64,000 nucleotides of DNA, taken from contig JABLTJ010000006.1 in NCBI GenBank assembly GCA_013166775.1, positions 59,983-123,982 on the forward strand, given 5' to 3'. Below the pieces are notes generated by a model. That model did no database searches, was not told the DNA's origin, and worked only from the letters and a program-made list of their open reading frames with translations. This DNA comes from Promethearchaeati archaeon (GTDB lineage: Archaea; Asgardarchaeota; Heimdallarchaeia; Heimdallarchaeales; Heimdallarchaeaceae). The position numbers and the translations under genes are program-made. Positions within the stretch are counted from its first letter, which is position 1; every line of letters starts with the position of its first letter. Positions 1-64,000 of this stretch are shown piece by piece.

Positions 1-304
1 ATGAAAGAGGAAGTACATTAAGATCATGGAAATGTATTATATCGAATTTCTCATCCCCTACTAATTTCCTCACCTTTTTCCAGAATTCAAAGTATTTAAA
101 AAATAGTTTCTTCTTTATTGGAACTCTTTTAATTGTATATCCATCTCTTTTTTCTTCCTCAGCTAGACCACCAATCGGATTTGTTGCAATCACTGTAACT
201 TGATTTCCCTTACTCGCTAGAAACCTAGCTTCCTTTTCCACTCTAACATCAGGAGCAACTGTACTTAAAACAACCATCAAGATTTTCCAAGATTTACTAC
301 TCAT
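1..304 (-). CDS. Glycosyltransferase family 4 (GT-B), N-terminal part; runs off the window edge
   Basis: Not in the ORF track. Manual translation from the ATG at 304: MSSKSWKILMVVLSTVAPDVRVEKEARFLASKGNQVTVIA...FDIIHFHDLNVLPLS. It has the D-x-R-V-x-K-E-A and HxHD motifs typical of GT4 N-domains and is open to position 1. Confidence 0.8.
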   Translation of the reverse strand, partial: MSSKSWKILMVVLSTVAPDVRVEKEARFLASKGNQVTVIATNPIGGLAEEEKRDGYTIKRVPIKKKLFFKYFEFWKKVRKLVGDEKFDIIHFHDLNVLPLS

Positions 305-410
305 TGATTTGAATAAAGTTAGTTAGTATATCAAATTTTTGAATGTAAGGTTATAAGGGTGAAAAGCATAATTCTACATATTTAAATAAGAAATAAGTAA
401 GTCTCCAATA

Positions 411-1700
411 ATGAATAAGGATTTAGAATTTCCTGAAAATTTCCTCTGGGGAGCAGCTCAATCTGCATATCAAACAGAAGGTCATAATTATAATAATGAT
501 TGGTATAAATTTGAACAAATAAAAGGAAAAATCAAAAACAATGATACTTGTGGTGCAGCTTGTGATCATTATAATCGCTTTGATTCTGATTTTGAACTTT
601 TGAGCAATCTAAATCAGAATGCTCATAGGACAGGCATTGAATGGAGTAGAATTGTTCCTGAAGAAAATGAAGTGAATCATGATGAAATAGAACATTATCA
701 TAAAGTATTTGAATCACTAAAGAAACACAATTTAACAAGTTTTGTAACAGTTCATCATTTTACGATCCCCCTCTGGTTTGAGAAGAAAGGAGGGTTTCTC
801 AAAAGAAAGAATCTCAAGCACTTTGAGTACTATTGTGATATTTTAGCTAAGAATTTCCCAGAAGTAGAGTACTGGAACACAATAAATGAACCTGGAGTTT
901 TGCCATTAATGGGTTATATGTCAAAAGATTATCCTCCTGGAAGAAGCTCGTTTCTAGCATTTCTTAAGGTATACAATAATATTCTAAGAGCGCATGGAAT
1001 CGCTTATCATAAAATAAAGGAAAAAAATCCTAAGAGTCAAGTTGGTATTGTTAAAAATGTTCCCTATTTTTATCAGAAATTTTATGGCAAATTTTGGAAA
1101 AAGAGAGTGGTATCTTTTTTTGATAATGTCTACAATCAGATTTTTTTTGATTTACTAAATAATGGCAGAGTCTCATTAAATCCACTAATAAGAGAAAAAT
1201 GCTTGAAAGGAACATCTGATTTCTTTGGAATAAATTATTATGATGCTCTATACTTTAAATTTAAACTTGGTATTCCTTATGGAATGGATTTTATGCTTCC
1301 TGAAGATACTAGATTTACTCAAATGGGTTGGGGAATTTATCCAAGAGGATTATATGAAAATATTATGAGAGTTAAGAAAGAATTTAATGGACCAATATAT
1401 ATAACTGAAAATGGCATCGCAACTCTCGAAGATAAAGAGAGACAATCATTCATTTTGGAGCACCTTTTAGCAGTTCACAGAGCGATTAAGGAGGGTGCAG
1501 ATGTTCGAGGATTTTTCTACTGGTCTTCAATGGATAATTGGGAATGGGCAGAAGGATTCGAACCTCGTTTTGGATTAATAGGAATTGACTATGAGACACA
1601 AGAAAGACAAATCAGAGAGTCAGCTAAAATGTATGGAGAAATAGCTAAACAAAACAAAATCTCAGCAAACCTGTTAGAGAAGTTTAAATTAAATGCTTAA
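411..1700 (+). CDS. Glycoside hydrolase family 1 (beta-glucosidase/galactosidase)
   Basis: FPENFLWGAAQSAYQTEG N-terminal signature, TINEP acid/base, ITENG nucleophile, DNWEWAEG. Confidence 0.95.
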   Translation: MNKDLEFPENFLWGAAQSAYQTEGHNYNNDWYKFEQIKGKIKNNDTCGAACDHYNRFDSDFELLSNLNQNAHRTGIEWSRIVPEENEVNHDEIEHYHKVFESLKKHNLTSFVTVHHFTIPLWFEKKGGFLKRKNLKHFEYYCDILAKNFPEVEYWNTINEPGVLPLMGYMSKDYPPGRSSFLAFLKVYNNILRAHGIAYHKIKEKNPKSQVGIVKNVPYFYQKFYGKFWKKRVVSFFDNVYNQIFFDLLNNGRVSLNPLIREKCLKGTSDFFGINYYDALYFKFKLGIPYGMDFMLPEDTRFTQMGWGIYPRGLYENIMRVKKEFNGPIYITENGIATLEDKERQSFILEHLLAVHRAIKEGADVRGFFYWSSMDNWEWAEGFEPRFGLIGIDYETQERQIRESAKMYGEIAKQNKISANLLEKFKLNA

Positions 1701-1715
1701 GATATATATTATTAA

Positions 1716-2225
1716 ATGATAAATTCTATCAAGATTCTCTATGATCCTAAAGTTGATGAAAAAGAAGTTCAAGCTATTAGTACAGTTATCGAAGAGATTT
1801 ATCAGATAGAAGTTGCAAGTAGTACCATTTTCAAAATAAAAAAGGCAGCTTATAATAAAAAAAGAAAGCAATACAATGGTCAAAAGCTGTTAAATGAGTT
1901 AATAGATGAAGAAAATCTCGAGTTTTTTTTCTGGATTATAAAAGATGATATTTATGTACCTGTTATGAATTTTGTTTTTGGATTAGCAACACAGTTTTGT
2001 GGTGCAATAGTTTCATTCTACAGATTAGAATCTCTAGAGATGAAAATCAAAGAAAGTGTACATGAATGTGGACATATCCTTGGTTTAGGGCATTGTACCA
2101 ATCTCTGTGTGATGCAATATTCACATAATCTCCAAGAAGCAATTGAAAAACCTTCTAGTTTATGTTCAGAATGTGAAAATAAAATAAAGGAAAACAAGAG
2201 AAATTTTGAACCAAACAAAGATTAA
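1716..2225 (+). CDS. amzA: Archaemetzincin-family Zn metalloprotease (M54)
   Basis: NFVFGLA, HECGHILGLGHC zinc motif, CVM Met-turn and a C-terminal CxxC. Confidence 0.85.
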   Translation: MINSIKILYDPKVDEKEVQAISTVIEEIYQIEVASSTIFKIKKAAYNKKRKQYNGQKLLNELIDEENLEFFFWIIKDDIYVPVMNFVFGLATQFCGAIVSFYRLESLEMKIKESVHECGHILGLGHCTNLCVMQYSHNLQEAIEKPSSLCSECENKIKENKRNFEPNKD

Positions 2226-2250
2226 ATAAATACCTTGCCTTCAGTACTAA

Positions 2251-2526
2251 ATGAAGTCAGGTGTCAATTGGTTGCATCAACGATTTGTTAGCTCCATAGT
2301 AGAAAGTTGTACAAAAGACCAAAGCTATGTAATCATGTTAAAATGGGATGCAATAAATGAAGTTCATACGAAACTAAAACAGAAGTGTGAACTAGTACAA
2401 CAAATAGGTGGTATTATAGAGAAATACCAATATAAGGATTTAAAAATATCCTTCTATAAAACAGGAAAACTGTTGCTAACAAATGTGAATCATATAGATG
2501 TTTTGCTGAAAGAACTATTCAAGTGA
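2251..2526 (+). CDS. Small hypothetical protein, possibly TBP-like/MoeB C-terminal-like fold; overlaps the iscS start
   Basis: Single Cys (ESCT) and an ISFYKTGKLLL hairpin pattern. Its stop overlaps the iscS GTG (GTGA). True start may be downstream. Confidence 0.55.
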   Translation: MKSGVNWLHQRFVSSIVESCTKDQSYVIMLKWDAINEVHTKLKQKCELVQQIGGIIEKYQYKDLKISFYKTGKLLLTNVNHIDVLLKELFK

Positions 2527-3743
2527 TAACAATGTCTAACGTTGAAGATTTATTAAAACAACACGGAAAGGCAATCAAAGAAGTATATCTAGATTGGGAG
2601 AATGGTACAAGAATAGAAGAAGAAGTGCTTGAAGCAATGAAACCATTTTATTTAGAAAAACAATTTGGCAATCCTGCAATTACGCATAGAGTTGGTTGGG
2701 AGACGTATGATTTTTATGTAAAAGCAAAAACAACTCTAGCAAAACCTCTGAATGTTCAACCACAATCCATCGCGTTAACTCATAGCTTCACTGAATCCAA
2801 TAATCTAGCTATCAAAGGTTTAGCGAAGATGAATAAAAAAAGAAAGAAAATTATTGTCTCTGAAGTAGAACATCTTAGTGTTATTCATACTGCCAAATCT
2901 ATGTTCAGTGATGACTACAAAGTAGTGATTTTACCTGTTTCAAATGATGGAACTGTGAATGTCGACATGCTTCAAGAGGAACTAGATAGTGAAACTTTGC
3001 TAGTTAGTTTACAATCTATCAATCATGAAATTGGGACAATACAACCGGTAAGAGAAGCTTTGGAAATTGTAAAAGACTTCGATGAGAAAATATTCTTTCA
3101 TACTGATGCTACTTCGGCTTTTGGAAGAATTCCTCTAGATCTGAGTAATTTAGATGTTGATTTAGCTTCCTTCAGTAGTAATAGAATACTTGGTCCAAAA
3201 GGGATTGCTGGGTTGTATATCAAGGAAGGGATAAAACTAAAATCAATTTATGAAGGGCAACTCAGTGTTGAAACTCTCTCACCAGATGTGGAAAATCCTG
3301 CATTACTTGCTGGTTTTGCGAAAGCAGTGGAATTGCAATTTAAGCAGTTTGAAGAAATAAGAGAACATACAATTAAACTTAGGGATAAATTGATGTATGG
3401 GTTGCATACAAGTATTGAGCGAACTGATATTAATGGTCCTGCAGGAAATAGAAGAGCACCTGACAATGTTAACATAAGTTTCCTTGGATGCGAAGGTGAA
3501 GCGTTAACAGTCGATTCTTCAATGAACGGCATTTATGCTTCAAGTGGAAGTGCTTGCACTAGTAGAGTATTAATGCCAAGTCATATACTTACAGCAATTG
3601 GTCGGAAACCTGAGGAAGCTCATGGAAGTTTATTGATGAAAGTCAATAGATTAAACACTGAAGAAGAAATAGATTACGTATTAGAAAAAATGCCTAAAAT
3701 TATTGAGAGAATAAGATCAATAACGGGTGGAATACAAATTTAG
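2523..3743 (+). CDS. iscS: Class I cysteine desulfurase homolog (IscS/NifS) lacking the PLP-binding lysine
   Basis: FGNP, TESNN, EHLSV, NHEIGTIQP, HTDA, GPKG and SSGSACTS are present, but S-x-H-K reads SSNR. Likely start is the ATG at 2532. Adjacent to iscU. Confidence 0.9.
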   Translation: MITMSNVEDLLKQHGKAIKEVYLDWENGTRIEEEVLEAMKPFYLEKQFGNPAITHRVGWETYDFYVKAKTTLAKPLNVQPQSIALTHSFTESNNLAIKGLAKMNKKRKKIIVSEVEHLSVIHTAKSMFSDDYKVVILPVSNDGTVNVDMLQEELDSETLLVSLQSINHEIGTIQPVREALEIVKDFDEKIFFHTDATSAFGRIPLDLSNLDVDLASFSSNRILGPKGIAGLYIKEGIKLKSIYEGQLSVETLSPDVENPALLAGFAKAVELQFKQFEEIREHTIKLRDKLMYGLHTSIERTDINGPAGNRRAPDNVNISFLGCEGEALTVDSSMNGIYASSGSACTSRVLMPSHILTAIGRKPEEAHGSLLMKVNRLNTEEEIDYVLEKMPKIIERIRSITGGIQI

Positions 3744-3755
3744 AAGGAAAAGAAA

Positions 3756-4253
3756 ATGTCAAGTAGAATACCATTACCATATGCTCCAAGAGTCCTTGAG
3801 TTATTTCAAAATCCACAAAATTTAGGAAGAATGGAAAATGCTACTATTACTTCATCAGCTGGAAGTCCAGCTTGTGGTGATATGATCGCATTTTATCTTT
3901 TAATTGATGAAAAAAGTGAAGTAATAACTAAATCAAGCTTTGAAAGCTATGGTTGCGCAAGCAATATCGCAGCTGCAAGTCAACTAACAATTATGATAGA
4001 AAATAAAACTCTAGAGGAAGCTTGGGATTTCACATGGGCTGATGTATCTGAAGCTTTGGGAGGTTTACCAAGTGTTAAAACTCATTGTGGAAGCCTAGCT
4101 GTTGGTGCATTGAGAAGAGCAATCAGGGCTTATTATAAAGAGATAAAGAACAGCAAACCAGAATGGCTTCCTACAGATTTATCCAAAGATGAAAAACATG
4201 CATTGGAAGAAGAAGCGTTAGCTGACAAACTAAAGAAAAAGTACAAGCTTTAA
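3756..4253 (+). CDS. iscU: Fe-S cluster scaffold IscU/NifU N-terminal family
   Basis: GSPACGD, SYGC and LPSVKTHC supply the three conserved Cys. Has a C-terminal extension of about 35-40 aa. Confidence 0.93.
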   Translation: MSSRIPLPYAPRVLELFQNPQNLGRMENATITSSAGSPACGDMIAFYLLIDEKSEVITKSSFESYGCASNIAAASQLTIMIENKTLEEAWDFTWADVSEALGGLPSVKTHCGSLAVGALRRAIRAYYKEIKNSKPEWLPTDLSKDEKHALEEEALADKLKKKYKL

Positions 4254-4363
4254 TAGTTGCTTTGTATTACTCAATTTCATAGGTTTTCCTGTTATTTAGG
4301 CTTCTTAATATTCGTAATCTGCTGTGAAAAAACTTTTTATAATTTCAGAAATCATCATGGAAT

Positions 4364-4582
4364 ATGGCAGGATATAGAATTATTTCATTAATCCAGTCAG
4401 TTTTTATTCTCTTTACAGCAATATCAGTTCTGGATGCAGCAGATAATATTGGAATGAATCTAGCTTTCTTTGGAAGTTCTACTTCGTTCTGGTGGAGTGC
4501 CTTTGCATTCTGGGCGTATTGTTTTGCGATTGTTGCTATACTCCAAATTGTTAAAGCATTTACAGTACAAGAGAAAAACTGA
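4364..4582 (+). CDS. Small two-TM membrane protein (paralogue of 4726-4965)
   Basis: Two hydrophobic segments. Shares GYRI-x-S-x-IQ, VLD and AIxILQxVK motifs with its neighbour. Confidence 0.7.
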   Translation: MAGYRIISLIQSVFILFTAISVLDAADNIGMNLAFFGSSTSFWWSAFAFWAYCFAIVAILQIVKAFTVQEKN

Positions 4583-4725
4583 TTATAATTATATTGTGAG
4601 ATTTGAAAACATTACAGATCTCTCTTTTTTTTTATTCACTAAATTTTCACGTAATTTTATTTACAAATATTTTTAATGTTCAATCTCCAAATATAACCTA
4701 CTTAATATAAAATAATGGTGAAAAT

Positions 4726-4965
4726 ATGGGATATAGAATATGGTCATTTATCCAAACGATTCTAGGACTCTTCGGTTGTTGGGTATTACTTGATTATGCA
4801 TTAGTTGAAGCTGGAAGCACATGGAATCTATTTATTGCAGAAGCTTTTAGCAACATGGGAGCAACTAACGCTCTGCTAGGTCCACTTGCAATACTAGCTT
4901 ATGTACTTGCTGCAATAGTAATTCTTCAACTTGTAAAATCAATAGTAGTTGTTGTTAGAGATTAA
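4726..4965 (+). CDS. Small two-TM membrane protein (paralogue of 4364-4582)
   Basis: MGYRIWSFIQ...LLD...AIVILQLVKS. GGTG SD-like element and an AT-rich TATA-like box upstream. Confidence 0.7.
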   Translation: MGYRIWSFIQTILGLFGCWVLLDYALVEAGSTWNLFIAEAFSNMGATNALLGPLAILAYVLAAIVILQLVKSIVVVVRD

Positions 4966-5021
4966 AACTAATCTCTTAACCACTTTTTATTGGTAGTATG
5001 TCTTATTGGTCAAATTGAAAT

Positions 5022-5987
5022 TTACAATGATAATGAGAGTACTATTGAACCAACTACGATAAAAAATACTCCTATAAGCTGAGGTAAAGAAATCTTCTCT
5101 TTTAAGAAAAACCCACCTAATAACATCACTATAAAAGGTGAGATGGATGATAGAGGAGTACTAACACCAGCTCCAATATGTTTTACAGCAGTAAAGAAAG
5201 AGACACCTCCAGCTAGCCAAGCAATAGCTCCGCCCAAAGCTAGAATTCCAGTTTCCTTTTGCATCGGAAATAATTCTTTTATTACATTTCTTTTCTGAAT
5301 AATGGCTCTGAAAACAACTAAGAGTCCTGCTCCTGCGACCATTAAACCATTTCTAATTGCCATCATTGAAATAACTTCAACATTTGGATCTTCAAGTATC
5401 AATCTTGCAAAGAAAATTGTTCCTCCCCAGAAAATTGCTGCAAGGAAAGAGAGAACAATACCTAATGACATGTTCTTTTTCGAATCCTTCTTCGGATTTT
5501 CTTCTGCTCCTTCTAGTGGTGAATCATCTTTTTCATTTCTATTGGAATCTCTTTGAGAAAAATAAGAAATGCCAATGACTCCCCCTGCTATTACCAATGT
5601 TCCAACTATTATTTGCCATGTTATCACTTCTATTTTAGCAAAAAGGAGAGCTATAGTTGTAAAAAGTGGATAAATAGCCGTAACTGGTTGTGCTATAGAA
5701 ACATCTATTTTTGTTAAAGCAAACAAAGAGAAAAAATCACCAAGTGCAATACAAATTACTGCTAAAATTAACCATATATAGTTCGGATAGATGAAAAGTC
5801 TTGATAAAGAAGAAGTACCATACAAACCCCACCCTAAGAGTACAAGAAGTGGAATTGCAATAAGACCTTTTAGATATGTAGCAGATAAAGGATCGGTTTT
5901 TTTCACGCCTACCTTAAAAACAACCATAGAGGAACCCCAAGCAATAGCTGCTGTAAATGATAGAATTATCCCTATGGCTAATGACAT
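5022..5987 (-). CDS. EamA/DMT superfamily transporter
   Basis: About ten TM segments in two repeats (AAIAWG / AAIFWG) and a C-terminal FLKEKIS motif. Confidence 0.9.
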   Translation of the reverse strand: MSLAIGIILSFTAAIAWGSSMVVFKVGVKKTDPLSATYLKGLIAIPLLVLLGWGLYGTSSLSRLFIYPNYIWLILAVICIALGDFFSLFALTKIDVSIAQPVTAIYPLFTTIALLFAKIEVITWQIIVGTLVIAGGVIGISYFSQRDSNRNEKDDSPLEGAEENPKKDSKKNMSLGIVLSFLAAIFWGGTIFFARLILEDPNVEVISMMAIRNGLMVAGAGLLVVFRAIIQKRNVIKELFPMQKETGILALGGAIAWLAGGVSFFTAVKHIGAGVSTPLSSISPFIVMLLGGFFLKEKISLPQLIGVFFIVVGSIVLSLSL

Positions 5988-6123
5988 TGGTTTTAGATTT
6001 TAAGGTAAATAAAAAAAGTTGTCGTATGTATGATTCAGTTTTACAGCTATTTCAAATGAACAAAACTAACTTATTTTAATCAATATATTTTTAATAGTTC
6101 TTAGTTCTATTTTTCTGATATTA

Positions 6124-6462
6124 ATGAGCAGAAACATACCAATTAAAGTGGAAAGAAAAGAAGATGTGCCAGGTTTTTATGCAGAAAGTATTCAAATGGT
6201 TCATTCAATCGCAGGATTCAAAATGATAGTCTTCCGAGATAAAGCTGACTATGCAGTAGACCCAAGCATAGGTCCTGAGGCTTTAATACCTAGATCAATA
6301 ATTAAAGAAATTATCGCTGAAGTCAGTTTTTCTCCTCACCAATTGAAAATTCTCTCTAAAGTAGTAAATGACCAATTGAAAGCATATGAGTCTAGATTCG
6401 GAGAAATCGCTCTTCCTGATCAACCCAAAAAAGCTGATAATACCTCAGGTCACTACATCTAG
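6124..6462 (+). CDS. DUF3467-like protein
   Basis: FYAESIQMVHS...VSFSPHQLKIL...LKAYESRFGEI pattern. Confidence 0.7.
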   Translation: MSRNIPIKVERKEDVPGFYAESIQMVHSIAGFKMIVFRDKADYAVDPSIGPEALIPRSIIKEIIAEVSFSPHQLKILSKVVNDQLKAYESRFGEIALPDQPKKADNTSGHYI

Positions 6463-6846
6463 ATTTTCATCAGATTTCTCTATTGTATCTATTGTGTTCA
6501 ATAACTCTTCTAAGCTGAAAGGCTTTCTAAGAAAGTGAGGGATTCCTAAATCTCTTACTTGATCTTTTGTTATAGTATCATCAGCTGAAGCGATAATAAT
6601 TTGATTTTTCAACAAAGGAGAAATCTCTATCAATCGTAAAGCAACATCTAGACCTGATTTTTCTGGAATTCTGTTGTCAATTAGAAAAACGATATCATGT
6701 AACTCTTCCTTGATAGCTTCTATTTCCTCGAGTGCTACTTTACCACTTGAGACAATTCTTTCTATTTCTATACCCTCTCTTTCGAAAAGTAACTTGTACA
6801 AATGGCTGATATCTTTCTCGTCTTCTATTATGTATATTCTTTTCAT
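6445..6846 (-). CDS. Stand-alone response regulator receiver (CheY-like)
   Basis: IIEDE acidic pocket, phosphoacceptor in IDNRIPEKSG, ASA and KPFS motifs. Confidence 0.9.
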   Translation of the reverse strand: MKRIYIIEDEKDISHLYKLLFEREGIEIERIVSSGKVALEEIEAIKEELHDIVFLIDNRIPEKSGLDVALRLIEISPLLKNQIIIASADDTITKDQVRDLGIPHFLRKPFSLEELLNTIDTIEKSDENLDVVT

Positions 6847-6991
6847 ATATGACCAACAGACCGTTAAAGCTTTTAATAAGGTTAAATTATAAATATTTCG
6901 TCAGTGTTACTCGAATTTGGATAAATAAAACTAAACAGTTTTTCGAGAATTAGCATAAGATATATTAATTACGAAAATAATCTTTTGATAC

Positions 6992-7501
6992 ATGAGATTG
7001 CTAAAATCCACTGTAACTATGTTTATGATATGTGTAATTACTCTCTCAAATTTGTCAGCTGCAGCTAAAACCACTTATGGCATATGGGCAGAGGGAGGAC
7101 AATATAGTTATGAAACATTCAGGGTTAGTAAAAGTAATCTCTCCATAAAATTAAGAGTCCATGTTTCTGATGGTGGTCCTGTTTCTGTTTATATTATGGA
7201 TGAACGAGCGTTTAACATATGGGATATAGATACTGTTGGTGTGCCTGCAGTTGTTGACGCATATATAGGTGCAAAAAATATTACAGACACAATTAGTCTG
7301 GCTGGTTATCTGGGACCTAGGATAAACAACGCAACAGGAACAGAACTGGTATATTATTTAATTGTAGATAATAGAGAAAATGGTTTTGGATCTTTTGTCG
7401 ATATTGAGTTAATTCAGACTCTTCCCGCACCGTCTGTTTTCTTATCTTTCTTAGCATTAATACCTTTAGCTTTATTAATTAGTAGAAAAAGAAAGCCTTA
7501 G
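6992..7501 (+). CDS. Exported beta-sandwich protein with C-terminal TM/basic sorting tail
   Basis: N-terminal signal peptide, YYLIVDN strand, C-terminal PAP + hydrophobic helix + RKRKP. Confidence 0.75.
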   Translation: MRLLKSTVTMFMICVITLSNLSAAAKTTYGIWAEGGQYSYETFRVSKSNLSIKLRVHVSDGGPVSVYIMDERAFNIWDIDTVGVPAVVDAYIGAKNITDTISLAGYLGPRINNATGTELVYYLIVDNRENGFGSFVDIELIQTLPAPSVFLSFLALIPLALLISRKRKP

Positions 7502-7645
7502 ACTATGCATTGCCGAGGATTAACAGGATAGAAAATTGTGCTGATATTCTTAGATGAAACAGCTACTTTAATTGGTCTATCAATTCAAAACTAGCAAAAG
7601 TTAAAAATCAGCGTTCCAAATTTAATATAAATTTGATGTGATAAT

Positions 7646-7948
7646 ATGGTTAATGTTCCTGATGAAGAAGCTGTTAATTATAGATATGATGTTCAAAGTA
7701 TGATTAAAAATCCCGAGCTCACAAGAGATGATAAGAACAGAATCAGAGATCATATTGAGAAGGATTGTGTTGGAGACTGTCTACTTGTTATTGGAATGCA
7801 AGGAATGATTAAAGTTCATTTCCATACAGACGAACCAGAAGATCTAAGAAAAGTATTGGATCAATATGGTGAGTTTGAAAATTTTGAAATAGAGGATATG
7901 AAAGAACAGTATGAAGCTTTCAAAGCAAAAAAACAGCAAGAAGAGTAA
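7646..7948 (+). CDS. Stand-alone domain resembling the middle domain of FakA/DAK2-fusion (YloV-like) proteins
   Basis: GDCLLVIG...IKVHFHTDEP...YGE...IEDMKEQ, matching the GDS-x-V-V...KVHxHT-x-x-P...K-I-E-N/D-M-x-x-Q pattern. Confidence 0.7.
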   Translation: MVNVPDEEAVNYRYDVQSMIKNPELTRDDKNRIRDHIEKDCVGDCLLVIGMQGMIKVHFHTDEPEDLRKVLDQYGEFENFEIEDMKEQYEAFKAKKQQEE

Positions 7949-7956
7949 AAATCAGC

Positions 7957-8337
7957 ATGCCAAAACTACATTTAACAAGTTCTCTATGCAAAGATTGTGG
8001 TATTTGTTGTTATACCTGCGAACATCATAATTCAAAAACAGGATGTACAAATGATGAATATCGATTAAATTCTCGATGTACATCTTTTCCTCTCTTATAT
8101 GGTGATTCTGAAAAAATGGGTCACATGAATTTTTGGAATGATTTTCACTGCTCATCCAATTCTGAAAGAAATTCAAAATGGTTTATTTTCAACCATGAAC
8201 ATTGCTTAATTCAACAACATGATATCCTATTCAACAATCTAAGATGGTTAATTGAAGAAATAAACAAAGGGAATGAAATTAACTTCTATGTGGTCAAATA
8301 TCACGATATAGAGCTAACCATAACTAAAGAAGAGTAA
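7957..8337 (+). CDS. Cys-rich putative Zn/Fe-chelating protein (CxxCxxCC / YkgJ-like)
   Basis: CKDCGICC, further Cys residues and an RCTSFP motif. Confidence 0.6.
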   Translation: MPKLHLTSSLCKDCGICCYTCEHHNSKTGCTNDEYRLNSRCTSFPLLYGDSEKMGHMNFWNDFHCSSNSERNSKWFIFNHEHCLIQQHDILFNNLRWLIEEINKGNEINFYVVKYHDIELTITKEE

Positions 8338-8350
8338 ACTAATTTATTGT

Positions 8351-8650
8351 TTATTCTTCTTCTTTTCGTTTCTTATAATCTTGAACATCAGCTCTTAGGC
8401 CCTTAAATAAAGGCATTATTACTATAATGACCAAAAAAAATGTAAATACAATACTGAAGATTACCCAAGGAGTTTCCAAAATTCCTTTCCCCGTCCAAAT
8501 ATCTCTTAATCCTAATCCTGCAGATACTCCCCAAATGATAATAACTGTAGCTCCTATCAACATTTTACCTATTTTTGCTAATTTTTCTCTGTTTTCAGTT
8601 GATTCTTCATCTTCCTCTAAATTTACAGTATCTTCTTGATTCTCTGACAT
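8351..8650 (-). CDS. Small two-TM membrane protein
   Basis: Acidic N-terminus, two hydrophobic helices, charged tail. Confidence 0.65.
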   Translation of the reverse strand: MSENQEDTVNLEEDEESTENREKLAKIGKMLIGATVIIIWGVSAGLGLRDIWTGKGILETPWVIFSIVFTFFLVIIVIMPLFKGLRADVQDYKKRKEEE

Positions 8651-8763
8651 ATATCTGGATGAAAATTCAATAATTCTTAACTTTTTGGATTCATATTATT
8701 CAACAATCATGTCCAAGCTTAATCTTTAAAAGTCAAGAAAAAAGAAAATCAAAAGGTGATATT

Positions 8764-9822
8764 TTGCCAATAAATGAAGAATTTTTAAAAAAACTTGCAA
8801 CAACCCCTAGAGCGACTGGTTATGAATTCGTTGCTCAGAAGCTGATTAAAGATTATCTAGAAAATGATGTAGATAAAGTAAAGAGCGATAAAGTAGGCAA
8901 TGTATATGCGATTATTAATCCCGAAAGTCCTTTTAAGATAATGTTAGCAGGACATATAGATCAAATTGGTTTTCAGATTTCGCATATTGATGATGATGGT
9001 TATCTATGGATTAGACCATTAGGTGGATTTGATACCACAACATTACCAGGAAAAAGAGTAACTGTATGTGGCAAAAATGGTAACATCTTAGGTGTCATTG
9101 GTAAGAAAGCAATTCATTTGATGAAAGCTGAAGATCGAAAAAAGGCTCCAGAAATGGAAAAATTATTCATCGATATTGGTTGCAAAGATAAAGAAGAAGC
9201 ATTAAAGAAAGTTGATGTTGCTGATTTTGCAGTCTTCGATTATGGATATGACAGATTAGGAGATAACAATTTTGCTGTTGCTTCTGGTTTTGATGATTCT
9301 ATTGGATCATTTATAGTAGCAGAAATTATGAAAGAGCTAGCGAAGGATAAAAGCTTCTTTGCTAGCGTTTATGGTGTTTCTACTGTTCAAGAAGAAATAG
9401 GTATGAGAGGAGCACATGTTGCAGCTAAGGCAATTCTACCAGATATAGGAATAGCATTTGATGTAGGACATACAGCTGATGCACCAGAAATGGATAAGAA
9501 AATTGTTGGAGATACTAAACTTGGAGGTGGTCCAATAATCTCGATAGGACCAAATCTCAATCCAATTGTTGTTAAGAAGTTGATGTCAATTGCTGAAGAA
9601 AATGACATTCCTTATCAAAAACATGCTGCTAATAGAGGAACAGGTACTGATGCTAATGCTCTACAACTAACAGGTGCAGCAACAGGTTTAGTTGGTATAC
9701 CAAATCGCTATATGCACACTGCAAGTGAAATTATCAGCTTAGACGACATTGAAAATATTGTAAAATTAGTTGTAATATTTATCAGATCTATAAAAGAAGG
9801 GGATTCATTCCTCCCCGTTTAA
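8764..9822 (+). CDS. M42 family (TET-like) aminopeptidase
   Basis: AGHIDQIG, GFDDSIG, VQEEIGMRGA, AFDV, GTDA, RYMHT. TTG start with a GGTGA SD. Confidence 0.93.
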   Translation: MPINEEFLKKLATTPRATGYEFVAQKLIKDYLENDVDKVKSDKVGNVYAIINPESPFKIMLAGHIDQIGFQISHIDDDGYLWIRPLGGFDTTTLPGKRVTVCGKNGNILGVIGKKAIHLMKAEDRKKAPEMEKLFIDIGCKDKEEALKKVDVADFAVFDYGYDRLGDNNFAVASGFDDSIGSFIVAEIMKELAKDKSFFASVYGVSTVQEEIGMRGAHVAAKAILPDIGIAFDVGHTADAPEMDKKIVGDTKLGGGPIISIGPNLNPIVVKKLMSIAEENDIPYQKHAANRGTGTDANALQLTGAATGLVGIPNRYMHTASEIISLDDIENIVKLVVIFIRSIKEGDSFLPV

Positions 9823-10170
9823 TTCTTTTTTAATTATAAAACTTAATCCCCTTTTCCGAAAACTCTCAAGATTTTTTTCTATTTTATTTGAATTCATTAC
9901 GAATACGTATTATTTAATTTTTACAACAGGGAATTCAATGATATTTTCTTCGGATTTAAAAATACAAGATTCTACTTCAAGTATAAGTTTTCATCCAAAC
10001 TTCCTATTAAATGTGATTTCGTATTTTGTAAAATCATTCTGTAATAATTCATCCCTCTTTTCTTCCAGTACTGCTTACAATCAGTATCTACTAAATCACA
10101 TATTGTCATATCCAGCAATTCCTCCCTTAAAAATTCTAGAAGAATGCACAAAAAGTCTTTCATCTCAATA
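9800..10170 (-). pseudogene. Possible decayed ORF
   Basis: One minus-strand frame reads protein-like (DERLFVHSSRIFKGGIAGYDNM*FSRY*L*AVLEEKRDELLQNDFTKYEITFNRKFG*KLILEVE...) with several in-frame stops. Confidence 0.3.
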
Positions 10171-10286
10171 AAAATACTATGTGAAATATATTAAAGAAAT
10201 TTTTCTATATTTTTCTATTTTAATTTTTATATTCAATCAAATTCATAGAACTTCAACAAGCTTAATTTTCTTAAAAATTAATCTAT

Positions 10287-11138
10287 TCATTCAATTAACA
10301 TTGTTAAATCGAAGTTTTTTACAGAATGAGTTAATGATCCTGAGGATATTAAATCTACACCTTCTAATGAGTACATATCTAGATTATTTAGATTGATATT
10401 CCCACTTAACTCAATTGATATATTAGAATTGACTTCTCTTATTTTTGGGATGATAATTTTAGCTTGATCTGGAGTAAAATTATCAAGCATCACTATATCC
10501 GCACCAGCTTTAACTGCTTCTAAAGCCTCTTCCTCATTCTGAACCTCAACTTCTATTTTCTTACTGAAACTAGTTCTTTCCTTCGCTTTCTCTATTGCTT
10601 TTGTTATTGATTCAAACATTCTAAGATGATTTTCTTTTAGTAAAATCATATCTGAAAGATTAAATCTATGAGTGTCCCCCCCACCTACAGTAACTGCAAA
10701 TTTATCATATTTACTAAGCCCAGGAACAATCTTCCTTGTTGCACAAATTCTGATAGTTGAATTTACAGATTGAGCTTTTTCGAGCATAATTGCAGTTTGA
10801 GTAGCGATTCCTGACATTCTGCCAAGAAGATTCAGAGCTAAACGTTCTGCTTGAAGTAAAGAATGTATATTCCCCTTAACTGAAGCTATTTGAGTCTTCT
10901 TAGATACATGTTGTCCATCTCCAACCGTTATTTCATACTCTGCTCCCATGAGCTCAAAAATCCTTTTCGCTATGAGAGTTCCTGCTATTACTCCCTCTTG
11001 TTTAGAATAAATTTTTCCTTTAACATTTTTCTGCGGCAGAAGAGCAGTTGTTATATCCCAATAAGAGATATCTTCAGAAAGCCAGTTTTTTATGTCCTCA
11101 TCTAGTAATAGTTGTGGAATCATGTTCAATTTCCCCAC
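10287..11138 (-). CDS. nadC: Quinolinate phosphoribosyltransferase (nicotinate-nucleotide diphosphorylase)
   Basis: ERLALN, SGIAT, TRK, HRFNLSDMILLKENH, EVEV, MLDNF, SG. Confidence 0.96.
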   Translation of the reverse strand: MGKLNMIPQLLLDEDIKNWLSEDISYWDITTALLPQKNVKGKIYSKQEGVIAGTLIAKRIFELMGAEYEITVGDGQHVSKKTQIASVKGNIHSLLQAERLALNLLGRMSGIATQTAIMLEKAQSVNSTIRICATRKIVPGLSKYDKFAVTVGGGDTHRFNLSDMILLKENHLRMFESITKAIEKAKERTSFSKKIEVEVQNEEEALEAVKAGADIVMLDNFTPDQAKIIIPKIREVNSNISIELSGNINLNNLDMYSLEGVDLISSGSLTHSVKNFDLTMLIE

Positions 11139-11141
11139 TTT

Positions 11142-12170
11142 TTAGTATTTTAGCATATTGTTTACAGCTTTGTAAGCTTTTAATCTAACTTCTTTATCTA
11201 ATTCAATTATGTGTTCAGAAGTTGGATTTTCTATAGCTTTTAGTGTTGTGTAAAGGTCATTACTCTTCATACTTACACAGATCATGTGACTATCTTGAAA
11301 ATTTAGGTGAGGATATTCAACTTTCATTCTATCTATGAATCCTTGCTCCGTAAGAAATAGAATCTTGTGGCCATTCTTCGATTCTTTAGCATATCTATGC
11401 ATATCTCCAGTCCCCCCTACTAAATCAACTCTACTAATAATTTCAGGTCTGCATTCAAGATGAGCAAAAGTTTTCACTTCTGAATCTTTGAAAATTTTAT
11501 CAAACCTTCTTTCAGTAAAAGCATGATGAGTTCGGCAGAATCCCTTCTCCCATGTAATGATTTTCTTTCCAGTAATCTTAGCTAAGTTTACTCCCATGTT
11601 ATGATCAGGAACAAAAATTATTGTTTCATCTTCAAGTTGTTCAATAATTTTTTTTGCATTAGCAGAGGTGCAACAGATATCTGATTCTGCTTTAACTTCT
11701 GCAGTAGTATTAACATAACAAACAACTGGAGCTCCTGGATATCGTTCTTTCAAAGCTTTAACATCTTCCCCTGTAATAGAATCTGCTAAAGTACAATCTC
11801 TACCTTTGAGAGGAACATAAACAGTTTTTTCAGGATTAAGGATTTTAACTGTTTCAGCCATGAAATCAACACCACAGAACATGATTGTATCTTCTTCGAT
11901 TTCTGTAGCTATTTTTGCTAATCCTAATGAATCACCCACTATATCAGCAATTCCAAAAATGATTTCTGGTGATTGATAAGAATGAGCTAAGATTTTAATT
12001 CCTTTCTCTTTCTTCAACGTATTAATTCGTAGCGTGAAAGGTGCTAGTTGTTCACATACTTCCCTTGTCCAGCCCAGCTTACTTAGTTTAGAATAAAGAC
12101 GCTCGATTTCATTATTCAGCTTTTGTTGATCCTGAGCTGGGATTTGTGGTGCGTCTTCTACTATAACCAT
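11142..12170 (-). CDS. nadA: Quinolinate synthase A
   Basis: AHSYQ, GDSL, FCGVDFMAE, YVNT, TSAN, AHLEC and three cluster Cys (DCTL, FCRTH, ICVSM). 3 bp from nadC. Confidence 0.95.
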   Translation of the reverse strand: MVIVEDAPQIPAQDQQKLNNEIERLYSKLSKLGWTREVCEQLAPFTLRINTLKKEKGIKILAHSYQSPEIIFGIADIVGDSLGLAKIATEIEEDTIMFCGVDFMAETVKILNPEKTVYVPLKGRDCTLADSITGEDVKALKERYPGAPVVCYVNTTAEVKAESDICCTSANAKKIIEQLEDETIIFVPDHNMGVNLAKITGKKIITWEKGFCRTHHAFTERRFDKIFKDSEVKTFAHLECRPEIISRVDLVGGTGDMHRYAKESKNGHKILFLTEQGFIDRMKVEYPHLNFQDSHMICVSMKSNDLYTTLKAIENPTSEHIIELDKEVRLKAYKAVNNMLKY

Positions 12171-12372
12171 TACAATCGGGATGGTTTTTGTTGTGAAGTA
12201 TTTAAAGAATGTTCGTTTAAGGTAAAAATTGAATGAAGATTAAATCAATATTTCTTTTAAGGCTCTGAAATGTGCGAATCCGATACTTACTATGAATAAA
12301 TGAAGCAAATTTTGCCCATATTTTCCTTCTAAATCTCCACATTTTCTCTTTAGAACTCCCCTAAGTGAATTT

Positions 12373-12391
12373 TATGTATTGACAATACATA
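12373..12391. promoter_or_regulatory. Perfect inverted repeat TATGTATTG-A-CAATACATA, candidate operator
   Basis: 9-bp arms around a 1-bp centre, in the nadA / NADK-HTH divergent intergenic region. Confidence 0.55.
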
Positions 12392-12435
12392 TTTTTAAAA
12401 CCTAATGAAAAAATGATTTTTTTACTAAATTTTAA

Positions 12436-12469
12436 GCGAGAATTGGTACTCGCCAAATACTATTTAAAT
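12436..12469 (+). promoter_or_regulatory. GCGAG-N8-CTCGC inverted repeat just upstream of a TATA-like box (TATTTAAAT)
   Basis: GC-rich IR at 12436-12453 in an AT-rich background. TATA-like element at 12461-12469, about 40-50 bp before the start of the NADK-HTH gene. Confidence 0.4.
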
Positions 12470-12507
12470 GAATTAACAGTAATATTTTTTTAGTAAAGAA
12501 ACACAGA

Positions 12508-13563
12508 GTGGAAGAAATGAAGATCGCTTTGTATGTAACTGAAGGTAAAAACTACGTTGAGTTTTCTGATACTATCAAAGAGATTATTCAAGAGTTAGCT
12601 CCCGAAACAGAAATAATACCATTAAGAGATAAAGAGTTAAATCAGGAAAACTGGCAGAGTGAACTAAAAGATTTTTCACTTAATAATGCTGATTTAGTTA
12701 TAACTGTTGGAGATGCAGGAACTTTTCTTCGAGCAATCTTTTTGAGTAGAAAGTCCATTCCTGTAGTAGCTGCTTCCTCTGAAAGGTTGAGTTTCTTTAC
12801 AGAAATAGCTCCAAACAATTTAAGAGAAAATCTTAACTTGATATTGAACAATAGATTCTTTATTGATGATTATAATAGAGTTGAAATTCAAGGAGTTTTC
12901 AATAAAATTCCAATACCTGCATTAAATGAAATTGCCATTTTTCCGAGAGATTCAGCGTTGCTCATGAATTACACTATTGTAGTGGATAACAATGTTCTCT
13001 ACAGAGGACGAGCTGATGGGATTATTATTTCAACAGCTCTTGGAAGTACCGGATATGCTCTTTCATCCGGAGGTCCCATAGCTTTCGGTAATCCAAATAT
13101 TTTAATCGCTGTTCCTGTTAATCCATTGAACAAAGAACATATCCCACTTGTGGTTCCTTTGGAATCTGAGATTAAAATTGTTAACATGAGATCAAGATCA
13201 CCAATAGAAGCAGTCATTGATGGACAAATTCGATTGAAACTGGAAGAAGAAGTACTCATTAAGCAAGCAAGAACCGATGTGAAAATATTAAGGTTTCAAT
13301 CAAGAAAAAATATTCTAGCAAAACTAAGAAATAGATTAGTTGAACTAGATTTGCGCCATTTAGAAGGGGTACCTCCTTCTGCAAAATATATTTTTAAACT
13401 GCTATTGACAGAAGGAGAAATGACACAAAAAGAACTTATAGAAAGTACGGGTTTGCCAAATAGAACTGTGAGAAACGCTTTGAATATCTTAAAAGAGAAG
13501 GGAGTTATTAGTCAAAGACCACATTTAAGAGATGCGAGACAATCGATTTATTTCGCTTCATAA
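12508..13563 (+). CDS. NAD-kinase-fold protein fused to a C-terminal winged HTH (MarR-like); putative regulator
   Basis: ALNE, DGIIISTALGSTGYALSSGGP and IDGQ NADK motifs. GGDGT is replaced by GDAGT. C-terminal PPSAKYIFKLL...MTQKELIESTGLPNRTVRNAL...RDARQSIY is an archaeal wHTH. Start is GTG 12508 or ATG 12517. Confidence 0.88.
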   Translation: MEEMKIALYVTEGKNYVEFSDTIKEIIQELAPETEIIPLRDKELNQENWQSELKDFSLNNADLVITVGDAGTFLRAIFLSRKSIPVVAASSERLSFFTEIAPNNLRENLNLILNNRFFIDDYNRVEIQGVFNKIPIPALNEIAIFPRDSALLMNYTIVVDNNVLYRGRADGIIISTALGSTGYALSSGGPIAFGNPNILIAVPVNPLNKEHIPLVVPLESEIKIVNMRSRSPIEAVIDGQIRLKLEEEVLIKQARTDVKILRFQSRKNILAKLRNRLVELDLRHLEGVPPSAKYIFKLLLTEGEMTQKELIESTGLPNRTVRNALNILKEKGVISQRPHLRDARQSIYFAS

Positions 13564-13800
13564 TTCCTTTGAATAATGTAACAAAATAATGCCTTACATT
13601 TCTTTTTTATCTAATTAATGAACAAAGAGTGAAAAGCCTTGATTCATTAATTTTATTAGGTTTAAAGCCGAAATGTTAAAAATCTAATTGAATTTGTCGG
13701 GAAACACTTATATAAAAATTTATCCTTCGAGTTAGTGAAATCTAGATAAGCAAGGGGTACAAGTTTTACTAGGTTTTAAACTTAAGGTAGTGAGAAATTT

Positions 13801-16800
13801 ATGTCAAGAAAAAAGCAGATTATTACTTTTACAGCATTATGTCTTATACTTTTGAATTTTTCAATGGTATATACTCAAGGTCAGATTGTTGGTGACCAAA
13901 CAGAAAGAATGTCTTTTACAAATCCTGGTGATTTTTTGCCAAAACGTATAGCAATTCTTTATGATCCTATAAATCCAAACACAATCGAAACTGCAAGAGC
14001 AATTTATGAGACAATTAAATATCTGTACTCAAATGTACAGATGATAGCTGTTTATACTCCCGATATGTTATATGATACATTCAAAGATGAGTATTGGATT
14101 CGTATTTATGTTTTCGATACTGATCTTACTGGTCTGGAAACAGCGGGAGGGACTATTCAATGGAGAAAAATAGGTCGATATTATGAGACCTATGAAAAAA
14201 CACACCATATTGCAGTATATGGAAATGCATACAAAGTTGCAAAAATGGTTTCTAGTCCAAACTGTTATTTTGAAGAAAAGGAAAAAATGGATGTTCGAAC
14301 TGGTTTTCTTCATGCAATTTGGTCTCTATCAACGATTTTTTTGAGTCATAAAAAAGAAATCTATAAAGAGATTGGTGCAAATTTCCAAAAAGTAGCAATT
14401 CAATACTTTGCATCAGAATTTGAAGCATTAACTTTAGCTGAATTTGATCCACAATATAGTTTGGGTGAAGAAGATCCCATTGAATCAGAGAAAAGAATTG
14501 CCAATTTTAAAGAAACGCATCCAGATCAATTAGCAAAAATCCATCCAGAAACAGGAGAGTTTATAGAACCTACAGCGGAGATTCCAGGTTTTGATCCAGC
14601 TCTCAATCTAAAAACTATGGTAAAAGCTCAAGAAGATAATGATATCATACTAACAGAATTTCCATTTCTATCCTCTCTTACTGGAGCTGCTGGGGATGTC
14701 ATTCAATTGTTATTGGAATTGATAGGAGCAGATATTCCTGATGGAGTTATTACGGTTGGACAAGAATTTGCGAATTCGATTAAAACTATAGTTGAGGAAA
14801 TACCCAAGATTATCGGGCTTATAAAGGATCCTAGTGCTAGTAGTGCATTAGAATTGTTCTTTGATATTTTAAAATCTGCTTTTCCATCTTTAGAAAAATA
14901 CAAACCTTATTTTGATATTGCATCAAAAGCTATCTTTGCAATACAAGAAGGTCCTGCAGGTATTTTGGGATTAATGGATGATTTACTATTATTTTTGATT
15001 CCTGAAAGCGCTACAGGTTTTGTAACTGATATTGTTAATATGTTAAATCTCACTACTGAATTTTACGATGGTCTACTTGAAGCAGAAAAATGGTCAGACT
15101 ACTTGATGAAACACCTGAATAAGCAACTAATATATCAAATAATCTGGAAAGTTGCTAATCTAGTAGGTGGTGCTCTAAATAATACAAACACAGTAGATAC
15201 AATAACTGAAATGTTTGTTATAGGAATTGAAATAATCTCAACCAGAAATTATACCTCAGTCGTTAGAGACATAATTCCATATCTGGGCATGAAGATTCTG
15301 GGTGTATCAGATGATGATACAGCAACACTATTTGAAATTCTTGGCATCCTATTGCAAATGGGATTAGGAGCTGCAGGTGTACTCGAGGTAGATTTTGATG
15401 ACAGTGCTCAAGATTTATTCGCAGCGTTGTTCCCAGATGTTGATTTCACACTGCAGGATGGAAAGGAAGCAATTCAAGATCTGATAGATGTAACGAAACA
15501 AATGGTTGAGGGAGAAATAACTGATTATACTACAATTAGAAGTAACGTTGTTACTGTTATAGATGCAGTAGATACTTTGTCTTCGTTTGATTTATCTGCA
15601 TCAAGAACAAATGTTATCGCAGAATGCATCACACTAGCTTACAAACTTCTTCAGAACGATTTTCAAATACCTAGTGAATTGGATTTTATCTCTTTGATTA
15701 CTGATATTATAAATGAATTTTATCCTTCAATGGATGCAGATAAAAAACAATTGATCAGTAAAGCACTTGAACTTGCATCTTCTCTAGTTGCTTTTGTAAC
15801 TGATTCTGATAGTGCAAAGATTTTTATTAAAGGTTCAATTAATGATTTTATATCTGATATTGGAGAAAATCCCGGGGAATTGGTTAAATCTGTTCTTGGT
15901 GTAGTAATCCCATTAATTTCAGGAGAAACTCCAGATCAATCAATTCTTGATGGAGTTGGAACAGTTGTTTCTACTATTGTAGATATGCTTTCAGGGGGAT
16001 TCGATTTCTCAATACAAAATATATTACAAACAGTGGTTAGTATAGCAGGTGTAGGTTTATCCTTATTGGATCCAGATATACCAATGAACATCGTTACAGA
16101 TATCTTCAATTTATTCTGGTCTGATAAGCCAGAATTCAATGATGTAGCAAAGGTTGTTGAAGATATTATTACAATCATTCAACCTTCAGTTTCTCCAACA
16201 GTTTTGAATATAGTAGAAGTTGTCCTTGTTTTTATTGGATCAGCTAAAGGAATTTTCAAGGACGGAACAAAATGGATAATGAACCAACTAGTAGGATGGG
16301 TATCAGGAAAGATTGCAGATCTACTTAATATGCTTACTAGTAAATTAAATGATTTGATAATGAATATTGGTTCATTTCTTAGTTTCTCTGCAAACTTTAC
16401 TGTAGGTTTCGGTAGTTTTTCAGCTTTTTATATGAGTGTATTCTTTAAACTTTCACCAGGTTTTTCAATTAACAAAGAAGCAGTAATCGATTTAGTAAAT
16501 GATCTAGTCTTCCATGGTTCAACATTGCTTAGTTCGGGTAATCTTGGATATCTGTTTAAGAAAATACTGAGCGCAATATCAATAATACCACTTTTAGAAG
16601 CAGGATTAGAGGTTAGCTCAGGAACTACGGGTAAAGATAGTTTGACAAATAAATTGTTGGATAAACTAGGAGTTGAGCTTGCGTTTTCTGGTTCTGCAGG
16701 AGTGAAGCTGCAACTTATGAAAATAGAAAATGGAAAGATAAGTACAAGTGATTTTTTGAAATTAATAGAATTCTTCTTTAAATTTGAAATCTCTCTATCG

Positions 16801-19800
16801 AAGACATTTCCACTTGCGGAATTCTTTTTTGGTCCTGCAGTATCAGTGTTAGCAAAGGTTGCTGAACATTTAGGATTGGGAGGAATATATCTAGAAATTA
16901 CTTTCTTTATTTCAATAGAAATTGTGAAAAGGATAGATACGAAGTTCCAAAGCGCTGCTGAAATCTTAACGATTGTAATAGGTCTTACGGTAGCAATAAT
17001 CATAGATCTCTCTCTAGTGATAGTAGGAATCACGATAACGTTTGGCTTTACAGTGACGTTAAGTTTTATACAAGATTTCTTAGCTGGGTCACCGCTACAA
17101 GTTGTTTTGGTGATAGTTATTTTCATTTCAGTAAAAATTGTATTCCTATTCTGGGATTGGAGTAAAACCATTGAATTTGGTCCAGATCCAATATATCTAG
17201 CGGGAGGAAAGGATGACCCAGAGACGCGGGAGGAGATGACGGGATTGGATGAAGATGGAGATGGATTACCAGATTCTTATGAAGAAGAGATTCCAGGCTT
17301 GAAATTAGACTCTGACGATTCAGATGGTGATGGATTATCGGATAAATTCGAAATTAGAAATAGTGGAACAGATCCAATAGTTAATGACACTGATGGGGAT
17401 AGACTTCTTGATGGATATGAGTACCAAGTTCTTCGAACCAATCCTTTGCAGTGTGATAGTGATTTTGATGGATTAACTGACTACGAAGAAGTAGTAATTT
17501 ATGGAACAGATCCAAATTCAATAGACACAGATGGAGATCAATTAGATGATTATTACGAAGTAAATACTGCGTGGAATATCACAGGAATAAAAAGAAGCGT
17601 TCCATTTGTAATGATTGGAGGAGTAATGTATATTGATCATACAGATCCTCTAAATCCAGACACAGATGGTGATGGAATTCTAGATGGTCAAGAAGGACCT
17701 TTCGGTGCATATTATGGTCCTGATTTGTATGATGATGAAGATGATTCCTATTACCCAGATCAACCTCCAATTATATATAATGAAGGATATATTCATCCTC
17801 TAGATAATGACACAGATGATGATAGTTATCGGCAATTATGTAATGGAACTATTGCTCCAGGGAACATGTTTTTAATCCCTATGACTGATAAAATTGAGAT
17901 AGATGGACAATGGGTGATATTCATCGAGGATGATGAATTAATTCCAAGACTAGTAAGAACCAATCCAGTCAATCCTGACACAGATGGTGATACTGGAATA
18001 GACCCTTCATGGAGAGGAGATGCAGCTCCTATCAATATATTTCTAAAATCTGATGGATATGAATTGTGGTTAGACCCACCAACAGATCCTAATGATGCAG
18101 ATACTGATGATGATGGCTTGATTGATGGTTTTGAAGGATGGGGAAATCCAACTGGAAATCATACTGATCCAAATAATGCGGATACCGACAATGATGGATT
18201 AGGTGATCTTCAAGATATCTTACTTGGATGTGATCCTTTGGATCCCGATTCAGACGGAGATGGTGTTCTGGACGGAGAAGAATTCTTCAAATATGGTACA
18301 AATCCTGCATATGAAGATACAGATCATGATGGTTTACTCGATGGAGAAGAACTATATCTCTTCCATACAAATCCTCTTGCAGTTGATTCTGATGGTGATG
18401 GAATTGAAGATGGTTTAGAGGTTCTATATTATGACACTAATCCAATGGATGAAGATGAAGATAATGATGGATTAACAGATTGGGAAGAAATCTTCTATCA
18501 TGGAACACTACCAAAGGTCTACGATTCAGATGGGGATGGATTGAGTGATTGGGAAGAAGTAGCTGTCTATTATACACATCCTCTCAAATGGGATACAGAT
18601 AATGATACAATATGGTATCCTAATGAAGTTGGAGAAATGACCTTCCCAATGTCCGATGGAGATGAAATCAAAGTATTTGGAACAAATCCTCTATCATCAG
18701 ATTCAGATGTTGATGGTATTTACGATTGTTTAGAATTATATTTGGGTTCAGGACTTATACCAGATTTCGCACCAATTCTACTTGATCCTATGTCTAATGA
18801 TACAGATGGAGATGGGTTGCTAGATGCTCACGAATTAGTAGTTGCAAATGTAACTAATATTATCTATCCTTACAGAAGTTTTCTTTTTACAACTCCGTAT
18901 AATACTTCAGTCGTTAACCCAGATACAGACGGTGATGGTCTACTAGATGGAGATGAAGTTCTTGTTTATGGAACTCTTGCAAATACTACAGATTCTGATG
19001 GTGATGGAATAGATGATGGTAATGAAATATTTGCAACATTCACTAATCCACTAACTTCAGATACGGATGGAGACGCATTAACTGATTATGAAGAAATTTG
19101 GGGATATCCTGAATACGCTTTGGATCCGATGAATCCTGATGTTGATGGTGATATGCTTCCTGATGGTGCAGAAATACTCCTGTATGGTACCAATCCAAAT
19201 AATCCAGATGAGGATGATAACGGAGTTTTGGATGGTCTCGAGACGGACTTTGATTTTGATGGCTTAGAAGATGGTTATGAATTCTTTGTATATAAAACTC
19301 CAATGGTAGCAGGCGGAGGCGTTACACAACCGGATAGTGATAGAGATGGTCTGGGAGATGGAGCAGAAGTGTATCTTTATGGTACTAACTGTACTCTTTG
19401 GGATACTGATAATGATACCTTCTCTGATGGTTTGGAAGTTATGGTTGGGACTGATCCTCTGACTTTTACAACGCTTGAAGAATTCCGTGATGCTATTCAA
19501 GCTTTTGAGAGAGGTGTAGTAGTTGTATCACCTGTTCAAGGAGGAATTTACTCACCTTCAAACTTTACATTCATTATCTATAATGCTTCACCAGTTCTAG
19601 ATGTTACTTATCAAATGAGAAAAGGAAGCGACGATTTCAGTGATAATGTATCTATGCATTTCTCTATGGAAACAAGTACATGGATGAGTACGGGAGATTA
19701 TATCAGCAGTGGAGATTATGAAGTTAAATTCTACGTCCATCATCCAGATGATACGTATACAGTTGTAACTAGAACCTTCGTTGTTGAAGGGACGGCAGTT

Positions 19801-19935
19801 GTTTCATATGCGTGGGTAATAGCAGGGGTTGGAGGAGGAATCGCTACGGGAGTAGCTGGTACGGCTATATTCTATTTAGCTCGAGCAGGAAAATTGTCAT
19901 TCCTGAAGAGGTTGTTTGGAGGTGGTGGATCATGA
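13801..19935 (+). CDS. Giant (2044 aa) cell-surface protein: signal peptide, helical rod, hydrophobic beta region, Ca-binding DxDxDG (thrombospondin type 3-like) repeats, Ig-like domain, C-terminal TM
   Basis: N-terminal hydrophobic leader, more than 20 D-[TS]-D-x-D-G-L-x-D...T-[DN]-P repeats, and a Gly-rich TM near the C-terminus. Confidence 0.85.
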   Translation: MSRKKQIITFTALCLILLNFSMVYTQGQIVGDQTERMSFTNPGDFLPKRIAILYDPINPNTIETARAIYETIKYLYSNVQMIAVYTPDMLYDTFKDEYWIRIYVFDTDLTGLETAGGTIQWRKIGRYYETYEKTHHIAVYGNAYKVAKMVSSPNCYFEEKEKMDVRTGFLHAIWSLSTIFLSHKKEIYKEIGANFQKVAIQYFASEFEALTLAEFDPQYSLGEEDPIESEKRIANFKETHPDQLAKIHPETGEFIEPTAEIPGFDPALNLKTMVKAQEDNDIILTEFPFLSSLTGAAGDVIQLLLELIGADIPDGVITVGQEFANSIKTIVEEIPKIIGLIKDPSASSALELFFDILKSAFPSLEKYKPYFDIASKAIFAIQEGPAGILGLMDDLLLFLIPESATGFVTDIVNMLNLTTEFYDGLLEAEKWSDYLMKHLNKQLIYQIIWKVANLVGGALNNTNTVDTITEMFVIGIEIISTRNYTSVVRDIIPYLGMKILGVSDDDTATLFEILGILLQMGLGAAGVLEVDFDDSAQDLFAALFPDVDFTLQDGKEAIQDLIDVTKQMVEGEITDYTTIRSNVVTVIDAVDTLSSFDLSASRTNVIAECITLAYKLLQNDFQIPSELDFISLITDIINEFYPSMDADKKQLISKALELASSLVAFVTDSDSAKIFIKGSINDFISDIGENPGELVKSVLGVVIPLISGETPDQSILDGVGTVVSTIVDMLSGGFDFSIQNILQTVVSIAGVGLSLLDPDIPMNIVTDIFNLFWSDKPEFNDVAKVVEDIITIIQPSVSPTVLNIVEVVLVFIGSAKGIFKDGTKWIMNQLVGWVSGKIADLLNMLTSKLNDLIMNIGSFLSFSANFTVGFGSFSAFYMSVFFKLSPGFSINKEAVIDLVNDLVFHGSTLLSSGNLGYLFKKILSAISIIPLLEAGLEVSSGTTGKDSLTNKLLDKLGVELAFSGSAGVKLQLMKIENGKISTSDFLKLIEFFFKFEISLSKTFPLAEFFFGPAVSVLAKVAEHLGLGGIYLEITFFISIEIVKRIDTKFQSAAEILTIVIGLTVAIIIDLSLVIVGITITFGFTVTLSFIQDFLAGSPLQVVLVIVIFISVKIVFLFWDWSKTIEFGPDPIYLAGGKDDPETREEMTGLDEDGDGLPDSYEEEIPGLKLDSDDSDGDGLSDKFEIRNSGTDPIVNDTDGDRLLDGYEYQVLRTNPLQCDSDFDGLTDYEEVVIYGTDPNSIDTDGDQLDDYYEVNTAWNITGIKRSVPFVMIGGVMYIDHTDPLNPDTDGDGILDGQEGPFGAYYGPDLYDDEDDSYYPDQPPIIYNEGYIHPLDNDTDDDSYRQLCNGTIAPGNMFLIPMTDKIEIDGQWVIFIEDDELIPRLVRTNPVNPDTDGDTGIDPSWRGDAAPINIFLKSDGYELWLDPPTDPNDADTDDDGLIDGFEGWGNPTGNHTDPNNADTDNDGLGDLQDILLGCDPLDPDSDGDGVLDGEEFFKYGTNPAYEDTDHDGLLDGEELYLFHTNPLAVDSDGDGIEDGLEVLYYDTNPMDEDEDNDGLTDWEEIFYHGTLPKVYDSDGDGLSDWEEVAVYYTHPLKWDTDNDTIWYPNEVGEMTFPMSDGDEIKVFGTNPLSSDSDVDGIYDCLELYLGSGLIPDFAPILLDPMSNDTDGDGLLDAHELVVANVTNIIYPYRSFLFTTPYNTSVVNPDTDGDGLLDGDEVLVYGTLANTTDSDGDGIDDGNEIFATFTNPLTSDTDGDALTDYEEIWGYPEYALDPMNPDVDGDMLPDGAEILLYGTNPNNPDEDDNGVLDGLETDFDFDGLEDGYEFFVYKTPMVAGGGVTQPDSDRDGLGDGAEVYLYGTNCTLWDTDNDTFSDGLEVMVGTDPLTFTTLEEFRDAIQAFERGVVVVSPVQGGIYSPSNFTFIIYNASPVLDVTYQMRKGSDDFSDNVSMHFSMETSTWMSTGDYISSGDYEVKFYVHHPDDTYTVVTRTFVVEGTAVVSYAWVIAGVGGGIATGVAGTAIFYLARAGKLSFLKRLFGGGGS
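17245..19465 (+). repeat. Tandem DxDxDG/T[DN]P acidic Ca-binding repeats within the 2044-aa protein
   Basis: For example DSDGDGLSD, DTDGDRLLD, DTDHDGLLD, with roughly 23-24 aa periodicity in the dense stretches. Confidence 0.85.
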
Positions 19936-22900
19936 GTAAGAACATTAAACCTATTAAAAATAAAATAATAACCGCCTTTGTAACTGCTATTTTTATCTTT
20001 TCAATGTTCACTGCAATACCCTCACTACAATTATTAAATGCAGAGATTGCACCCCCAGATTCATATAATTTAGATGAAATTATGAGAATGTTAGAAGAAC
20101 AACAAGAAGGAAACAGTAATTTTGATCTATCAGGAGATACAGTGTATCCTGATGATATAGATTTAGCTTCTTACTTACGAGATTATTCTAATGACTATTC
20201 ACAAATTTATCAACCTTGGAAGACTAAAGCTGCTGTTCGATGTATTGAGATATCTGATGATTATCAGTATATGATTGTAGGTGGTGGATATCTTTATGAT
20301 AATGAGATTCACATTTACCGTTGGAACGATCTTACAAATCAATACGCCAAAGTGTGGAATAGTGGAGATGACATAATAAAGGAAGATGTAATCGATGTCG
20401 ATATTGCTGACACAGACCACAACCAATTCTTGGAAATAGTCGCTGCATCAGCTGATGGCAGTTTCCACGTTTTTGAACAGATGCACATCTACGATCCTAC
20501 TGCAAATACTGAAAACATGTTTGAACATGTTTATTCTTCACCTTATATTGGTCAAGTATGGGGTGTAGAAATAAACGATACAGATTGGGATTATGATCCA
20601 GATATTATTGTTGTCAGCTGGGATCACAAAGTACATGTCTATGAATATTTCATACATTCAGGATATCCTTTTGCACCAGAGCACTGGATTGAATATGAAG
20701 AAAAATGGGTATCTCACAATCTAGGCCAACATCCAACATCTCTAGTTGTTGGAGATACAAATGCAAATGGTCTTCCAGACTTTGTTGTAGGAACAAGAGA
20801 AGGTGGAATATTTATCTTTGAAAACAATGGTACATTACTTGATATCCATGGGCAACCATATCCTCTATGTCAAGATAATAGCTACAAATTGATCTATAGT
20901 GATATCAATTCCATTTGGAGACCAATCTATTCAATGGAAATAGGAGATCTTGATGGACAAATAGGAGATGAGGTTGTTATAGCTTCATTTGCATTTAATG
21001 CGTATGTTTTGAGATATAACCAGCTAACAGAAACTTACTATCTCCAGAAATTAATCAAAGACTTTGAACCATGGACTCTGAAGGATTTCTATCCTGCTGA
21101 TGATTGGGCAGATAATATGACTGCAGGGCAAAATGTCTACTTTAATGATCCTAATGCAGGTTTAGGTACTACGGTTCCTGAACCAATTCCAATGACTGAT
21201 CCATGGTTTGTGGATGGTAATTATCCATACAATTCAGGTTCAGTTCAAAACAATGATACTTGTTGGACACTCTTCAGATCAAGTTCTGATGAAGCTTATG
21301 CAATCTATGATTTTGGTGCAGATGAAGAAGGAACAGGAAATGGAAATGATAAAGCAGATTTCTCTATAGTGTTCAAAACACCTTATAGTTCAATAAATAT
21401 AAACGATTTTGAACTTTCAATAAGTCAAGATTATGAACATTGGATGGCAGTAAATTCAACCTCAATCACAAAGGGATATTCCAGTGAAGGATATGCTTCT
21501 CTAAATATTGATGTTGACACTCTTCTTGTAAATAACAAATGGGATTTCTTCCAGTATGTTAATGTTACCGTTCTGCAAGGAAATCCTGACTACCACATAT
21601 ACAGATTAGAACTCCATTATGTAAACGTGAGAGTTGATGATGCGCTTTCTGCAACAATTGGAACACTTGCTTCAAGCTATTATGAAGAAGATACAATGAT
21701 GCAAGCTTTGATTGGAACAGTGGATGGAAGGATTATTGCATTCAAGTACAATTCAACACTGGATGAGTTTGTGCTAACCTGGGATTCATGGGTTGATGAT
21801 CGCTTTAGCATGGGGATGAACATTTGGGATCTTGAACAAGTTAAAACACTTGGTACTATGCCAATGATTTATGGTATAACAGATTTAGAAACTGATTATA
21901 TTTTAAGATCTGATTACCTCTTTACGCGTCCTAAAGATCAAGTTCCAACGATTTATGATATCTATGATTATGACATAGAAAACATTGATGAAGATTTGTT
22001 CGGTGATGGAGACTTCATTTTGAGTGATGGTAATGGAGATATTTACTTCTTTACTAATGGATTTGAATACTCAGTACCAGAAACTCTCAATTACTTCTCT
22101 AATATAAATGCTAATCCAAATTATGATGGAATGAATCTTTCTGTTTCCGCAGCTAACATCTATAACACTCCCTCTCTTCCAGGTTCAGAAATATTGATTG
22201 GTTGGTATGATGATTCTCTATCAAACATCTATGATGATTTTTATGATGATTCATCTACATCATTACCAGCTGATATCGAGTTCTGGTATCGAACAGGAGG
22301 AATGTTGTATGATAATCCAACTTCACTCACAGCTCTGGAACAAAGCGGTCAATTAGAAGAATTACTAAAAACGGCTCAATCCATCCCTTCAGCTGATGGA
22401 ATAGATATTGATTCTGATGGGGATATTGATTTAGTTGTTTGCATAGATAATCTCTACTTGCTTTGGAACATTGGTGACACTGTAAACCCACTTTATGCCT
22501 TAGACTCTGATTATTTCGAAGATATTAATGAAGTCCAAGGAAAAAGAAAGTACTTTAGTCCTCAATTCGTTGAATTTGATCATGATAATGATTATGATCT
22601 AACCATAGGGTATTCCAACCGAGTAGGTGCAACTTATTTCGAAAATTATGGCTCTATTGCTGATCCTAGATGGGTAGAAAAGAAAGAATTACTAAACAAT
22701 TTTGATGAAATGGCTACAATTAATGTCTATAATCTAACAAGACCACTTTTCATTACATATCAAGATTTCAGTGTTTATGATGCTATTCAGTTGGAGTCAG
22801 CAACAGGAGAAGATTACTTAGATAAATACCTATTTTATACAATGTTCAATACCTATACTAATGATTTCTATGAATTTCTGATTAACTATGGTATCCAAAC

Positions 22901-25900
22901 ATCTTACATGGTAGCTACTTATCCAATCATATCAAGAGTAGAAGTTAATTCCTTTAAATCAGATATATATGAGGAAATATATACGTGGCGTAATTTTGGA
23001 TTCAGAGCAATTGAAAGTTGGTCAACACGATTAGATTTGTATAACTGGACTCTATCAGTAGAAACTGCTGATATAGACCAAGACGGTAAAGGTGAAATAA
23101 TTGTTGGAGATTATGATAATAACGTCTACATCTTTGAACATCTAACAAATAACACTTACAAAATAGCTTTTCGTTCCCCTGATATGTATCAAAACTATCC
23201 AACGGATCAATCACCTTATGCTTGGGATCAATTTGGTAGTTTCACTGGAGAATTTAATCAAACTATCTGGAACCATGTCTCCCATATTCTAGTTGGAGTG
23301 GATCTTGATAGAAATGGCTATTTAGAACTTGTCGCATTGGCAGGAACGGTGTTATATGTCTTTGAAACCACGCATGATGAATTTAGTGGAAGAATAATAG
23401 ATGACACATATACTCTTCTCTATCAATACGATTTACTGCTAAATATTGAAAGGGACTATCTAACTTCAAAATCCTATTTAGAATCTACGGGGTTGACTTG
23501 GGCCTATGACCTAGATTTAGATGGATACAGTGAAATCATTGTTGCATTTGAATCACAAGTGTTTGTATTCATACCTCGACTAGGTACAATCTACGAACTG
23601 TATGGTAATGTTCCCCCAAGCACAAATTCAGGTCATTATAATTTGCCTGGGAACAGTAAGGTATTCAATAACATAACTATATCTGGCGTGAAAGTTTTTG
23701 ATACAAATAGAAATGGTTTGGAAGAAATTATTATCTATGGTGATATTGGACAGAGTGGATGGAATCATTTAGGATATCTTGTTATTATTGAATATAATTA
23801 TCTGGGATATCAGATTATTTGGGAACTACCTTCTTCTGCCTCAATTAATAATATGATCTACACCCTTGAAATAGCTGATCAAGATTTTGATGGTAACTGG
23901 GAACTTATCATAGGTGGAGAAAAAGGTATTGCAATTTGGGAATATGACAATCCAGACTATCAACAAGTAAGTGTTGTAACGGGTCATATGAATTATCCTT
24001 ACATGGATTCCTACTCAATGTTTGGTGAAAGCAATTATTATTCATCGGATAGTCAAATAAAACAACGTTCTCATGATATAATTCAACTGACCTATAGTGG
24101 TGCTAACCATTCTTATCTAGCAGTATGGACTGAATATAGCGTGGCATTATCACAATATGTTCTTTACCAATCTGTAAGCCATGATGGTGAAACTTGGTTA
24201 TCAAATACTATGCTTCCTAGATACAAAATTTTCAATATGTACTTCCCTTCGCTTGTACAAATCTCAGATGGAACTATCTATCTGATCTGGTCTCAATTAG
24301 AACTTCAATTAGGACTAGGGATTTATGGTATTTTTATGATGAATTCTACAAACAATGGACAGGATTGGAGTGTACCTTATCCAATTCATACCGAGAATGG
24401 AATATCAGGTAATCCTTTCAGATCACCAACAGTGTTTTCTTATGGGACCGCTGGAATTGGTTTTGGATTTGTATTCAAGAATACAACTCATTCACTCCCC
24501 CAAATTGGGTTCTATAATAAAAACTCAGGAGCTATAACCACTTCAGTTGAAATAGGAAGTTTGCGTGAAGATAATTTCTATGTAAATGGAATAGATGTTG
24601 TAGAAAATCCAAACAGCCCCCAGACTTATGCCTTAGCTATGAGTTGTCATAAAACAACAGAAAACAAAGATGATTATGACATCTGGTTCAGCGAACTCAA
24701 TTCGTCTCTAGGGTATTCAATTGAACCTAGGAAACTAGTTGAAAGTGCTGCTGTTGAACATACTCCGAGTATAGCCTATGTTTATTCAGGAAATTACCCA
24801 CTATTAATCACATATGATGCTACAGGATACAAACAAGCCATAAGTACCTCCTATGGTTTAGTTTCGTCAGATTATCTGGAATGGTCAGAACCTGATATTC
24901 TCTCAGTTTATCCAGATTATATTATTCTTAACTCAACCTATGATGTGTATCCAGAATTTAAAAACATCTTTCCATATGGCATAAATTCACATGGTTTCCG
25001 TAGTCCAAAAGTCGCTGCTACCTATGATGGAAGTTTTGTAGTTCTAACTAAATTTGATATTGATGGAGCTCAGATTGTCCCGTATCAACCATTATATTGG
25101 GAAGACTTGCTCTGTCAAGTTTATAGCTTGAATGTTACAAGTTTCACACCATTAGAAAAAGCAACGGATATAGCAGTGGGAGATACAGATGGAGATGGAT
25201 TACAGGAAATTCTAGTAGCAGATGGCTATACTGCAAGGCTAGTAGAATTGTTTACAACACAAAAGGATTATCTAGGATTCCAAGCTAAATGGAAGAGTTA
25301 TGACTATGAAAATTCAGTTTCAGATGTCTCCATTTATGATACTAATGGTAATGGATTCGGAGAACTAATTTTCAGCGTTCAAGGAGATGACGTTTATATC
25401 TTTGAAACAGATAATCTAAATGTAGCTAAAGTAAACCTAACTATTCCTATTCTTTCCTATACTGCATTTGATGCCAACTTAGATCTATATGAGTTATCAC
25501 TTTCTGTAGATATAGAAGATGATGGATATCCAGACTATGTTGTAATCATGGATAATGGAGATGTTTATGCTTTCATTGGTACAGATGGCGAGAATAGATG
25601 GAGTACTAGTACTTCTGGATCATCAGCTCCTGTTCAATTACTTATAGAAGGGATTTACGAAGGAAATCTTGCTATATTCGTATTGTTTGATGATGGAGAT
25701 GCCTTCTGGATAGATAAGAACGAAGGATCTATTCTACAAACATTTAATCTAGAAGGTACGGATTTCTATGATGATACTGGAATACTGTATGATATCAATG
25801 GAGATTCAATAGATGATATAATAGTTCTTACAACAGGATTAGAATTACTAACGTATGATGGATCAGATGGTTCATCATTACCAGAATCTCAAGCATTAGG

Positions 25901-27851
25901 AACAGGAGTAAGAGGTATTGATCTAGCTTATGAAGACTCAACTCCAAGTATCATCGTTGCTTTAAATAATGACTCTGTTGTTTCTTATGATATATCCTTA
26001 GCATTTCAATGGTCATTTGATATAACAACAGATAGTAATTCAAGAGTATTTGCTGAAGATCTCAATGGTGACAGTACGACTGAAGTCTTCATTACCTCTG
26101 AACCTTACATTCTAATTCACCCTAATGGTACATGGTTGTGGAATGTTTCTATAATTTCTTATTCGAATACTGCATTCTTCTATGATATTAACAAAGACAA
26201 TGTTTTAGATATTATAACAAATGGTGGAAGTTCATCCTTCACAACTGCTTATGATGGATCAACTGGAGAAATTCTCTGGAATTATCAAACAGATCACATT
26301 TTTACTGGAGAGTTTACAATGGGAACATATAACGGTGAAACCGCTATATTCTTTGCATATTTAGATATAACTGATTTAAGTTTAGGAGTAGGATCGCTCT
26401 CACCATATGGTACTCTAAGATGGATGATGAGAACAACATATGATATAACTGAAAACCCGAGTAATCTAAAACCAGTAGTAATAGATAATACACTAGGAGT
26501 TATCTATGGAAATCAAGGAGGAAAAGTTTCTGCTGTAGTTTCTGATCAATTAATTTATGAGATAGTACCTGAAAACCTGGATGTGATGCAATTATCTACT
26601 ATCTATTCATCCAATGATGATATTGCTGAAAAGACAGTAATCACTGATGATTTCTTAGGAGATGGTAATCCTTACTTGTTCTTTGTAGAAAAAGGAAATC
26701 GTGCTGTTTTATATGATCTGAAAAACAGTTTAATATACAGCTCTATCACCTTACTTGTATTTGGCAATGTAACTTGGGCAGTAGCTGCAGATATTAATAT
26801 AGATGGCTATCCTACCTCAGTGTACTTCATTACAGATGCTTTTGAGATTGGGCTATTATCAGTTCAAGATATGACTCTTGAATTTCTCAAGGATGAATCT
26901 GGCTCGATAGATGAATTCTATTATATGATAGCTTACCCCCTCAAAGAAAACTACGACGCATTGATAATCAGTGTTAGACATAAAGCAGATTATGAGCTCA
27001 GAACATTGAATAAAGTTGGAGACAAAGTATGGGATACTATTGTGAATACTGCAAGTCCATATAAACAGCTTCTAGCAGGACATCTTCTACCTATGGCTAC
27101 AAGTGAAGATGGAGATTTCTTAGTGCTAGTGCAAGACTCTCAATTGCTCTTCCACTTCGCATATAATGGAACATATTATCATGGGTATGATGGAATGGCC
27201 GGTTTAGTTGCCCTATCAAACAGAATGTCAACAGATTCCTACCAAAGTGTATACTTCCAGAATTATGATGATATAGCATGCTACGATCTAGATTTGAAGA
27301 TTATTCAATGGACATATCAAGTAGGAACAGAAGAAATTCTAGATTTTGCATTCTTGGATTATAATAGTGATACTTACATTGATGTCTATGCTACACAAAA
27401 TGGTACAGGAATCTACTTGATTCAAGATACAATGGCAGCTCAAACACTAATGTGGACACATATACATAATTCATTTGAAGCAAGATATGTAGAATTTCTG
27501 AAAAACACAGACGATAAACCTGAACTATTAATTGGGGACTATCATAGGCTGTTCTTTGCAACACCAGGAGCAGGAAATATCGATACAGCTACAAGAAAGA
27601 ACTTTGAACAGATTACATATCTTGATTTATGGCCAAGAGATGGTATGTCAAACAAAACAACAATAATTTTCTTAGCTGGTAGTACTATTTATTCCCATAA
27701 TTTGAGTCTAATATTTGCAGGACAAGCAGAATTTATAGAGGAAAATATCATAGTCGATTTACCAAGACTCATAAGATTAGTTATACCTACTGGTATCATG
27801 TTTATTACTGTGCTAATTGCTATGGTAATTCTACTGAAGAAGAAAGAATGA
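19932..27851 (+). CDS. Giant (~2639 aa) anchored surface protein with FG-GAP/VCBS, Asp-box and PQQ-like beta-propeller repeats
   Basis: The ATG at 19932 overlaps the upstream TGA (ATGA) and is followed by a signal peptide. Many D-x-D-x-[DN]-G-x-x-[ED]-I-I-V repeats, SHDGETW/STNNGQDW Asp-boxes, DGSTGEILW. C-terminal TM + KKKE. Confidence 0.87.
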   Translation: MSKNIKPIKNKIITAFVTAIFIFSMFTAIPSLQLLNAEIAPPDSYNLDEIMRMLEEQQEGNSNFDLSGDTVYPDDIDLASYLRDYSNDYSQIYQPWKTKAAVRCIEISDDYQYMIVGGGYLYDNEIHIYRWNDLTNQYAKVWNSGDDIIKEDVIDVDIADTDHNQFLEIVAASADGSFHVFEQMHIYDPTANTENMFEHVYSSPYIGQVWGVEINDTDWDYDPDIIVVSWDHKVHVYEYFIHSGYPFAPEHWIEYEEKWVSHNLGQHPTSLVVGDTNANGLPDFVVGTREGGIFIFENNGTLLDIHGQPYPLCQDNSYKLIYSDINSIWRPIYSMEIGDLDGQIGDEVVIASFAFNAYVLRYNQLTETYYLQKLIKDFEPWTLKDFYPADDWADNMTAGQNVYFNDPNAGLGTTVPEPIPMTDPWFVDGNYPYNSGSVQNNDTCWTLFRSSSDEAYAIYDFGADEEGTGNGNDKADFSIVFKTPYSSININDFELSISQDYEHWMAVNSTSITKGYSSEGYASLNIDVDTLLVNNKWDFFQYVNVTVLQGNPDYHIYRLELHYVNVRVDDALSATIGTLASSYYEEDTMMQALIGTVDGRIIAFKYNSTLDEFVLTWDSWVDDRFSMGMNIWDLEQVKTLGTMPMIYGITDLETDYILRSDYLFTRPKDQVPTIYDIYDYDIENIDEDLFGDGDFILSDGNGDIYFFTNGFEYSVPETLNYFSNINANPNYDGMNLSVSAANIYNTPSLPGSEILIGWYDDSLSNIYDDFYDDSSTSLPADIEFWYRTGGMLYDNPTSLTALEQSGQLEELLKTAQSIPSADGIDIDSDGDIDLVVCIDNLYLLWNIGDTVNPLYALDSDYFEDINEVQGKRKYFSPQFVEFDHDNDYDLTIGYSNRVGATYFENYGSIADPRWVEKKELLNNFDEMATINVYNLTRPLFITYQDFSVYDAIQLESATGEDYLDKYLFYTMFNTYTNDFYEFLINYGIQTSYMVATYPIISRVEVNSFKSDIYEEIYTWRNFGFRAIESWSTRLDLYNWTLSVETADIDQDGKGEIIVGDYDNNVYIFEHLTNNTYKIAFRSPDMYQNYPTDQSPYAWDQFGSFTGEFNQTIWNHVSHILVGVDLDRNGYLELVALAGTVLYVFETTHDEFSGRIIDDTYTLLYQYDLLLNIERDYLTSKSYLESTGLTWAYDLDLDGYSEIIVAFESQVFVFIPRLGTIYELYGNVPPSTNSGHYNLPGNSKVFNNITISGVKVFDTNRNGLEEIIIYGDIGQSGWNHLGYLVIIEYNYLGYQIIWELPSSASINNMIYTLEIADQDFDGNWELIIGGEKGIAIWEYDNPDYQQVSVVTGHMNYPYMDSYSMFGESNYYSSDSQIKQRSHDIIQLTYSGANHSYLAVWTEYSVALSQYVLYQSVSHDGETWLSNTMLPRYKIFNMYFPSLVQISDGTIYLIWSQLELQLGLGIYGIFMMNSTNNGQDWSVPYPIHTENGISGNPFRSPTVFSYGTAGIGFGFVFKNTTHSLPQIGFYNKNSGAITTSVEIGSLREDNFYVNGIDVVENPNSPQTYALAMSCHKTTENKDDYDIWFSELNSSLGYSIEPRKLVESAAVEHTPSIAYVYSGNYPLLITYDATGYKQAISTSYGLVSSDYLEWSEPDILSVYPDYIILNSTYDVYPEFKNIFPYGINSHGFRSPKVAATYDGSFVVLTKFDIDGAQIVPYQPLYWEDLLCQVYSLNVTSFTPLEKATDIAVGDTDGDGLQEILVADGYTARLVELFTTQKDYLGFQAKWKSYDYENSVSDVSIYDTNGNGFGELIFSVQGDDVYIFETDNLNVAKVNLTIPILSYTAFDANLDLYELSLSVDIEDDGYPDYVVIMDNGDVYAFIGTDGENRWSTSTSGSSAPVQLLIEGIYEGNLAIFVLFDDGDAFWIDKNEGSILQTFNLEGTDFYDDTGILYDINGDSIDDIIVLTTGLELLTYDGSDGSSLPESQALGTGVRGIDLAYEDSTPSIIVALNNDSVVSYDISLAFQWSFDITTDSNSRVFAEDLNGDSTTEVFITSEPYILIHPNGTWLWNVSIISYSNTAFFYDINKDNVLDIITNGGSSSFTTAYDGSTGEILWNYQTDHIFTGEFTMGTYNGETAIFFAYLDITDLSLGVGSLSPYGTLRWMMRTTYDITENPSNLKPVVIDNTLGVIYGNQGGKVSAVVSDQLIYEIVPENLDVMQLSTIYSSNDDIAEKTVITDDFLGDGNPYLFFVEKGNRAVLYDLKNSLIYSSITLLVFGNVTWAVAADINIDGYPTSVYFITDAFEIGLLSVQDMTLEFLKDESGSIDEFYYMIAYPLKENYDALIISVRHKADYELRTLNKVGDKVWDTIVNTASPYKQLLAGHLLPMATSEDGDFLVLVQDSQLLFHFAYNGTYYHGYDGMAGLVALSNRMSTDSYQSVYFQNYDDIACYDLDLKIIQWTYQVGTEEILDFAFLDYNSDTYIDVYATQNGTGIYLIQDTMAAQTLMWTHIHNSFEARYVEFLKNTDDKPELLIGDYHRLFFATPGAGNIDTATRKNFEQITYLDLWPRDGMSNKTTIIFLAGSTIYSHNLSLIFAGQAEFIEENIIVDLPRLIRLVIPTGIMFITVLIAMVILLKKKE

Positions 27852-27865
27852 TTTCGTCGATAAAC

Positions 27866-27882
27866 TCTTTTCTCTTTTTTTT
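27866..27882 (+). terminator. Oligo-T archaeal-type terminator
   Basis: TCTTTTCTCTTTTTTTT shortly after the stop of the giant operon. Confidence 0.5.
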
Positions 27883-28034
27883 ACTATTTTACTTTCAGCA
27901 TAGATAGATATCTTTCGTTTGTGAAATATATTATTAAATTTTTCAAACAAAGGATTCAACAAATCTTTAAGATTGCATAAAGAGTCTTTTTGAAAATAGG
28001 AGATGCTTCAAAGTTGTTAATTGAACCTCTAGCG

Positions 28035-28698
28035 ATGAAAAAAATTACAATATTGGGAATAACGGGTTCAGGAAAAACAACTTTTCTGGAAGCTCTTTTT
28101 GGAGATATTGAGAAAAATGATGTAGCAAGAAGAGTTTTCAAAGAAGTGAGCACTAATCTTGATTTTACTCCTTTAAATACAACAATTTTACTAATAGCAC
28201 AACAACAATATCATTGAATGTAGTTAATTCTGTTATAGTTTTAACAAGATTTAACAAAGTTATTTTAAGAAAATTTGCAGATAAAGAAACAATAGATTTT
28301 GAATCAATTGATGAAGCTTTTCAAGTAATTTTCAACGATCTAGCAGGACAAGAAAGATTTGATTTTATGCAAGAATTGCAATAAAAGGCTCGCATATAAT
28401 AATTATTATGGCTGATGGATCAAATACTGCATCTGTTGAAAAAATATCTCATTTTCTTGAAATGGTGAGGATGGAGGAACAACGATCTGGTAGAGATATA
28501 CCTGTTTTAATATTCGTCAATAAATCAGATTTGAAAGAATATGGTGCTTTTTTAGGTAAAGATTATGCTGAAAGAGTTATTTTTTCAGCTTTACTAGATA
28601 GGGAATTACTCATCTACGAAACATCTAATTTTGAAGTTGAATCATATGAGATGCCTTTGACAATTATATTCAATTATCTCTCCATGCAAAGCTCCTAA
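28035..28698 (+). pseudogene. Ras-superfamily small GTPase split across three frames (two single-base frameshifts; pseudogene or sequencing error)
   Basis: Frame 1 has G1 GITGSGKT. A second frame has STTTISLN (G2) and DLAGQERFDF (G3). The third has NKSD (G4) and ETS (G5). Adding one A near 28175-28177 and one near 28374-28375 restores an ORF of about 220 aa. Confidence 0.82.
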
Positions 28699-28768
28699 TT
28701 TGGCTTATATCCCACTCTAATACTAACTAAATGTTTATCTATTTTGGAACGAACTGAAATTTAGAGAA

Positions 28769-29137
28769 ATGAAGCAAATTAAGCAAATTACTTTTGATAT
28801 AACACAGAGCAGAAGAATAAAGAATTTTGCTCAGAAAAAGAATATTGAAGAAAAAGAAATACTTGCTAATTATCAAATGATTATGCATCTAATTTTCCAA
28901 TCGTGGAAGAAAAACTACCAAGATAGTGATGAAATTAGTTTTCGAAATTATTTTCTACAAATAATGAAATATGCAGAGTTTGTTTTTCGACTTCATCAGA
29001 GACAAGACGATATGATAAGAATAGTCGATCATGTAGAAATATTAAGAGATGCTTTAGAGGAATATGAAAGAGATTATGCAGATATTATAGAAATAGAAAA
29101 TATCGTTAAGGAAATAAGTGGAGGGATTGATTTATGA
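28769..29137 (+). CDS. Hypothetical helical protein
   Basis: 122-aa ORF with normal composition. ATGA overlap with the next gene. Confidence 0.6.
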   Translation: MKQIKQITFDITQSRRIKNFAQKKNIEEKEILANYQMIMHLIFQSWKKNYQDSDEISFRNYFLQIMKYAEFVFRLHQRQDDMIRIVDHVEILRDALEEYERDYADIIEIENIVKEISGGIDL

Positions 29138-29583
29138 AAATCGGTACAACAATGTTTACAGTAAAATTTAAAGATAAGATTCCTTGCGAAAACGAGTTAA
29201 TCCTAGCAAGTGATTTGGCTTATTATCTCTATTATCTTCACGAAATTCCTGAAGAACTACCAAGATGGCAAATTGATGATTTGAATAAGAAACGACAAGA
29301 AGATGAAGAAGTATTTACAGAATTGAGTAAAAAGTACTCTAATTTGTTCAAAGAATATGCCTTAATCAGACTCAAAGCAAATGAGCTATATGAGAGAAAT
29401 AGAACTATAGCATTGACCATAGGACTAGTTAGACTGAAGTTAATCAATATGAAAGAATCAGGAGTTGAAGCTCCACTAGATTTCGATATTGCGATTGCTA
29501 AGATCGAACATTTCATCTACAGGTATCTTACAAAGCAGCAAGATAAGAGACTTGTAGAACAGATTGTTTTTGATGAAAAATAA
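29134..29583 (+). CDS. Hypothetical helical protein
   Basis: 149-aa ORF with a GGAGG SD upstream, coupled to the previous gene. Confidence 0.65.
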   Translation: MKIGTTMFTVKFKDKIPCENELILASDLAYYLYYLHEIPEELPRWQIDDLNKKRQEDEEVFTELSKKYSNLFKEYALIRLKANELYERNRTIALTIGLVRLKLINMKESGVEAPLDFDIAIAKIEHFIYRYLTKQQDKRLVEQIVFDEK

Positions 29584-29610
29584 TTAAGAAAATATTCTCC
29601 GAGTATTACT

Positions 29611-29650
29611 ACCTTTTATTGAAGGTTACAACCTTCTTAACAAGGTTAAA
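29611..29650. promoter_or_regulatory. Patterned site ACCTT-N6-AAGGTT-AC-AACCTT-N6-AAGGTT directly before the recombinase ATG (candidate res/att site or operator)
   Basis: Two 20-bp imperfect direct repeats, each itself an IR. The junction forms the perfect IR GAAGGTT-AC-AACCTTC (29621-29636). Confidence 0.55.
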
Positions 29651-30370
29651 ATGGTTCGCTGTGTTATTTATGTAAGAACGTCTACTGCAGACCAAGAATC
29701 TGGTTTGGAAACTCAGATTGATGATGTTTCAGCAAGAATTTATCAGGTTGGGGAAAGAGAGATTGTTAAAATTATCAAGGATGAAGATACTCCTGGTGAT
29801 AGTGATCCAGAATATAGAGAAGGATTCAAAGAAATTCTAGACATGGTAGAAAATGAAGAATTTGACGAATTATGGACTCAGTCTAGAGACAGATTATCAC
29901 GAGATGTAGATATTCTTGGTTACATCCGAATTATTCTGAAAAAGAGAGAGATTCCAATAGTTTGCTTAGATGATGAGGATAACAAAGCCTTTGCAAGAAT
30001 AAAAGATCTCTTTGGTGAGATGGAACTAGAAAAATACCGCGAGAAACGATATAAGGGTATGTTGAGACGAATAAAAGATCAAAAAGTGATGAGTCGACCC
30101 CCGTTCGGTTATGCTGTTGGTGAAAGTGGAGGATTAATGGTAGATGAATGTAAAAGAGGTTTAATTAGAAGGCTTTTTGGAGAGTTCGATAACCCATTTG
30201 CTTCGCTAAAAACATTAAGTATGAAATACAATATTCCTGTATCAACATTGAGAAATATACGCTCTAATCCTATCTATAGAACTGGAGAAGTTAGATGGGC
30301 TGGCAAAATCGCATATTATGTTGAACCAGTTGTTCCAGAAAATAAAGATCAAATGCTAGAAATGGAATGA
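29651..30370 (+). CDS. Serine recombinase (resolvase catalytic domain plus short recombinase DNA-binding domain)
   Basis: YVRTST with the catalytic Ser, Q-x-x-x-L-x-x-Q, SRDRLSR, then PPFGY and NPIY. Confidence 0.9.
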   Translation: MVRCVIYVRTSTADQESGLETQIDDVSARIYQVGEREIVKIIKDEDTPGDSDPEYREGFKEILDMVENEEFDELWTQSRDRLSRDVDILGYIRIILKKREIPIVCLDDEDNKAFARIKDLFGEMELEKYREKRYKGMLRRIKDQKVMSRPPFGYAVGESGGLMVDECKRGLIRRLFGEFDNPFASLKTLSMKYNIPVSTLRNIRSNPIYRTGEVRWAGKIAYYVEPVVPENKDQMLEME

Positions 30371-30475
30371 TTCTTCCTTCTTTTCTTGTTTTTCTTATAT
30401 ATGTAAGTTTTCACGAAATATTTTTATTGCTTAGCGTTTCTTTTTATAAGATTAGCAAAGTTCCAAGTGTTCAAA

Positions 30476-33400
30476 ATGAGAAAAAATAAAATTAAATTTA
30501 AAGGAAGAATGATTGTTTTTATATTGTTATTTAGTCTTTTTGTGTTTTTATCACCTTTACAAAATGATACAACAGTAATACAAGCTGCATCCAGCACTTT
30601 CAATGAAGATTTCACTTCTACTACTTACATGGATGTTTCAAATACTAATGTTAGTGGTTGGGGAACAGGAAATATAGAAAATTCAAAGAAAAAACCTACA
30701 CTTGTTGGTTCAATTAGTTCTTTTTTAATTGGCAATACCTTAGATGTTTTTGTTGACGGCAATTATGCCTATGTGACAAACCAAGGTGAGGGATTGAAAA
30801 TTGTAAATATTACAGATCCTACCAATCCAGCAATTATAGGTTCTTATGATACTCCAAACATCGCTCAAAGTGTATATGTTGCAGGTGATTGTGCATTCAT
30901 TGCCGATTATCAAGGAGAATTTCCTGATTATGAGAATTTTCTTCTTGTAAATGTCACTGATCCAACGAATCCGACTGATCTAGGGAATTGTTCAACAATA
31001 CTTGCACTAGGAGATGCTGCTCGTGATGTGATTGTTGCTGGAAATATAGCATTCATAGCTAATGATCAAGGTGGACTAAGTGTGGTTAATGTCACAGATA
31101 CCAGTAATCCTATACGAATAGGTGTAAGAGATACTCCTGGAACATCATCAAATTTAGTTGTTGCTGGTGATTATGTTTATCTAGCTGATGGAGAGAATGG
31201 ATTAGTAGTGATTAACATCGCTAATCCTCTGAATCCAACAATTGTTGCAACTTACAATGCAGACATTAGTTTTGTTGTGAATGTTGCTGTAGAAGGAAAT
31301 TATGCCTACGCTATTGATCTGAATAATGGCGTAATAGTGCTGGATATCACTGATATTACTACCCCTACATTTGTAGGATTGTGGAGTAAAAGTGGTGTTT
31401 CTGCTGCTTCAGTCTGTGGAGACTACCTTTATGTTACAGATATCAATGATGGACTTTCAGTGGTGAATATTGCTGATCCCACTACTCCAGTATTTATCAA
31501 TACTCTCTCTCTCCCAGGTAATCCTTCAGCAATAGGTATTGAAGGTGATTATGCTTATTTCACATGTCAATCTGGTGGATTTCAGATTACTCAAATTAAA
31601 GATTTCGGTATTTCACTTGCTGGTTCTTATTATCATCCAGCGGGTTGTTTTGATGTATCTGTTTCTGGAGATTATGCGTATGTAGCGGATAGTGGTAGTT
31701 TAAAAATAATAGATATTAGTGCTCCTTCTGCTCCCACCCTTGTTGGTTCCTATAGTACTTTCCCATTCTTTGCTTGGGCTGTTTTTGTTTCTGGTGCTTA
31801 TGCTTATGTAGGGGATGGAAGTGGTGGTATTGGTTTAATAATAATAGATATTAGTACTCCTTCTGCTCCCACTCTTGTCGGTTCGTATGATACTCCAGGG
31901 CTTGTATATGGTATTTTTGTTTCTGGAGACTATGCCTATGTAGCGGATGGTAGTAGTGGTTTGCTGGTTCTTGATATTAGTGCTCCTTCTGCTCCCACCC
32001 CTGTTGGTTCGTATGATACTCCAGGGTTTGCTTGGGATGTTTTTGTTTCTGGTGCTTATGCCTATGTAGGGGATGAAAGTGATTTAATAATAATAGATAT
32101 TAGTGCTCCTTCTACTCCCACCCTTGCTGGTTCGTATGACACACCAGGAAGAGCAGATGGTGTTTTTGTTTCTGAAGACTATGCCTATGTAGCGGATGTT
32201 AGTAGTGGTTTGCTGGTTCTTGATATTAGTGCTCCTTCTGCTCCCACTCTTGTTGGTTCGTATGATACTCCAGGGTCTGCTAGAAGTGTTTTTGTTTCTG
32301 GAGATTATGCGTGTGTAGCGGATGGTGGTAGTGGTTTAATAATAATAGATATTAGTGCTCCTTCTACTCCCACCCTTGCTGGTTCGTATGATACTCCAGA
32401 GCTTGCTAGAAATGTTTTTGTTTCTGGAGATTATTCGTATGTAGCGGATACTTATACTTTACAAATTATTGAATTAAAAAAGCATAGAGCTAGTCAATTT
32501 GTTTCTCCTTGTGTTGCTCAATCGACTATCGTTTTTACAGCTAATTCAGCAACTATTGTAAGTGCAACATTAGTAGAAAATAGTAATACTCCTGCTCCTA
32601 CTTCTATCTCTTATTCTCTTTCTGCAGATAATGGGATTAATTGGGAACTAGTTACTCCTGGAACAAAAAATGATTTTGTTAATACTGGTAACCAGCTCAA
32701 ATGGAAAGCTATTCTCACTACTTCTGATGTTTTAGTGACTCCTATGCTTTATAGTCTTTCAATTACCTATAACACTATCTTGATTGTTCCTGCTCTGAAC
32801 ACACCTACTGAAGGTTATCTTTCTGTAGATTATACGCCAACTTTCACGTGGTCAGGAATTAATGGGGAAACAGATTATCTCTTCCAACTTGCTACTTCAA
32901 CGAGTTTTACTTCACCATTATATAATACTACACTTCCTTCTTCAAGTTCAAGCTATACTATAAGTTCTCCCCTAGCTATAGATACCTATTATTGGCGAGT
33001 AGCAGGGATAGATACTGAAGGGGATTTGGGAAAATTCTCAGATTATAGAACTTTGTATATTATACAAGATACTAATTCCCCTATAATCGATCATCCCAGT
33101 GACATCTTCTATGAATTCGGTTCGACAGGTAACACTATTACTTGGTCTCCCACAGATTCTAATCCTTATTGGTACAATATTACTCTAAATGGTATCCTTA
33201 CTAGTCATGATGATCCTTGGGTAGGCGGGAATATAGTTATGGACATAGATGGCTTATCATTAGGAATTCATACTGCTATATGTTATGTGTATGATTTAGA
33301 AGGATTTATGATTAGTGACACTGTCGAAATTGAAGTGACATCTACAGCTCCTCCAACTATTGATGATGTTGCGAATTTTGAGTATGAAGAAGGAGATACG

Positions 33401-33988
33401 GGAAATTCAATTACTTGGCATCCTTCAGATACAAATCCTGATTACTATTCTATCACTAGAGATGGAGTGGTGATTGATGATTATCCTTGGTTAGGTGGAG
33501 ATATCAACATTGATATTGATGGCTTAGCTTATGGTGCCTACACATTTGTTTGTACAGTCAATGATACTGAAGGACAAGAAGCAAGTGATACTGTAATAGT
33601 TACAGTAACCGATTCTGTTGATCCCGTTCTCAACTCTCCTGCTGATATAATCTACTCAGAAGGAGATACAGGAAACAACATCATCTGGATAGCTACTGAT
33701 ACTAATCCTGCAACATATATCGTTTATAAAGATGGAACATTGTATGAACCTGATACTTGGACTTCAAGTTCCTCGATAATAATCTCTGTAGATGGTTTGG
33801 CTTCTGATCAATACAATTTCACAATTGTAGTTTTTGATCAAGCAGGCAATTCTGTGAAAGATACAGTAATTGTAGGAGTTACAGTAGCTGTACCAGAATT
33901 CAACCAAAGTATTCTATTCGTTATATCTAGCTTTGCTATGATATATACAGTATTCTGCGTTCAACAAAGAAATAAAAAGCGAAGATAA
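30476..33988 (+). CDS. LVIVD-repeat surface protein with Ig-like domains and a PEF-CTERM-type anchor
   Basis: Signal peptide, about 14 G-x-Y-A-Y-V-A-D...L-x-I-x-D-I-S-x-P repeats, three repeated Ig-like units, VPEF+TM+RNKKRR. ATG 30476 is preferred because it aligns with the paralogue's promoter. Confidence 0.9.
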   Translation: MRKNKIKFKGRMIVFILLFSLFVFLSPLQNDTTVIQAASSTFNEDFTSTTYMDVSNTNVSGWGTGNIENSKKKPTLVGSISSFLIGNTLDVFVDGNYAYVTNQGEGLKIVNITDPTNPAIIGSYDTPNIAQSVYVAGDCAFIADYQGEFPDYENFLLVNVTDPTNPTDLGNCSTILALGDAARDVIVAGNIAFIANDQGGLSVVNVTDTSNPIRIGVRDTPGTSSNLVVAGDYVYLADGENGLVVINIANPLNPTIVATYNADISFVVNVAVEGNYAYAIDLNNGVIVLDITDITTPTFVGLWSKSGVSAASVCGDYLYVTDINDGLSVVNIADPTTPVFINTLSLPGNPSAIGIEGDYAYFTCQSGGFQITQIKDFGISLAGSYYHPAGCFDVSVSGDYAYVADSGSLKIIDISAPSAPTLVGSYSTFPFFAWAVFVSGAYAYVGDGSGGIGLIIIDISTPSAPTLVGSYDTPGLVYGIFVSGDYAYVADGSSGLLVLDISAPSAPTPVGSYDTPGFAWDVFVSGAYAYVGDESDLIIIDISAPSTPTLAGSYDTPGRADGVFVSEDYAYVADVSSGLLVLDISAPSAPTLVGSYDTPGSARSVFVSGDYACVADGGSGLIIIDISAPSTPTLAGSYDTPELARNVFVSGDYSYVADTYTLQIIELKKHRASQFVSPCVAQSTIVFTANSATIVSATLVENSNTPAPTSISYSLSADNGINWELVTPGTKNDFVNTGNQLKWKAILTTSDVLVTPMLYSLSITYNTILIVPALNTPTEGYLSVDYTPTFTWSGINGETDYLFQLATSTSFTSPLYNTTLPSSSSSYTISSPLAIDTYYWRVAGIDTEGDLGKFSDYRTLYIIQDTNSPIIDHPSDIFYEFGSTGNTITWSPTDSNPYWYNITLNGILTSHDDPWVGGNIVMDIDGLSLGIHTAICYVYDLEGFMISDTVEIEVTSTAPPTIDDVANFEYEEGDTGNSITWHPSDTNPDYYSITRDGVVIDDYPWLGGDINIDIDGLAYGAYTFVCTVNDTEGQEASDTVIVTVTDSVDPVLNSPADIIYSEGDTGNNIIWIATDTNPATYIVYKDGTLYEPDTWTSSSSIIISVDGLASDQYNFTIVVFDQAGNSVKDTVIVGVTVAVPEFNQSILFVISSFAMIYTVFCVQQRNKKRR
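31615..32455 (+). repeat. Seven near-identical ~123-135-bp coding repeats (second LVIVD propeller)
   Basis: Recurrent DNA blocks gatattagtgctccttct[g/a]ctcccac, ggttcgtatgatactccag and tttttgtttctgg. Confidence 0.9.
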
Positions 33989-34030
33989 TTCTCTTTTTTA
34001 CTTTTTTTTCATTCTATTTTTTTCTTTTTG
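33989..34030 (+). terminator. Oligo-T terminator
   Basis: T-tracts immediately after the TAA. Confidence 0.5.
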
Positions 34031-34070
34031 TCATTTATTTTATGAATATCATTTTTTTACATTCTTTACT

Positions 34071-34168
34071 ATTTATAGAACAGAAGAATCTAGATAGGTT
34101 AAAAAATAGCTTATTTTACTGAACCTATAGTTCCTGAAGATAAAAATCAAATGCTTGAAACTGATTAA
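34071..34168 (+). pseudogene. Relic of the 3' end of the serine recombinase gene
   Basis: Aligns with 30272-30370. IYRTEESR*...IAYFTEPIVPEDKNQMLETD* versus IYRTGEVRWAGKIAYYVEPVVPENKDQMLEME*, with one stop and a 1-nt deletion. Confidence 0.85.
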
Positions 34169-34270
34169 TCTCTTTTATATTTACAAATTTTCTTGAACGT
34201 ATATTATTCTAGAAATCTTTTTATTCTCTAGATATTTCATTTATAGGATAAGTAAAACGTTCTGTTATAA

Positions 34271-37200
34271 ATGAAAAAAAATAATACTACACTAAAAAAT
34301 CATATTTTTGTTTTTTTGTTAGTTGCAAACCTATGCTTCTTTCTGATTCCTTTTCAAAACGATATATCACTTACTAAGGCTGCTACTGGTATTTATAGTG
34401 AAGATTTCACCACTACTGCTTTTATGGATGGTACGAATACGAACACAAGTGGATGGGGAACAGGATCAATAGAAAATTCAAAACAGAAACCTACTCTTGT
34501 TGGTTCAATTAGTTCTGCTCTGATAGGAAATGCGTTGAATGTTTTCGTAGAAGGAGATTACGCCCATATAGCTGCAGCTGAATCAGGTTACCAATTAGTT
34601 AATGTTACTGATCTCTCTGATCCATCTAAAATCAGTGCTTATGATACTGCAGGTCAAGCTATGAATTTGCATGTTGATGGAGAATATGTTTACATTGCTG
34701 ATGACACTAATGGTCTGGTGATTCTTAACATTACAGATCCTTTAAATCCTACATTTACAGGATCAGATTCTACATATGATTTAGCAAGGGATGTTGCTGT
34801 TTATGGAGAATATGCCTATGTTGCTGATAGTAATAGTGGATTAACTATTGTAGATATTAGTAATCCTGAGTTTCCTAGCACTCTAAATTCTTATGTTGTG
34901 GGAGGAACGGTATATAGTGTTACAATTGAAGGAAGAAATGCATACATTACCAATGGAATTGAACTTCAGATAATAGATATTAGCAATCCTACAAGTCTTT
35001 CTCTTATTGGATCTGTCTCTTGTAGCGATGCATATGATGTAGCCATAGATGGAAATACTGCTTTTATTTCAGCTCAAGAAAGAGGTGTTTTAATTGTTAA
35101 TATCACTGATCTTCAATCTCCCCATATAATTGGTAGCTATAGTGATACATACTCGATAGGTATTGATGTTGATGGAGATTATGTTTATACTACAGATTTT
35201 TATGGTTTTCTCAATGTCATAGATGTTTCTGATTTGAAAAATCCTAAACTTGGAACTTCTTGTACTATCCCTGTTTCTCAAGGTTTATTTGTAGTAAATG
35301 AAAATGCTTTTATTGCTTGCTATACAAACGGTTTTTATATTTTTAATATAAAAAATCAATTTGAACCTTCCTTCCTTAATTCATATGACACCCCTAGTAT
35401 ACCTTGGGGTGTATATGTTTCTGGTGATTATGCTTATGTAGCTGATTATGAAAGTGGAGTACAAATCCTAAATATTTCTGATCCTTCTTCACCTGTTTAT
35501 GTTGGTTCATACAACACTCCTTGGCGAGCTTATGACATTATTATAGATGGTGATTATGCATATATCACAGACGGACCAACCATTCAAATACTAAATGTGA
35601 GTAATCCTTCTTCTCCAACTTTTCTTGGATCCTATCTCTGTAATGATCAATCTGTAAATATAATTGTCTCTGGAGATTTTGCATATGTTGCTGAATATAG
35701 TGGTTTAGAAATTCTTGATATTAGTGATCCCACATCTCCTTCACAAATCAGCTTCCATAGTACTTCTGTCTATACTCTTGGAGTGGATGTTGCAGGAGAT
35801 TATGCTTATACTGCAATCTCTACTAATGGTATTCAAATACTTGATATTAGTAATCCAGTGATACCAAAAGTAGTTGGTACATATGACACTCCAGGTCAAG
35901 CATATGAAATCGAAGTTGAAGGCGATTTAGCTTATGTAGTTGATCAAGCAGACGGTCTTCTTATTTTCGATGTTAGCGATCATTCCTCACCTATATTAAT
36001 AGGAGCATGTGATACTCCTGGAAATGCTATCTCTCTTTTCGTTTCAGGTAATTATGTCTATGTTGGCGATTATCAAGGAGATTTTTTAATCATCGATACT
36101 AGCGATCCTACAAACCCAATTATAGTAGGAACATATGAAACTCCAAGTGATACAAACGATTGCTTTGTTCATGGAGACTACGCATTTGTAGCTTGTGTTA
36201 ATAATGGATTGCATATTATAGAGATAGGTAAGAATAAAGCACGTCAGTACGATTCATCATGCATCGCTCAATCAACATCAGTCTATTCTGATAGTTCTTT
36301 CACTCTAATTAGTACAAAATTAATATCAAATGCTCTCGTTCCTGCTGATACCTCAGTAAAATATTATCTTTCTTCTGATAATGGAGTAAACTGGGAGGAA
36401 GTAACAAATAACACCGAACACATATTTAGTAATATCGGTTATCAACTTAGATGGAAGACAGTTTTAAGCACAATTAATATTTCAGTGACTCCCGAAATTT
36501 ACAGTATTTTTATTTCTTATAAAACAACTCTGATCTCTCCATCATTAACTAGTCCACTAGATAGTGCAATTATTGATGAATATACTCCAAATTTTGGTTG
36601 GGATATAATATCGGGAGCAACAGATTATCTTTTCCAACTAGATACTTCAACAACTTTCATTACTCCTCTACTTAATATTACGATTCCATCTTCTAGCACA
36701 AGTTATACTACGAATTCTCCATTAGCTTTAGGTACCTATTATTGGCGTGTAGCTGGTATAGATTCAGAAGGAGATATCGGAGAATTTTCAAAATATAGGA
36801 CTTTAGACGTAATATTAGATGAAAACCCTCCAACTATAGATAATCCTAGTGATATTTCCTATGAGCAAGGAATGACTGGAAATACTATTACTTGGACACC
36901 TGTTGATTCCAATCCTTACTGGTATAATATAACTCTGAATGGTATTCTTACAAGTTACGATGATCCTTGGCTAGGGGGAGATATTATCATGGATATAGAT
37001 GGATTACCATTAGGAATTTATACTCTAGTCTGTTATGTATATGATTTAGAAGGATTAATGATAAGTGATACTGTAAATGTTGAAGTAATTTCTACAGCTC
37101 CACCAACTATTGATGATGTCGTTGATTTTGCCTATGAAGAAGGAGATACAGGAAATAGTATCACTTGGCATCCCTCAGATGCAAATCCTGACTGGTATAC

Positions 37201-37738
37201 TATCACAAAAGATGGAATTGTATTAAGAGACGATATTTGGCTTGGTGGAGATTTAAACATCAATATAGATGGACTAACTTATGGTGTTTATACCTACGTT
37301 TGTACCGTTAATGACACTGAAGGACAAGAAGCTAGTGATACAGTAATAGTGACAGTTACTGATTCAGTTGCTCCCGTTCTCAATTCTCCTGGTGATATAG
37401 TCTATAGTCAAGGAGATACAGGAAACAACATCATCTGGATAGCTACTGATACTAATCCTGCAACATATATCGTTTATAAAGATGGAACATTGTATGAACC
37501 TGATACTTGGACATCTGGATCCTCTATAGTTATCCCTGTTGATGGATTAGCTGCTGCATCATATAATTTTACAATCGTTGTCTTCGATGAAGCAGGAAAT
37601 TCAGTTAAAGATGAAGTTACTGTAGCTGTAACACCAGCAGTTCCTGAATTCACTCAAAGCATTTTCTTTACTATAAATAGTATAACAGCTATATGTATCA
37701 CATACTATATTAAACGAAAAACACAAAAGAAAAGTTAA
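34271..37738 (+). CDS. LVIVD-repeat surface protein, paralogue of 30476-33988, PEF-CTERM-type anchor
   Basis: Same architecture. Shares EDFTxTxxMD...GWGTG at the N-terminus and a highly similar Ig-like C-half. VPEF+TM+KRKTQKKS. Confidence 0.9.
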   Translation: MKKNNTTLKNHIFVFLLVANLCFFLIPFQNDISLTKAATGIYSEDFTTTAFMDGTNTNTSGWGTGSIENSKQKPTLVGSISSALIGNALNVFVEGDYAHIAAAESGYQLVNVTDLSDPSKISAYDTAGQAMNLHVDGEYVYIADDTNGLVILNITDPLNPTFTGSDSTYDLARDVAVYGEYAYVADSNSGLTIVDISNPEFPSTLNSYVVGGTVYSVTIEGRNAYITNGIELQIIDISNPTSLSLIGSVSCSDAYDVAIDGNTAFISAQERGVLIVNITDLQSPHIIGSYSDTYSIGIDVDGDYVYTTDFYGFLNVIDVSDLKNPKLGTSCTIPVSQGLFVVNENAFIACYTNGFYIFNIKNQFEPSFLNSYDTPSIPWGVYVSGDYAYVADYESGVQILNISDPSSPVYVGSYNTPWRAYDIIIDGDYAYITDGPTIQILNVSNPSSPTFLGSYLCNDQSVNIIVSGDFAYVAEYSGLEILDISDPTSPSQISFHSTSVYTLGVDVAGDYAYTAISTNGIQILDISNPVIPKVVGTYDTPGQAYEIEVEGDLAYVVDQADGLLIFDVSDHSSPILIGACDTPGNAISLFVSGNYVYVGDYQGDFLIIDTSDPTNPIIVGTYETPSDTNDCFVHGDYAFVACVNNGLHIIEIGKNKARQYDSSCIAQSTSVYSDSSFTLISTKLISNALVPADTSVKYYLSSDNGVNWEEVTNNTEHIFSNIGYQLRWKTVLSTINISVTPEIYSIFISYKTTLISPSLTSPLDSAIIDEYTPNFGWDIISGATDYLFQLDTSTTFITPLLNITIPSSSTSYTTNSPLALGTYYWRVAGIDSEGDIGEFSKYRTLDVILDENPPTIDNPSDISYEQGMTGNTITWTPVDSNPYWYNITLNGILTSYDDPWLGGDIIMDIDGLPLGIYTLVCYVYDLEGLMISDTVNVEVISTAPPTIDDVVDFAYEEGDTGNSITWHPSDANPDWYTITKDGIVLRDDIWLGGDLNINIDGLTYGVYTYVCTVNDTEGQEASDTVIVTVTDSVAPVLNSPGDIVYSQGDTGNNIIWIATDTNPATYIVYKDGTLYEPDTWTSGSSIVIPVDGLAAASYNFTIVVFDEAGNSVKDEVTVAVTPAVPEFTQSIFFTINSITAICITYYIKRKTQKKS

Positions 37739-37762
37739 TTCTTCTTCTTTCATTCTTTTTTC

Positions 37763-38668
37763 TTATTCATACATTTTGTGAATATATTCTTTTTCTATTC
37801 CAACTTTTACATCTGGAATATTTTTGCTGAAACCATGTTCTGTAAAGTAGCCTTTTATGAGATTTGCAGGAATGACTTCAAAGTAAGGATTGAATAATTT
37901 GACATTTTCAGGCTTTTCTTTGGACCAAATTTGGGAGGAGTTATAGCTTTGAATGGAGAAGGGTACAGCTTTAAGAAGCAGTTTAAGAGTTGAACTAACA
38001 ACATAAAAAGGCACATTGTACTGATAAGCAAAATTAGCTAACGAATGACTCCCTATCTTATTAGCAATATTTCCATTCGGGAAAATTGTATCTGCACCTA
38101 CTAATACCATATCTGGTTTAAAAGTTTTCAATGCAATTCCTACAGCTGCATCTACTAGATAATTAACAACATATCCAGCTTCTGTAGCTTCAAGAGCAAA
38201 CTTCTTTCCCTCTAAAGCTGGTCTAGCTTCGAAAAGGGTAAGTTCTGGAAGATATTGTTTGTTAGTAATTTCACTTAGCTGAACAAGACTTTTTACAATC
38301 GTGCTCGAACGGGAGAATGTCATGATTGATTTGCTTTTCTTTAGATGTGGAAGAAGTTTCTCGATGATACATTCCTGTTGCATATCCAGTTTTTCCAAAA
38401 TTCTATCTGAAATATCTTCTAAAGCTACTCCTTGATGATAAAAATCGATAAAGTATATTAGAACATTTTTGAGTACTGCCATCTCTTTCTTGATTTTCAT
38501 TACTTTTGAAAGCATTTCAGATAAATCACCTATATTTTTGTACTTCCCTGGTTCACTTTCAATTTCAATATCAACAATCTTCATTGCTTTTCTGACGATC
38601 TCCTCAGATCCACTAATGTTATCTGCCTTTAACTTAGTAATTTCCTCTTCAAATCTGTCTGAATACAC
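37763..38668 (-). CDS. eIF-2B alpha/beta/delta family protein (aIF-2B / sugar-phosphate isomerase-like)
   Basis: SGS, EARPALEG, VDAA, VGADTI, NKIGSH, NPYFEVIP, FTEHG. Confidence 0.88.
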   Translation of the reverse strand: MYSDRFEEEITKLKADNISGSEEIVRKAMKIVDIEIESEPGKYKNIGDLSEMLSKVMKIKKEMAVLKNVLIYFIDFYHQGVALEDISDRILEKLDMQQECIIEKLLPHLKKSKSIMTFSRSSTIVKSLVQLSEITNKQYLPELTLFEARPALEGKKFALEATEAGYVVNYLVDAAVGIALKTFKPDMVLVGADTIFPNGNIANKIGSHSLANFAYQYNVPFYVVSSTLKLLLKAVPFSIQSYNSSQIWSKEKPENVKLFNPYFEVIPANLIKGYFTEHGFSKNIPDVKVGIEKEYIHKMYE

Positions 38669-38744
38669 AAAAGCTAGGATTGGAAAATCATATAAAAAGT
38701 TGTTTCTTATGTTTTTTTATGACTGAAAATCTTTGATTTTCTCT

Positions 38745-39530
38745 CTATTTCTTTTTAGATTTCTTTATTCCCTTATCTAGTTTTGTTAATATCTTTTCAA
38801 ATCCAAAAAAATCTAATTCGTCTCCTATAATGTCTGCAACAGGATAATCAAAATCATGTGTTAGATGAATGGAATCATAAGGTAGGATTCTCTCTCTAAT
38901 ATTGTTGAAGAAGGATTTTGTATATTTGACATCTTCAATATCTACTAACAAATCCTTCTCTAGTCGGATGAATAAAACTGGTATATTCCTGTTCTCTTCC
39001 TTTACTTCATGAACATCCCTTCCAATCTTTTTCAAACAATCCCAGTACTCCTTTTTCATATTTCCAGCACCGCTTACAATCAACCTCCAGATTCCATCAA
39101 AAGAAGCTTGAAAAGCTTTGTGAAAATTGAATTTATTGATTAACAAACTGATTGGAAATCCTAAAGCAAGAAGACAACCGTTGAGGTATATTAAAGGTAC
39201 GGGCAAGCGAAATAAGTATTCAAAAAACCAATGAGATTCTTGGATTCTTGAACCTCCAATAAAAATAGCTCCCTTACATCTTTTTATAGGTTCCTGATTC
39301 ATTAATTCAATAATTGTTGATGCTCCCATACTGTGACCTACAAAAATAAAGTCCCTGTCTTTAGGTAGGATTTCTCTTAATTCGTCAATGTGTTCTTGAA
39401 CTGAAAACCGATCTTTTGTTGTAGTCCAAATGACATTGTCAGCACCGAATTTTTCTTCATATGCTGGGTATTCTCTGTCATAGTTACTATAACCTGCTGC
39501 AACAATAATGAACGGTTTGTTCTTATCCAT
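38745..39530 (-). CDS. Alpha/beta hydrolase with hydrophobic cap
   Basis: GHSMG nucleophile elbow, KDLLVD acid, IHLTH His. Confidence 0.8.
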   Translation of the reverse strand: MDKNKPFIIVAAGYSNYDREYPAYEEKFGADNVIWTTTKDRFSVQEHIDELREILPKDRDFIFVGHSMGASTIIELMNQEPIKRCKGAIFIGGSRIQESHWFFEYLFRLPVPLIYLNGCLLALGFPISLLINKFNFHKAFQASFDGIWRLIVSGAGNMKKEYWDCLKKIGRDVHEVKEENRNIPVLFIRLEKDLLVDIEDVKYTKSFFNNIRERILPYDSIHLTHDFDYPVADIIGDELDFFGFEKILTKLDKGIKKSKKK

Positions 39531-39601
39531 TTTGCAAGAGAAAAGGATACTTGCTCTTAAATGTTATTCTTTGAATAGAAAATATATTTAAAAGCACTTC
39601 T

Positions 39602-40339
39602 TTAGAAACCAAAGAAATCAGTTTGTGACATAAAAATCTCAATAAATTCAGAATCCAATGCATGTGTTAGATGAATAATATCATCAGGTAAAATGATTTC
39701 TTTTGCTTTCTTAAAGAAGGTTTTAGTAAATTCTACATCTTCTTCATCAACCATCAGATCCTCTTTTAGTCTGATAAAAAGAGTTGGAATATTGTTGTTT
39801 TCTTTCAAAATCCCTGTAATATTTCTACCCACTTTTCTTATACATTGATTATATTCTTTTTTCATTTCTCTAGCCTTGTTTACAACAAGACTTTTCATAG
39901 ATCCTTCATAACAAGTAAGACGAGCTTTCTCAAAATTGAAGCCAGAAAACAACAAAACAAAAGGATAAGTCAATAAGATAATTGAAGCAAAGAAATAGAT
40001 GAACGGAACAGGGAGGGAAAAAGTGAAGGTAAGAAACCAATGAGAAGGTTGATATCTAGAACCTCCGATTAAAGTAATCCCTTTGCAGTTTTCCAATTTT
40101 TCTCTATTGAGTAGTTCAATTATTAATGAAACTCCCATACTATAACCTACAAGCATATAAGGTCGTTCTTTTGGAATTATAGATTTAATCTCATCTAAAT
40201 GCTCATCAACTGTATATCGTTTTGCGTTGGTTGTATGAGCATAATTTTCTTTACCAAACCTTTCCTCATATGCTGGATATTTCTTTGTATAATTACTATA
40301 ACCTGCTACTAAAACAACGAAAGGTTGGTCTTCTCCCAT
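39602..40339 (-). CDS. Alpha/beta hydrolase, tandem paralogue of 38745-39530
   Basis: GYSMG, EDLMVD, IHLTH, and shared AGYSNY, YPAYEE and GGSR. ATG 40339 aligns with the paralogue start (the ORF track extends to 40384). Confidence 0.8.
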   Translation of the reverse strand: MGEDQPFVVLVAGYSNYTKKYPAYEERFGKENYAHTTNAKRYTVDEHLDEIKSIIPKERPYMLVGYSMGVSLIIELLNREKLENCKGITLIGGSRYQPSHWFLTFTFSLPVPFIYFFASIILLTYPFVLLFSGFNFEKARLTCYEGSMKSLVVNKAREMKKEYNQCIRKVGRNITGILKENNNIPTLFIRLKEDLMVDEEDVEFTKTFFKKAKEIILPDDIIHLTHALDSEFIEIFMSQTDFFGF

Positions 40340-40431
40340 ACACCAAAAGAAAGACAACTTACTCTTAAATATTTTTGCTTTCATCTCTTCGTAAGGTAAA
40401 ACCTAAATACCCTAGAGCTATCTTCTGTTAG

Positions 40432-41340
40432 ATGAGTAAGTTATTGTTTTCACTTTCAATTTTGTCTGGATTAGCATCTTTCTCTTTGTATAATTTTGGT
40501 TTTGCATTAGAGAAGAAAGCGATCCAGAAATTACCTGCTGAAAAGAAAGAAAAAACAATAATTCTACTAAAAACTATCTTAAGAAACCCACTCTGGTTGC
40601 TAGGATTATTTCTCACAATCATAAGCGTCGGTTTCTACTTTGTTGCACTCCTATGGGCTCCTTTTAGTGCAATCGCTCCTCTCTCTGGCTTTGGGTTAAT
40701 CGTTTTAGTTATCTTCGCTCATATTGATCTTAAAGAATCTTTGAAGAAGATGGAAATTCTCAGTTTTTCTCTTATACTGATAGGGATAATTGTATCATCA
40801 TATTTGACAAGTTTGGAAAGTGTGACCTTTACTTGGAATGAATGGTTAGGATATGCTCATTCTCTAGGAGGTTCACTTCTCATAGGACTGTCAGTTTTAT
40901 TATCTGTAGTTCTGATAATCATTCCTTTTGCAAGAAAAACAAAAATGAAAGCTTATAATATAGCAATATTTGCAGGGATTATTGCCGGTGTTCAAACGAT
41001 ATTAATCAAAGGAATAACAGTCTGGTTTTCAGCTCAAAATTGGAATATCAATCTAGCAATAGTGATAATCTACATACTCTCAATGCTTGCCACAGCTTTA
41101 ATATCAACTGGTTCTCTTCAATTTACATTTAAAGAAGGGAAAGTTTCAATAATAATGTCCATTTACAACGGAATTACAACTTTATTTCCAATATTTTTTG
41201 GTGGATTTTTATTAAAAGAATGGGAAAATATGATAACGGTGAATAAGGTATTTCTTGGATTAGCTATACTCGTTACTCTAATTGGAATAGTTATGTTAAG
41301 TTTGAAACATACACCTTCATTTATGAAAGAAGACGATTAG
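40432..41340 (+). CDS. DMT superfamily transporter, NIPA (Mg2+ transporter)-like
   Basis: GFALEKKA, RNPLWLLG, APFSAIAPL, LKE motifs and about nine TMs. Confidence 0.75.
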   Translation: MSKLLFSLSILSGLASFSLYNFGFALEKKAIQKLPAEKKEKTIILLKTILRNPLWLLGLFLTIISVGFYFVALLWAPFSAIAPLSGFGLIVLVIFAHIDLKESLKKMEILSFSLILIGIIVSSYLTSLESVTFTWNEWLGYAHSLGGSLLIGLSVLLSVVLIIIPFARKTKMKAYNIAIFAGIIAGVQTILIKGITVWFSAQNWNINLAIVIIYILSMLATALISTGSLQFTFKEGKVSIIMSIYNGITTLFPIFFGGFLLKEWENMITVNKVFLGLAILVTLIGIVMLSLKHTPSFMKEDD

Positions 41341-42667
41341 TAGCTTCTTCTACCTCATTGATACTTTGATCAACATCTAATCTGAGAATTTCATTTTCTT
41401 TAACCACGACTTTTCCATCAACCACAACATTTTCTACATCGTTTCCATTCATAGCATAAGCAAAATGGTTCAGTATAGAATCGTCTAAGTTCTTTGGAGT
41501 TAAATGAGGTTTTTTTAGATTGATAGTTATGATATCTGCCAGAGATCCTGGTTCAAGGGTTCCAATTCCTCTCCAGTTTAAAGCTCTAGCTCCTCCTATT
41601 GTAGCTAATTGGAAAACTTCTTGTGCCTTAATTAAGGTGGGATTATGAAGGAAACCTTTGTAGTATAAAGCTAGGAAACGAATTGTATCAAAGAGGTCTA
41701 AAGTATTGTTGCTTGCCGGACCATCAGTGCCTAATCCAACTGAGGAAATATCAGTTATGATTTTAGGAACAGGAGGCATAAAGTTTCCAAGTTTTGCATT
41801 TGATAATGGATTCAAGGATACTCTCACTTTATTTTTCTCTAAAATCTTGATGTCATTTTCATTCACATGAATACAGTGAGCTGCAAGAAGATACTCACTT
41901 AAGATACCAGTAGATTCTAGTAATTCTGTCGGTGTCGAAACTTCAGGAAATTCTATACCATGTTCTTTGTGAAGTTTTTGACTTTGCTCTATTTCATTCT
42001 CTGACTCAGCCAAATGTGTATGAAGCAAGATTTTCGGTTTATCAACTTGAGATTCATTATACTCCTTAAGATAATCATTAGCTCCTTGAAAATCGGGAAT
42101 GGTTACAGTATAAGGTGAGTGAAGAGAAAGACTCACTCTAAGTCTGTCTTGAATTGTATTATGATGTTTTTCAATTACTTCTATAGCTTCAGGAAGTTCT
42201 GCAATCCCGGTAATAACTGGTGCACCTATCATCCCTCTTAATCCAGTTTCTTCAAAAGCTTGAGCTTCTGAGGACGGATACCAGTACATCGAATTTAGAG
42301 TTGTTACACCTGCTAACAAAGATTCAATAGCACCAAGTTTAGCACCAACATATACGTCATTAGCTTGAAGCTTGTCTTCCAGAGGCCAGATATGTTTTCG
42401 AAGCCAAATATCAAGAGGAAGATCATCAGCTAATCCACGAAAAAGTGTCATAGCTAAGTGAGTGTGACAATTGATTAAACCTGGAATAATGAGTTGGTTT
42501 TCATCTCCAATTATATCATGGTTGCTTATTTCCTTTTTTAGCTTGGAAAAAGAGTCAATATCAAGTATCGAATTACCTTCAACTAATACTAAAGGATCTT
42601 TTATGATATGAAGCTTCAGATTTGAATCAAAATATATAGCAAGTCTTCCTCTTATAGCTAGGTTCAT
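41321..42667 (-). CDS. mtaD: Amidohydrolase, 5'-methylthioadenosine/S-adenosylhomocysteine deaminase-like
   Basis: PGLINCHTHLAMTLFRG, WLxxxIWPLE, HTHLAES, AAHC, LGTDGPASNN. Confidence 0.8.
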   Translation of the reverse strand: MNLAIRGRLAIYFDSNLKLHIIKDPLVLVEGNSILDIDSFSKLKKEISNHDIIGDENQLIIPGLINCHTHLAMTLFRGLADDLPLDIWLRKHIWPLEDKLQANDVYVGAKLGAIESLLAGVTTLNSMYWYPSSEAQAFEETGLRGMIGAPVITGIAELPEAIEVIEKHHNTIQDRLRVSLSLHSPYTVTIPDFQGANDYLKEYNESQVDKPKILLHTHLAESENEIEQSQKLHKEHGIEFPEVSTPTELLESTGILSEYLLAAHCIHVNENDIKILEKNKVRVSLNPLSNAKLGNFMPPVPKIITDISSVGLGTDGPASNNTLDLFDTIRFLALYYKGFLHNPTLIKAQEVFQLATIGGARALNWRGIGTLEPGSLADIITINLKKPHLTPKNLDDSILNHFAYAMNGNDVENVVVDGKVVVKENEILRLDVDQSINEVEEATNRLLS

Positions 42668-42742
42668 AAGTAGTTTGAGAAATAAGAATATTTTAGTTTA
42701 TTCCTTAAAACTGATTGGAAAAAAGAAAGAAGAAAACAGCTG

Positions 42743-44404
42743 CTATTTTTGTTTCCTTCTAATAAATATAATTATAATATATGTTATACTAGCAAGGAAA
42801 ATGAACAGTGGAAAATCAGTCTCATCAACTTGTTTTTTCATAGGAAACTTGTCAACAGAATACGCCGATCCATTGATATTATAGTTACCCTCTTCGTCCC
42901 AATCTGACCAATAATTGCCTTTTTCTTCCACAGCATTATACCACATGTTATTAATCCCATCATCTCTTGCCTGACTAATTATACCAAGTGCTATTTTGCA
43001 GTTATCGATAAAATCGTTAAAGTAGATTTCATTGGAGTCACATTCTGAATCTAATATTATAGCATATGTTGTGCTTCCCTCTAAACGATTATTTTTAATT
43101 ATAGTTCCGTTCGTGTTGTATAATTTGATTCCATTGTAATTGTTTGATAAGTCATTATTTTCTATCATTACTCCACCGGAATCATAGATATCAATCCCTG
43201 ACGTACTATCATTAATGGTGTTATTTTGTATGTAGATTGCTCCACTAGTTATATTCTTGATCTCTATCGAAGTTGTAAATCCAAGAAATTCACAATCTCG
43301 AAGATAGATATGTTTTGTAGTACCACTTATATGAATTCCTACAACATGAAGTGAAGAATTGAAAATTCTATTTTCAATAATGTAAGGATCTGAAACTGAT
43401 CCAGTTCCTGGGAACCCATAATCTATTAAATCTTGATCAGAATAGATCAGTACAATTTGATTTTGATCAAGGGAATTTTCTACAAAATAATTTACAATAT
43501 TGTTTACAAACTTCTGACCATAATGAATTCCACCATTGTAGTATCCTGTCTCAGTCAATTGCTCATACATTTCTTTATAGTCAGCAAAAATTGTTTCTCC
43601 TGCTACTATTACGTGACTGTCATTGCCACTTGTTGTAGACATTTCTTCATATACTACAGCTGGATAGTTTCCGTTTATACCATGCATAGAATCATTATGT
43701 GCATAAAGATCAGTGTCAATATTACTTACATCAGTATCATCAGAAGTAGCATTTTCGCTATAACTTAATAGAATTTCAACATTAGGTAACGAACTAGTTC
43801 TCAAATCAATATAATCTGCACCAATATATCCTAGAACTGCACATGGACCATGCATAATGATTCCTGCATCACATCCATCTTTAAGGATTGATGCTGTTGG
43901 TGACATTCCATAATCTATAGCTGCCACCCTATAGCTAGCTCCGTCATTGGATACAGAATCTAAGACCGATGTTGAATCTATGCGAATGTGAGTACCAAGG
44001 TGATCTAATAAACCATTTGCAGAGAGAGGGTCATAATACCCTCCATAATCACTATCTCCACTAATAAAAAGTAGTTTGTCTCCTAGATCTAACCACTCTT
44101 TGATTAGCTGCTTCTCATCCGAAGTAAAATTGTTTTCCGGTTGTGAAATAAATGGTGCATCTGCAGCAGCATTTAAATCAAAATCATCTATGCAGATTTG
44201 GGCAGTATTACCTGCAGAAGTTAGATTTCCAATAAATCTATCGAATACATTATGATAAGATATATGAGAAATATCAAAAACGAAATGTGCTCCTGAGACT
44301 TCTATACTTGTATAATAAGCTTCTACACTTTGATGATTATTGTGTGTTAATATTGGATAAAATACACTATAAACTAATAAGAATAAAATGACTCTCCCTT
44401 TCAT
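42743..44404 (-). CDS. Exported protein: alpha/beta domain plus NosD-like parallel beta-helix, C-terminal TM anchor
   Basis: Signal peptide from ATG 44404 (the ORF track starts at 44500), FPGTGSVSDPYIIEN, GNYWSDW, tail ETDFP+TM+RRKQK. Confidence 0.75.
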   Translation of the reverse strand: MKGRVILFLLVYSVFYPILTHNNHQSVEAYYTSIEVSGAHFVFDISHISYHNVFDRFIGNLTSAGNTAQICIDDFDLNAAADAPFISQPENNFTSDEKQLIKEWLDLGDKLLFISGDSDYGGYYDPLSANGLLDHLGTHIRIDSTSVLDSVSNDGASYRVAAIDYGMSPTASILKDGCDAGIIMHGPCAVLGYIGADYIDLRTSSLPNVEILLSYSENATSDDTDVSNIDTDLYAHNDSMHGINGNYPAVVYEEMSTTSGNDSHVIVAGETIFADYKEMYEQLTETGYYNGGIHYGQKFVNNIVNYFVENSLDQNQIVLIYSDQDLIDYGFPGTGSVSDPYIIENRIFNSSLHVVGIHISGTTKHIYLRDCEFLGFTTSIEIKNITSGAIYIQNNTINDSTSGIDIYDSGGVMIENNDLSNNYNGIKLYNTNGTIIKNNRLEGSTTYAIILDSECDSNEIYFNDFIDNCKIALGIISQARDDGINNMWYNAVEEKGNYWSDWDEEGNYNINGSAYSVDKFPMKKQVDETDFPLFIFLASITYIIIIFIRRKQK

Positions 44405-44512
44405 CTTCTTAATATATGTAGAAACTATAATAAGTTTTGTTGTGAAAAATAGAAAAAGAGTTATTTTCGTATTCTTCAAATGAAAAAACTGATATTGCAA
44501 TAAATAATCCCT

Positions 44513-45577
44513 TCATTGATTTAAATAAACCGGTCTATAAGGAAATATAGGAATTGTTTTGTTGCATTTTGGACATCTATTATCTGGTGTCAAATCTGTG
44601 AAAGTGACAGAGAAACTATCCCTTTTAATGAGCAATTCAGAACATTCAGGACAATAAGTGCTCTGGAAAGGGTGTCCTGGGATGTTGCCTAGATAAACAT
44701 AATTCAAGCCTTCTTTTTTAGCAAGAGTATGTGCTTTTTGTATGATCGAAATTGGTGTTTTTTCTATTTTATACAAGTGAGCTGGGAAATAACGTGTAAA
44801 GTGAACTGGTGTGTTTACTGAAAGATTCTTTATCACTTTTTGAGAGAAATCTATGATGAATTCCTCATCATCATTTACTGTAGGAATTAATAAGTAAACT
44901 AGTTCAATATGCACTCCTCTTTGAAAAGCAACTTGAAGATTCTCCCAAACTTTCGCTAATTTCATATCGAGTAAACAGTCTACAACATTTTCTGTTCCTT
45001 TGAAACTAACAGTCATACCATTCATACCTGCAGTTATTAGCAAATCTAGAGCTTCAGTTGTCATGTAACCATTTGTTACAAAATGTTTGTAGTAATCATC
45101 TGAAAGCTGCTTAAATACATCTATTGAGAACTCTAGAGAAAGAGTGGGTTCATTAAAAGAGAAACAGACTCCGTTTATAGAAGAATTAAAAGAAGTATTC
45201 TCGAGAACTTTTTCAACAGTAATCAAACTGGAATCCTTAAAATTTTCTGGAGGAGATCTTTTTGTTATATGAAAATTCTGACACCACTCACAAGTGAAAT
45301 TGCACCCCCAAGAACCAAGTGTCATAGCAGTAGATCCTGGAAAATAATGATATACTGGCTTTTTTTCTATTGGATTCAAACTATAACTTGAAACATCACC
45401 ATATTGAAGTGTATACAATTTCCCTCCAATGTTTTTTCGAGTATTGCAAAATCCTACATCATTTTCTTTGATTATACAAAGTCTGTTACAGGTTTGACAT
45501 TGCACTGAATCTTCTCTCAACTTCCTGTAAAGCAAGGATTCTTTGATTCTAGGATCTTTGTTTTTCAATGTCTTCAA
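44513..45577 (-). CDS. amrS: AmmeMemoRadiSam system radical SAM enzyme
   Basis: N-terminal CQTCNRLC...GFC, NPIEKKPVYH, CNFTCEWCQN, HFTRYFP, YVYLGN, and C-terminal CPEC/CPKC. Confidence 0.9.
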   Translation of the reverse strand: MKTLKNKDPRIKESLLYRKLREDSVQCQTCNRLCIIKENDVGFCNTRKNIGGKLYTLQYGDVSSYSLNPIEKKPVYHYFPGSTAMTLGSWGCNFTCEWCQNFHITKRSPPENFKDSSLITVEKVLENTSFNSSINGVCFSFNEPTLSLEFSIDVFKQLSDDYYKHFVTNGYMTTEALDLLITAGMNGMTVSFKGTENVVDCLLDMKLAKVWENLQVAFQRGVHIELVYLLIPTVNDDEEFIIDFSQKVIKNLSVNTPVHFTRYFPAHLYKIEKTPISIIQKAHTLAKKEGLNYVYLGNIPGHPFQSTYCPECSELLIKRDSFSVTFTDLTPDNRCPKCNKTIPIFPYRPVYLNQ

Positions 45578-45693
45578 TAAGTAATTTATTGTATTTTTTA
45601 AATATCTTTTGTAAATTATTGGAATTCGATAATAATATCTGACTCTTGAGTAAGCTCTTTCTAGAACAAAGAATAAAAAATAAAAAGGCGATT

Positions 45694-47163
45694 TTATAGC
45701 CCTAGAATGGCTCTAAGTATAGGTAAAAACAAACCTAAAGATGCAAGAATTTTAGGACCCCAAGTCTGAAGATAAAATCTAAAGTCTCTAACTACTTTTA
45801 AGTTGAAGATTTGAGTAGCTATAACTTCATTTTCTGATGCAAAATCCAATGCTACAAGATTTGAGCCTATATTTTCAGAATGTGCTGAAATCCAAATCGC
45901 TGTTCCTTGATACAAAATTCCAGTAACTAGTCTAACTAGTTTTCTTTTTTCTTCAGTCAAGAATTTGGATGTATCTTTAGGTATCGAAACAAAAGAATCA
46001 TACGATCTGACAGGAAAATCAATATCCAAATCATGTGGTGATAAATCATCAGCTCCCTTATAATTCATACTTATGATCTGATCCTTCTTATCTCTCTCTC
46101 TTCTATTCAAAATAAAGAATACTAAATCTTGAGACTCTTCTTTCTTCTGAGTGGGTGGGACTGCTGAGCTTATCCAAAAATCCTTAGCGTCAATTACTTC
46201 AGGTGTTTCTCTGAGAGTCAAGATTATTCTATCTATTATCAAGAATATTTCTGGACTTTGTTTCATAAAATGGGAAAAGATATTTTTCCATACTTTCAGA
46301 TTGAGATTCTTTCCTTTAAGAATCTCATCGACTGTTTCAGAAGAAACGATTCTCAATAATTCATCTTTCAAGTATTTTTTATCTATAAGATTAGGAAGTC
46401 TAAAATGAAGATATAATAGCACAAGAACATTTTGGACAGCTAAAGGTTGTCTCTCTTTTGATGATTTAAGTTTAGGAGCAAAATCTGCAGTAATATCATT
46501 AGCGATTATTTCACTCCATTGAAGGAAGTAAACTCTAGTAAGAGGATCGAGAAGCGTTTGTATAGAATCATACACTAAGGATTTGAGAATAACTGGGTGT
46601 CTTGAAGCATTGTAGTATCTAACAAGATTTCCAACCTCTAGACCTGTTAGAGTAGGTACTCGAATAATAATAGTTGCTGCTAATGAGAAAATGATCATAC
46701 TTGCAGAGAGATATAACGCCAGAGTCTGTGTACCCAAAACACTTACTCCAATAACATTTGCAAAATTACTTGCACCATAGATTAGAAAAGTGAATAATCC
46801 AAATGCAATTGCTGCAAAAAGCAAAATGAAAAGTAGATATAGATTACTTGCTTTGTATTTTTTCTCTAAGTTTCTAAAACCAGCTGCGGATGTGATAGGT
46901 GTTCCTCTTTTGAAGAGTCTTCTCACTTCTCTATCAAAGGATATCGAGACAAAAACTCCATTCAATGAAAGTACTAAACTATTAAGAAGGAAAGCATACC
47001 ATAGAATAAACAACCATTCAGTTGGCTGCAAAACAAGAATATCAGATAATTCAAAAGCATAATAAGCTAAACCTGCAACAAGAGCTGCTGGGAGAAGAAA
47101 CATGAAAATTCTTCCAATAAACCTCGAGTAAGAATTCACTCCTCTAGAAAGAATAGATACCAT
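45694..47163 (-). CDS. Hypothetical membrane protein (four N-terminal TMs, soluble domain, hydrophobic C-terminus)
   Basis: Hydrophobicity pattern only. Confidence 0.7.
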   Translation of the reverse strand: MVSILSRGVNSYSRFIGRIFMFLLPAALVAGLAYYAFELSDILVLQPTEWLFILWYAFLLNSLVLSLNGVFVSISFDREVRRLFKRGTPITSAAGFRNLEKKYKASNLYLLFILLFAAIAFGLFTFLIYGASNFANVIGVSVLGTQTLALYLSASMIIFSLAATIIIRVPTLTGLEVGNLVRYYNASRHPVILKSLVYDSIQTLLDPLTRVYFLQWSEIIANDITADFAPKLKSSKERQPLAVQNVLVLLYLHFRLPNLIDKKYLKDELLRIVSSETVDEILKGKNLNLKVWKNIFSHFMKQSPEIFLIIDRIILTLRETPEVIDAKDFWISSAVPPTQKKEESQDLVFFILNRRERDKKDQIISMNYKGADDLSPHDLDIDFPVRSYDSFVSIPKDTSKFLTEEKRKLVRLVTGILYQGTAIWISAHSENIGSNLVALDFASENEVIATQIFNLKVVRDFRFYLQTWGPKILASLGLFLPILRAILGL

Positions 47164-47428
47164 ATACAGAAATTCTTAACAAGTTTATTAAATAGTTTGT
47201 GCAGAAAAGTTTATGCAATTCTCCTTTCATTTATTCCCGAAAAAATAAAATAGTTATAGATAAAACTAAAGATTAGTTATTTCGTTATGAGTTATGCTTT
47301 AATGAGGATTTTGGAATATGTTCCATATAGATATGATAAGGGAATTAAAATCCTAATTCTTGAAAAATAATTTCTCCAGAAAATATTAGAAAATTCAAAC
47401 TAGATATGATGGGTAAAAGAGTTATTGA

Positions 47429-49294
47429 CTAAATTATATAGTTAACATTCATTCTTTTCAGAAGTATTGGTGCAATTAATATGGATTTTATCCAACCAAT
47501 AGTTAAAGGAGCTGGAAGTACATCTTCTCGAATTGACAGTCTAGATGCTTTAAGTGTAGGATTAAAATCGAATGAGAAAGGTGTAAGACTGTTATATTCT
47601 ACAGCTGGTATAGAGATTTTGGATGGATAAGTTGAACTTACGTGAATTGTGTTATTTGCAACATATGTTGTATCATTTCCCCAAAGAGCATCACCTGTAT
47701 TCGGATTGGTTTCAAATCTTGGAAAGTTTGAACTTGAAATATCTATTCTCAAACTATGACCTTCATTAAATAAATATGCAGTGCTATCTAAAGGAATTGT
47801 TAATTCGTAAACATCACTTTTATTCAAGAAATTCCAATCAGTATATCCTAAACGATTCCTCGCTCTAATGATCGTGTCTGTGATTAGCATTGATCTTCCA
47901 TCAGGATAAACATCTGTAAGCTTCACAGTGAAATCTGTATCCGTACAATTAGATTCAATATAGAGTGTAGTAGTTATTTGACCTGCAATTGTTAACGGTT
48001 CAGTTAAAGCTGGAGTAGAAAATACTAGGACATCATCTCTTGTTTCTACTGATTGCTGATCCCAAGTTCCAGCAGGTAAAGCCAAATTACCACCATATAT
48101 TGTTTCAACAGGATCATTTGGATCATATTCATATGAAAGAAGTGCTTGCTTGTATGAGCTAGCTCCTGGTAAAAGAGATTCATTGGAATGCATATAAAGA
48201 TCTAAGTTTGTTGTACTCAAAGGCCAAAGATCTGATTGATACCATCCATTGGCTAAAATCTCTGGATTGTATTCATATGAGCTCATAAGGTAGAAAACTA
48301 CGTCTGGGTAAAGATCCCAAAGTGTTGAATTATCCCTTAACCATTTTTCAAAAATTGCATCAGCAGCATTCAGCATAATTCCAATATTCTGTTTGTGATA
48401 AGTAATATTCCCACTAGGTGCTCCCATCATACCTCCATGTGTCCAAGGTCCCATAACTAATTTAGCATTTCCTGATGCATTTACACCACCTGAATATTGG
48501 TAACCAATAAAAGCGTTAATTGTTTCTTGAGTGAAGATGTCATACCAACCTCCTAAGTGCAAAGATGCAGCTTGAATCTGTGAATAGTTTTCAACGATTC
48601 TTCCTTGATCCCATATACCATTCAGTTTCTCGTACTCCTTCAAAGAATCTAAGCTCTCATCTGGAAAATCATTACCTTCTAACCAAGGTAGTATGAGTTC
48701 ATGTCTTAATTCTCCTCCTCTAAACATTGCTTCGTAAATATCAGGTGTAGCAACCATCGGAAGCTGACACTTAAGAGAACTAGGGGCATTGGGAGCCATT
48801 AAATATTGAGCTATACCTAAAGCTGAAGGACCCCATGTACCAATCTTTCCATTACACCATTCTTGCTCTGTTATCCAGTCTAAAGAGTCTTGACCATCCA
48901 TTAGTTCAGATATAAATGGTAAACTTAGATCACCTTCTGAACCATAAAAACCTCTAAAATCTTGAAGAATCACGATATAGTTTTTGAGAGCATATCCAAT
49001 TGCCATTAAAGCTAATTGGCTTTTACCGTAAGGAGTACGGATAAAAATAACAGGTAAAGGTTCATCGATTGTACTTGGAACATAGATGTCTGTAGAAATT
49101 CTGACATTATCTCTCATTGAAACCATGTAAGGAACAATTACATAACCTTCTTTCACTGAGCTGTTTGTTGGAAATTGCCATTCAAAACCAGGAATGATTG
49201 GAGGTCTGTCAGGTATATATATTACCATTAATGGAATTGCTATTGCAGAAACAAGTACAACTGATATTATCGAAACCAGAATCTTTCTATTCAC
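47429..49294 (-). CDS. CocE/NonD (S15) family hydrolase, membrane-anchored
   Basis: MRDNVRI, RTPYGK, QDFRG-x-x-GSEG, WGPSALG, GGWYDIF, GPWTHG, SSSNFPRF. Confidence 0.9.
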   Translation of the reverse strand: MNRKILVSIISVVLVSAIAIPLMVIYIPDRPPIIPGFEWQFPTNSSVKEGYVIVPYMVSMRDNVRISTDIYVPSTIDEPLPVIFIRTPYGKSQLALMAIGYALKNYIVILQDFRGFYGSEGDLSLPFISELMDGQDSLDWITEQEWCNGKIGTWGPSALGIAQYLMAPNAPSSLKCQLPMVATPDIYEAMFRGGELRHELILPWLEGNDFPDESLDSLKEYEKLNGIWDQGRIVENYSQIQAASLHLGGWYDIFTQETINAFIGYQYSGGVNASGNAKLVMGPWTHGGMMGAPSGNITYHKQNIGIMLNAADAIFEKWLRDNSTLWDLYPDVVFYLMSSYEYNPEILANGWYQSDLWPLSTTNLDLYMHSNESLLPGASSYKQALLSYEYDPNDPVETIYGGNLALPAGTWDQQSVETRDDVLVFSTPALTEPLTIAGQITTTLYIESNCTDTDFTVKLTDVYPDGRSMLITDTIIRARNRLGYTDWNFLNKSDVYELTIPLDSTAYLFNEGHSLRIDISSSNFPRFETNPNTGDALWGNDTTYVANNTIHVSSTYPSKISIPAVEYNSLTPFSFDFNPTLKASRLSIREDVLPAPLTIGWIKSILIAPILLKRMNVNYII

Positions 49295-49351
49295 AATAAA
49301 GAATACTTCCAGATGTATATAATTTTTTAGTATTGAAGGGAATATTGGGGA

Positions 49352-50008
49352 TTATTTGAAGCATTTTTCTATCTCTTTGACTATGTTTGGATCGTTCATA
49401 ATTGATCCTAACCAAGCCACCACTTCAAGTATAATTCCTGTATCATAATACTCCAACTCTTTAATCAAATTGTATATCTCTTCATTACCAGATTCTATGG
49501 TTTGAATTAAGAAATCTTGTGCATTGGTGTGCCTTTTCACCAATATTTTCTTAAGACATTCTTCATCAGTTTTTCTAGCACCGAATCGTTTTTTTAGTAA
49601 TAAGCTAATTAGTTTAGTTATTGGATCTCTCTTTAACAACACTGCACCCTCAGCATTTTCACTAAAGGGGTGAATGTCTGCAGCTGTTAAGAATAAATAA
49701 GCTCTATTACCATAAAGTGTTTCAGTTCTAATGTTATTTTCTTCATCAATAAATACCCTCTTCCCAACCTTAGCTACAATCCTAGCTTCAATTAATTTTC
49801 CTAAATAACGATAAATTGTTTTATCAGATTTTTTGTTGTTATTATTCTCGTATTCACCAACAATATCTCTAACAGTCATAGGACCTTTTTGTCTTAAAAG
49901 TGTTCGAAGAAAAACAACATTTTCATCTCTCAAAGTGGGATCATTAGCATCTACAATAATGTGTTTGAAAATGCTGGGTTTAATAGAAATAACATCTTGA
50001 TAAGTCAT
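49352..50008 (-). CDS. Winged-helix transcriptional regulator
   Basis: GPMTVRDI...KSDKTIYRYLGKL...ETLYG. Divergent from the ABC operon. Confidence 0.75.
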   Translation of the reverse strand: MTYQDVISIKPSIFKHIIVDANDPTLRDENVVFLRTLLRQKGPMTVRDIVGEYENNNNKKSDKTIYRYLGKLIEARIVAKVGKRVFIDEENNIRTETLYGNRAYLFLTAADIHPFSENAEGAVLLKRDPITKLISLLLKKRFGARKTDEECLKKILVKRHTNAQDFLIQTIESGNEEIYNLIKELEYYDTGIILEVVAWLGSIMNDPNIVKEIEKCFK

Positions 50009-50352
50009 CCTAATCGCTTTTAGTATTTTTTTTGTTCTCAGTTATTTTCACACTGTTTCTTATTTGAATGTCTAGTTAATTCTCAGTAGAAACTTGTGAT
50101 TTTATTTTAGTATTACGCACTCTAAGATGCAAAGAATTCGCATATTCTTAAGGTTTTTGGAACTCCATTCTTAACATAATGTCTCAATCCATCTCACTTT
50201 ATGAGAACACTTTTAAAGGTGTTGAAGAATGGTCGTCTGTAGTTTTGGAAGGTGGACTCATAATAAACACTCTCTCGTTTAAGATCACCAATCTTTCCAC
50301 CTTTCCATCTACGTTACAAAAGTATTATAAAGAACTGAAAATTCATTACGTG

Positions 50353-53300
50353 ATGGACTTGAAGAAGAAACTAGGTTATTTGTTATTGTTAACTATATTT
50401 GCTTTATCTTTTACCAGTAAAATATCTATAGCACAGAGTTCAGAAAACTTACTCTATATGACTGATTTAACTGAAGATGGAGGATTTTCTCAATCGGAAT
50501 CCATTATTGATGGAGCTGGAAATCTGCATACATTCTTTGTCGCTAAATCTTCTCTTGGAGAAAGACTGATGCATCTATATTACATTGAAGAAGAAGTACA
50601 TTTAGAAGTTGTGAGACAAAACGCACATAGTCTGAATCTCTGGTATTCCTATAATACAAGTGCAACTGTAGGAATTGTTTTTTCGATCATCTCGTCAAGT
50701 GGAGAAAATGTTTTTTACCATTACCATTGGGATCCAATAGAAGATGGTGTGGAATTCATTCTTTCTATACCTAGAGAATATTACATCAATGTTGATGTCT
50801 TTATTAAAGTGTGTTTCGTAGACTGGGTTGTACATGTTTTTTATACTTTAATTTGGGGAGAAATGGGGGGGAATAAGAATATAACTCATTATTATGGTTA
50901 TTATGAAGATGATTTTAATAGTGAGTCATTTGTGCTACCTTACTATGATCCTTTGTTTCAATATGCTAGGGATGTTGTTGATGTTATTGTAGATGAAAGC
51001 CAAGAAATTTGGTATCTATATCAGAGAAAAGAACCAGTATATGGAATTGGAATCTATAAAATTGAAGCTGATAGTTTCGTTTTTTACGATTTTGAAGTAT
51101 TTAGTGAAGTCTACAATCCAGTTGATAAAATTGTAACATCACTAGATGATGATCCTAGTGTAAATTTTACCCTAGTTTTTACAAATCCTTCTTCTATCCA
51201 TTGGGGTACATTTGATGGATCAGAACTATCAGAACACTATCAGACTACTTTTTATGCAAATCCAATAGATATAATTTTAGAAATAGAAGAAGGAAGAACA
51301 TCAGTAATCATCACTGATTTTTCTGAAACAACCAATACGGTTAATTTCTACCATGGTACTCTACAGAATAGTCAATTTACCTTCAGAACTATAGAATCTA
51401 GTGAACCTATCCCTGTAAATCATTTCTCTGTTTCTATTTCTGGAAACGACTATGTAATTTTGTTTAACAAAACAGTTGATACATCTAAGTATAAGCCGGA
51501 AACAGAATCTTCTTTGCGTTACAGAGAAAAGCAAGCAATAGCTTTATTTATATTATCTTCTCATGATTTTCAAATCTCAGCTTATATAGAAAATTTAGAA
51601 CTGTATAATCCAATACAAGAATTCTTCCAGACAAAATGGTATATTTTAGTAATTATAGGTGGTGTATTAACACTATTTGTAACGATCTTTATAATTCTCT
51701 ATAGGAGAAGAAGAATAGAAATCAAAGCCTTTCTGACTGATAAACAAGTAGGTGATTTCAACAGATTTGTTCTCTTCTTCTTGAATATTTGGCGACTAAT
51801 TAGTAACAGCTTTAATCTAGTTTTCTCCATATGGTTTTCACACAAAAAGAGATCAATCATTACTCTTGCAGGATTCCTGATTACAGGTTACTTGTTAAGT
51901 TCTGCTATTATCATAGCTCAATCAGAAGAATCAGCAATGGTTAAGGCATTTGATAGAACTTATCCTTTAGATGGAGATAGTACTATTTCAATCAAATTAG
52001 ATACTAGTTTTGCAACAGCTCCTGTTGCAACATATGATAGTGATGCAAAAGAAGAAATATTAGATTTATATGACGATTATGAGTTTAGAAAATATATCGA
52101 GGGAATAGAATCTTCTTATTATACGGGAATCAAAGTTGGAATAGCATACAGTCCTAGATTACTGGTAGCACTTCCAGACGATTCAGATGAGTTCATTTTC
52201 TCCACGCTCTATGAAGGAAGAACTCCTATAAACGCAAATGAAATTATAATGAATGATCGAACTGCGGAATTCTATCATCTTGAATTAAATGATACAATTA
52301 CTATAACTCCCGCAAAGTATAACGTAACTTTGGTTGGTATTTACTCTGAATTGAACGTAGCACAAACAAGAAGGCTAGCAAACTATCTAGATCTCCCACA
52401 TGATATTTATAGTCTCTTTGAAGTAGCAGATATTTTAACTAAAACCAGCTTATTCTTCGAACTTCTATCAGGTATGGGTTCTATAAATCAAGATATTCAT
52501 GGTTATTATCAATTCTTAACTAATTTCAACCAATTTAAGATGGCTGACAGAACTACTTTGATTGAAGAACAAACATCTCTTAATCAAAAAGTATTTAGTT
52601 TCAGTTTCGATACCGCATCTTCAGTAAAAATACGAAATGAAATGTTGGAGTTCTTCGGTAGCTTTAATGCTTATTACCTGAAAAATATGGCTAGATTACT
52701 TATTTTCGCTGTTCCTGCAATTTTGCTCTCTATTTTCATGGTGTTTGAATCTTCAGAATTGTTCTCATCTAGTTATGAGAAAGAAATAGAGATTCTTGGA
52801 AATAGAGGAGTAAGAGGTAGAAAACTTACTTGGATTTATATGACAATAAGAATGTTTGAGGTAGTTACAGCAGCTCTTCTAAGTTTCGGTTTAGCTGTTC
52901 TTACTGCAACTCCATTGATTAAAATAAACGGATTTCTAAGATTTAATAATCCAGACACTCATCTAGTAATAGGTAAAGTAGGAGTAGAGCTTGCTCTTGT
53001 TATGCTCATTCTCTTTGTAATCTCAGTACCAAGAATCATAATGATTGTCTCACGAAAGAGAGCAGTGGAAAAAGCACCAAACGTGTTTAAGAAAATTCTC
53101 AAATTTATTTCATGGAGAGATTTATTCTTCATAGGTATAGGTTCTGGATTCTTCTTCTATTTCTATAATGCGACTTTCTTAGCTTATTATGAGAGCAATA
53201 TCAGCAATTTCACAACATTTCTATTTCTAACTATAGGAGGAGCTATTTTCATTCTTCTAGGAGGTCTACCTCTGGTAATTAAGTTACTCAGCACAATCTG

Positions 53301-54540
53301 GAAAGTACTAGGATTTATCATTTGGAAAACAAGAAAATCAAAGATAAGTTTCACGTTTTCTGAAATCAGCAAAGATATTAGATATTTCGAAAACATAACT
53401 CTTATTTTCTTGTTAGTTGTATGTATATTGATACCTGTTCTTGTAGTTCCTTATTCAAAGGAATCAACTCTTACAGAACAAGCTTACTTCATGAATGGTG
53501 CAGATCTTAAAGTAGAAAATTGGCATCAAAGGTATGGTATGTCCATTGAGGAAGTAGCAGCTTTAGAAGGTGTAGAGAGTGTTACACAAGTTAAATTGCA
53601 TAATATGCATGTAGTTACTGTAGAAGTCGTATCACCATTATCGTTCAAAACGATACCGGTTAGTATACTCGAGATAAATAACACGAACTTCTTATCAACG
53701 TTTTATGAACCTCCAATTCAATTAGAAGTGGAAAACTGGGCACAAGTTGGAGAACTAAATAACGATACAGTTATGATGTCCGAAGCTACATTAGATCATT
53801 ATATTCTGGATGTAGGGGACGAATATAAGTTTGAAAATGTCTTAATGACTCGAAATCACTATGTAACCGTGATAGCTGATTTTGAACTTTTCCCAGTTTT
53901 TTATTTCGAAGAAGATGCGGAAGAAGAATCATTAATGATAGTTGTTACTAACGAATGTTTTGAAAAGCTTCTAAACGTTGATCCTTCAATTACCAAAATC
54001 ACTGATGAATTATATGTAAGATTGAATAATATTGATGCTCTTGAAGCTGTAGGAAGCGCAATCTATAGTGGAACAGGTCTAGTATCGAAAAGCATTGAAG
54101 ATTGGAAAAACAGGTTGAAGACACCACTATATAATATTTTCATTATTGAGATGATTCTATCATTGTTTGTAGCATCAATTGTATTAGTATTTTCAAGTTT
54201 TACAACTGCGATAAAAATCCTAGAAAAAAGAATAATAAAACACGACATCATGAAGAAAATGGGTCTCAATATAAACCGAATTGTGAATATGTCTACTATA
54301 CAAACGATGATCGCAGCTATACTGCCTGCTCTGGGGATAGGAGCAGCAGTAGGTTACCTAACAATAGGTCCAACATTAATCCAACTCAATTTTGGGATTG
54401 AACCTTTTGGACTTTATATCAATTATCCTCTGATTCCTCTGATTGTACTATTTGTTGGTATTCCAATTTTAGTATATGTCGGGCTAAACTATTTCCTACG
54501 TAGAGAATTTGGAAAATATGCCCCAACTGTTATGGAGTAG
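50353..54540 (+). CDS. Large FtsX/MacB-like ABC transporter permease with an extra N-terminal extracellular domain
   Basis: Two FtsX-type halves (EIEILGNRG; IMKKMG), GRTP...EI and GADL motifs. Signal peptide follows ATG 50353 (the ORF track starts at 50179). Confidence 0.8.
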   Translation: MDLKKKLGYLLLLTIFALSFTSKISIAQSSENLLYMTDLTEDGGFSQSESIIDGAGNLHTFFVAKSSLGERLMHLYYIEEEVHLEVVRQNAHSLNLWYSYNTSATVGIVFSIISSSGENVFYHYHWDPIEDGVEFILSIPREYYINVDVFIKVCFVDWVVHVFYTLIWGEMGGNKNITHYYGYYEDDFNSESFVLPYYDPLFQYARDVVDVIVDESQEIWYLYQRKEPVYGIGIYKIEADSFVFYDFEVFSEVYNPVDKIVTSLDDDPSVNFTLVFTNPSSIHWGTFDGSELSEHYQTTFYANPIDIILEIEEGRTSVIITDFSETTNTVNFYHGTLQNSQFTFRTIESSEPIPVNHFSVSISGNDYVILFNKTVDTSKYKPETESSLRYREKQAIALFILSSHDFQISAYIENLELYNPIQEFFQTKWYILVIIGGVLTLFVTIFIILYRRRRIEIKAFLTDKQVGDFNRFVLFFLNIWRLISNSFNLVFSIWFSHKKRSIITLAGFLITGYLLSSAIIIAQSEESAMVKAFDRTYPLDGDSTISIKLDTSFATAPVATYDSDAKEEILDLYDDYEFRKYIEGIESSYYTGIKVGIAYSPRLLVALPDDSDEFIFSTLYEGRTPINANEIIMNDRTAEFYHLELNDTITITPAKYNVTLVGIYSELNVAQTRRLANYLDLPHDIYSLFEVADILTKTSLFFELLSGMGSINQDIHGYYQFLTNFNQFKMADRTTLIEEQTSLNQKVFSFSFDTASSVKIRNEMLEFFGSFNAYYLKNMARLLIFAVPAILLSIFMVFESSELFSSSYEKEIEILGNRGVRGRKLTWIYMTIRMFEVVTAALLSFGLAVLTATPLIKINGFLRFNNPDTHLVIGKVGVELALVMLILFVISVPRIIMIVSRKRAVEKAPNVFKKILKFISWRDLFFIGIGSGFFFYFYNATFLAYYESNISNFTTFLFLTIGGAIFILLGGLPLVIKLLSTIWKVLGFIIWKTRKSKISFTFSEISKDIRYFENITLIFLLVVCILIPVLVVPYSKESTLTEQAYFMNGADLKVENWHQRYGMSIEEVAALEGVESVTQVKLHNMHVVTVEVVSPLSFKTIPVSILEINNTNFLSTFYEPPIQLEVENWAQVGELNNDTVMMSEATLDHYILDVGDEYKFENVLMTRNHYVTVIADFELFPVFYFEEDAEEESLMIVVTNECFEKLLNVDPSITKITDELYVRLNNIDALEAVGSAIYSGTGLVSKSIEDWKNRLKTPLYNIFIIEMILSLFVASIVLVFSSFTTAIKILEKRIIKHDIMKKMGLNINRIVNMSTIQTMIAAILPALGIGAAVGYLTIGPTLIQLNFGIEPFGLYINYPLIPLIVLFVGIPILVYVGLNYFLRREFGKYAPTVME

Positions 54541-56313
54541 ATGAGAATGATAATATGCAAAGACTTAGTGAAAATCTATTGGGATCCGATAACTGATGTT
54601 AAAGTATCAGCTCTTAGAGGATTGGATTTATTCATCAAGGAAGGAGATGTAGCTAGCATCATTGGACCAAGCGGAGCTGGAAAAACTACACTTGTCAAAA
54701 TTCTTTCAGGTTTAGAGAAACCAAGTGGTGGATCTATTTTTATTGATGAAATTAACATAGCTGAACTTTCTCAAAAACAAATGAAACAGTTCAGGTTTGA
54801 AAAGATGGGGATTGTAAGTCAATTCGTTCATCAGAATTTGTTATCGAATATGACACTTGAGAAAAACATTCTCTTCCCAATGAAAATGAGATTTGTGCAT
54901 AGAGAGAGAGCTCTAAAAGAAACAGATGAATTAATAAAAATGTTAAATCTAAACAAGATTAGAACTAACCCAGTAACTAAAGTTTCTGGAGGTGAAGCAG
55001 TTAGAACTAGTATTGGGGTTGCATTAGCAAAACATCCTAGAATCCTTTTAGCTGATGAACCCACTGGAATGCTAGATACAACCAACACTAATGATATCAT
55101 TGAAACTTTTAGAGATCTTAATCAAGATTTAGGAACAACAATATTGGTTGTCACACACGATCTCCGTTTCAGAAATGCATTTCAAAACAGTTTCATTATA
55201 CGTGATGGTCGTCTAGTAGGTGTGAATCTTGATCAAGATAGAGGAGAACTTGAATTTATCTTACGACCTCAAGAATCTGTACTACAATCTGTTATCGATA
55301 GTTCTCAATTCATTCGAATTCCAGATGAGCTTTTCTCCGTTCATGATTTCAAACATATAGTGGAATTTGATATTCATCCATCCAAACGATTCTCTGCTTT
55401 CTTTAATCCTGATGAAATCTCTAGAGATGAAGTAATTGATTTAATGAAAAGAACTGATGAGTATGCAACAGAGGAAGAAGAGAAGGATGAAGACTCAAAG
55501 AAGAAAGTGTCCTTTAGTGAAATTCGTCCTATTCTAGAACAAGAATTTCCTTATCCCGAGGATGGAAATGAAATAATAAAAGTGAAGAATCTTTTCAAAT
55601 CCTATCCTGCTGGAAGAATTGTAAATGAAGTTTTAAAAGATTTAAGTTTTACAGTGAATGAAGGAGATTTTGTTGTAATCTCAGGTAAGAGTGGAGCTGG
55701 GAAAACAACTCTTATGAACACTCTTGGTGGAATTGAGACTCCTGATTCAGGTGATATTAATATTAAAGACTTTGATATGATAAATGAATCAGGAAAGAAG
55801 ATTTCGTTTTTCCGTTTTCATGAAGTTGCTATGATTAGTCAAATGAATAATCTGTTCGACCAATATACAATAAGAGAAAATATGATTATACCAAGACTCT
55901 TTCGCAGAGAAAGAATCTTCAAGAGACGAAGAGATGATATCCCAAGAATAGTACAAGATGTAGAAATCGATCACAAGATCAAATCATATGCAGCTGAACT
56001 CTCAGCGGGTGAACGTCAAAGAGCAGCTTTAGCAGTTGCTTTAGCTAGAAGAGCTCCAATCATCTTAGCCGATGAACCTACAGCGAACTTAGATTCAAGA
56101 TTAGCAAGGAATATCGTTACACTATTGATGGAAACTGCTCAAAGATATAAAACAACCATAATCATGAGTACTCATGATTTGAGTTTAGTTCGACCTGGTT
56201 TCAGATTAATTAAATTGCAGGATGGTCGTAAAATCGATGATTTCAGAATTACAAAAGACAGTCTCAAAGGAATAATCGAAGATTATCTTGGAATTGAAAT
56301 TGCTGATAACTAA
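54541..56313 (+). CDS. ABC ATPase with two LolD/MacB-type nucleotide-binding domains
   Basis: GPSGAGKT / GKSGAGKT, SGGE / SAGE, LADEPTGMLD / LADEPTANLD, VTHD / STHD. Abuts the permease stop. Confidence 0.92.
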   Translation: MRMIICKDLVKIYWDPITDVKVSALRGLDLFIKEGDVASIIGPSGAGKTTLVKILSGLEKPSGGSIFIDEINIAELSQKQMKQFRFEKMGIVSQFVHQNLLSNMTLEKNILFPMKMRFVHRERALKETDELIKMLNLNKIRTNPVTKVSGGEAVRTSIGVALAKHPRILLADEPTGMLDTTNTNDIIETFRDLNQDLGTTILVVTHDLRFRNAFQNSFIIRDGRLVGVNLDQDRGELEFILRPQESVLQSVIDSSQFIRIPDELFSVHDFKHIVEFDIHPSKRFSAFFNPDEISRDEVIDLMKRTDEYATEEEEKDEDSKKKVSFSEIRPILEQEFPYPEDGNEIIKVKNLFKSYPAGRIVNEVLKDLSFTVNEGDFVVISGKSGAGKTTLMNTLGGIETPDSGDINIKDFDMINESGKKISFFRFHEVAMISQMNNLFDQYTIRENMIIPRLFRRERIFKRRRDDIPRIVQDVEIDHKIKSYAAELSAGERQRAALAVALARRAPIILADEPTANLDSRLARNIVTLLMETAQRYKTTIIMSTHDLSLVRPGFRLIKLQDGRKIDDFRITKDSLKGIIEDYLGIEIADN

Positions 56314-56319
56314 TTCAAT

Positions 56320-56338
56320 CTTCTTTCTTTTTTATTTT
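56320..56338 (+). terminator. Oligo-T terminator between convergent genes
   Basis: CTTCTTTCTTTTTTATTTT after the ABC ATPase stop. Confidence 0.45.
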
Positions 56339-56348
56339 CAGAATAATT

Positions 56349-57095
56349 TTATTTGATTCTTATGTCCATAACTGATTGAAGAATAACATCTGCATTCTTT
56401 AGATCCATCTCCTCTGATCTTCCTGTTAGCACTCCTATACAGCAAAGAGCTCCTGCATTCTTACCCATTAACATATCTCTATCATCGTCACCAACGACAA
56501 TTGATTTAGATACGTCAACTTCTAAGAGCTTGCATGCATATTGAAGCATATCTGGAGCAGGTTTTGCATGATAGGGTGAATCTATATCAAGACCTAATAC
56601 TAGATCAAATAGATGGAACAATCCTGCGCTCATCAATTGTTTTTCTGCAGGCTCTTTTCCATCATGAGTAACAAGTAGAGTTTTAATTTTCGCTTTACGG
56701 AACTCTTGAAGCACTTTATTCACTCCTTCATAGATTTCAACGTGTTCGGAAAAATCAACCAGATTGTCAACTTCATCGAAAATTTCCGCAATATCTTCAA
56801 CTGTTGAGTTTATTGAGAATTTTCTAAGATATTCCCTAGTTCTTCTTATGATTTCAACTCTTTCAATATGAATTGGACCATCAGATATAATTTCAAGAGT
56901 TTCAGAATCCAGACCCATAAGTTCTAAAATATTTTTACGACTTTTATCGGACAAATGAAATTTCTCTAAAAGAAGCTCAGTTCTTTTCTCCATAACAGGT
57001 ATATACATATTTAAGTTGAGTAATGTCCCATCCTTATCAAAACAGATAAGTTCAATGTCATTGAGTTGTGTATCAGAACACCAAACAGTAGTCAT
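56349..57095 (-). CDS. HAD-superfamily hydrolase (phosphoglycolate phosphatase-like)
   Basis: FDKDGTL motif I, VT motif II, KPAP, VVGD-x-x-x-D. Confidence 0.9.
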   Translation of the reverse strand: MTTVWCSDTQLNDIELICFDKDGTLLNLNMYIPVMEKRTELLLEKFHLSDKSRKNILELMGLDSETLEIISDGPIHIERVEIIRRTREYLRKFSINSTVEDIAEIFDEVDNLVDFSEHVEIYEGVNKVLQEFRKAKIKTLLVTHDGKEPAEKQLMSAGLFHLFDLVLGLDIDSPYHAKPAPDMLQYACKLLEVDVSKSIVVGDDDRDMLMGKNAGALCCIGVLTGRSEEMDLKNADVILQSVMDIRIK

Positions 57096-57148
57096 ACAAG
57101 TGTAACAAACAATTCTTTGTTTAATAATCTTGTGCCCAAATACTTTTT

Positions 57149-60100
57149 CTATTCTAATTTCTCTAAGATTTCCTTAGCTACAGCTATTAAAGAATTGCTT
57201 CTTTCTAGTTCGGATTTTAGAACATTATTCAATTCATAATCTTCAGTAGATACAGAAGAATATTTCTGTAGATTTAACTTCAGAATATGCAAATCCTTTA
57301 TGTTTCTTCGGAGTTCTCTATTCAGATTCTTACGTCTCTTTGGATTCATGGAAGGTTCGAATCCATTATCAGCATATACACTCACTATCTGATTTAATCT
57401 AAATCTGAATTTTCTTAATTCACGCTTTGCTGTGAATAGAAATTCTAAGAAATTGGAGAAACCAATTCTTTCTGCTTCAGCAATTGAAGTTATTTTTTCA
57501 AAGCCCGCAATTTGAGCAGAAATCCAATCTTCAAATGAGATGAAACCGCCAAATATTGCTGAAATGAATTGTTCTTTTGTTGAGAATCCCAATTGAACTG
57601 CATAATAATAAATTGACCCATATTCAAACCCTAATCCTTCTGCTGTTCTCAACTCTCTATATGATTTGAATCCTTTCTTTCTTGCTAAAATTAGGTTTTC
57701 AATCTTCCTTCTTAAGTGTGGATATGAGAACTTAACAGCGATGACTAATGCTCCCCAGAATGGAATCAAATACGCTCCAAATAGAACTAACCAGTTATCC
57801 CAAGAAAAGGGATTGTTATTACGATAATATTCCTGTAGATTTGTTAAGTTATCATTATCTGGATCTTCCAAAGAATCTTTGAAAAGAGGATCCAAACCGT
57901 TTTTTATTTCCCATCCATCAGGAATAAGATCCTCGTCTGAATCTCTATTGTAAGGGAGTGTATTATATAAATAAACCTCATCTCTATCCGATATATCATC
58001 GTCATCCGTATCAGAGTCCCAAGGGTTTGTTCTATAAAAATACTCGTAGAGATTAATCAGATAATCATTATCAGGATCCAGAGATCTATCATCACCTACA
58101 GGATTTAGATTAAATTTTACTTCCCATCCATCAGGCATACTATCTCCATCAGAATCAAATAATCGAGGATTGCTACCTATTCGATATTCCTCATAATTTG
58201 AAAGTTCATCATGGTCATAATCTCTATTTCCATCATCAAGAAGAGGATTTAGCTGATTTCTTACTTCCCATCCATCTGGCATATGGTCATAATCTGTGTC
58301 TTCTAAACGAGGATTTGTTAATCTATTATATTCTTCTAAATTGATCAGATCATCGAAATCTGGATCTTCTAATGCATTGCTGAAAAGAGCATTAATCTTA
58401 TTTTCAATCTCCCACCCATCAGGCATCAAATCTGAATCAGTATCATTATTCAGAGGATTAGTATTGTGCATGAACAATTCATACCAATCTGATAAATTAT
58501 CACCATCTGTATCTCTTTTCAGAGGATTCGTTCCATAAATATACTCCTGATAATTGGATAAATCATCATGGTCATTATCTTGTGAACTGTCATCTAAAAG
58601 AAGATTAAGATGATAGAATATTTCCCAACTATCTGGTAATCCATCTAAGTCGCTATCATTGCTATTCGGATATGAGCCTAAAATGAATTCTTCATAGTTA
58701 GTTATCCCATCACCATCAAAATCCTCAAAACTGTCATTCACTAGTGGATCAAGACTATGAAGAATTTCCCATCGATCGGGTAGCAAATCTGAGTCAGTAT
58801 CGCTACTCCTAGGATTAGTGAAATAAATTAGCACTTCTTCATAATCAGATAAAGAGTCAAAATCTGTATCATAAGTAATAGGGTCACAATTGTATACAAA
58901 AATCTCATCATAATCAGATAAATGATCATTATCTGTGTCATTATTGAAAGGATTCGTAAAATGAACAAATTCTTCTAAATTCATCAATCCATCATTATCC
59001 ATATCAATGTAAGAATCGTTGCTCAGAGGATTAAGTCCATAAATTACTTCCCATCCATCTGGCATTTGATCATCATCTGAATCAGAATCATCTGGATAGG
59101 TTGACAATGCATATTCAAACAAATTGTATATTCCATCATTGTCAGGATCATCCATTGAATCATCAACAAGTGGATTTAGGTTATTACTTACTTCCCAATA
59201 ATCATCCATTCCGTCGTTTTCTGTATCTTCATTGTTTGGTAAAGTGTTGTATAAGAGTACCTCTTCCCAATCGCTTAACAAATCATCATCAGTATCGTTT
59301 TTCCATGGATTAGAATTATAATTCAGAATCTCTTCTCCATCCAGCAAAAAATCTGAATCTGAGTCATTATTCGAAACATCTGTACTACAAAGATAAATTT
59401 CCCACCCATCAGGAAGAATGTCTAAATCAGAATCAGTTTGCAGATAGCTGCAATTGAAGAAGGATTCTGTTACATCATCTAAATAATCTCCATCAGAGTC
59501 AATACATCTAGTTTTTGTCAGACCACCATTATAGCAAAAAATACTTTGTTTACCAGATTCTGAGACTCCATCCATTCCAATAGAATACATAATATCATTT
59601 TCACAAATATAAATTAATTCAGTACAGTTATCTTGATCGATATCAGCTATGACTGGAGCTGTTCTAATTATTGATGGGAATGAGTATGTTGTACTAATTG
59701 AACCTTGATGGTCAATCAAATATATCTGATTACGAGTAGTAGTGACGATGATTTCAAGAATATTATTACCATCTAGATCTACCAAAGAGGGTCCAACCAA
59801 GAGAGAATCATCTAGATTTATTTCCCATTCTAAACTTCCATTATTATTGAAACAATAAACTAATCCAGAATCTGAACAAAGGAAAATGTCTAGATGATTA
59901 TCGTTATCATAATCACCAATAGATGGATTCTGATAGTTTCCATATTCTAGAGAAAACGACCATATTGTACTCCCTTCAGAATCCAAACAAAGAATCTCAG
60001 TTTGTAAAGTAATTATGATTTCATTGGTAGTCTGATTTCCATCAAAGTCACCCACTCCTAAACCTTTGGTCAAATAATTATCTAGATTACTGATCCACTT

Positions 60101-60799
60101 TTCATTGCCAAATCTATCTAAACAAATCATAAACTGTCCATGTCCAGTTATAATCTCTAGTTCTCCATCTCCATCTAAATCCGCTATACATCCTTCATGA
60201 GTCTTTCCAATTTTATCATTATCATAATGCCACAATAGATTACCTTCTTTATCGAGACAATAAACGCCATACCATTCAGTAAATGAAACGATTTCAAAGA
60301 AACCATCTTGGTTAATATCAGCAATACAAGGGGATTGGAAGATATGATCATGAGTGGTTGTTTCATACCTCCATTTCTCAATGCCTAGGCTATCCTGGCA
60401 AATTATTCCCCCTTGTATCCCGCTCAGGATTTCAGGTGAACCATCTTTATCAATATCTACAACACAACTAGGAGATTTTGCTGATAATGCCAGGTAATTA
60501 TTGTACCATTGCAAATTCCCTGTATGAGAAAAGCAATAATCTCCAGTCACAATTTCTAAAAATCCATCTTTATCCAAATCAGCTAAACAAGGAACTGTTG
60601 TTCCCCACATAACATCAAAGCTGTCTTTAATGTAGAAATTAACCTGATCTAAACTTTGAGGAGTGATTGAAAAAGTTTCTCTTGATAATCTATAGTTTTT
60701 TTGAAAATTCAACTGTACAGTTGGTAAAAATAAAGAAATACAAATTGATACTATTATTACAATACCTAATCCATACAATTTTCTTTTCATTTTAGCCAC
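57149..60799 (-). CDS. Membrane protein: FG-GAP/PQQ-like propeller + DxDxDG repeats + TM + cytoplasmic GF-repeat/coiled-coil tail
   Basis: N-terminal TM/signal, PCIADIxxDGxxEI blades, about 25 D-x-D-x-D-x-[ML]-P-D-x-W-E/NP repeats, TM near aa 1000-1025. Start is GTG 60799 or ATG 60790. Confidence 0.85.
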   Translation of the reverse strand: MAKMKRKLYGLGIVIIVSICISLFLPTVQLNFQKNYRLSRETFSITPQSLDQVNFYIKDSFDVMWGTTVPCLADLDKDGFLEIVTGDYCFSHTGNLQWYNNYLALSAKSPSCVVDIDKDGSPEILSGIQGGIICQDSLGIEKWRYETTTHDHIFQSPCIADINQDGFFEIVSFTEWYGVYCLDKEGNLLWHYDNDKIGKTHEGCIADLDGDGELEIITGHGQFMICLDRFGNEKWISNLDNYLTKGLGVGDFDGNQTTNEIIITLQTEILCLDSEGSTIWSFSLEYGNYQNPSIGDYDNDNHLDIFLCSDSGLVYCFNNNGSLEWEINLDDSLLVGPSLVDLDGNNILEIIVTTTRNQIYLIDHQGSISTTYSFPSIIRTAPVIADIDQDNCTELIYICENDIMYSIGMDGVSESGKQSIFCYNGGLTKTRCIDSDGDYLDDVTESFFNCSYLQTDSDLDILPDGWEIYLCSTDVSNNDSDSDFLLDGEEILNYNSNPWKNDTDDDLLSDWEEVLLYNTLPNNEDTENDGMDDYWEVSNNLNPLVDDSMDDPDNDGIYNLFEYALSTYPDDSDSDDDQMPDGWEVIYGLNPLSNDSYIDMDNDGLMNLEEFVHFTNPFNNDTDNDHLSDYDEIFVYNCDPITYDTDFDSLSDYEEVLIYFTNPRSSDTDSDLLPDRWEILHSLDPLVNDSFEDFDGDGITNYEEFILGSYPNSNDSDLDGLPDSWEIFYHLNLLLDDSSQDNDHDDLSNYQEYIYGTNPLKRDTDGDNLSDWYELFMHNTNPLNNDTDSDLMPDGWEIENKINALFSNALEDPDFDDLINLEEYNRLTNPRLEDTDYDHMPDGWEVRNQLNPLLDDGNRDYDHDELSNYEEYRIGSNPRLFDSDGDSMPDGWEVKFNLNPVGDDRSLDPDNDYLINLYEYFYRTNPWDSDTDDDDISDRDEVYLYNTLPYNRDSDEDLIPDGWEIKNGLDPLFKDSLEDPDNDNLTNLQEYYRNNNPFSWDNWLVLFGAYLIPFWGALVIAVKFSYPHLRRKIENLILARKKGFKSYRELRTAEGLGFEYGSIYYYAVQLGFSTKEQFISAIFGGFISFEDWISAQIAGFEKITSIAEAERIGFSNFLEFLFTAKRELRKFRFRLNQIVSVYADNGFEPSMNPKRRKNLNRELRRNIKDLHILKLNLQKYSSVSTEDYELNNVLKSELERSNSLIAVAKEILEKLE

Positions 60800-60995
60800 A
60801 CCCTTGAAGGAAATAGGCTAAAACGCTAGACCACCAAACTCACACATACTTTCCAAGATGTGTCCGCGAAGTGATGAAACGGTTTCTTTCTCTTCTTCTA
60901 ATGATATGCATAAACACTTATAATAGTTAGGGAAAACCACCTTCTCCTCCACTCTTATCATGAAAGTCACTGTATCAAAGAAGTTCTGTAATTAC

Positions 60996-62291
60996 TTAAT
61001 GAATAAGTAGTATTTTTTCATTTGGAGGATAAAGCCATTCAACTCCCATCTCAGTCACTATTGCATCATCCTCTATATTGAAACGAACTTTTCTTCCACC
61101 CCATTCTGGATTGGGAGTGTAAGCTATGAATTCAAAAGCGAATAGATTGTTGGGTTTGATGATTAAGTGAGCTCTATCAGGACGGAAACCTGCAATAGAT
61201 GGACCAACTGCTACTTCGCTATTTCCTGTATTTCCTACACAATGACAATCAACTGTGATTTCAGTTTTTCCAGGAAATTCTTGATTCTCATTGGGTTCTA
61301 AACTTGGTCCTCCTCCTAACATTGGATCAAGAGTAAGATGAATGTACTCAAAACCTACTTCATCCAAGGCTCTTCCTACTTTATTAAGTGTATAACCTGC
61401 TGTTTGGCCCACCTTAATGTTTGTTTTGATTACTTCTCGAGCTCTTAGAGCTTGATCCCAGGCATACTGAATCCCTTCAGGAACTGAAGATTCTCCTTCC
61501 TTTAATACATAAGCTACTCTTTTGAAATCAGTCCCAAAATTCATATGATCTATTCCATAGTCATATTGCATAAGATCACCTCGTTGGATTATATATTCAA
61601 CTGGTCTGTAATCTTCTCTACGTGATTTCTCAGAATTTATTATCATAGGTGTAGCCATATGAAAAGTGGATCTCATTCCTTGTTCTAAGAGTTGATCCTC
61701 CATCCACCAACCAACATCTTCCAGAGTTGTGATTCCTGGAGTTATTACTTCATTTGATAAAGCTCTTTCCAGTAACTGTCTAGTTACTTCGCATAATTCA
61801 GAATAAACTTCAATCTCTAAAGGTAATCTTCTAGTTCTAAAATCTGTAATTACATTTTCAGCTGAAACGATTCTTTCAGTATATCTCTCACCAAGTTCTT
61901 TTGTAAGCTTATTGTAACTAGAGTATGAAATACCATCAGCAACAGCAATCCAATCAGACATGTTGACAGCTATCCGTTGTGGATTACGTTCAATAACAAA
62001 TTTAGCTAGTTCATCTTCTGAGCCGAATATATCATACACCCCTAGCTGTTCATAGTCTTCAGTAAACCACCCAAGAACAGCTCTTTCGATTCGATCCTCA
62101 CCTCGGTCAGTAAAGATAAAATAACCAAAGTCTCCTCCCAAATCAATATTAAGTGGATCAGGATTTCCTTCTCTTATTACATGAATCCACATATCAATGT
62201 TGTTCTCTCTCATAGCTAAAGGTAAAATAGTATCAAACTTCTCTTTACGAATCTGATTAAGTGTCTCCCATTGCTTACGAGCTTTACTCAT
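60996..62291 (-). CDS. M24 family metallopeptidase (Xaa-Pro aminopeptidase-like)
   Basis: GDLMQYDYG, TDFKR, HCVG, FEF and IEDD metal ligands. Confidence 0.85.
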   Translation of the reverse strand: MSKARKQWETLNQIRKEKFDTILPLAMRENNIDMWIHVIREGNPDPLNIDLGGDFGYFIFTDRGEDRIERAVLGWFTEDYEQLGVYDIFGSEDELAKFVIERNPQRIAVNMSDWIAVADGISYSSYNKLTKELGERYTERIVSAENVITDFRTRRLPLEIEVYSELCEVTRQLLERALSNEVITPGITTLEDVGWWMEDQLLEQGMRSTFHMATPMIINSEKSRREDYRPVEYIIQRGDLMQYDYGIDHMNFGTDFKRVAYVLKEGESSVPEGIQYAWDQALRAREVIKTNIKVGQTAGYTLNKVGRALDEVGFEYIHLTLDPMLGGGPSLEPNENQEFPGKTEITVDCHCVGNTGNSEVAVGPSIAGFRPDRAHLIIKPNNLFAFEFIAYTPNPEWGGRKVRFNIEDDAIVTEMGVEWLYPPNEKILLIH

Positions 62292-62344
62292 AAAATTACA
62301 TCCATTTAGATAAATTCTGAAAGATTATTTAATATGTTCTGTTT

Positions 62345-63556
62345 TTAGAAATAGATTACTGTATTATTTTCAACAATAAATGTCCCTAAATCGGAATAAT
62401 CGCTGAATAATTCTACATCTTCAGCTATTTCGAAGATATTTCCAATAACCTCACCTTGAGAGCTACCGATAAAAGAAATGCAACTTCTAATTGTTTTGTA
62501 GAAATTACAATCCATGATATAGATAGAGTAACAATTCACATATTTCACACTATTCTGATATCCTTCAATAAAAGTTACATTATAAAATGAGATATTACTG
62601 GATTGGTAGAAATATATCCCAGATCTCCAAAAAGTATAATATTGAAGACTATAATCAAAAAAAGTGTCTATGGTTGAGATATTATTACATTTTCCAGCAA
62701 ATATCCCTCTCTCTACATTCCGTAAATCTTGATCTAATATCGTTATATTTGAACAATCAAAGAAGAAGAGCTGTCCAAATTTCTCTACAAAATCAAAATT
62801 ATTCAAATCGAAGAAGAAACCAAGAGGTTTATCATTCACATAATTATTTTCTACTTTGAAAGTTTCAATTACATCTTTCTCTGAAAATACGTCATCAGAA
62901 AACCAATTGTAGCTATCGTCTAAATTGAGACTACTATTAAGGAAGTAATTATTACGGATAGTCACATTAACTGTGTCTCTTAGAAAAAAACCGTTTATTG
63001 GTGAGTTTCTTATTGTGTTATTTTCTATGCAGAAATTATACATTTCTTGCCCATCAAAAGACAATATCTTAAGTCCTACAAAATTATCTTGGAAGTTGTT
63101 TTGCGAAATTACTGTGTTTTGTGTATCTAATATAATTCCACTCCAATCATTTGAAATTACTTCATTTCCTTCAATTTTTACGCCTTCTAGTACCCAGTCA
63201 ATTGAAAATGCTCTACCACAGTTCATAATAGTACAATTTATAATGTGAATTCTTCCCGATACGAGATAATTTAATCGTATACCAATGCCTGCTCCTTGAA
63301 TTATACAATTCTGGATAATCACATGTTTTGTTGTGTGATAGATTCGAATTCCTTTTCTACCTTTAGAAATTTTTTTATTTTCTATTCTGTAGGGATCATC
63401 TTCTTTTCCATTTCCTGGAAAATTATATCTTTTAAAATCACCATCTCTTCCGATCTCAATTCCAGATATCGGGAATTTATAATAAGAAAAGAAGGGGATA
63501 AATACCACTATACAGATGAAAACGGAAGTAACTATCCAGATTCGAATGTTTTTCAT
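62345..63556 (-). CDS. Membrane-anchored right-handed parallel beta-helix (NosD-like) protein
   Basis: N-terminal TM, FPGNGKEDDPYRIEN, and repeated I-x-N-C/N-x-I strands. Confidence 0.8.
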   Translation of the reverse strand: MKNIRIWIVTSVFICIVVFIPFFSYYKFPISGIEIGRDGDFKRYNFPGNGKEDDPYRIENKKISKGRKGIRIYHTTKHVIIQNCIIQGAGIGIRLNYLVSGRIHIINCTIMNCGRAFSIDWVLEGVKIEGNEVISNDWSGIILDTQNTVISQNNFQDNFVGLKILSFDGQEMYNFCIENNTIRNSPINGFFLRDTVNVTIRNNYFLNSSLNLDDSYNWFSDDVFSEKDVIETFKVENNYVNDKPLGFFFDLNNFDFVEKFGQLFFFDCSNITILDQDLRNVERGIFAGKCNNISTIDTFFDYSLQYYTFWRSGIYFYQSSNISFYNVTFIEGYQNSVKYVNCYSIYIMDCNFYKTIRSCISFIGSSQGEVIGNIFEIAEDVELFSDYSDLGTFIVENNTVIYF

Positions 63557-63735
63557 ATATCCAGCCTAACAAATCTAATAATAGACTTTGAGATATTAAG
63601 TTTTTCCCAGATTATGTCAAATTTCTATTTCTATACAATAGGATTAGAAAGTGGAAATAAGTCTACTGAACTGCTGAACCATCGATCTCATATGTACTGT
63701 TCAAGCCTAAGTTTGACCAGTAATTTAAATTGAAA

Positions 63736-64000
63736 CTATATATTAAATGTGTTTTTTATCCAATTAAACAATGGATCAAAGCTGTTCTCTTCGAAATGAG
63801 CATGCTTTGCACCAGGAAGTATCGCAAATTCCTTGGTTTCACTAGGAATTTCTTCAAAAAATGCTTTTGTGGATTCAATTGAGAATAATTCATCACTCTC
63901 CCCCACACCAACAAAAATTGGATATGTCATCTTTTCCGGTAGAACAAAATTATTTGGATTAATTGTTTTTAAGAATCTAAGTGTATAGTAAAAATTGAAT
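63736..64000 (-). CDS. Alpha/beta hydrolase, C-terminal part (5' end outside the window)
   Basis: Frame is open to the window edge. PIFVGVGESDELF (acid) and PGAKH (His). Confidence 0.75.
   Translation of the reverse strand, partial: FNFYYTLRFLKTINPNNFVLPEKMTYPIFVGVGESDELFSIESTKAFFEEIPSETKEFAILPGAKHAHFEENSFDPLFNWIKNTFNI

What the first reader, a model, noticed from the sequence alone, without database searches (positions are those of the whole stretch)
10287..13563. NAD-kinase/wHTH fusion with a broken catalytic motif faces nadA-nadC: candidate NAD(P)-sensing transcription factor
Seen: the 351-aa protein keeps the dinucleotide-binding NADK motifs (NE; DG-x-x-x-ST-x-x-GSTGYxLSxGGP; DG). The GGDGT catalytic motif reads GDAGT (12709-12723) and the GxxG-x-LGF loop reads SSERLSFF. 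It ends in a complete archaeal winged HTH (from about 13372) and is transcribed divergently from de novo NAD genes nadA-nadC. Established: the GGDGT Asp is essential for NAD kinase catalysis. Known NAD regulators (NadR, NiaR, NrtR, NadQ) use other sensor domains, and several of them (NadR, NrtR) are repurposed enzyme folds. Inference: a pseudo-kinase used as an NAD/NADP sensor that controls quinolinate-pathway genes. I recall a similar architecture in Nitrososphaerota annotations (unverified) but know of no functional study.
Basis: partly seen in the sequence, partly recalled or inferred. Interest (0 to 1): 0.82.

Follow-up and report, generated by a model that had tools for sequence, protein, structure and literature searches.

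The report
NAD-kinase-derived regulator of NAD synthesis
A Heimdall-group Asgard archaeon carries a spare, catalytically disabled copy of NAD kinase joined to a DNA-binding domain, and comparison across three archaeal lineages indicates it is a switch, not found in the papers searched, for the genes that make or import the precursors of the coenzyme NAD.

Summary
The gene at 12508/12517-13563 encodes a full NAD-kinase fold plus a C-terminal winged helix. GGDGT reads GDAGT, so the catalytic Asp is lost, and the second kinase motif is degenerate. The NAD-binding motifs are kept, and a canonical NAD kinase lies elsewhere in the genome.

- The fusion ("NKR") is divergent from nadA in 25 of 26 Heimdallarchaeaceae loci and in 28 of 28 Thorarchaeia loci.
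- A 13-bp palindrome, GGCAA-N3-TTGCC (window 12304-12316), sits between the two genes.
- In Nitrososphaeria the regulator gene is unlinked to nadA. All 26 sampled nadA promoters of NKR-carrying genomes have the palindrome at a fixed position. None of 4 NKR-lacking genomes does.
- In Nitrososphaeria where nadA was not found, NKR sits beside a NiaP-like transporter preceded by tandem palindromes.

Refinements:
- The window's obvious 19-bp palindrome (12373-12391) belongs to a different regulon (pgk, gap, gdh).
- DPANN members of the family keep intact kinase motifs.
- The sign of regulation and the ligand are not resolved.

The same family was noted earlier by this scan on other genomes. No paper describing it was found.

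The parts
10287..11138 (-). nadC, quinolinate phosphoribosyltransferase. Second gene of the nadA-nadC operon.
   Evidence: TIGR00078 scores 316.5 bits against a cut-off of 198; Pfam QRPTase_N and QRPTase_C also match.
11142..12170 (-). nadA, quinolinate synthase. Proposed regulated target.
   Evidence: PF02445 scores 320.9 bits and NF006878 scores 319 bits against a cut-off of 294.
12198..12237 (-). Conserved nadA core promoter block. The TATA box TTTAAAT (12200-12207, read on the minus strand) lies 29 nt before the ATG, followed by a conserved upstream stretch.
   Evidence: Invariant columns in the alignment of 20 orthologous spacers (A2).
12304..12316 (.). Proposed NKR operator: 13-bp palindrome AGCAAATTTTGCC. 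The family consensus is AAGCAA-N3-TTGCCTAT and the cross-phylum consensus is GGCAA-N3-TTGCC.
   Evidence: It is the only match with at most 1 mismatch in the 64-kb window. It is conserved in the orthologous spacers. The same palindrome lies at nadA in Thorarchaeia and Nitrososphaeria.
12373..12391 (.). Perfect 19-bp palindrome TATGTATTGACAATACATA (type TAYGTAT-N5-ATAYRTA). Probably the operator of a second, Heimdallarchaeaceae-specific regulator rather than of NKR.
   Evidence: It is conserved in the spacers. The same motif lies upstream of pgk, gap, gdh and a small wHTH gene in this genome and in other genera.
12462..12469 (+). TATA-like box TATTTAAA of the regulator gene, 47 nt before ATG 12517.
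   Evidence: Read directly from the sequence. Orthologues have TATAAATAAT at the aligned place. The promoter assignment is inferred.
12517..13563 (+). NKR: NAD-kinase-fold sensor domain plus C-terminal winged helix, 348 aa. The alternative GTG start at 12508 gives 351 aa.
   Evidence: Pfam matches. AlphaFold2 model with mean pLDDT 86.6. Foldseek top hits are NAD kinases with E about 1e-23 and TM-score up to 0.85.
12709..12723 (+). Degenerate motif I, GDAGT in place of GGDGT. The catalytic Asp position is Ala.
   Evidence: HMMER alignments to 1Z0S, 1SUW and 2AN1 and the family alignment.
12775..12798 (+). Degenerate motif II, SSERLSFF in place of NxGxLGFL.
13042..13077 (+). Conserved dinucleotide-binding motif GSTGYALSSGGP. 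It also lies at the predicted dimer interface.
   Evidence: Invariant G, S, Y, S, G and P columns in the family alignment. Interface residues.
13372..13560 (+). Winged helix-turn-helix with family-wide signature PPSAK..MTQKEL..LPxRTVRxAL..RDARQxIY.
   Evidence: Pfam HTH_24 above its cut-off. Three helices and a two-strand wing in the model. Conserved across three lineages.

Best explanation
The gene encodes a transcription factor, here called NKR, built from a duplicated NAD kinase. In this clade the kinase has lost its phosphoryl-transfer motifs but keeps the pocket that binds the NAD dinucleotide, and it is fused to a C-terminal winged helix. NKR most likely forms a dimer through the NAD-kinase C-terminal domain. 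The dimer would bind the palindrome GGCAA-N3-TTGCC (window 12304-12316) in the spacer it shares with nadA-nadC, and would couple transcription of the quinolinate-to-NaMN genes to the cell's pyridine-nucleotide pool, probably along with its own transcription. In other archaea the same regulator and site control an unlinked nadA or a NiaP-like precursor transporter. Shown by computation: the fold, the motif loss, the spare canonical kinase, the recurrent linkage and the association between site and regulator. Inferred: DNA binding itself, the ligand (NAD+/NADH or NADP(H)), and the sign of regulation. The site lies upstream of the TATA boxes, which fits an activator that leaves DNA when the ligand is abundant slightly better than a co-repressed repressor.
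For: Fold and motifs:
- The protein has an NADK N-domain, an NADK C-domain and a wHTH.
- The model has mean pLDDT 86.6 and its best PDB matches are all NAD kinases.
- The catalytic Asp of GGDGT is replaced in all 36 full-length Heimdall members, motif II is degenerate, and the NAD-binding motifs are invariant.
- All NCBIfam NADK equivalog scores are far below their cut-offs, for example 148.7 against 326.

Spare enzyme: a canonical 284-aa NADK lies on contig C51. The four other genomes tested each have a second NADK-like locus, with a GGDGT NADK in three of them.

Linkage:
- In Heimdallarchaeia the fusion was found only in one family (26 of 31 genomes there, 0 of 52 in the other families).
- nadA is divergent from the fusion in 22 of 26 loci, lies about 1 kb upstream in G004, and sits with the palindrome at a contig end in two more (25 in all).
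- Thorarchaeia: 28 of 28 loci with upstream DNA have a divergent nadA.

Operator:
- The palindrome is conserved while its 3-bp spacer varies.
- The Heimdall pattern gives 31 hits against 1 for the reversed control.
- Thorarchaeia: 24 exact and 4 one-mismatch sites, with a second site 29 bp nearer nadA in 21 loci.
- Nitrosopumilus G084: the only exact match in 2.6 Mb is upstream of the unlinked nadA.
- Nitrososphaeria sample: 26 of 26 NKR+ nadA promoters carry the site (21 exact), 37-38 nt before a conserved TATA. In 4 of 4 NKR- genomes the best matches have 2-4 mismatches at scattered places.
- In a divergent Nitrososphaeria NKR clade (nadA not found in five of the seven genomes concerned), NKR adjoins a PF00083/AAHS-type MFS transporter in 7 loci. 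In the 6 with upstream DNA the palindrome lies upstream of the transporter, with a second copy or half-site about 30 bp nearer. NiaP, the known niacin transporter, is of that type (PMC2330245).

Dimer: the homodimer model scores 0.43 against a best control of 0.00. That mark was reached by 20 of 30 proteins solved as pairs and by 1 of 23 solved as single chains. The runs agree in at least 88% of contacts and the partner's pLDDT is at least 82. The interface covers residues 156-217 and includes the GSTGY..GGP motif. The pass may reflect memory of solved NADK dimers.
Against: - No experiment of any kind exists: DNA binding, ligand and loss of kinase activity are all inferred.
- In this genome the site lies about 96 nt from the nadA TATA and about 145 nt from the regulator's own TATA. 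That is far for a direct steric mechanism, and only one site is present here, unlike the tandem sites of Thorarchaeia.
- Related genomes are not independent, so the 26/0-of-4 contrast overstates the statistics.
- Nitrososphaeria members keep the Asp (GGDRG), and about 15 DPANN clusters keep full kinase motifs, so residual or full activity exists somewhere in the family.
- No site was found near the nadB-like or nadE genes of this genome.
- A second conserved palindrome shares the spacer, so another factor also acts there.
Confidence: 0.75

Rival explanations
1. Bifunctional enzyme-regulator, as in RbkR or NadR: the protein is still an active NAD kinase and also binds DNA, with the GDAGT Asp, shifted by one position, taking over catalysis.
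For: An Asp sits one position earlier in GDAGT. DPANN members of the family keep FGGDGT/S and NCGxxG(F/Y/H)L, so a bifunctional state probably exists in the family. RbkR shows that archaeal kinase/wHTH fusions can be active enzymes (PMC5397151).
Against: Close orthologues read GGTGT, GSTGT or GHTGT and have no Asp at either position. Motif II is also lost. NCBIfam scores are less than half of every NADK cut-off. A canonical NADK is present in this genome and in the three other carriers where one could be read.
Confidence: 0.06
2. NKR is a regulator of NAD-supply genes but senses something other than NAD(P)(H). Candidates are a pathway intermediate (NaAD, NMN, NaMN, quinolinate), ADP-ribose, or ATP/polyphosphate.
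For: Known NAD regulators use varied effectors: NiaR uses niacin and NrtR uses ADP-ribose (PMC2330245, PMC2330246). The altered motif I/II region lines the donor side of the pocket and could have gained a new specificity.
Against: The residues kept invariant are those that hold the NAD substrate in solved kinases. The donor-side motifs are the ones that decayed and vary between clades, which argues against a conserved new ligand there.
Confidence: 0.15
3. NKR is a Rex-like redox regulator of central metabolism. Its operator would be the 19-bp palindrome TAYGTAT-N5-ATAYRTA, found before pgk, gap, gdh and in the nadA/NKR spacer, and NAD synthesis would be a side target.
For: The 19-bp motif occurs at 4 further places in this genome with PWM score of 19 or more, against 0.17 hits (both strands) expected per simulated genome. 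All 4 lie before NAD(P)-linked or glycolytic genes. Like NKR, the motif is largely confined to this family, in 27 of 30 genomes.
Against: The motif has a better candidate factor. A stand-alone 99-aa wHTH, paralogous to the NKR wHTH (35% identity, E 3e-13), carries the motif in its own upstream region in this genome and five others. Nothing like this motif accompanies NKR in Thorarchaeia or Nitrososphaeria, where the 13-bp palindrome does. The recognition helix LPxRTVRxAL is conserved across lineages, which predicts one shared site type.
Confidence: 0.07

Closest known systems
NAD kinase NadK/PpnK (EC 2.7.1.23), e.g. A. fulgidus 1SUW/1Z0S and M. tuberculosis 1U0T
   Same: Same two-domain fold (Foldseek E about 1e-23, TM-score up to 0.85), same NAD-binding motifs, and the same predicted dimer interface through the C-terminal domain.
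   Different: The catalytic GGDGT Asp and the NxGxLGFL motif are lost. A 70-residue wHTH is appended. The protein scores far below every curated NADK cut-off, and a true NADK is encoded elsewhere.
RbkR, the archaeal riboflavin kinase/wHTH regulator (Rodionova et al. 2017, PMC5397151)
   Same: An archaeal cofactor-pathway kinase fused to a MarR-like wHTH. It controls the biosynthesis and transport genes of the same cofactor through palindromic, sometimes tandem, operators, and was found by the same comparative logic.
   Different: RbkR has an N-terminal wHTH and is usually the only, active kinase. NKR has a C-terminal wHTH and an unrelated kinase fold, and in Asgard archaea and Nitrososphaeria it is a degenerate extra copy.
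NrtR, NiaR, NadR and NadQ: bacterial regulators of NAD metabolism (PMC2330246, PMC2330245)
   Same: Same regulatory task, with overlapping targets (nadA, nadC, NiaP-type transporters). NrtR and NadR likewise reuse an enzyme fold as the sensor.
   Different: The sensor folds differ (Nudix, 3H, NMNAT/RNK). All are bacterial. None shows sequence similarity to NKR in the Pfam or NCBIfam scans.
Rex, the bacterial NADH/NAD+ redox-sensing repressor
   Same: A wHTH joined to a dinucleotide-binding domain that dimerises. The ligand state is thought to set DNA affinity.
   Different: Rex has an N-terminal wHTH with a Rossmann fold and a regulon of fermentation and respiration genes (from general knowledge, not tested here). 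The NKR sites found here are at NAD-supply genes.

Membership tests
NAD kinase (NadK/PpnK, EC 2.7.1.23) | Two-domain NAD kinase fold | tested here: met
   Pfam PF01513 and PF20143 score above their cut-offs. Foldseek top hits are all NADKs with TM-score 0.7-0.85.
NAD kinase (NadK/PpnK, EC 2.7.1.23) | GGDGT motif with the catalytic Asp | tested here: not met
   The motif reads GDAGT, and the Asp column is Ala or Thr in all Heimdall orthologues.
NAD kinase (NadK/PpnK, EC 2.7.1.23) | Motif II, NxGxLGFL | tested here: not met
   The motif reads SSERLSFF.
NAD kinase (NadK/PpnK, EC 2.7.1.23) | NAD-binding motifs (NE, DG..ST..GSTAY..SAGGP, DG) | tested here: met
   These are invariant columns in alignments A1 and A3.
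NAD kinase (NadK/PpnK, EC 2.7.1.23) | Score above a curated equivalog cut-off | tested here: not met
   The best score is 148.7 bits against a cut-off of 326 (NF002984), and all 18 NADK models are below their cut-offs.
NAD kinase (NadK/PpnK, EC 2.7.1.23) | Kinase activity | not testable with these tools
   This needs an enzyme assay.
MarR/TrmB-like winged-helix transcription factors | wHTH domain: three helices plus a beta-hairpin wing | tested here: met
   HTH_24 scores 25.9 bits against a cut-off of 21.9. The model has helices 287-299, 304-311 and 315-328 and strands 331-335 and 343-347.
MarR/TrmB-like winged-helix transcription factors | Palindromic operator associated with the factor across genomes | tested here: met
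   GGCAA-N3-TTGCC is found at nadA or the MFS genes only in sampled genomes that carry NKR. Binding itself was not tested.
NrtR / NiaR / NadR / NadQ (known NAD regulators) | Their sensor domains (Nudix, 3H, NMNAT plus RNK, NadQ domain) | tested here: not met
   No such Pfam or NCBIfam match at E up to 0.1.
RbkR-type bifunctional kinase/regulators | CTP-dependent riboflavin kinase domain with an N-terminal wHTH, usually the only kinase copy | tested here: not met
   The kinase fold is different, the wHTH is C-terminal, and a separate active-type kinase is present. The resemblance is functional only.

The most novel reading that the evidence does not exclude
NKR is the founding member of an undescribed archaeal transcription-factor family, with about 84 clusters at 50% identity across Asgard archaea, Nitrososphaerota and DPANN. 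The family began as a bifunctional NAD kinase/regulator, a state still seen in Micrarchaeota and Diapherotrites. After duplication of the kinase it became a pure NAD(P)-pool sensor. It would act as a ligand-released activator of de novo NAD synthesis and niacin uptake, which would make it the first NAD regulon described in Archaea.
Probability: 0.5. Interest if true: 0.85.

Novelty: new variant of a known kind. Interest (0 to 1): 0.8.

Why it matters
In the papers searched here, transcriptional control of NAD synthesis is described for Bacteria (NadR, NiaR, NrtR); I found no archaeal NAD regulator. This family would fill that gap for Asgard archaea and for the globally abundant ammonia-oxidising Nitrososphaeria. 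It also corrects a widespread annotation, "NAD(+)/NADH kinase", that would mislead metabolic reconstructions by counting a regulator as an enzyme.

It is a clean natural case of an enzyme turning into a sensor. Apparently bifunctional forms (DPANN), partly decayed forms (Nitrososphaeria, GGDRG) and fully decayed forms (Heimdall, GDAGT/GGTGT) all survive, so the path can be studied.

The predicted operator is short, nearly invariant across phyla and directly testable. Nitrosopumilus maritimus offers a cultivable carrier. The NAD-kinase-fold sensor could also serve as a starting point for pyridine-nucleotide biosensors.

Tried and rejected
Gene neighbourhoods were obtained through the genome search, the search for related loci and the fetch from genomes instead.
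- The single genome-contig scan with the fusion alignment was swamped by canonical NADKs, because the pattern was drawn from the GSTAY motif. Only 4 of its 80 loci were fusions.
- I first took the 19-bp palindrome (12373-12391) for the NKR site. I rejected this after finding it before pgk, gap, gdh and a small wHTH gene, and not in Thorarchaeia or Nitrososphaeria.
- Other exact genomic matches to GGCAA-N3-TTGCC in five genomes lie inside ORFs and match the chance expectation of about one per genome. Most extra matches to the Heimdall pattern are likewise in coding sequence.
- No site with fewer than 2 mismatches lies near the nadB-like or nadE genes, and no aspartate dehydrogenase was found; the genome is 88.7% complete.
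- Apparent in-frame TGA codons in relatives' canonical NADK matches are simply read-through past the stop codon.
- Cluster look-ups gave few organism names for the mid-distance clade.
- Five literature searches found no description of an NADK/wHTH regulator.
Full report
**What is in the window.** The region holds nadC (10287-11138, minus strand), nadA (11142-12170, minus strand), a 337-bp spacer and a plus-strand ORF at 12508-13563. nadA and nadC pass the curated Pfam and NCBIfam cut-offs. The ORF carries the Pfam NAD_kinase N-terminal and C-terminal domains and a C-terminal wHTH (HTH_24, above its cut-off). It reaches less than half of the cut-off of each of the 18 NCBIfam NAD-kinase models.

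HMMER alignments to solved kinases place VGDAGT under VGGDGT and AASSERLSFFT under GINTGRVGLLT. The NE, DG..ST..GSTGYALSSGGP and DG motifs are kept. Orthologues are 348 aa and begin MKIA, so ATG 12517 is the more likely start.

An AlphaFold2 model built with 42 family sequences has mean pLDDT 86.6. It shows an NADK body, a long linker helix and a three-helix, two-strand winged helix. Its best PDB matches are all NAD kinases (E about 1e-23, TM-score up to 0.85).

**The genome has a real NAD kinase elsewhere.** The assembly (3.85 Mb, 115 contigs, 88.7% complete) holds four NADK-like loci:
- this fusion;
- a canonical 284-aa enzyme on contig C51, with FGGDGT and NCGRVGFLTE intact;
- two 371/373-aa paralogues with GGDGTARD.

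Source names of close homologues place the organism in Heimdallarchaeaceae.

**Family and motif decay.** A 90%-clustered search returned about 71 fusions. One group is a Heimdall clade at 55-90% identity. A second group, at 33-41% identity, includes Thorarchaeota and Nitrososphaerota.
- None of these fusions has a canonical GGDGT. Heimdall members read G[DGSH][TA]GT and Nitrososphaeria read GGD[RK]G.
- All the unfused kinases in the same list have GGDG[TSA].
- The wHTH signature PPSAK..MTQKEL..LPxRTVRxAL..RDARQxIY is shared by all clades, which argues for one origin and one type of DNA site.

An exhaustive profile search of 1.84 billion representatives found 84 clusters at 50% identity that carry the wHTH. 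Of these, 64 lack GGDG and 20 keep it. About 15 of those 20 keep a full FGGDGT/S and an NCGxxG(F/Y/H)L motif. The named ones are Micrarchaeota and Diapherotrites. So the family probably started as a bifunctional kinase/regulator, and the window's clade is a decayed, sensor-only form. Whether the DPANN genomes lack another NADK was not tested.

**Linkage to nad genes.**
- *Heimdallarchaeia.* Among 83 genomes, the full-length fusion occurs in 26 of 31 genomes of one family and in none of 52 genomes of six other families, which have only the canonical kinase.
- *Arrangement in those 26 loci.* nadA, usually followed by nadC, lies divergently upstream in 22. It lies about 1 kb away in one more. In two others nadA-nadC with the same palindrome sits at a contig end.
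- *Thorarchaeia.* In a sample of 51 genomes, 34 have the fusion. All 28 loci with upstream DNA have a divergent nadA.
- *Nitrosopumilales.* The regulator gene is not next to nad genes there.

**The operator.** Aligning 20 orthologous spacers shows three conserved blocks:
- the nadA TATA region (12198-12237);
- AAGCAA-N3-TTGCCTAT (12304-12316 in the window);
- TTTAYGTAT-N5-ATAYRTAT (12373-12391).

The second block is the one that travels with the regulator.
- *Thorarchaeia.* The Thor spacer has GGCAACATTTGCC. Across Thorarchaeia, 24 loci have an exact GGCAA-N3-TTGCC and 4 have one mismatch. In 21 loci a second copy lies exactly 29 bp nearer nadA.
- *Nitrosopumilus.* In Nitrosopumilus G084 the only exact occurrence in 2.6 Mb is upstream of the unlinked nadA.
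- *Nitrososphaeria sample of 71 genomes.* 39 have NKR, 36 have nadA and 31 have both. All 26 NKR+ nadA promoters examined carry the palindrome (21 exact, 5 with one mismatch). Its arms are conserved, its spacer varies, and it lies 37-38 nt before a conserved CTTTAAAT box. The four NKR- nadA promoters have only 2-4-mismatch matches at scattered positions.
- *Heimdall family.* GCAANNNTTGCCTAT gives 31 hits against 1 for the reversed control.

Related genomes are not independent, so these counts overstate the statistics. The pattern nevertheless recurs in three deeply separated lineages and in both linked and unlinked arrangements.

**A second target class.** In a divergent Nitrososphaeria NKR clade, the regulator adjoins a PF00083 MFS transporter in seven loci; nadA was not found in five of the seven genomes, one has it, and one is a 1.3-Mb MAG. 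The transporter's best NCBIfam matches are the aromatic-acid/H+ symporter family and PcaK. In the six loci with upstream DNA the palindrome lies upstream of the transporter, and a second copy or half-site lies about 30 bp nearer in each. In one further locus NKR adjoins an isochorismatase-family (PncA-like) gene. The experimentally supported niacin transporter NiaP is described as exactly this kind of MFS protein, most similar to PcaK and BenK, and it is a recurrent member of bacterial NAD regulons (PMC2330245). Orthology to NiaP was not tested here.

**Mechanism.**
- *Dimer.* A homodimer model with NAD riding along scored 0.43 against a best control of 0.00. That mark was reached by 20 of 30 proteins solved as pairs and by 1 of 23 solved as single chains. 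The runs agree in at least 88% of contacts and the partner's pLDDT is at least 82. The interface covers residues 156-217, including the GSTGY..GGP motif. Solved NADK dimers exist, so this pass may be memory. It fits a two-fold site, and a ligand pocket next to the dimer interface could transmit occupancy to the DNA-binding domains.
- *Sign of regulation.* This is open. In Nitrososphaeria the site centre is about 50 bp upstream of the TATA centre. In Thorarchaeia one copy abuts each divergent promoter. In this window the single site is about 96 nt from the nadA TATA and about 145 nt from the regulator's TATA. Sites upstream of BRE/TATA usually mean activation in archaea, and sites abutting BRE can mean repression. 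I lean slightly towards a ligand-released activator.

**The other palindrome.** A position weight matrix of the 19-bp motif finds four further sites in this genome scoring 19 or more, against 0.17 hits (both strands) expected per simulated genome from third-order Markov simulations. They lie 14-69 bp before pgk, gap and gdh, and between a 99-aa wHTH gene and a DUF4199/NADK-like pair.

The motif is enriched in this family (27 of 30 genomes) and rare elsewhere in the class. It recurs before pgk (6 loci), gap (2) and the small wHTH gene (5) in other genera. The small protein is a paralogue of the NKR winged helix (35% identity, E 3e-13) and is the natural candidate factor. The spacer therefore probably integrates two regulators.

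**Prior knowledge.** Five full-text searches found no NADK/wHTH regulator. The nearest analogue is RbkR (PMC5397151). This scan had already noted the same family on other genomes. Here I re-derived and tested its palindrome claim independently and extended it with four points: the tandem sites in Thorarchaeia, the NiaP-like targets, the DPANN forms with intact motifs, and the separation of the two operators in this window.

Noticed in passing
window 12373-12391; G000 C94:65499-65520, C97:176863-176885, C103:4594-4615, C27:16689-16710: A Heimdallarchaeaceae-specific palindrome TAYGTAT-N5-ATAYRTA lies just upstream of pgk, gap, gdh and a small wHTH gene. It is conserved across genera, which suggests a central-carbon regulon. 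The likely factor is the 99-aa wHTH (P0121), a paralogue of the NKR DNA-binding domain.
   Followed up: partly
G000 C103:75975-75987 and 76097-76109 (L136 3975-3987, 4097-4109): Two copies of the extended NKR-type palindrome ATAGG(C/T)AAAATTTGCCTAT lie 122 bp apart in an intergenic region. Nearby are a 78-aa ORF, a DUF1295 membrane protein and a glutaredoxin-like gene. Intergenic sites near a similar glutaredoxin-like gene or a family of small ORFs (about 145 aa, no Pfam match) occur in three other genomes of the genus. This may be an extra NKR target of unknown function.
   Followed up: partly
L193, L195, L196, L199, L200, L201, L042 (Nitrososphaeria): A divergent NKR clade sits beside an AAHS-type MFS transporter (NiaP-like). 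In the six loci with upstream DNA, the palindrome lies before the transporter with a second copy or half-site about 30 bp nearer. nadA was not found in five of these seven genomes, which suggests niacin-dependent lineages.
   Followed up: partly
P0161, P0167, P0182, P0189-P0192, P0195, P0199, P0204-P0206, P0208, P0220, P0226, P0235: These NADK/wHTH fusions have intact FGGDGT/S and NCGxxG(F/Y/H)L motifs. The named ones are Micrarchaeota and Diapherotrites. They are probably bifunctional kinase/regulators.
   Followed up: partly
window 13801-19935: A 2044-aa predicted surface protein lies directly downstream. It has a long run of DxDxDG (thrombospondin-type-3-like) calcium-binding repeats and a C-terminal membrane anchor. 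Its N-terminal part is a conserved neighbour of NKR in several genera.
   Followed up: no
G000 C51:38267-39382 and C27:17342-18463 (L003 805-1920, L004 802-1923): Two further NADK-superfamily paralogues of 371 and 373 aa carry GGDGTARD. The C27 copy lies downstream of the small wHTH gene and the 19-bp palindrome.
   Followed up: no
window 12508 vs 12517: The GTG start of the listed ORF is probably wrong. Orthologues start at the ATG nine bases later (MKIA..., 348 aa).
   Followed up: yes
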